From Oscillospiraceae bacterium (GTDB lineage: Bacteria > Bacillota > Clostridia > Oscillospirales > Oscillospiraceae): a stretch of DNA of 24,855 nt. The DNA lies in contig JAFRUW010000250.1 in the NCBI GenBank assembly GCA_017438675.1, forward strand, positions 1 to 24,855. Direction: 5' to 3'. The first letter of the stretch is position 1. Each line of letters opens with the position of its first letter. Position numbers and translations under genes: made by a program. The notes beneath the pieces are model-generated. The model had not been told where the DNA came from and did not search any database. It saw only the letters and a program-made list of their open reading frames with translations. Shown here one piece after another: positions 1 to 24,855 of this stretch.

Positions 1-686
1 CGGTCCATGGCCTCGGTGTGGTAGGCGTAATCGTGCTTCGGTCCCGTGGGATGGAGCTTTAAATAGCTCTCCTTGTGATATGTCTCCTGGAACAGGATGT
101 ATGTGCCGATGCCGGCCTCCTTGAGCTTACGGTAATTCTCCACCGTGGTGGCGGCGATATTCACGTTTACTCTGCGGATGGCGCCGTTCTTGTGCTTTAT
201 GGAGTAGATGGTCTTGATGCTCTCAAGTATGTACTCGATGGGGTTCATCGTCGGGTGCTCGCCGGCCTCGATGGCAAGGCGCTTGTGGCCCATGTCCTGC
301 AGGGCGATGACCTCGCGCTTTATCTCCTCCTGAGTGAGCTTTTTCCTTGTTATGTGCTTGTTCTGACCGTGATAGGGGCAGTATACACAGCCGTTCACGC
401 AGTAATTGGACAGGTAAAGGGGCGCGAACATGACGATCCTGTTGCCGTAAAAGTCCTTCTTTATCTGCTCCGCCAGGGCGTACATTTTCTGAATGCGCTC
501 CTCGTCCTCACAGGCCAAGAGGACGGAGGCTTCACGGTGGGTAAGGCCCTTCAGGTTCTTTGCCTTTTCGAGAAGGCTGTCGATGAGCTCCAGATCGTCC
601 TTGTGCTCGTCGGCGTATTTAAGTGTAGCGACTATCTCGTCGTGGTCGATGAATTCTTCCGCTTTCTTTGATTTCGGATCGTACAT
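1..686 (-). CDS. hydG: [FeFe]-hydrogenase H-cluster radical SAM maturase HydG (5' part; truncated by window edge; not in ORF track)
   Basis: Reverse complement from ATG at 686 reads MYDPKSKKAEEFIDHDEI...MFAPLYLSNYCVNGCVYCPYH...HKRLAIEAGE...LFQETYH...LHPTGPKHDYAYHTEAMDR. It has the CxxxCxxC radical SAM motif and clostridial HydG-type context, RBS GAAAGGA 8 nt upstream, and lies next to a TM1266-family gene. ThiH is the related alternative. Confidence 0.92.
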   Translation of the reverse strand, partial: MYDPKSKKAEEFIDHDEIVATLKYADEHKDDLELIDSLLEKAKNLKGLTHREASVLLACEDEERIQKMYALAEQIKKDFYGNRIVMFAPLYLSNYCVNGCVYCPYHGQNKHITRKKLTQEEIKREVIALQDMGHKRLAIEAGEHPTMNPIEYILESIKTIYSIKHKNGAIRRVNVNIAATTVENYRKLKEAGIGTYILFQETYHKESYLKLHPTGPKHDYAYHTEAMD

Positions 687-732
687 GATATTAGTCCTTT
701 CTGATAAACCTGATGATAATTGTATTATAAAC

Positions 733-759
733 ATTTTTTGATTCAGCGAATCAAAAAAT
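733..759. repeat. 27-bp perfect palindrome (12-3-12) between TM1266 gene and hydG; copy 1 of a recurring motif
   Basis: ATTTTTTGATTC-agc-GAATCAAAAAAT; related palindromes at 19115-19141 and 23299-23325. Confidence 0.8.
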
Positions 760-788
760 ACAATAATCTGCCGTTTCCGATCTGCAGT

Positions 789-1031
789 TTACTTGCCGTA
801 GGTCGTTTTAGCCGTTACGCCCTCGAGCCGTCCGATCTTGCCGGACATGGCGCTTATCACGTTCTGGGGCGCGTCCACGGCGATGGTTATGATGCTGATG
901 CCCTTCTGCCGGTAGGGTATGCCCACCCTGCCGATGATGAAGTCTGCGTATTCGTGGAGGATGGCGTTCAGGGTTTCCACCCGGTCGGGATCCTCAACGA
1001 TTATGGCGATGACCGCCACCCGTGTTTCCAT
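789..1031 (-). CDS. TM1266-family iron-only hydrogenase system putative regulator (small ACT/NikR-C-like fold)
   Basis: 80 aa METRVAVIAIIVED...LHEYADFIIGRVGIPY..KGISIITIAVDAPQNVISAMSGKIGRLEGVTAKT; AAGGGGG RBS before ATG 1031; adjacent to hydG as is typical for the family. Confidence 0.85.
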   Translation of the reverse strand: METRVAVIAIIVEDPDRVETLNAILHEYADFIIGRVGIPYRQKGISIITIAVDAPQNVISAMSGKIGRLEGVTAKTTYGK

Positions 1032-1071
1032 ATTCTTCCCCCTTATCTTATACATTTTAAAAAACACTCTC

Positions 1072-1236
1072 GATACTGGAATCTGATCAAAATGTCATAC
1101 CGAATTCCGAGCAGATTTTTCGTCAGACGAGGCAGCTGATGCAGAGGAATACTTTGTGTATTTCCTGTATCAGATAACGAAGTATGGCGGAAAATATGCC
1201 GGAATGAATATGGCAGTTTGGTCAGATTCCAGTATC
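1072..1236. mobile_element. ~165-bp imperfect palindromic element (MITE/REP-like)
   Basis: Terminal arms 1072-1099 and 1209-1236 match 25/28 as inverted repeats; complementarity continues imperfectly to a central GAATAC-tttgt-GTATTT turn; no coding capacity; no clear target-site duplication. Confidence 0.55.
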
Positions 1237-1268
1237 AAAACAAAAACCGCGCCACGAAAGGCGCGATC
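1237..1268 (-). terminator. Intrinsic terminator upstream of the TM1266-hydG genes
   Basis: Minus strand GAUCGCGCC-UUUCGU-GGCGCG followed by GUUUUUGUUUU. Confidence 0.75.
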
Positions 1269-1414
1269 ATACAGTGGTCAGATGTAAAGGATCGTGTCTT
1301 CCGCGTCAAAACGTATTTTCCGCGTCAGGATCTGTTTTGCGTTATGAGGATCGCCCCGGTCTCCCGAAGTGGGCTGCGCGCACAAGCGGTGGAGCGGGAT
1401 GATCAGCCGTTGTC
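1237..1414 (-). ncRNA. Candidate attenuator/riboswitch-like leader or small RNA (~180 nt)
   Basis: Bounded by a near-consensus sigma-A promoter (1420-1448) and an intrinsic terminator; contains mutually exclusive helices. Start site is inferred from promoter spacing. Confidence 0.45.
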
Positions 1415-1419
1415 CCTGT

Positions 1420-1448
1420 ATTGTACACGGTTTCCCGCGGTTTTGCAA
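1420..1448 (-). promoter_or_regulatory. Sigma-A-type promoter pointing toward TM1266-hydG
   Basis: TTGCAA (1448-1443), 17 bp, TACAAT (1425-1420) on the minus strand. Confidence 0.7.
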
Positions 1449-1489
1449 GAGGAAAGTTTGGAATTCGCGGGATTATTTCACATTCGCCG

Positions 1490-1519
1490 TTTACTTTATA
1501 TTGACAGGCGGATTATAAT
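1490..1519 (+). promoter_or_regulatory. Candidate sigma-A promoter for the MATE-CDF-feo block
   Basis: TTTACT (1490-1495), 18 bp, TATAAT (1514-1519); the -10 lies inside the palindrome TTATAATTATAA (1513-1524). Confidence 0.4.
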
Positions 1520-1557
1520 TATAACAAAACACGACATTATATTACAGGGAGATTCGT

Positions 1558-2904
1558 ATGAACAGGGACCTTACGGTAGGTGAGCCGCGGAAGGTGCTTT
1601 GGAGCTTCTGCCTGCCGCTGTTCGGCAGCATTATATTCCAGCAGCTTTACAATATCGCCGACAGCCTTGTGGCCGGCAAGTTCATAGGGGAAAACGCCCT
1701 TGCGGCGGTGGGAAACAGCTATGAGATAACGCTGATCTTCATAGCCTTTGCCGTGGGCTGCAATATCGGCTGCTCCGTCATCGTGTCCCGTTATTTCGGC
1801 GCCAGGGACTATGTCAGCATGAGGTCGGCCGTATCCACCTCCATGATCTCTGCCGCGGCGGTGTGCTTTTTGCTCATGCTCGTCGGCATAATCGGCTGCG
1901 GGAGGCTGCTCCGCATGATCGACACCCCGGCGGAGCTCTTCCGTGATTCGAAGCTGTATCTGGACATCTACGTCTGGGGACTGCCCTTCGTGTTTTTCTA
2001 CAACATCTCCACCGGTATCTTTTCCGCGCTGGGGGATTCCAGGACGCCGTTTCTGTTCCTTGCCGCCTCGTCCCTGTCCAATATCGCCCTTGACGTTGTT
2101 TTCGTCACCGTATTTAAAATGGGCGTGGCAGGCGTGGCATGGGCCACGTTTATCTGTCAGGGCGTGAGCTGCGCCCTTGCCATGACAGTCATCGCAAGGC
2201 GGCTTAAAGAATTCAGATCCGCCGGGAAATACCCTGTGTTTTCAAAACCCATTTTCTGGCAGTTCGCCGTTATCGCCGTACCCAGCACCATGCAGCAGAG
2301 CTTTGTCTCCGTTGGGAACATCATAGTTCAGAGGGTAATAAACGGCTTCGGCGCCGGGGTCATGGCGGGCTACGCCGCCGGTGTGAAGCTCAACAATCTG
2401 GTGATAACATCCTTCGTCACCGTGGGCAACGGCATTTCAAATTATACCTCACAGAATATCGGCGCCGGGAAGTATTCCCGGATCGACGAGGGCTTCCGGG
2501 CCGGGGTCAGGATGATGTGGACCCTGGGTATACCCTTTATCCTTCTGTACTTCTTAGGCGGGAAATTCCTGTTAAACCTGTTCATGGACGATCCCACCAA
2601 AACCGCCATGGAGACGGGAATCATCTATCTGCGCATACTCGCGCCCTTCTATGTGGTCATATCCTCAAAGCACGTTGCCGACGGCATACTGAGGGGCGGC
2701 GGCCTTATGAAGGAGTTCATGGTCTCCACCTTCGCAAGCCTGTTCATACGCGTTCTGGGCGCGGTGTTCCTGTCCCGCACGTCTCTCGGTTCCACCGGAA
2801 TCTGGCTGGCGTGGCCCATCGGCTGGATCGCTGCGGCGGCCTGCGCCATATACTTCTACAAACACCACAGGTGGGAAAAGCCGGCGGAGGATGAGGTAAT
2901 ATAG
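1558..2904 (+). CDS. MATE family efflux transporter
   Basis: 448 aa; MNRDLTVGEPRKVLWSFCLP..QQLYNIADSLVAGKFIGENALAAVG; two internally repeated hydrophobic halves (GDSRTPF / RGGGLMK, SQNIGAGKY); LGSTGIWLAWPIGW ending. Confidence 0.93.
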   Translation: MNRDLTVGEPRKVLWSFCLPLFGSIIFQQLYNIADSLVAGKFIGENALAAVGNSYEITLIFIAFAVGCNIGCSVIVSRYFGARDYVSMRSAVSTSMISAAAVCFLLMLVGIIGCGRLLRMIDTPAELFRDSKLYLDIYVWGLPFVFFYNISTGIFSALGDSRTPFLFLAASSLSNIALDVVFVTVFKMGVAGVAWATFICQGVSCALAMTVIARRLKEFRSAGKYPVFSKPIFWQFAVIAVPSTMQQSFVSVGNIIVQRVINGFGAGVMAGYAAGVKLNNLVITSFVTVGNGISNYTSQNIGAGKYSRIDEGFRAGVRMMWTLGIPFILLYFLGGKFLLNLFMDDPTKTAMETGIIYLRILAPFYVVISSKHVADGILRGGGLMKEFMVSTFASLFIRVLGAVFLSRTSLGSTGIWLAWPIGWIAAAACAIYFYKHHRWEKPAEDEVI

Positions 2905-2954
2905 CATTTTTCCGGGCATATAATGTATACTCAGCATAGGGAGGAGAGAACATT

Positions 2955-4067
2955 ATGTCAGGTGCGGAACGGGAAAAAAGAATAATACGCACCGGGGTTA
3001 TCGGAATACTTGCGAACATCCTGCTTGCGGCATTTAAGCTGCTGTTCGGCATACTGTCCCGCTCCATTGCCATCACTCTGGACGCCGTCAACAACGCAAG
3101 CGACGTGCTGTCCTCCGCCGTGACGGTGGTGGGGACGAAGATCGCCGGCAGGCCCGCCGACAGGGAGCACCCTATGGGCCACGGCAGAGTGGAGTACATA
3201 AGCGCCCAGATCGTGTCTGCCGTGATCCTGTATGCAGGCATCGCGGCTCTGAGCGAGGCCGTGAGGAAGGCGATAAGCCCGGTAACGCCGGATTATTCGA
3301 CGCTGACCGTCGTAATGCTGGTGATCGCAACAGCAGTAAAGCTGGCGCTGGGGTTTTACGCAAAGGAAACCGGCAAAAAGCTGAATTCCGACTCCCTTGT
3401 GAACTCCGGCAGGGACGCCCTTCTTGACGCGGTGATCTCCGCCACCACACTTATTTCCGCGGTGATATTCAAGGTGTGGGGCCTCAGCCTTGAGGCGTGG
3501 CTGGGCATACTTATCTCCCTTGTCATCATCAAGGCCGGCATCGACATGTTCCGGGACACCGCCAGCAAGCTCACCGGGGAGCGCATCGACAGCGAGCTCT
3601 CCAAATCCATAAAAGAGACGATATGCGCCTCGGAAGGAGTTTTCGGCGCCTATGACCTGCTCTTAAACGGCTACGGCCCCGACAGGTGGATAGGTTCCGT
3701 CAACATCGAGGTGCCGGACACCTGGAGCGCCGACATGATCGACCAGACCTGCCGCAGCATTACGGAGAAGGTGGCCTCCGAATACGGGGTGATCCTGTCC
3801 TCCGTGGGGATATATTCCCGCAACGAGGGGAATCATCTTGCGGCGGATATACGCAGGGCTGTCACCGAAGGGGCCATGAAGGTGGACCACGTCCTTGAGA
3901 TACACGGCTTTATCTGCGACCCGGAAGCGAAAACCATGGGCTTCCACGTGGTCACGGATTTCAGATCAGACAGCGGGGAGATTTTACGGGAGCTTTACGG
4001 TATGACAAAAGCGCTGTACCCCGATTATGAGGCAGAAATACACATTGATTCGGATTATTCCGACTGA
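2955..4067 (+). CDS. Cation diffusion facilitator (CDF) transporter, MntE/FieF-like
   Basis: 370 aa; DAVNNASD (TM2), PADREHPMGHGRVEY, DALLD (TM5); extended C-terminus resembling two CDF cytoplasmic domains; GGAGG RBS. Confidence 0.92.
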   Translation: MSGAEREKRIIRTGVIGILANILLAAFKLLFGILSRSIAITLDAVNNASDVLSSAVTVVGTKIAGRPADREHPMGHGRVEYISAQIVSAVILYAGIAALSEAVRKAISPVTPDYSTLTVVMLVIATAVKLALGFYAKETGKKLNSDSLVNSGRDALLDAVISATTLISAVIFKVWGLSLEAWLGILISLVIIKAGIDMFRDTASKLTGERIDSELSKSIKETICASEGVFGAYDLLLNGYGPDRWIGSVNIEVPDTWSADMIDQTCRSITEKVASEYGVILSSVGIYSRNEGNHLAADIRRAVTEGAMKVDHVLEIHGFICDPEAKTMGFHVVTDFRSDSGEILRELYGMTKALYPDYEAEIHIDSDYSD

Positions 4068-4084
4068 CACTGAGGTGAACACAA

Positions 4085-6421
4085 ATGACACTGAGAGACC
4101 TTGAACCGGGTCGTTCCGCCATAATCGACACCGTGGGCGGAGAAGGAGCACTGCGCCAGCATTTTCTTGATATGGGCGTCATTCCCGGCGCCCGGGTGAC
4201 GCTCATAAAGTACGCCCCACTGGGCGACCCTATGGAGCTTATGATCCACGGCTATGAGCTGACCCTCAGGCTTGCGGACGCGGAAAAGATAGGAATACAT
4301 CACGCCCCGCAGGAGAAAACAGGTGAGGCCGTGCGGGAAAGGGGCAAAAAGTCCCTCCACCCCGGTCTCGGCGAGGGGGGCAAATACCACCCCAAGGGCA
4401 GCGGCGATCCCCTCCCGGAGGGGACGCTTCTCACCTTCGCCCTGGTGGGCAACCAGTACTCGGGCAAGACAACCCTGTTCAATCAGCTCACCGGCGCGAA
4501 TCAGCATGTGGGCAACTTCCCCGGCGTCACCGTGGACAGGAAGGACGGTCAGATCAGGGGCTGCCCCGGCACCCTCGTCACAGATCTTCCCGGCATCTAC
4601 TCCATGTCGCCCTACTCCAGCGAGGAGCTTGTATCCCGCAATTTTGTACTCAATGACAAGCCCAGGGCAATCATCAACATCGTGGACGCCAACAATATCG
4701 AGAGGAACCTGTATCTCACCATGCAGCTCCTTGAGATGAACGTGCCCATGGTGGTGGCCCTCAACATGATGGACGAGGTCACGGCAAACGGGGGCAGTGT
4801 GGATATAAACAGGATGGAGGAAATGCTGGGCGTCCCCGTTGTCGCCATTTCCGCCGCCAAAAACTCCGGCGTGAAGGAGCTTATCGACCACGCCCTTCAT
4901 ATTGCGAAGTATCAGGAAAGACCTCTAAGGCAGGATTTCTGCGACGAAAACCATTACGGCGGCGCGGTTCACCGCTGCCTCCACGGCATATCCCATCTTA
5001 TCGAGGATCACGCAAAGGCGGCGGATATCCCCATCCGCTTTGCGGCGAGCAAGATCATCGAGGGAGACCCCATAATCACAAAACAGCTCGGCCTTGACGA
5101 GAACGAGACGGACATGATGGAGCATATCATCATCCAGATGGAGAAGGAGCGGGGTCTTGACAGGAGCGCCGCAATTGCGGACATGCGGTTCAATTTCATC
5201 GAAAACGTGTGCGGCGCAACGGTCCATAAGCCCCGGGAGAGCCGTGAGCACAAACGGAGCGAACGCATTGACCGCATACTTACCGGCAAATACACCGCCA
5301 TCCCCGCCTTTATCGCCATTATGGGGCTTGTGTTCTGGCTGACCTTCAATGTCATCGGATCATTCTTCCAGGGACTTCTGGAGACGGGTATCACCAACCT
5401 GTCGGCTATGGTTGACCGGGCCCTCACCGCGGCAAATGTGAACGATGCCCTTCACAGCCTTGTGACAGAAGGCATTTTCGCCGGCGTGGGAAGCGTCCTC
5501 AGCTTCCTCCCAATAATCGTGACGCTGTTCTTCTTCCTGTCAATGCTGGAGGACAGCGGCTACATAGCCCGCGTGGCATTCGTAATGGACAAGCTTCTCA
5601 GAAAGCTGGGCCTTTCCGGAAGAAGCATCGTGCCCATGCTCATAGGCTTCGGCTGCACCGTTCCGGCGGTTATGGCGACGCGCACACTGCCCAGTGAGCG
5701 GGACAGGAAGGTCACCATCCTCCTTACGCCCTTTATGAGCTGTTCCGCCAAGGTGCCGATCTATGCCTTCTTTGTAAACGCCTTCTTCCCCGGCAGGGGC
5801 GGACTTATAATGACCGGCCTCTACGTTCTGGGGATCCTCCTCAGTATCGGCGCGGCGCTTCTCTACAAGGGGACGCTGTTCAAGGGCGAGCCCGTGCCCT
5901 TCGTCATGGAGCTTCCAAATTACCGCCTGCCGGGAGCCAAAAACGTGGTGCGCCTCCTGTGGGACAAGGCGAAGGATTTTCTGCAGAGGGCCTTTTCCGT
6001 TATCCTGATCGCCACCATCGTAATCTGGTTCCTCCAGCGGTTCGACCTGAGATTCAACATGGTCACCGACTCTCACGACAGCATCCTTGCCCTGATTTCC
6101 GGCTGGCTGACGCCAATTATGCGTCCGGTGGGGCTGGGGGACTGGCGCATCTGCACCTCCCTGATCTCCGGTTTCATGGCCAAGGAAAGCGTAGTCTCCA
6201 CAATGGAGCTGCTTTTTGCGGGCGGGGTAAAGACGGCGCTCACGTCCCTGTCGGCAGCCTGCCTGCTGGTCTTCTCCCTGATCTACACCCCCTGCGTCGC
6301 CGCTGTCGCCTCCATAAAGCGTGAGATGGGCGGCAAATGGGCAATAGGCGTTGTGGTATGGCAGTGCGTTTTAGCATGGGTGGTCACCGCGATTGTCCAC
6401 CTGATCGGACTGCTTATATAG
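4085..6421 (+). CDS. feoB: Ferrous iron transporter, FeoA-FeoB fusion
   Basis: N-terminal FeoA (LRQHFLDMGVIPG...APLGDPMEL.IHGYELTLR); G motifs GNQYSGKT, VGNFPGVTVD, DLPG, NMMD; membrane domain with EDSGY.AR.AF, GFGCTVPA, FMSCSAK, PCVAA. Confidence 0.95.
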   Translation: MTLRDLEPGRSAIIDTVGGEGALRQHFLDMGVIPGARVTLIKYAPLGDPMELMIHGYELTLRLADAEKIGIHHAPQEKTGEAVRERGKKSLHPGLGEGGKYHPKGSGDPLPEGTLLTFALVGNQYSGKTTLFNQLTGANQHVGNFPGVTVDRKDGQIRGCPGTLVTDLPGIYSMSPYSSEELVSRNFVLNDKPRAIINIVDANNIERNLYLTMQLLEMNVPMVVALNMMDEVTANGGSVDINRMEEMLGVPVVAISAAKNSGVKELIDHALHIAKYQERPLRQDFCDENHYGGAVHRCLHGISHLIEDHAKAADIPIRFAASKIIEGDPIITKQLGLDENETDMMEHIIIQMEKERGLDRSAAIADMRFNFIENVCGATVHKPRESREHKRSERIDRILTGKYTAIPAFIAIMGLVFWLTFNVIGSFFQGLLETGITNLSAMVDRALTAANVNDALHSLVTEGIFAGVGSVLSFLPIIVTLFFFLSMLEDSGYIARVAFVMDKLLRKLGLSGRSIVPMLIGFGCTVPAVMATRTLPSERDRKVTILLTPFMSCSAKVPIYAFFVNAFFPGRGGLIMTGLYVLGILLSIGAALLYKGTLFKGEPVPFVMELPNYRLPGAKNVVRLLWDKAKDFLQRAFSVILIATIVIWFLQRFDLRFNMVTDSHDSILALISGWLTPIMRPVGLGDWRICTSLISGFMAKESVVSTMELLFAGGVKTALTSLSAACLLVFSLIYTPCVAAVASIKREMGGKWAIGVVVWQCVLAWVVTAIVHLIGLLI

Positions 6422-6430
6422 GAGGACGGT

Positions 6431-6589
6431 ATGAATACAGCAGATTTAGTCATTATTATATGTGTCGCCGGCCTTGTCGCCGCCGCCGTGATCACTCTCC
6501 TGCGGCGCAAACGCAAAGGCACATCCTGCTGCGGGAACTGCAGCGGGTGCGGAATGAGCTGCGACAAAAGGGAACAGACGGAAAAATGA
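6431..6589 (+). CDS. FeoB-associated Cys-rich small membrane protein (52 aa; not in ORF track)
   Basis: MNTADLVIIICVAGLVAAAVITLLRRKRKGTSCCGNCSGCGMSCDKREQTEK: one TM helix, basic patch, CCxxCxxCxxxC; GGAGG RBS immediately after the feoB stop. Confidence 0.85.
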   Translation: MNTADLVIIICVAGLVAAAVITLLRRKRKGTSCCGNCSGCGMSCDKREQTEK

Positions 6590-6591
6590 CA

Positions 6592-6629
6592 ATAAACCCT
6601 TGCCTGATTATAATTCGGCAAGGGTTTAT
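6592..6629. terminator. Probable bidirectional terminator between convergent feo and hydrolase genes
   Basis: 13-bp perfect stem ATAAACCCTTGCC / GGCAAGGGTTTAT. Confidence 0.7.
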
Positions 6630-6636
6630 ACGTTTT

Positions 6637-7332
6637 TCAGCGGTGTTTTTCCGTTTCTTTTAAGAACCGCTCCACCTCGATATTGAAGGCTTCCGGGGTT
6701 TTCGCGGCTATAAAGTGGTCGCCGGGGAGGATTTTCAGGGTGCTGTTTGGGATGTTTTTCGCAATGAGACGTGTGTGGCGGCGGGCGATCATGTCGTGTG
6801 AGCCGCAGATCACAAGGACGGGCATCCTGAGGGATTTGAGCTCATCGGGATCGATGCGGGGTTCCTTCACCATGAGGCGGAAAAGCGCCTTGTTTTTCGC
6901 GGCTTTTTCGGAAAACGGCGCGCAGACAGAGTACTTTATGTACATGGCCAGGATCATCGCCGCCGTTTTGAAGGTGAGGCCGAAGAAGTTCAGATTCGCC
7001 CCGTTAAGAACCAGCCGGTCAACCATGGAGGGGTATTTCAGGGCGAAGAGCAGGGCGATATTGCCGCCGTCGGAGAAGCCGAGAATGTCGGCCCTCGGAA
7101 TGCTGTGCGCGCTCATAAAGTCCCGAAGGTCGTCGGCGAAGGTGTAAAGGGAAAAGGGCGCGGTACCCATGGGGGATTTGCCGTGGCCCCGGGTGTCGAC
7201 GGCGATGACACGGCGCTCCTCGGCAAACCAGGTGATCTGAGCCCCGAAATACTCGTGGCTTTCACCGTTGCCGTGAAGGAGGATCAGGGGCCTGCCCGTG
7301 CCGAGCTCCTCATAATTTAAGTTTATTTCCAT
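6637..7332 (-). CDS. Alpha/beta-fold hydrolase
   Basis: 231 aa; LLHGNGES, DTRGHGKS, nucleophile motif GFSDG, GSHD, GDHF. Confidence 0.9.
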   Translation of the reverse strand: MEINLNYEELGTGRPLILLHGNGESHEYFGAQITWFAEERRVIAVDTRGHGKSPMGTAPFSLYTFADDLRDFMSAHSIPRADILGFSDGGNIALLFALKYPSMVDRLVLNGANLNFFGLTFKTAAMILAMYIKYSVCAPFSEKAAKNKALFRLMVKEPRIDPDELKSLRMPVLVICGSHDMIARRHTRLIAKNIPNSTLKILPGDHFIAAKTPEAFNIEVERFLKETEKHR

Positions 7333-7357
7333 TTATTATCACCCCGTTTTTTACACA

Positions 7358-7386
7358 ATTATATACCGGAAACGGATATTTTTCAA
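7358..7386 (-). promoter_or_regulatory. Sigma-A promoter of the hydrolase gene
   Basis: TTGAAA (7386-7381), 17 bp, TATAAT (7363-7358) on the minus strand. Confidence 0.75.
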
Positions 7387-7432
7387 GGTTGGAAGAATAA
7401 TAAGCGTGATACTTTAAACAGGAGGAATCAGC

Positions 7433-7600
7433 TTGAATTATATGGACTTCGTGAAAGGCGTGGGCATAGGCATGGTCACCGGCGCCGTTGTGGGCATTTC
7501 CATGATGCCGAGAAAGAAAAACGCCAGAACCACGGCGGGAAAGCTCGTAAAAACGGCGGGACGCATCCTCACCGATGTGCAGGAGACTTTCAATATGTAA
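7433..7600 (+). CDS. Small YtxH-like membrane-anchored protein (52-55 aa; not in ORF track)
   Basis: AGGAGG at 7420-7425, TTG 7433 in frame with ATG 7442; MDFVKGVGIGMVTGAVVGISMMPRKKNARTTAGKLVKTAGRILTDVQETFNM; Gly-rich hydrophobic N-terminus ending in P-K/R; followed by its own terminator. Confidence 0.7.
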   Translation: MNYMDFVKGVGIGMVTGAVVGISMMPRKKNARTTAGKLVKTAGRILTDVQETFNM

Positions 7601-7624
7601 AGCGTGTCGGTTTTGACAACACGC

Positions 7625-7661
7625 AAAAACGCATTGCATTACGCAGTGCGTTTTTTGTTTT
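7625..7661 (+). terminator. Intrinsic terminator after the small ORF
   Basis: AAAAACGCATTGC-attac-GCAGTGCGTTTTT plus T tract. Confidence 0.8.
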
Positions 7662-7704
7662 GAATTGCCGTGGTGTAATAAGGATCAAAAAATAAAAATA
7701 TCTA

Positions 7705-7733
7705 TTTCCACAGGTGGCAATCTGTGCTATAAT
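7705..7733 (+). promoter_or_regulatory. Sigma-A promoter with extended -10 for the U32-maf-mre block
   Basis: TTTCCA (7705-7710), 17 bp, TGcTATAAT (TATAAT 7728-7733). Confidence 0.7.
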
Positions 7734-7793
7734 AAAATTCTACCTGTGTGCGAACATGGGAAAACCGCGATTGAAACGAGAGGTGAGAACAGA

Positions 7794-9902
7794 GTGCCGG
7801 AGTTGGTAGCGCCGGGAAACAGCCCGGAAATGGTTGCGGCGGCGGTTCAGAACGGAGCCGACGCGGTTTATATGGGTTTCGGCGTTCTGGGAGCCTCAAA
7901 GTCAAAGCCCGGCATGTCGGCGGCGGATTTTGAGAAATCGGCGGAATACTGCCGCATCCGGGGCGTGAACGTCTACGGGATGATGAACATATTTGCCGTT
8001 GACAGCGAATTTGACAAGCTGTATGAGTCGGCAATGTATTATAACCGCATGGGGGCGAACGCCATCATTGCCCAGGACCCGGGAGTTATCAGGTTCATCC
8101 ACCAGATACTCCCCGATATGCCTGTTTTCGGCGGCGAAAACATGGGGGTAAACGACATGCAGAGCCTTAAGCTCGCTTCCGCCATGGGACTGAAGCGCAT
8201 CACCCTGCCCACCGAGCTTACCGAGAAAGAGATCGCCCGCCTTGCATGGGACAACTCGGCGGAGCTTGAGGTCACGGTCCACGGCCCATTGTGCATGGCG
8301 TACCCCGGCGGGTGCCATGTGAACGCCCTGTTCAGCGATAAGCGGAGCAGGATCTGCGACAGGTGCGGGGAGCTTTGCAGGACGGAGCTCAAAAGCGAGG
8401 GCCGGTCTGAGAAGTACCCCCTCAGACTCAGGGACGTATGCCTTATCGAAAGGCTCGGCGACCTTGCGGCGGCGGGAGTTTCCGCCTTCAGGATCGCGGG
8501 CTACAGCAGGGAACCTGAATATGTGGCAATGGTGACGGGGATCTATTCCCGTGCCATCCGTGACGGTGAGGATCCCACCTTTGAGGAGATGACCGTCCTC
8601 CAGAAGGCCTACAGCCACGCGGGGTTCACCCAGGGTATATTTTCCGCGGAAAACGGCGTCCTTCCCGAGATGCAGGGAGGAAGGGACGGAGTGGGGACAA
8701 AAGCAAATCCCAGGTATTTTGCCGCCCTGAGACGCTATTATATAAACAACGAATACCAGCGCGTGCCCCTTAAATTCGCGGCGAAGGTGAAGCCTCACCG
8801 GCCCATCCGGATCGCCGCCATGGACGACAGGAAAAACGTGGCCGCCGCCCAGGGGGACATACCCACAACGGCATACCACACCGCCATGACGCCCACCACC
8901 CTCCAGACCCAGCTCTTCAAGCTGGGCGGGACGCCGTACTACTGCGACGGGGTGCGGAGCATTATCGAGCCGGGGCTCACGGTGTCAAAGGACTGCGTGA
9001 CGAAAATGGTCCGCTCCATGACGGATGAGATCACAAAGAAGCGGAAGGCCCACGTTCCCCACGGGGAGCGGCAGTACCCCGGCACGTCCAGGGTGCCGAA
9101 TTCGGACGCGCCGCCGATCCTGACCGTGGAGGTAAGGTCGGCCTCCCAGCTGGCGGAGCTGAAGGATGCGCCCCTTCCCGGGGTGATCTATATCCCTGCG
9201 GCGGAGATACTTAAAAACAGGCAGATCATCGAGCCCCTCATGAGGGACCCGAATGTGGAGATAGTTGCCGCCCTGCCCGGACTGTTAAAGGACAGGGAGC
9301 GGCAGAATATGGAAAACAGGCTTGCCAAGCTCCGCATGATGGGCGTGAACCACGTCCTTGCCGAAAGCATGAGCCAGATAGTCTGGGCGAAGGAACTGGG
9401 CTTCCGGGTGAGGGGCGGATTCGGACTCAACGCCTACAATTCACGGACGCTGGCCGTTCTCAGGTACTTCAGCCTTGAGTCGGCGGCTGTGCCCTTTGAG
9501 CTGCGCTTTTCCCAGATCGACGCCATGTCAAAGGAGCTTCCGGTGGAGATTCTGGGCTACGGCAGACTTCCCGTTTTGACAACTGCCCCGGGTCTTCTCA
9601 AGGGCAGGGGGGACGCAGCGCCGCCGTCAATAAGCGACAGGAGCGGCTTCAACTACCCCGTGTACTGCGACGGCAGCGGCGGCAGCACCGTATTCAGCTC
9701 CAGGAAGCTGTTTTTAGCCGACAGAGCCGCGGATTATTCAAAGATAGGCGTCTGGGGAGTGAGGCTGGTCTTCACCACCGAAAACTCACTGGAATGCGCT
9801 GCAATAATGAAACGCTATACGGGCAGGGGGGATTACAGACCCCAGGCCATAACAAGAGGGCTTTATTATCCCGAGGGGGAACCTGCGGGGGATATTCTGT
9901 AA
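7794..9902 (+). CDS. Peptidase U32-family protein, long RlhA-like/DUF3656 architecture (likely Fe-S, RNA hydroxylation family)
   Basis: Probable GTG start 7794 after GAGAGGTGA; PELVAPGNS, GADAVYMG, EVTVHGPLCMAYPGGC..C..CGELCR Cys cluster, QLFKLGGTPY, second degenerate U32 half. Confidence 0.87.
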   Translation: MPELVAPGNSPEMVAAAVQNGADAVYMGFGVLGASKSKPGMSAADFEKSAEYCRIRGVNVYGMMNIFAVDSEFDKLYESAMYYNRMGANAIIAQDPGVIRFIHQILPDMPVFGGENMGVNDMQSLKLASAMGLKRITLPTELTEKEIARLAWDNSAELEVTVHGPLCMAYPGGCHVNALFSDKRSRICDRCGELCRTELKSEGRSEKYPLRLRDVCLIERLGDLAAAGVSAFRIAGYSREPEYVAMVTGIYSRAIRDGEDPTFEEMTVLQKAYSHAGFTQGIFSAENGVLPEMQGGRDGVGTKANPRYFAALRRYYINNEYQRVPLKFAAKVKPHRPIRIAAMDDRKNVAAAQGDIPTTAYHTAMTPTTLQTQLFKLGGTPYYCDGVRSIIEPGLTVSKDCVTKMVRSMTDEITKKRKAHVPHGERQYPGTSRVPNSDAPPILTVEVRSASQLAELKDAPLPGVIYIPAAEILKNRQIIEPLMRDPNVEIVAALPGLLKDRERQNMENRLAKLRMMGVNHVLAESMSQIVWAKELGFRVRGGFGLNAYNSRTLAVLRYFSLESAAVPFELRFSQIDAMSKELPVEILGYGRLPVLTTAPGLLKGRGDAAPPSISDRSGFNYPVYCDGSGGSTVFSSRKLFLADRAADYSKIGVWGVRLVFTTENSLECAAIMKRYTGRGDYRPQAITRGLYYPEGEPAGDIL

Positions 9903-9923
9903 GTAAAAGATCAAGAGGTCGGA

Positions 9924-10484
9924 ATGGATATTATTTTAGCTTCAAAATCACCGAGACGGAGAGAGCTCCTTACAATGCTGGGGCTCGATTTCACCGTGAT
10001 CCCCGCGGTGGGGGACGAGAGAACGGACCCCGAAGCCGAGCCGGGGGAAATGGTCATGTCCCTTGCCCTCGGAAAGGCGGAGGAAGTGGCGTCATCAAAC
10101 CCGGAGTGCCTTGTCATCGGGGCGGATACCCTTGTTTTTCTCGACGGGAAGCCTTTGGGGAAGCCGTCGGACGAGGCTGAGGCGCTTGAAATGCTGAGGT
10201 CCCTGTCCGGCAGGACACATCAGGTGTACACCGGCATCGCCGTCATATATAAGGACAGGACGATAGCTGATTTTGAAAAAACCGACGTGGAGTTCAGGGA
10301 GCTTTCCGACAGCGAGATACTGAGGTATATCGGGACCGGGGAGCCTATGGACAAGGCCGGGGCTTACGGCATACAGGGCCGGGGCTCGGTGTTTATTCCC
10401 GGCATCAGGGGAGATTATTTTAACGTAATGGGACTTCCGCTGTGCAGACTCTGGTCCGTCCTGCGGGAGATTGAAGGTGTGTAA
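9924..10484 (+). CDS. maf: Maf family nucleoside triphosphate pyrophosphatase (YhdE-type, dTTP/UTP)
   Basis: ILASKSPRRRELL, GADT, LGKP, LSGRTH, DKAGAYGIQG, NVMGLPL; R/T/Q signature of the YhdE subgroup. Confidence 0.95.
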   Translation: MDIILASKSPRRRELLTMLGLDFTVIPAVGDERTDPEAEPGEMVMSLALGKAEEVASSNPECLVIGADTLVFLDGKPLGKPSDEAEALEMLRSLSGRTHQVYTGIAVIYKDRTIADFEKTDVEFRELSDSEILRYIGTGEPMDKAGAYGIQGRGSVFIPGIRGDYFNVMGLPLCRLWSVLREIEGV

Positions 10485-10485
10485 C

Positions 10486-11328
10486 GTGAAAGGTTATTTA
10501 AACAAAAGGGTAATAGTGATCGTGCTCATAGCCCTGTTTATTGCCGTTATGTCGGCTGTGACCGTGGCCCTCAGCGATACTGCCAGCGGCAGGCTGGCGG
10601 GCATTGTCAATTCCGCAACTGCGCCGGTGAAGCGCGGCATGTCCTCCATGGTGGATTCCCTTGAGGGGCTGTACGGCTACCTCTACAAATACGACAGGCT
10701 TGAGGCGGAAAACGCGGAGCTCAGGGACCGCATCGCGGAGCTTGAGGAACAGACCAGGGAGTACGACGCCATAAACGAGGAGAACGAACAGCTCCGCACG
10801 CTTCTGGATTTCGGCAAGCGGAACGAATCCTTTGAGTTTGAAGAGGTCAGCGTCCTCACGTGGAGCGCCTCCAACTACAACTCCGGCTTTACCATAAACA
10901 AGGGTTCAAATGCAGGACTGGAGCTGAACGACTGCATCGTTACAAGCACCGGGTACCTCATCGGCAGGGTGACGGAGCTCAACAAGACCACCGCCGTAGT
11001 CACCACCATCATCGACCCCGGCACCAACATCGGCGCCGAGATATACGAGGTGAACGAGCTTGCGGTGGCGGAGGGGGATTACCGCCTGATGCAGGAGGGT
11101 AAGCTGAAGCTCACATATCTTGAAGAAGGCACCCAGATCATCGAGGGGCACACCATCGTCACCTCCGGCAGAAGCGGCATGTACCCCAAGGGGCTTGTGA
11201 TCGGCACCGTGGAAAGGGTCATAAAGGACTCCGAAGGACTTGAGGATTCCGCCACGGTTGCTCCGAAGGCGGATCTCGAGAAGCTTTCAAAAGTGTACGC
11301 CATAACCGATTTCGGTCAGAATTCGTAA
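10486..11328 (+). CDS. mreC: Rod shape-determining protein MreC
   Basis: N-terminal TM, coiled coil (LEAENAELRDRIAELEE), TINKGS..G, LIGRV, GHTIVTSG..GMYPKGLVIGTV; start probably GTG 10486 (RBS GAAGGTG). Confidence 0.92.
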   Translation: MKGYLNKRVIVIVLIALFIAVMSAVTVALSDTASGRLAGIVNSATAPVKRGMSSMVDSLEGLYGYLYKYDRLEAENAELRDRIAELEEQTREYDAINEENEQLRTLLDFGKRNESFEFEEVSVLTWSASNYNSGFTINKGSNAGLELNDCIVTSTGYLIGRVTELNKTTAVVTTIIDPGTNIGAEIYEVNELAVAEGDYRLMQEGKLKLTYLEEGTQIIEGHTIVTSGRSGMYPKGLVIGTVERVIKDSEGLEDSATVAPKADLEKLSKVYAITDFGQNS

Positions 11329-11368
11329 GAAACAGGACATTTTTTCGAACAAACGAGAGGCTTTTATC

Positions 11369-11872
11369 ATGGACAGAACAGCGGTCCGCAAAATAATCAA
11401 ATACGCGGCATACGGGCTTCTGGTCTTTCTCGCCTATGTGCTGCAGACCACGGTGTTTACCCGGCTGAAGATCTTCGGCACGATGCCTGTCCTTCTCCCC
11501 GTTGCGGCGGCGGTCATCGCCGTCTTCGAGGGCGGCGAGGCAGGGGCGGCCTACGGACTTGCCTGCGGCATATTGTGCGACCTGGCCTTCAATCAGGCCA
11601 CGGTTGCCATGACAATGGTGCTGACCGTGGTGGGCGCGGCCGTAGGCATACTCAGCGACAGGCTTTTGGAAAAGGGCATAATCACCTGCCTGATGTGCAG
11701 CCTCGGCGCCCTCGTTATCACCGCGGGGGTTCAGATGTTCGGCCTTGTGGTATTCAGGCACGCGGGGCTTTTGCGCCTTGTCCTCACCGCGATAATACAG
11801 ACAGTGTATTCGCTGATTTTTGTTGCACCCATCTATTATCTGTGCCGGGCGATCCGCAGGATCCCGGAATAA
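11369..11872 (+). CDS. mreD: Rod shape-determining protein MreD
   Basis: 167 aa fully hydrophobic, P.LL..., GAAYGLACGILCDL; position between mreC and PBP2. Confidence 0.85.
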   Translation: MDRTAVRKIIKYAAYGLLVFLAYVLQTTVFTRLKIFGTMPVLLPVAAAVIAVFEGGEAGAAYGLACGILCDLAFNQATVAMTMVLTVVGAAVGILSDRLLEKGIITCLMCSLGALVITAGVQMFGLVVFRHAGLLRLVLTAIIQTVYSLIFVAPIYYLCRAIRRIPE

Positions 11873-11891
11873 GCGAAACCAGGGAGAACCG

Positions 11892-14021
11892 ATGAACAGA
11901 CTGAGCTATAACAAATGGAGAATAATAATACTGGGTATTGTGCTTGCCGTTATTATGGTGGTGTACGCCGCCGCCATGTACAACGTGCAGGTCATTGCCC
12001 ACGCCAATGCCGCAGACACGGGAACCACCTCCACCCGCTATTCCAACGTCACCGCCAGCCGCGGCAAGATCCTTGACAGGAACGGTGTGGAGCTGGTGAC
12101 CAGCCGGGCAAGGTACTCCGTCACCGTTGACCGCCTGACCGTTCTGGCCCAGGATAAGCCCAACGACGTGATCCAGGGCCTTATTACCGCGGCAATGTCC
12201 ACCGGGACACAGTATAACGACACCTTCCCCGTCACATCCAGCGGCCCCTTCGAGTACCGGGCGAATATGACCGAGAACGACCGGGATAAGCTGGATACCT
12301 ATTTTGAGTATTTCGGTCTGGAGAAGGACATTTCCGCCTCCGACCTCATCGTATGGATGCGCGGCCATTACGGCATCGACACCATGACGAACATAAACGA
12401 CGCGAGACTTATTATCGGCGTGAGATATGAGCTTGAGAGCAGGGTTATAACAAACGGCGCCGAATACGTCTTCGCAGACGACGTAAACCTGGACTTCATC
12501 ACCCGCATCCGGGAGAACAATTACCCCGGCGTTTCCGTGGTGACAAAGTGGGACAGGGAGTACAAAACCGACTATGCCGCCCACATTCTGGGCTATGTGG
12601 GCCTTATGAATGCCGAGGAGTACGAGACCTACAAGGAGCTGGACTATCCCATGGACGCCTCCGTGGGCAAGGAGGGCGTGGAAAAGGCCTTCGAGGAGTA
12701 CCTGCGGGGCGTTGACGGCGTGAAGGCCACGGTGACCGATTCAAACGGCAATGTCGTGGACGAGTACATGGAGAAGGAGCCCCAGGCAGGCGGAAACGTG
12801 TTTCTGAGCATCGACTATTACATGCAGAAAACCGCTGAGGACGCGCTGGCGGAGACCATCAGCAGTCTGAACGCCGAGAGGAGCCAGACTGACGAAAAGG
12901 CCGACGGCGGCGCCGTGGTGGTAAAGGACGTAAACTCCGGTGAAACGCTGGCCTGCGCCTCATACCCCACATACGATCTGGCCACCATGCAGTCCCGTTA
13001 CACGGAGCTTGTGAACGATCCGTCCATGCCCCTCTTCAACCGCGCCACCCAGGGAACATACAATCCCGGCTCCACCTTCAAGATGGTCACGGCCTTCGCC
13101 GGTCTCAAGGCGGGGTATATCGACAGGTACACCACAATATACGACAACGGCATCTACACCCATTACAGGGGCTATCAGCCCAAGTGCTGGGTTTATCCCT
13201 CAAACCACGGGTATATCGACGTTGTGGGCGCCCTGCAGAAGTCCTGCAACTACTTTTTCTACTGGCTCAGCGACAATATGGGCGTTGACAGGATCACCGA
13301 GCAGGCGGAGAATTTCGGCTTCGGCAAAAAGACGGGAATCGAGATAACCGAGTCCACCGGCACGGTATACAGCGTTGATTACAAGGAGAGAGTCATCGGT
13401 GAGCCCTGGTACGCGGCGGACACACTTATTACAGCCATCGGCCAGAGGGACCTCCTTACCCCTGTCCAGCTTGTAAACTACATTTCCTCCATCGCCAACA
13501 ACGGCACGCTGTACCGCATGACCCTTTTCAACAAGGTCATGAACGAGGACTTTACAAAGACCCTTGTTGTCCGCCAGCCGGAGGTGCTTAAAACAATAGA
13601 AGGGAACGAGGGCTATCTGTCCATCCTGAGAGAGGGAATGGAGGCCGTCGTATCAAGCGGTACGGCGGAAAGCATCCTCAGCGAATACCCCGTAAAGGTC
13701 GCCGCCAAAACCGGTACAGTCGAGTCCGACGGCAGAGGCATTGACAACGGCATCTTCGTCTGCTACGCCCCCGCCGACGACCCGCAGATCGCCATATCCG
13801 TGGTCGTGGAACACGGCGGCCACGGTTCGTCCATCATCTCCGTTGCCAAGGCCCTTCTCGACTACTATTTCAATACGGATCATTCCACCGCCCTGCCGGT
13901 TGAAAACACCATGCAGGGGCGCGGGGCGGAGATCACCCTCCCGAATGAGACGGATGATGAAGATTACGACGATTACGATGACTACGACGACTATGACGAC
14001 TACAGCGAGGACGATGAATGA
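11892..14021 (+). CDS. mrdA: Class B penicillin-binding protein (PBP2/MrdA-like)
   Basis: ASRGKILDRNG, HILGYVG, GKEGVEKAFEEYLRG; catalytic motifs PGSTFK (SxxK), SCN (SxN), AKTGT (KTG); ATG 11892 after AGGGAG. Confidence 0.9.
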   Translation: MNRLSYNKWRIIILGIVLAVIMVVYAAAMYNVQVIAHANAADTGTTSTRYSNVTASRGKILDRNGVELVTSRARYSVTVDRLTVLAQDKPNDVIQGLITAAMSTGTQYNDTFPVTSSGPFEYRANMTENDRDKLDTYFEYFGLEKDISASDLIVWMRGHYGIDTMTNINDARLIIGVRYELESRVITNGAEYVFADDVNLDFITRIRENNYPGVSVVTKWDREYKTDYAAHILGYVGLMNAEEYETYKELDYPMDASVGKEGVEKAFEEYLRGVDGVKATVTDSNGNVVDEYMEKEPQAGGNVFLSIDYYMQKTAEDALAETISSLNAERSQTDEKADGGAVVVKDVNSGETLACASYPTYDLATMQSRYTELVNDPSMPLFNRATQGTYNPGSTFKMVTAFAGLKAGYIDRYTTIYDNGIYTHYRGYQPKCWVYPSNHGYIDVVGALQKSCNYFFYWLSDNMGVDRITEQAENFGFGKKTGIEITESTGTVYSVDYKERVIGEPWYAADTLITAIGQRDLLTPVQLVNYISSIANNGTLYRMTLFNKVMNEDFTKTLVVRQPEVLKTIEGNEGYLSILREGMEAVVSSGTAESILSEYPVKVAAKTGTVESDGRGIDNGIFVCYAPADDPQIAISVVVEHGGHGSSIISVAKALLDYYFNTDHSTALPVENTMQGRGAEITLPNETDDEDYDDYDDYDDYDDYSEDDE
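13962..14006 (+). repeat. Five 9-bp units encoding an (Asp-Tyr-Asp)n acidic tail of PBP2
   Basis: gattacgac gattacgat gactacgac gactatgac gactacagc. Confidence 0.9.
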
Positions 14022-14059
14022 CTGATTGAAAATTTTTTGGAAAATAGATAATTTTTTTC

Positions 14060-14088
14060 TTGCAAAACCTTTGAAATTTGGTTATAAT
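14060..14088 (+). promoter_or_regulatory. Sigma-A promoter for minD-mgsA
   Basis: TTGCAA (14060-14065), 17 bp, TATAAT (14083-14088). Confidence 0.75.
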
Positions 14089-14186
14089 AATTAGTATGGG
14101 CAATATCGTTATCGGAGGACTGTTCTGCGGTAACGTGTGCGTTTCGAAACGCATGTGCATCATTGTTTCCGTGAGGAGGTATCAGG

Positions 14187-14933
14187 TTGGGGACTGTGAT
14201 TTCCGTAACATCCGGCAAGGGAGGTACGGGCAAAACCACCGTCAGCGGCGGTATCGGCTCTTCTCTCGCGTCTCTGGGTCACAGGACTCTGTGCATAGAC
14301 TGCGATATGGGGATGAGGAACCTGGATCTTGTTCTGGGAATCTCCGATGTATCCCTTATGAGCTTTGAGGATGTTCTTTCCGAAAGGGTCAGCCTGGATG
14401 CCGGGGCGGTCCGCCATCCGGATATCGAAAATCTCTTTTTCCTTACGGCGCCCTCCGCTATTCCGTCGGATCATATAGACAGCGGCAAAATGAAGGCGTT
14501 CCTCGAAAAAGTGAGAGAGGATTTCGAGTACTGCATCATTGACGGTCCCGCGGGGATCGGCAGCGGCTTCAGGCTCGCCTGCGAAAACGCGGATATGGCG
14601 ATAATCGTGGCAAACGGCGACGGGATGAGTCTCCGCAACGGGCAGAGAACCACCACGGAGCTTATTAAGCTGGGCGTAACCAATGTGCGCCTTGTCCTGA
14701 ACAGGGTCCGCAGGCGGTTCATGCACCAGATACGCGCAAACGCGGATGATATGATCGATACGGTGGGCGCTCAGCTTCTGGGCGTGATACCGGAATCACG
14801 GGCGATAATGAAGGCCGGATGCACCGAGACCCCTATTGTGCTTGTGGAAGAAAAGAATGCCAAAGAGCCGTTTCTCCGGATAGCGAGGAGGATCACCGGA
14901 GAGAGAGTGCTCCTTGACAGGATGTTCAGATAA
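14187..14933 (+). CDS. minD: Septum site-determining ATPase MinD
   Basis: TTG start after GAGGAGG; VTSGKGGTGKTT deviant Walker A, IDCDMGMRNLDLVLG, IIDGPAGIGSGF, LVLNRV, LLGVIPE. Confidence 0.88.
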   Translation: MGTVISVTSGKGGTGKTTVSGGIGSSLASLGHRTLCIDCDMGMRNLDLVLGISDVSLMSFEDVLSERVSLDAGAVRHPDIENLFFLTAPSAIPSDHIDSGKMKAFLEKVREDFEYCIIDGPAGIGSGFRLACENADMAIIVANGDGMSLRNGQRTTTELIKLGVTNVRLVLNRVRRRFMHQIRANADDMIDTVGAQLLGVIPESRAIMKAGCTETPIVLVEEKNAKEPFLRIARRITGERVLLDRMFR

Positions 14934-14973
14934 AAAGAGGCTAAAAAAACAGAAAAGAAAGGGAAGGAAAGCT

Positions 14974-15384
14974 ATGAATATTGCGCTTATGGCACACGAC
15001 AGAAAAAAAGAACTTATGGTGCAGTTTTGTATCGCGTACTGCGGTATCCTGTCCGGGCACAATCTATGTGCGACACAGACCACAGGCAAACTGGTTGCGG
15101 AAGCTACAGGCTTACCGATAACGCTTTATCTTCCCTGCAGGCAGGGTGGCGACCAGCAGATAGGCGCCCGCATAACCTACAACGAGCTCGATATGATCCT
15201 GTTCTTCGCCGATCCCGCACTGGGTCAGGAGGGGTACAATGAGGTCATGAAGCTCTGCCGCCTCTGCGATATGCACAACGTGCCCATTGCCACAAACCTC
15301 GCCACTGCCGAGATGCTTGTCCTCGGTCTTAAGGAGGGCTATCTCGATTGGAGAGATATTGTAAGAGAGCAGAAGAAGCAGTAA
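14974..15384 (+). CDS. mgsA: Methylglyoxal synthase family protein (active-site loop divergent)
   Basis: MNIALMAHDRKKELM, ATQTTG, GGDQQIG, FFADP, RLCDMHNVPIATNLATAEML; lacks PHEPD. Confidence 0.8.
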   Translation: MNIALMAHDRKKELMVQFCIAYCGILSGHNLCATQTTGKLVAEATGLPITLYLPCRQGGDQQIGARITYNELDMILFFADPALGQEGYNEVMKLCRLCDMHNVPIATNLATAEMLVLGLKEGYLDWRDIVREQKKQ

Positions 15385-15408
15385 ACTTAAATCGGCTTGA
15401 AGCGGACA

Positions 15409-15430
15409 GGCGATCAATGATCGCCCCTAC
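15409..15430 (-). repeat. GTAG-type REP-like palindrome
   Basis: Minus strand GTAG-GGGCGATC-ATT-GATCGCC. Confidence 0.65.
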
Positions 15431-15490
15431 AACGTATCATTTTAATCTTTATTTCAAAACTGCAAAAATGGCAGGTGCGGTAAAGTAATT

Positions 15491-15710
15491 GAGCATCTGC
15501 ACCAAAACAACAGAGCAGAAGCGTTCAGCGCAGGTTGGAAGAACAGACTGTTAAGGTTTAGGGATACCGCACAGGCGTAAATGTACTATCTGTTTCACGA
15601 GCGGACGAAATCTTTGTTTCCACCGGGGAGAATCCAAAGGGGGAACGCCTTTGGTCGTCCTTTGCATCCTTTCCCACGAACGGGAAAGGATGTGCCTCGC
15701 GGCATGAGCG
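15491..15710 (+). repeat. ~220-bp structured dispersed element, copy 1 (inverted relative to 19165-19381)
   Basis: 15633-15710 matches the reverse complement of 19165-19241 with 3 differences; remainder is recognisably similar; hairpins CCAAAGG/CCTTTGG and CATCCTTTCCC/GGGAAAGGATG. Confidence 0.88.
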
Positions 15711-15743
15711 ATTAAAAGATTATGATATAGTTTTTTACCGATA

Positions 15744-15772
15744 GGCCTCCCTTTTTAAAAGGGAGACTTTTT
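15744..15772 (+). terminator. Terminator-like hairpin about 50 nt upstream of hisS
   Basis: CTCCCTT-tttaa-AAGGGAG then ac-TTTTT. Confidence 0.45.
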
Positions 15773-15823
15773 GTGAGAAAAACAATTCGTGCCCAAAAGG
15801 GCATTAACGAAAGGATAAATCAG

Positions 15824-17170
15824 ATGGAAAAGGTCAAACCGCGCACTTTATCGGGGTTTATGGAGCTGCTTCCGGCACGCCAGACCCAGATGGAGCGCAT
15901 TATGGAAATACTGCGCCGTACATATTCCCTGTACGGCTTTACGCCCCTTGACACACCGGTCATCGAGTCTGCCGAGGTGCTTCTTGCCAAGGGCGGCGGA
16001 GAAACGGAAAAGCAGATCTACCGCTTCACCAAGGGCGACAGCGATCTTGCCCTCCGTTTCGATCTCACCGTGCCTCTGGCGAAGTACATCGCCCAGAATT
16101 ACGGTCAGCTGGTCTTCCCCTTCCGCAGATACCAGATCGGCAAGGTCTACCGCGGCGAGAGGGCCCAGAGGGGCCGCTTCAGGGAGTTCTATCAGGCTGA
16201 TATCGACATCATCGGCGACGGTGAGCTGGATATTATAAACGAGGCCGAGATCCCCAGCATCATTTACAAGACCTTCAACGCCCTGGGCCTTAAGCGGTTC
16301 GTGATCCGCGTCAACAACCGGAAGGTGCTGAACGGACTCTTTGAGGTTCTCGGACTGAAGGACAAGGCCACGGACGTGATGCACATAATCGACAAGCTGG
16401 ACAAGATAGGGAAAGACAAGGTCCTGGCCTGCCTCACCGATGATCTGGGCGTTCCCGGGGAAACAGGTGAAAAGCTTATGACCGTTCTGGAGAGCAATGA
16501 CCCCATAGCGGCTCTTGAACCCTACGTGGGTGTGAGCGGGGTCTTTGACGAGGGACTGGATGAGCTCAAAACAGTTGCAGGGCACCTTGAGGGCTTCGGC
16601 ATCCCGGCGGAGAACTTCAAAATCGACCTGACCATCGCAAGGGGCCTTGACTACTACACCGGCACGGTGTACGAGACCACCATGCTTGACCATCCCGAGA
16701 TCGGCTCCGTCTGCTCCGGCGGACGGTACGACGATCTGGCGGAGTACTATACGGACAAAAAGCTCCCGGGCGTGGGCATTTCCATAGGTCTCACAAGGCT
16801 GTTCTTCGTCCTTGAGGATCAGGGCTACCTGAACGACGAGCTGCTTTCCGCTCCCGCCGATGCGCTTATCCTCCCCATGACTGACGATATGGCTCAGGCG
16901 GTGGAGCTTGCCACATACCTGAGAGACAGGGGCATAAGGACCCAGCTCCACTGCGAGAAGAAAAAGTTCAAGGCAAAGATGAATTACGCCAACAAGCTTA
17001 AGATACCCTTTGTCATCTTCATCGGCGAGGACGAGATAGCGGGGCACAAGGCAAGCGTCAAGAACATGACCACCGGCGAACAGCAGCTTCTCACTTATGA
17101 AGAGGCGGCGGCGGTCATCGGGACAGGAATCGGCGCGCTTAACAGCGGTACGGTAATAAACGACAGATAA
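15824..17170 (+). CDS. hisS: Histidine--tRNA ligase
   Basis: PRTLSGFMELLP, LALRFDLTVPLA, YQIGKVYRGERAQRGRFREFYQADIDIIG, ARGLDYYTG, GGRYD; ATG 15824 after GAAAGGA. Confidence 0.97.
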   Translation: MEKVKPRTLSGFMELLPARQTQMERIMEILRRTYSLYGFTPLDTPVIESAEVLLAKGGGETEKQIYRFTKGDSDLALRFDLTVPLAKYIAQNYGQLVFPFRRYQIGKVYRGERAQRGRFREFYQADIDIIGDGELDIINEAEIPSIIYKTFNALGLKRFVIRVNNRKVLNGLFEVLGLKDKATDVMHIIDKLDKIGKDKVLACLTDDLGVPGETGEKLMTVLESNDPIAALEPYVGVSGVFDEGLDELKTVAGHLEGFGIPAENFKIDLTIARGLDYYTGTVYETTMLDHPEIGSVCSGGRYDDLAEYYTDKKLPGVGISIGLTRLFFVLEDQGYLNDELLSAPADALILPMTDDMAQAVELATYLRDRGIRTQLHCEKKKFKAKMNYANKLKIPFVIFIGEDEIAGHKASVKNMTTGEQQLLTYEEAAAVIGTGIGALNSGTVINDR

Positions 17171-17185
17171 TAGAGGTTTACAGAT

Positions 17186-18967
17186 ATGGATACAATGAAC
17201 GGATTCAAGCGCTCCTGCTACTGCGGTGAGCCGAGACTTACAGACGTGGGCAAGGAGATTTCGGTATGCGGCTGGGTACAGCGCAGCCGTGACCTGGGCA
17301 GCCTGATTTTCACCGACCTGAGAGACAGGACCGGCATCATTCAGCTTGCTTTTGACGACACGGTCTCCGATGAGATATTTAAAAAGGCCGGCACCCTGAG
17401 GGCGGAATTTGTCGTCGCCGCGAAGGGCATCCTGAGGGAGCGTTCCTCCAAGAATTTCGATATCCCCACAGGCGAGGTGGAGCTCGATGTCAAGGAGCTC
17501 CGCATCCTTGCGAAGGCTGAGACTCCGCCCTTTGAGATCGTGGAGAACAGCGACGTCAACGATATGCTCCGCCTGAAGTACAGGTATCTGGACCTTCGCC
17601 GTCCAGACATGCAGAGGACAATTGCCATGCGTCACAGGGTTGCGAAGATCGCAAGGGACTATTTCGACGAGAACGGCTTCTATGAGATAGAGACCCCCAT
17701 GCTCACAAAGAGCACACCCGAGGGCGCAAGAGACTATCTGGTGCCCAGCCGCGTGAGACCCGGCACCTTCTACGCCCTGCCCCAGTCCCCCCAGCAGTAC
17801 AAGCAGCTTCTCATGCTCTCCGGCTTCGACCGCTACATGCAGATCGTCCGCTGCTTCAGGGACGAGGATCTTCGTGCCGACCGTCAGCCCGAGTTTACAC
17901 AGATCGACCTTGAGATGTCATTTGTGGATATCGACGATGTCATTTCCGTAAACGAGGGATTTATAAAGAGAGTTTTCAAGGATGTCCTGAATGTGGACGT
18001 TGAGACCCCCTTCCTCCGTATGCCCTGGCGTGAGGCAATGGACCGCTTCGGCTCCGACAAGCCTGATCTCCGTTTCGGCATCGAGCTGAAGGATATAAAC
18101 GACATCGTAAAGGACTGCGGTTTCAAGGTGTTCAGCGGCCCTGCCTCCTCCGGCGGTTCCGTAAGGCTTATCTGCGTCCCCGGCGGCGCGGAAAAGTTCC
18201 CCCGGAAGCAGATCGACCAGCTTGTGGAATTTGTCAAGACCTACGGCGCAAAGGGACTCGCCTGGACAAGGCTGGGTGAGAACACCACATCCTCCTACGC
18301 CAAGTTCCTCACAGAAGAGGAAAACGCCGCCATCCTTGAGCGGGCGGAAGCCAAGCCCGGCGACCTGGTGCTCATCGTTGCCGACGGAAAGGACAGCGTG
18401 GTGTTCGCCTCCCTGGGCGCTCTCCGCTGCGAGATCGCAAAGCGTCTGGGCCTCACACGGAAGGACGATTACAAGTTCCTGTGGGTGACGGAATTCCCCA
18501 TGTTCGAGTTCTCCGAAGAGGAAAACCGCTACGTGGCAATGCATCATCCCTTTACCGCCCCCATGGACGAGGATAAGGACAAGCTGGAGAGCGACAAGGC
18601 TTCCTGCCGCGCGAAGGCTTATGATATCGTGCTGAACGGCACAGAGCTGGGCGGCGGTTCCATCAGGATCAATACCCCCGAGATGCAGGAATCCATGTTC
18701 CGCGCACTGGGCTTCACCGACGAGGACGCAAACGCCCGGTTCAGCCATCTGATAAACGCTTTCCGTTACGGCGCGCCTCCCCACGGCGGCATGGCATACG
18801 GTCTTGACCGTCTGGTGATGCTCATGACCGGCGCCGATTCCATCAGGGACGTAATTGCCTTCCCCAAGGTGCAGAATGCCAGCGAGCCCATGACCGGCTG
18901 CCCCGACGTGGTAGACGAAAAGCAGCTTGAGGAGCTGAGCATCGCCCTTGTGAAAAAGGAACAGTAA
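17186..18967 (+). CDS. aspS: Aspartate--tRNA ligase (bacterial type with GAD insertion)
   Basis: LRLKYRYLDLRR, STPEGARDY, ALPQSPQ, CFRDEDLRADRQPEFTQIDLEMSF, HHPFT, ELGGGSIRI, GAPPHGGMAYGLDR. Confidence 0.97.
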   Translation: MDTMNGFKRSCYCGEPRLTDVGKEISVCGWVQRSRDLGSLIFTDLRDRTGIIQLAFDDTVSDEIFKKAGTLRAEFVVAAKGILRERSSKNFDIPTGEVELDVKELRILAKAETPPFEIVENSDVNDMLRLKYRYLDLRRPDMQRTIAMRHRVAKIARDYFDENGFYEIETPMLTKSTPEGARDYLVPSRVRPGTFYALPQSPQQYKQLLMLSGFDRYMQIVRCFRDEDLRADRQPEFTQIDLEMSFVDIDDVISVNEGFIKRVFKDVLNVDVETPFLRMPWREAMDRFGSDKPDLRFGIELKDINDIVKDCGFKVFSGPASSGGSVRLICVPGGAEKFPRKQIDQLVEFVKTYGAKGLAWTRLGENTTSSYAKFLTEEENAAILERAEAKPGDLVLIVADGKDSVVFASLGALRCEIAKRLGLTRKDDYKFLWVTEFPMFEFSEEENRYVAMHHPFTAPMDEDKDKLESDKASCRAKAYDIVLNGTELGGGSIRINTPEMQESMFRALGFTDEDANARFSHLINAFRYGAPPHGGMAYGLDRLVMLMTGADSIRDVIAFPKVQNASEPMTGCPDVVDEKQLEELSIALVKKEQ

Positions 18968-18981
18968 CAAAACAAGGTAAC

Positions 18982-19008
18982 AAAAACCCGCCGAAAGGCG
19001 GGTTTTTT
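18982..19008 (+). terminator. Intrinsic terminator of hisS-aspS
   Basis: AAAAACCCGCC-GAAA-GGCGGGTTTTTT. Confidence 0.9.
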
Positions 19009-19076
19009 GAGCGGATTTGAGACGGATTTCTTATCAATCGCTTGTGCGGTATTTTGCCGTGTCAGGTTTCACCTTT

Positions 19077-19104
19077 GTAGGGGCGGGCCTCCGCGCCCGC
19101 CCGC
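19077..19104 (+). repeat. GTAG-type REP-like palindrome
   Basis: GTAG-GGGCGGGC-CTCCGC-GCCCGCCC-GC. Confidence 0.7.
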
Positions 19105-19114
19105 TTTTCATAAC

Positions 19115-19141
19115 GTTGTTTAATTCCCCGAATTAAAAATA
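19115..19141. repeat. Degenerate third copy of the 27-bp palindrome
   Basis: gTTgTTTAATTC-ccc-GAATTAAAAAta; 8-bp perfect core stem and 3-nt spacer as at 733 and 23299. Confidence 0.55.
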
Positions 19142-19164
19142 CCGTCATTTTTCATTTGTTCCTC

Positions 19165-19381
19165 CGCTCATGCCGCGGGGCACATCCTTTCCCGTTCGTG
19201 GGAAAGGATGCAAAGCACACCAAAGGCGTTCCCCCTTTGGAAACCCCCGGCAGAAACAAATCGTTCGTCCGGTTATGAACTATGTATTACGAATACGCCG
19301 GTGCGGTATCCCAGAACCTTAATAGTCTCTGCGACTAACGTACGCTGAACGCTCCTGCTCTGTTGTTTTTATGCGGTGTCT
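19165..19381 (-). repeat. ~220-bp structured dispersed element, copy 2
   Basis: Reverse complement aligns along 15491-15710, including a 37-bp perfect block GGCACATCCTTTCCCGTTCGTGGGAAAGGATGCAAAG. Confidence 0.88.
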
Positions 19382-19384
19382 CGC

Positions 19385-19410
19385 GGGCGGATGTGGGCAT
19401 CCGCCCCTAC
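19385..19410 (-). repeat. GTAG-type REP-like palindrome
   Basis: Minus strand GTAG-GGGCGGATG-CCCA-CATCCGCCC. Confidence 0.7.
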
Positions 19411-19475
19411 GTGTTGGATCGCAGATTATCCTTCTATTGTCCGTGCGGCGGTTATCCGAATCGGCACCGTCGGCA

Positions 19476-19500
19476 GGCGGGCAGAATGGCCCGCCCATAC
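19476..19500 (-). repeat. REP-like palindrome, GTAT variant
   Basis: Minus strand GTAT-GGGCGGGC-CATTCT-GCCCGCC. Confidence 0.55.
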
Positions 19501-19558
19501 ATGATTGATCTGATACTCAGCGCGGCAATACGCACCGCACAACGCCGGCAAAAAACCA

Positions 19559-19587
19559 TTGACAAGAACGTCAAAAAATGATAACCT
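19559..19587 (+). promoter_or_regulatory. Sigma-A promoter of the pyr operon
   Basis: TTGACA (19559-19564), 17 bp, TGaTAACCT (-10 at 19582-19587). Confidence 0.7.
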
Positions 19588-19622
19588 AACTTGAAGGAAA
19601 TATTACGGTAAAGGATACTGAA

Positions 19623-20816
19623 ATGGGATTTAATGTGATTTCACCCGAGAATGTAATAAGAAAAACCGATCTTGACGCTATCGGTATCATTGACGTTCAT
19701 AAATATACTGTTTTTCCCGGTTTCGCAGATGTACACGTTCATTTGCGGGAGCCGGGTTTTTTTTATAAGGAGACCGTAAAAACCGGCACCATGGCGGCGG
19801 CAAGGGGAGGCTACACCCACGTCCTCACCATGGCGAACCTGAACCCCGTCCCCGACTGCTTCGATACACTTAAACCCCAGCTTGACATCATAGAGCGGGA
19901 CGCGGTGATAAACGTCACCCCCTTCGGCGCAATAACCGTGGGCGAGAAGGGTGAAACACTGGCCGACCTTCGGGAAATGGCGCCCTATACTGCGGGGTTT
20001 TCCGATGACGGCAGGGGCGTCCAGGACAGGGAGATGATGCGCCGGGCTATGACCGAGGCGAAGAGGCTTGGGAAGGTCATCTCCGCCCACTGCGAGGACA
20101 ACAGCCTTCTTCACGGCGGCTGCATCCACGAGGGGAAATACGCCGCGGAGCACGGCTTTACCGGCATATCCTCAGCAAGCGAATGGGCGCAGATCGCCCG
20201 TGACGTGGAGCTGGCTTATGAAACGGGCTGCAAATACCACGTCTGCCACGTTTCCACAAAGGAGAGCGTGGAGATAATCCGCAAGGCGAAGGCCGTGGGC
20301 GTTGACGTCACCTGTGAGACGGCGCCCCACTATCTTGTGCTCTGCGACAGCGATCTTCAGGATCTGGGCAGATTCAAGATGAACCCGCCTCTGCGTGACG
20401 CAAGAGACAGGGAAGCCCTTATCGAAGGCGTCGTCGACGGCACAATCGACATGATAGCCACGGATCACGCCCCCCATTCCGCCCAGGAGAAATCAAAAGG
20501 ACTGAAGGGCAGCCTCATGGGTGTTGTGGGGCTGGAGACGGCGTTTCCCGTCCTTTACACGGAGCTTGTGAAAAAGGGCGTCATCAGCCTGGAAAAGCTG
20601 GTGCGGCTCCTTACAGTAAACCCCCGGAAGCGGTTCGGGCTGCCCCTTGATGAAGGGCTCAGCGTCTGGGATCTGGATGCGGAGTACGACATCGACCCCG
20701 GGGAGTTTCTCACCATGGGCAGGGCGACGCCGTTTGAGGGACGGCGCGTTTTCGGGCGCTGCGTCATGACGGTCCTTGACGGTAAGATCGTTTACAGAGA
20801 CGGGAGGTATGTATGA
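19623..20816 (+). CDS. pyrC: Dihydroorotase (type I)
   Basis: PGFADVHVHLREPG, FSDDG, HCED, HVCHVST, KMNPPLR, ATDHAPH. Confidence 0.95.
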   Translation: MGFNVISPENVIRKTDLDAIGIIDVHKYTVFPGFADVHVHLREPGFFYKETVKTGTMAAARGGYTHVLTMANLNPVPDCFDTLKPQLDIIERDAVINVTPFGAITVGEKGETLADLREMAPYTAGFSDDGRGVQDREMMRRAMTEAKRLGKVISAHCEDNSLLHGGCIHEGKYAAEHGFTGISSASEWAQIARDVELAYETGCKYHVCHVSTKESVEIIRKAKAVGVDVTCETAPHYLVLCDSDLQDLGRFKMNPPLRDARDREALIEGVVDGTIDMIATDHAPHSAQEKSKGLKGSLMGVVGLETAFPVLYTELVKKGVISLEKLVRLLTVNPRKRFGLPLDEGLSVWDLDAEYDIDPGEFLTMGRATPFEGRRVFGRCVMTVLDGKIVYRDGRYV

Positions 20817-21544
20817 AAAAAGAACGGACATTCGGGATAGTAAAAAATACCGCCCTGACCCGGGACGTGTTTGAAATGGTGCTGACGGGGGACAGCGGTG
20901 AGATCACCCGGCCCGGTCAGTTTGTGAATATAAGCCTGCCGGAGCTTTATCTGAGGAGGCCCATATCCGTCTGCGACTGGACGGAGAACACCCTCACCTT
21001 AGTGTATAAGGTGGTGGGGAAGGGCACCGATCTGATGAGCAGGATGGAGCCGGGGGAAAAGCTCGGTATTCTCACCGGCCTCGGCAACGGCTACAAGTGG
21101 GAAGATACGGAAAAGCCTCTCCTTATCGGCGGCGGCGTGGGTGTGCCGCCCCTCTACGGTCTGGCAAAAAGGCTCACAGACGCCGGGAAGGACGTAACCG
21201 TCATCCTCGGTTTCAATACGGCGGGCGAGGTCTTTTACAAGGACGAGTTTGAAAAGCTGGGAGCCGGGGTCATCGTCACCACGGTTGACGGCAGCATGGG
21301 GATAAAGGGCTTTGCCGCAGCTCCTATGGCTGATATTGAGTACGATCATTACTTCTGCTGCGGCCCCATGCCGATGCTGAAAGCGGTGTGGAGCGCGGCG
21401 AAATCCCCCGGTCAGCTCAGCTTCGAGGAACGCATGGGCTGCGGCTTCGGCGCATGCATGGGCTGCACCGTAAAGACGAAAAACGGAAACAAGCGTATAT
21501 GCAAGGATGGGCCTGTTTTAGACAGTGAGGAAATATTGTGGTAA
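20813..21544 (+). CDS. pyrK: Dihydroorotate dehydrogenase electron transfer subunit
   Basis: RPGQFV, LRRPIS, GLGNG, IGGGVGVPP, EERMGCGFGACMGC...RICKDGPV (2Fe-2S). Confidence 0.95.
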   Translation: MKKERTFGIVKNTALTRDVFEMVLTGDSGEITRPGQFVNISLPELYLRRPISVCDWTENTLTLVYKVVGKGTDLMSRMEPGEKLGILTGLGNGYKWEDTEKPLLIGGGVGVPPLYGLAKRLTDAGKDVTVILGFNTAGEVFYKDEFEKLGAGVIVTTVDGSMGIKGFAAAPMADIEYDHYFCCGPMPMLKAVWSAAKSPGQLSFEERMGCGFGACMGCTVKTKNGNKRICKDGPVLDSEEILW

Positions 21545-22584
<1,040 letters not shown>

Positions 22585-22585
<1 letters not shown>

Positions 22586-23283
22586 TGGGTAAGGACGTAA
22601 TAATCGCATGTGATTTCAGCAGCAAGGAACAGGTAATGAGTTTTCTGGACAGGTTCGGGGACGTAAAGCCCTTTATCAAGATCGGCATGGAGCTTTATTT
22701 TGCCGAAGGGCCGGACATTGTCCGGGAGCTGAAGGCAAGGGGGCACAAAATTTTCCTGGATCTCAAGTGCCACGACATACCCAACACGGTAAAAAAGACC
22801 ATGAGCGTTTTAAGCCGTCTGGATGTGGACATCACGAACCTCCACGCCTCCGGCGGGTCCGCCATGATGAAGGCGGCGCTGGAGGGACTCACAAGGCCCG
22901 ACGGCACAAGGCCGCTTCTTATCGCGGTGACCCAGCTCACCTCCACAAGTCAGGAGGTAATGAACGAGGAACTGAAGATCGCCGGCGACATAAACGACGT
23001 GATCTCAAGCTACGCATTGAACGCGAAAGACTCCGGCGTTGACGGCGTTGTGTGCTCACCCCTTGAGGCGGGCAAGATCCACGACGTCTGCGGAAGCGGA
23101 TTCCTGACCGTCACCCCCGGCGTGAGATTCGACGACGCCTCCAAGGGGGATCAGTCAAGGATCGCCACTCCGGCGAGGGCGAAGGAGCTGGGTTCGGACT
23201 ACATCGTGGTTGGCAGACCCATCACCGCCGCCGAAGACCCGGTTGCGGCGTATGAGCGGTGCGTGAGAGAGTTTGTCGATTGA
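22585..23283 (+). CDS. pyrF: Orotidine-5'-phosphate decarboxylase
   Basis: IIACDF, KIGMEL, FLDLKCHDIPNT, VTQLTS, TPGVR, DQSR, VVGRPIT. Confidence 0.96.
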
Positions 23284-23298
23284 ATGGCAAATTGAGGT

Positions 23299-23325
23299 AT
23301 TTTTTAATTTGTGGAATTAAAAAAT
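23299..23325. repeat. 27-bp palindrome between pyrF and pyrE, copy of the 733-759 motif
   Basis: ATTTTTTAATTT-gtg-GAATTAAAAAAT; 21/27 identical to 733-759. Confidence 0.75.
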
Positions 23326-23337
23326 GAGGTTTGAAAA

Positions 23338-23358
23338 GCCTCCTTTACACAAGGGGGC
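23338..23358. repeat. Short hairpin resembling the one upstream of hisS
   Basis: GCCTCCTT-tacac-AAGGGGGC versus GCCTCCCTT-tttaa-AAGGGAG at 15745-15765. Confidence 0.45.
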
Positions 23359-23396
23359 CTTTGGAAGGTTAATACTGCTTACAGGAGGAACATAAC

Positions 23397-24035
23397 ATGG
23401 AAAGAATCATTGCAAAAGACCTGCTCAGTATCGGTGCGGTATTCTTCCGCCCGGACGAGCCCTTCACATGGGCAAGCGGAATAAAGAGCCCGGTTTACTG
23501 CGACAACCGCCTCACACTGACAGCGCCGATGGTGCGCAATGACGTGGAGATGGCGCTGGCCCACACCATTCGTACTAAATTCCCGGAGACAGAGGTCATT
23601 ATGGGCACCGCCACCGCAGGTATCGCCCACGCCGCCATCACTGCGGACATTTTGGGGCTCCCCATGGGGTACGTCCGCTCCGGCAGCAAGGATCACGGCA
23701 GGCAGAACCAGATCGAGGGCAGGCTTGAGCCGGGTCAGAAGGTGGTCATCGTGGAGGATCTGATCTCCACCGGCGGCAGCGTTATTAAGACGGCCGAGGC
23801 TCTGAGGGAAGCCGGGGCGGAGGTCCTGGGAATCGTCAGCATTTTCACCTACGGCATGCAGAAGGGCCTTGACAGGCTCAAGGAGGCCGGACTTGTTAAT
23901 TACAGCCTTACGAACTTCGACTGCATCGCACAGGTGGCGGCGGAGACCGGCTATATCAAGGACAGCGACATTGCCCGCCTCATCGCTTTCAGGAACAACC
24001 CCTCGGATGAGAGCTGGATCGGGGGCGCGAAATGA
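23397..24035 (+). CDS. pyrE: Orotate phosphoribosyltransferase
   Basis: [49 protein letters not shown]. Confidence 0.96.
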
Positions 24036-24855
24036 AGCACCTCTTAGATATTCTCGACCTGTCCACACAGGAGCTTGATGAACTCATCAAAACGGCCAAC
24101 GACATCATCTTAAATCCCGCGAAGTACAGCGAAAAATGCCGGGGCAAAAAGCTTGCCACCCTGTTTTTCGAGCCGTCAACAAGGACCCGTCTCAGCTTTG
24201 AGGCGGCCATGTACGAGCTGGGGGGCAATGTGCTGGGCTTTTCCGAGGCCAACAGCTCCTCCGCGGCCAAGGGTGAGAGCGTGGCCGATACGGCAAAGAC
24301 CGTGTCCTGCTACGCGGACATTATCGCCATGCGCCACCCCAAAGAGGGCGCACCGAGAGTGGCGGCGGCAAGCGGCAGCGTCCCTGTGATAAACGCCGGC
24401 GACGGCGGTCACAATCACCCCACACAGACCCTGGCGGACATGCTGACCATCCAGAGGGAGAAGGGGGGCTTTTCCGGCCTGACGGTGGGCTTCTGCGGCG
24501 ACCTGAAATTCGGCAGGACGGTCCATTCCCTGCTTATGGCCCTGTCAAGATACGAAAACAACAGGATGATCCTCATCTCTCCCGACGAGCTCCGCATCCC
24601 CGGCTACGTGAGATATGACATCCTTGAGAAGAACAACGTGGAATACGCGGAGTCGGAGAGCCTTGAAGAGGTTATGCCCCAGCTTGATATACTTTACATG
24701 ACGAGAGTTCAGAGGGAGCGGTTCTTCAACGAGGAGGACTACCTCCGCTTAAAGGACAGCTATATCCTCACCACCGAAAAACTCAAAACAGCAAAGAGCG
24801 ATCTCGCCATCATGCACCCGCTGCCCAGAGTCAACGAGATACGCGTCTCGGTGGA
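24032..24855 (+). CDS. pyrB: Aspartate carbamoyltransferase catalytic subunit (truncated by window edge; not in ORF track)
   Basis: ATG overlaps the pyrE stop (ATGA); [10 protein letters not shown]...[64 protein letters not shown]. Confidence 0.96.

Follow-up and report, generated by a model that had tools for sequence, protein, structure and literature searches.

In the pyr operon of B. subtilis, attenuation by PyrR (RF00515) relies on a regulator encoded in the operon that it controls, on a leader hairpin whose stabilization precludes an antiterminator and thereby leads to an intrinsic terminator, and on several copies of the operator per operon. The locus described here is the leader of a TM1266-hydG operon carried by a window of 24,855 nucleotides of Oscillospiraceae DNA, the window being the whole stretch that was analyzed. 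It resembles the pyr operon in that TM1266, the candidate regulator, is encoded behind the leader, in that stabilization of a leader hairpin is proposed to cause termination by the same route, and in that the loci L189, L237, L164, L175, L193 and L202 have motif copies on either side of TM1266 or of the next gene. The RNA itself is unrelated, with no match to RF00515, and while PyrR has a PRTase fold that senses UMP/UTP, TM1266 has a NikR-C/ACT-like fold and a putative role as RNA partner. The TRAP regulon of Bacillus offers a further parallel: one symmetric oligomer serves both leader attenuation and Shine-Dalgarno-proximal translation, as is proposed here, and acts in trans, as TM1266 might on hydE, hydG, hydF or aspartase-like genes that are unlinked to it in nine genomes. 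TRAP, however, is an 11-mer ring that wraps single-stranded (G/U)AG repeats, whereas the RNA considered here is a structured, dyad-symmetric tandem-G.A hairpin.

Likenesses extend to elements that lack a protein partner. The preQ1-I and NiCo/czcD riboswitches also combine a covarying fold with a 3' strand common to the fold and the antiterminator, and also exist in transcriptional and Shine-Dalgarno-overlapping versions; the present RNA differs from them by the lack of any Rfam match and by its architecture, a single hairpin with two identical internal loops and neither junction nor pseudoknot. As in K-turns and box C/D RNAs, an invariant CUGA faces a GA-rich sequence, an arrangement expected to place tandem sheared G.A pairs beside a Watson-Crick helix. 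The tandem GA positions are conserved, but the 3-nt bulge is found in none of the 61 distinct aligned sequences, so that the hairpin is not a K-turn; it has two dyad-symmetric modules instead of one kink. On the protein side, TM1266 has the fold of the NikR C-terminal domain (TM ~0.85) and is predicted to self-associate, but it lacks the ribbon-helix-helix domain and shares ~10-25% identity with NikR chains in structural alignments. The logic of sensor hairpin, antiterminator and terminator is therefore of a known kind; the RNA family and its proposed protein partner are new.

Organization of the TM1266-hydG leader

The leader and the genes that follow it are read on the minus strand:

1448-1420, minus strand: sigma-70-type promoter, -35 box TTGCAA at 1448-1443, 17-nt spacer, -10 box TACAAT at 1425-1420, predicted start ~1413
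1268-1237, minus strand: intrinsic terminator, stem 1268-1260/1253-1245, loop 1259-1254, U-run 1246-1237, -15.8 kcal/mol
789-1031, minus strand: TM1266-family gene, 80 aa, ATG at 1031, first gene downstream of the leader
3-734, minus strand: 5' part of hydG, which runs off the contig (TIGR03955, 451.9 bits, profile positions 1-227)

The promoter-like site matches 9 of 12 consensus positions in a promoter scan, and identical hexamers with the same 17-nt spacer stand upstream of the corresponding motif in G001, a genome of the same genus. The terminator is of the intrinsic (Rho-independent) type, with a 9-bp stem containing six G-C pairs and a 6-nt loop, then UUUUUGUUUU, and its stem covaries between the window and G001. 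Both elements had been recognized in the original prediction, along with the ~205 nt that separate the terminator from the TM1266 start codon and the lack of a second promoter closer to the gene; indeed, the promoter scan gave no minus-strand site above its threshold in the interval 1237-1031. A leader peptide was considered and rejected because the sole minus-strand ORF of the region (1278-1448) begins upstream of the predicted transcription start. The first gene is assigned to the TM1266 family by TIGR03959 (112.6 bits, cut-off 60.8), PF21699 (109.1 bits) and the structure 2NZC (E = 1.5e-12). In the window it is followed directly by hydG, the C-terminal part of which lies on contig C190, whereas the order in G001 is TM1266-hydE-hydG. 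A MATE transporter gene, on the plus strand from 1558, diverges from the leader.

Two other features of the region are specific to this lineage:

1349-1404, minus strand: GC-rich hairpin, including the segment 1357-1349, -23.8 kcal/mol
1072-1236, no strand assigned: near-perfect long hairpin of 165 nt, a candidate MITE/REP-like inverted-repeat element, -89.1 kcal/mol

The GC-rich hairpin belongs to a region of ~72 nt that is absent from G001. It occurs once in its own genome, does not represent a further copy of the conserved motif described below and is not part of the conserved switch. The 165-nt element is likewise absent from G001. It sits between the U-run of the leader and the ribosome-binding site of TM1266, thus accounting for the ~205-nt gap before the ATG, and its insertion may have loosened the coupling of the leader to TM1266.

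A conserved hairpin that shares a strand with the antiterminator

A DNA-level search with 1232-1450 in 60 relatives returned only the window itself, and the regions upstream of TM1266 orthologues were therefore collected. Homology of the leaders is visible at the level of structure and motif only. An exact 15-mer scan of the contigs of other genomes was of no help, as its more than 100 matches were unrelated and due to chance. In G001, the -10 box is followed after only 19 nt by a block in common with the window, made of a hairpin, a short linker and the terminator, which there runs directly into the ribosome-binding site of TM1266. The same hairpin-linker-terminator block is found upstream of TM1266 at most of the 25 loci of relatives and at many of 80 further TM1266 loci from other genome contigs, and in dozens of genomes besides G001 the terminator abuts the ribosome-binding site. 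Covariance models built from 16 (R1) and then 34 (R2) sequences place the conserved element of the window as follows, all on the minus strand:

1291-1332, minus strand: conserved sensor hairpin, 42 nt (R1 50.8 bits, R2 46.9 bits)
1328-1327 with 1299-1298, minus strand: helix P0
1326-1325 with 1301-1300, minus strand: outer tandem G.A
1324-1321 with 1305-1302, minus strand: helix P1
1320-1319 with 1307-1306, minus strand: inner tandem G.A
1318-1316 with 1310-1308, minus strand: helix P2
1315-1311, minus strand: terminal loop
1290-1303, minus strand: 3' strand of the hairpin plus tail, the 5' half of the conserved-type antiterminator, pairing with 1268-1255

The core of the hairpin consists of two CUGA/RAAG tandem-GA modules arranged in dyad symmetry around a helix of 4 bp (3-4 bp across the alignment), since each strand reads YUGA-N4-GAAR. 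In the outer module, CUGA is conserved at 98-100% opposite RAAG (AAG at 100%), and in the inner one YUGA (UGA at 80-95%) stands opposite xAAR, whose two A positions are conserved at 97-98%. The conserved part is thus short, ~35 nt: its two internal loops are symmetric and identical, its terminal loop varies, and neither a multi-helix junction nor a predicted tertiary contact was seen in it.

Base pairs in this hairpin are maintained by compensatory changes, as expected of a structured cis-regulatory RNA family. The P1 stem, for instance, reads CGCG/CGCG in the window and CAUU/GAUG in G001. In the R2 alignment, which is fitted to the model, 91.7% of cells are paired, compared with 26-46% when the partners are slid, and both partners vary in 8 of the 10 pairs; compensatory cells number 115, compared with 33.7+-4.7 in shuffles, and none of 500 shuffles reached 115. 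The result also held on an independent MAFFT seed alignment. The original prediction had missed the hairpin 1332-1291, the one conserved part of the leader; its helices (a), 1404-1349, and (b), 1357-1349 with 1268-1260, have no counterpart in G001. The whole leader folds no better than its shuffled versions (z = -1.16).

The 3' strand of the hairpin has a second potential partner. A comparison of 54 distinct leaders showed that the tail, counted from RAAG onward, can pair with the 5' arm and loop of the terminator at its own locus; the mean energy of these native duplexes is -11.4 kcal/mol and weakens to -8.4 kcal/mol when tails are exchanged between loci, and none of 5000 permutations reached the native mean. 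Because of this complementarity to each locus's own arm, the 3' tail is identified as the antiterminator, and the RAAG segment is common to the hairpin and the antiterminator. A conserved segment with these two alternative partners, one in the sensor and one in the terminator 5' arm, makes the element a terminator/antiterminator leader switch. In the window, 1303-1290 is paired with the terminator 5' arm and loop (1268-1255) in the minimum-free-energy fold of the nascent transcript. This window antiterminator contains two A.C mismatches, and its duplex is worth -8.8 kcal/mol in the swap test with 14-nt tails and -12.4 kcal/mol when 1302-1288 is paired with 1270-1254. With -10.9 kcal/mol for the hairpin, -12.4 kcal/mol for the antiterminator and -15.8 kcal/mol for the terminator, the competing structures are well balanced, as a switch requires.

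Some copies take a second form, in which the terminator is missing and the tail enters the Shine-Dalgarno sequence and the start codon of the downstream gene. This form precedes hydG at L237, L189, L187, L216 and other loci, and hydF at L265. A closed hairpin would favor termination in the first form and to a block of the ribosome in the second, so that both point to repression by whatever binds the hairpin; from this agreement we infer that the switch is probably turned OFF upon effector binding.

The element was also compared with described RNAs. Searches with the 4227 models of Rfam 15, including T-box, SAM, TPP, cobalamin, NiCo, PyrR site and 6S, gave no match at gathering score over the whole window, only chance-level matches at E<=10 over 1000-1620, nothing but one tRNA on 20 orthologous loci and nothing on the tandem-type leader of L210. 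A 6S RNA or another housekeeping sRNA was set aside, with no RF00013 match in the genome and no Rfam match on the region. Full-text literature searches combining TM1266, hydG or hydE with riboswitch, RNA motif or attenuation found no description of this RNA. The original suggestion of a new cis-acting switch for TM1266-hydG holds insofar as the leader is of the terminator/antiterminator type and matches no Rfam family, but not in the specific three-helix scheme that had been drawn for it: the conserved sensor is 1332-1291 and the conserved antiterminator is its 3' tail, helices (a) and (b) of that scheme being lineage-specific and missing even from G001, the closest relative.

Association of the motif with the TM1266 protein

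The R2 model finds the window copy as its single match on its own 1.49-Mb assembly (46.9 bits), and a filter-free scan of 700-1560 likewise returned only the sensor hairpin; neither a second tandem copy in the upstream hairpin nor a Shine-Dalgarno-overlapping copy before the hydG of the window was found by this search, where scores were <=5 bits. Over 100 loci, R2 gave 65 matches at E<=0.05. Loci with a match comprise 12 of 24 from relatives and 44 of the 75 further TM1266 loci searched, with the motif upstream of the gene at 39 of these 44, downstream at 11 and on both sides at 6; at several TM1266 loci, such as L002 and L003, no motif was found.

Whole-genome searches gave one match in each genome that has any. 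Nine of the 60 relatives (the window's own genome aside) carry a match, which adjoins TM1266 in all of them except G018, where the motif precedes hydE-hydG and TM1266 lies on another contig. A search of 150 further genomes of the class yielded 24 with a match at E<=0.001; two of these matches are false, and the other 22 adjoin TM1266, hydE, hydG, hydF or an aspartase-like gene. TM1266 lies within 1.5 kb in 12 cases, and in one more (G161) the order is motif-hydG-TM1266; in the remaining nine, TM1266 is not close by, and the motif stands immediately before hydG, hydE, hydF or an aspartate-ammonia-lyase-like gene. Eight of the nine genomes with such an unlinked motif encode TM1266 elsewhere, and altogether, leaving aside the genome of the window, the motif occurs in 31 genomes, 30 of which encode the protein. 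It was not detected in G147, a motif-bearing genome that is 97% complete.

Co-occurrence of TM1266 with HydG cannot discriminate between explanations, because almost all genomes with HydG (13 of 15) have TM1266 as well; TM1266 is also the more widespread of the two among the relatives (25 vs 15 of 61 genomes). The motif and TM1266 head an ABC importer of the SsuA/TauA type (binding protein, permease, ATPase) in two genomes in which HydG was not found, G005 and G056, and in G025 the gene that follows TM1266 encodes a FecCD-type permease. Since the motif and TM1266 are thus found together at cargo other than hyd genes, the RNA motif follows TM1266 rather than the maturases.

TM1266 has reportedly had a crystal structure since 2006 with no demonstrated function, and 2NZC, which is unannotated, is the only entry for the family in the PDB. 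The structure predicted for the protein of the window (pLDDT 96.8) has 2NZC as its closest match, followed by chains of the NikR C-terminal domain, a metal-binding and oligomerizing domain (TM ~0.85). A predicted homodimer scored 0.48, against 0.00 for the best of three controls, a pass that may reflect memory of 2NZC; of the structures used as a yardstick, 20 of 30 solved homodimers attained this mark, as did 1 of 23 single chains. With 80 aa, TM1266 aligns to the C-terminal domain of NikR only and leaves no room for a DNA-binding domain; for this reason it cannot work as NikR does, and an identification as NikR was rejected. To our knowledge, no RNA binding is known for NikR-C/ACT-like domains. 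In the literature on TM1266, no function was found beyond the annotation as a "putative regulator." In Thermotoga neapolitana, it is induced together with hydE and hydG (PMC7039931), and a metal-exposure proteome of C. sporogenes has it among the metal-responsive proteins (PMC12917699).

Proposed mechanism and competing explanations

On balance, we favor a leader that acts as a transcription-attenuation OFF switch for TM1266-hydG and depends on TM1266. Transcription would start near 1413, and the 42-nt hairpin 1332-1291 would form with its two symmetric CUGA/RAAG tandem-G.A modules around the 4-bp helix. Alternatively, the 3' strand and tail of the hairpin (1303-1290) would pair with 1268-1255 as an antiterminator and thereby allow read-through. 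An effector that holds the hairpin closed would make RAAG unavailable, the antiterminator would fail, and the terminator 1268-1245 with its U-run would then form and stop transcription before TM1266-hydG. The effector would be an oligomer of TM1266, NikR-C/ACT-like and devoid of a DNA-binding domain, possibly loaded with a metal or a metabolite. With the TM1266 gene behind the leader, the result would be negative autoregulation, and in other genomes a hairpin overlapping the Shine-Dalgarno sequence of hydG or hydF would repress translation instead. TM1266 is the most likely binder of the hairpin, an identification that we hold with modest confidence: a PyrR- or TRAP-like RNA-binding attenuation protein fits because a symmetric oligomer matches a dyad-symmetric RNA, and because this "regulator" has no DNA-binding domain.

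Extended to the family, this reading raises a prospect as likely to hold as to fail, namely that TM1266 proteins are a novel class of attenuation proteins that sense a ligand and bind RNA. They would recognize the dyad-symmetric double tandem-G.A hairpin and control, in cis and in trans, the termination and translation of H-cluster maturases and, in some genomes, also of sulfonate- or FecCD-type ABC importers. No paper was found on how bacteria time the production of HydE, HydF and HydG, and a conserved RNA operator before hydrogenase-maturation genes provides a concrete, testable regulatory mechanism. It also provides a proposed function for TM1266, a family with a putative annotation only; if TM1266 binds RNA, it would bring a new fold to the few RNA-binding attenuation proteins. 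The element could serve as a marker in searches of gut, rumen and digester metagenomes for hydrogenase-maturation regulons, and it may become a tool to control hydrogenase expression in H2-producing Clostridia.

The same conserved and covarying fold, with an expression platform shared with the antiterminator, could instead bind a small molecule or a metal ion directly, TM1266 being merely co-regulated. Candidate ligands are a metal such as Fe2+, bound in the tandem G.A loops, and a sulfur or maturation metabolite, and a common metal or sulfur signal could suit hyd maturases, FecCD-type permease and SsuA-type transporter alike. Terminator-type and Shine-Dalgarno-overlapping forms occur in many riboswitch classes, a point against TM1266-dependent attenuation, as is G147, which has the motif and no detectable TM1266; also counted against it were the several TM1266 loci devoid of the motif and the two A.C mismatches in the antiterminator of the window. 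A riboswitch is nonetheless rather unlikely: the conserved part is only a ~35-nt hairpin devoid of junction or predicted tertiary contact, no riboswitch family of Rfam 15 was matched, the motif travels with TM1266 to unrelated cargo, and all but one of the 31 motif-bearing genomes besides that of the window encode the protein. The NikR-C-like fold without DNA-binding domain, and the company that the motif keeps with TM1266 even at sulfonate-type ABC transporters, lead us to prefer the TM1266-dependent attenuator.

Two further accounts concern this genome in particular. Its promoter and strong terminator bound a discrete unit, and the gene starts ~205 nt beyond the terminator, with the -89 kcal/mol hairpin in between, as would be the case if the element were a stand-alone RNA of ~175 nt that the 165-nt insertion uncoupled from a TM1266-hydG operon transcribed from elsewhere. 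In the metatranscriptome run X15, a 166-nt contig spans ~1234-1397, its limit coinciding with that of the U-run, and a separate contig covers TM1266. Contig ends, however, are not proof of transcript ends, and any attenuator accumulates terminated leaders; the two contigs are compatible with such accumulation and are suggestive only. Since orthologous leaders continue directly into the gene, with the terminator abutting the ribosome-binding site in G001 and dozens of other genomes, and as no second promoter-like site was found within 1237-1031 of the minus strand, a stand-alone sRNA, which the original prediction had offered as its second option, is improbable. Its first option, in which the hairpin 1404-1349 (helix a) acts as anti-antiterminator, 1357-1349 pairs with 1268-1260 as antiterminator (helix b) and a ligand opens the upstream helix, we consider very improbable. 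Both helices can be drawn, helix (a) being part of the minimum-free-energy fold at -23.8 kcal/mol and helix (b) showing 8 complementary positions of 9 at -14.3 kcal/mol, and in a related strain present in the DNA run X1 the arms are unchanged while loops and flanks of the upstream hairpin vary. Helix (a), however, outcompetes helix (b): in the fold of the nascent transcript it stays closed, 1357-1349 is unavailable, helix (b) does not form and the terminator 5' arm pairs with 1303-1290. Moreover, the region has no counterpart in G001 and no homologue in the 60 relatives or elsewhere in its own genome, and the scheme leaves out the one conserved element.

The 165-nt element matches itself on the opposite strand, and the long inverted repeat explains a spurious MIR4208 match on the plus strand at 1074-1235, which is an artefact. 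Only three partial copies of the element, of 40-80 nt, were found in the 79%-complete assembly, at or near the ends of three contigs, and no target-site duplication was seen. The strain of run X1 keeps both the 1404-1349 hairpin and the 165-nt element and differs from the window over 1038-1345 by two extra bases in the U-run only.

Genes downstream of the hairpin

In two near-complete genomes, G005 and G056, in neither of which HydG was detected, the conserved leader hairpin and TM1266 together head genes for the binding protein, permease and ATPase of an ABC importer of SsuA/TauA type:

Locus L282 (G005, contig C48), 121-2925: hairpin, TM1266 and ABC importer
Locus L283 (G056, contig C20), 132-3028: hairpin, TM1266 and ABC importer

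At locus L006 of genome G025, the gene after TM1266 encodes a FecCD-type permease. Because the hairpin and TM1266 are thus found at an importer without detectable HydG, and given this FecCD-type permease, the name 'iron-only hydrogenase system regulator' for TM1266 may be too narrow.

An aspartate-ammonia-lyase-like gene is preceded by the hairpin and its terminator at loci L258 (genome G186) and L269 (genome G157), and TM1266 is located elsewhere in both chromosomes, away from the hairpin.

Variant and repeated hairpins

Several operons carry two copies of the hairpin, one in the leader and one internal. A version that would act on translation also occurs, in which the terminator is absent and the tail continues into a Shine-Dalgarno sequence and start codon:

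L237, 1464-1504: before hydG
L189, 1464-1504: before hydG
L187, 1474-1514: before hydG
L216, 1447-1485: before hydG
L265, 1501-1542, minus strand: before hydF

Some leaders bear, just 5' of the main hairpin and in tandem with it, a second hairpin that is more divergent and follows the pattern CU(G/A)AG-stem-...-stem-CAAAG (L210, approximately 985-1025; likewise L225, L180 and L164), which was missed at these four loci by R2, the covariance model of the main hairpin.

Organization of the window's locus

The assembly breaks hydG, whose N-terminal 227 profile positions lie at the window edge (3-734) and whose C-terminal part is on a separate contig of the same assembly (C190, 4-345). hydE is absent from this TM1266-hydG locus; in the same-genus genome G001, it sits between TM1266 and hydG.

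A near-perfect inverted repeat separates the TM1266 RBS from the terminator of the leader:

1072-1236: 165 nt, fold of -89.1 kcal/mol

This repeat is a candidate MITE/REP-like element, and may influence mRNA processing. It is missing in G001, contigs C65, C90 and C278 each have a partial copy (40-80 nt) at one end or close to it, and a related strain in public DNA run X1 shows 0 differences from the window within it.

Divergent genes occupy the plus strand:

1490-1519, plus strand: promoter-like site TTTACT-18-TATAAT (10/12 match), preceding the MATE gene
1558-2904, plus strand: MATE efflux gene
2955-4067, plus strand: CDF cation-efflux gene, next after the MATE gene
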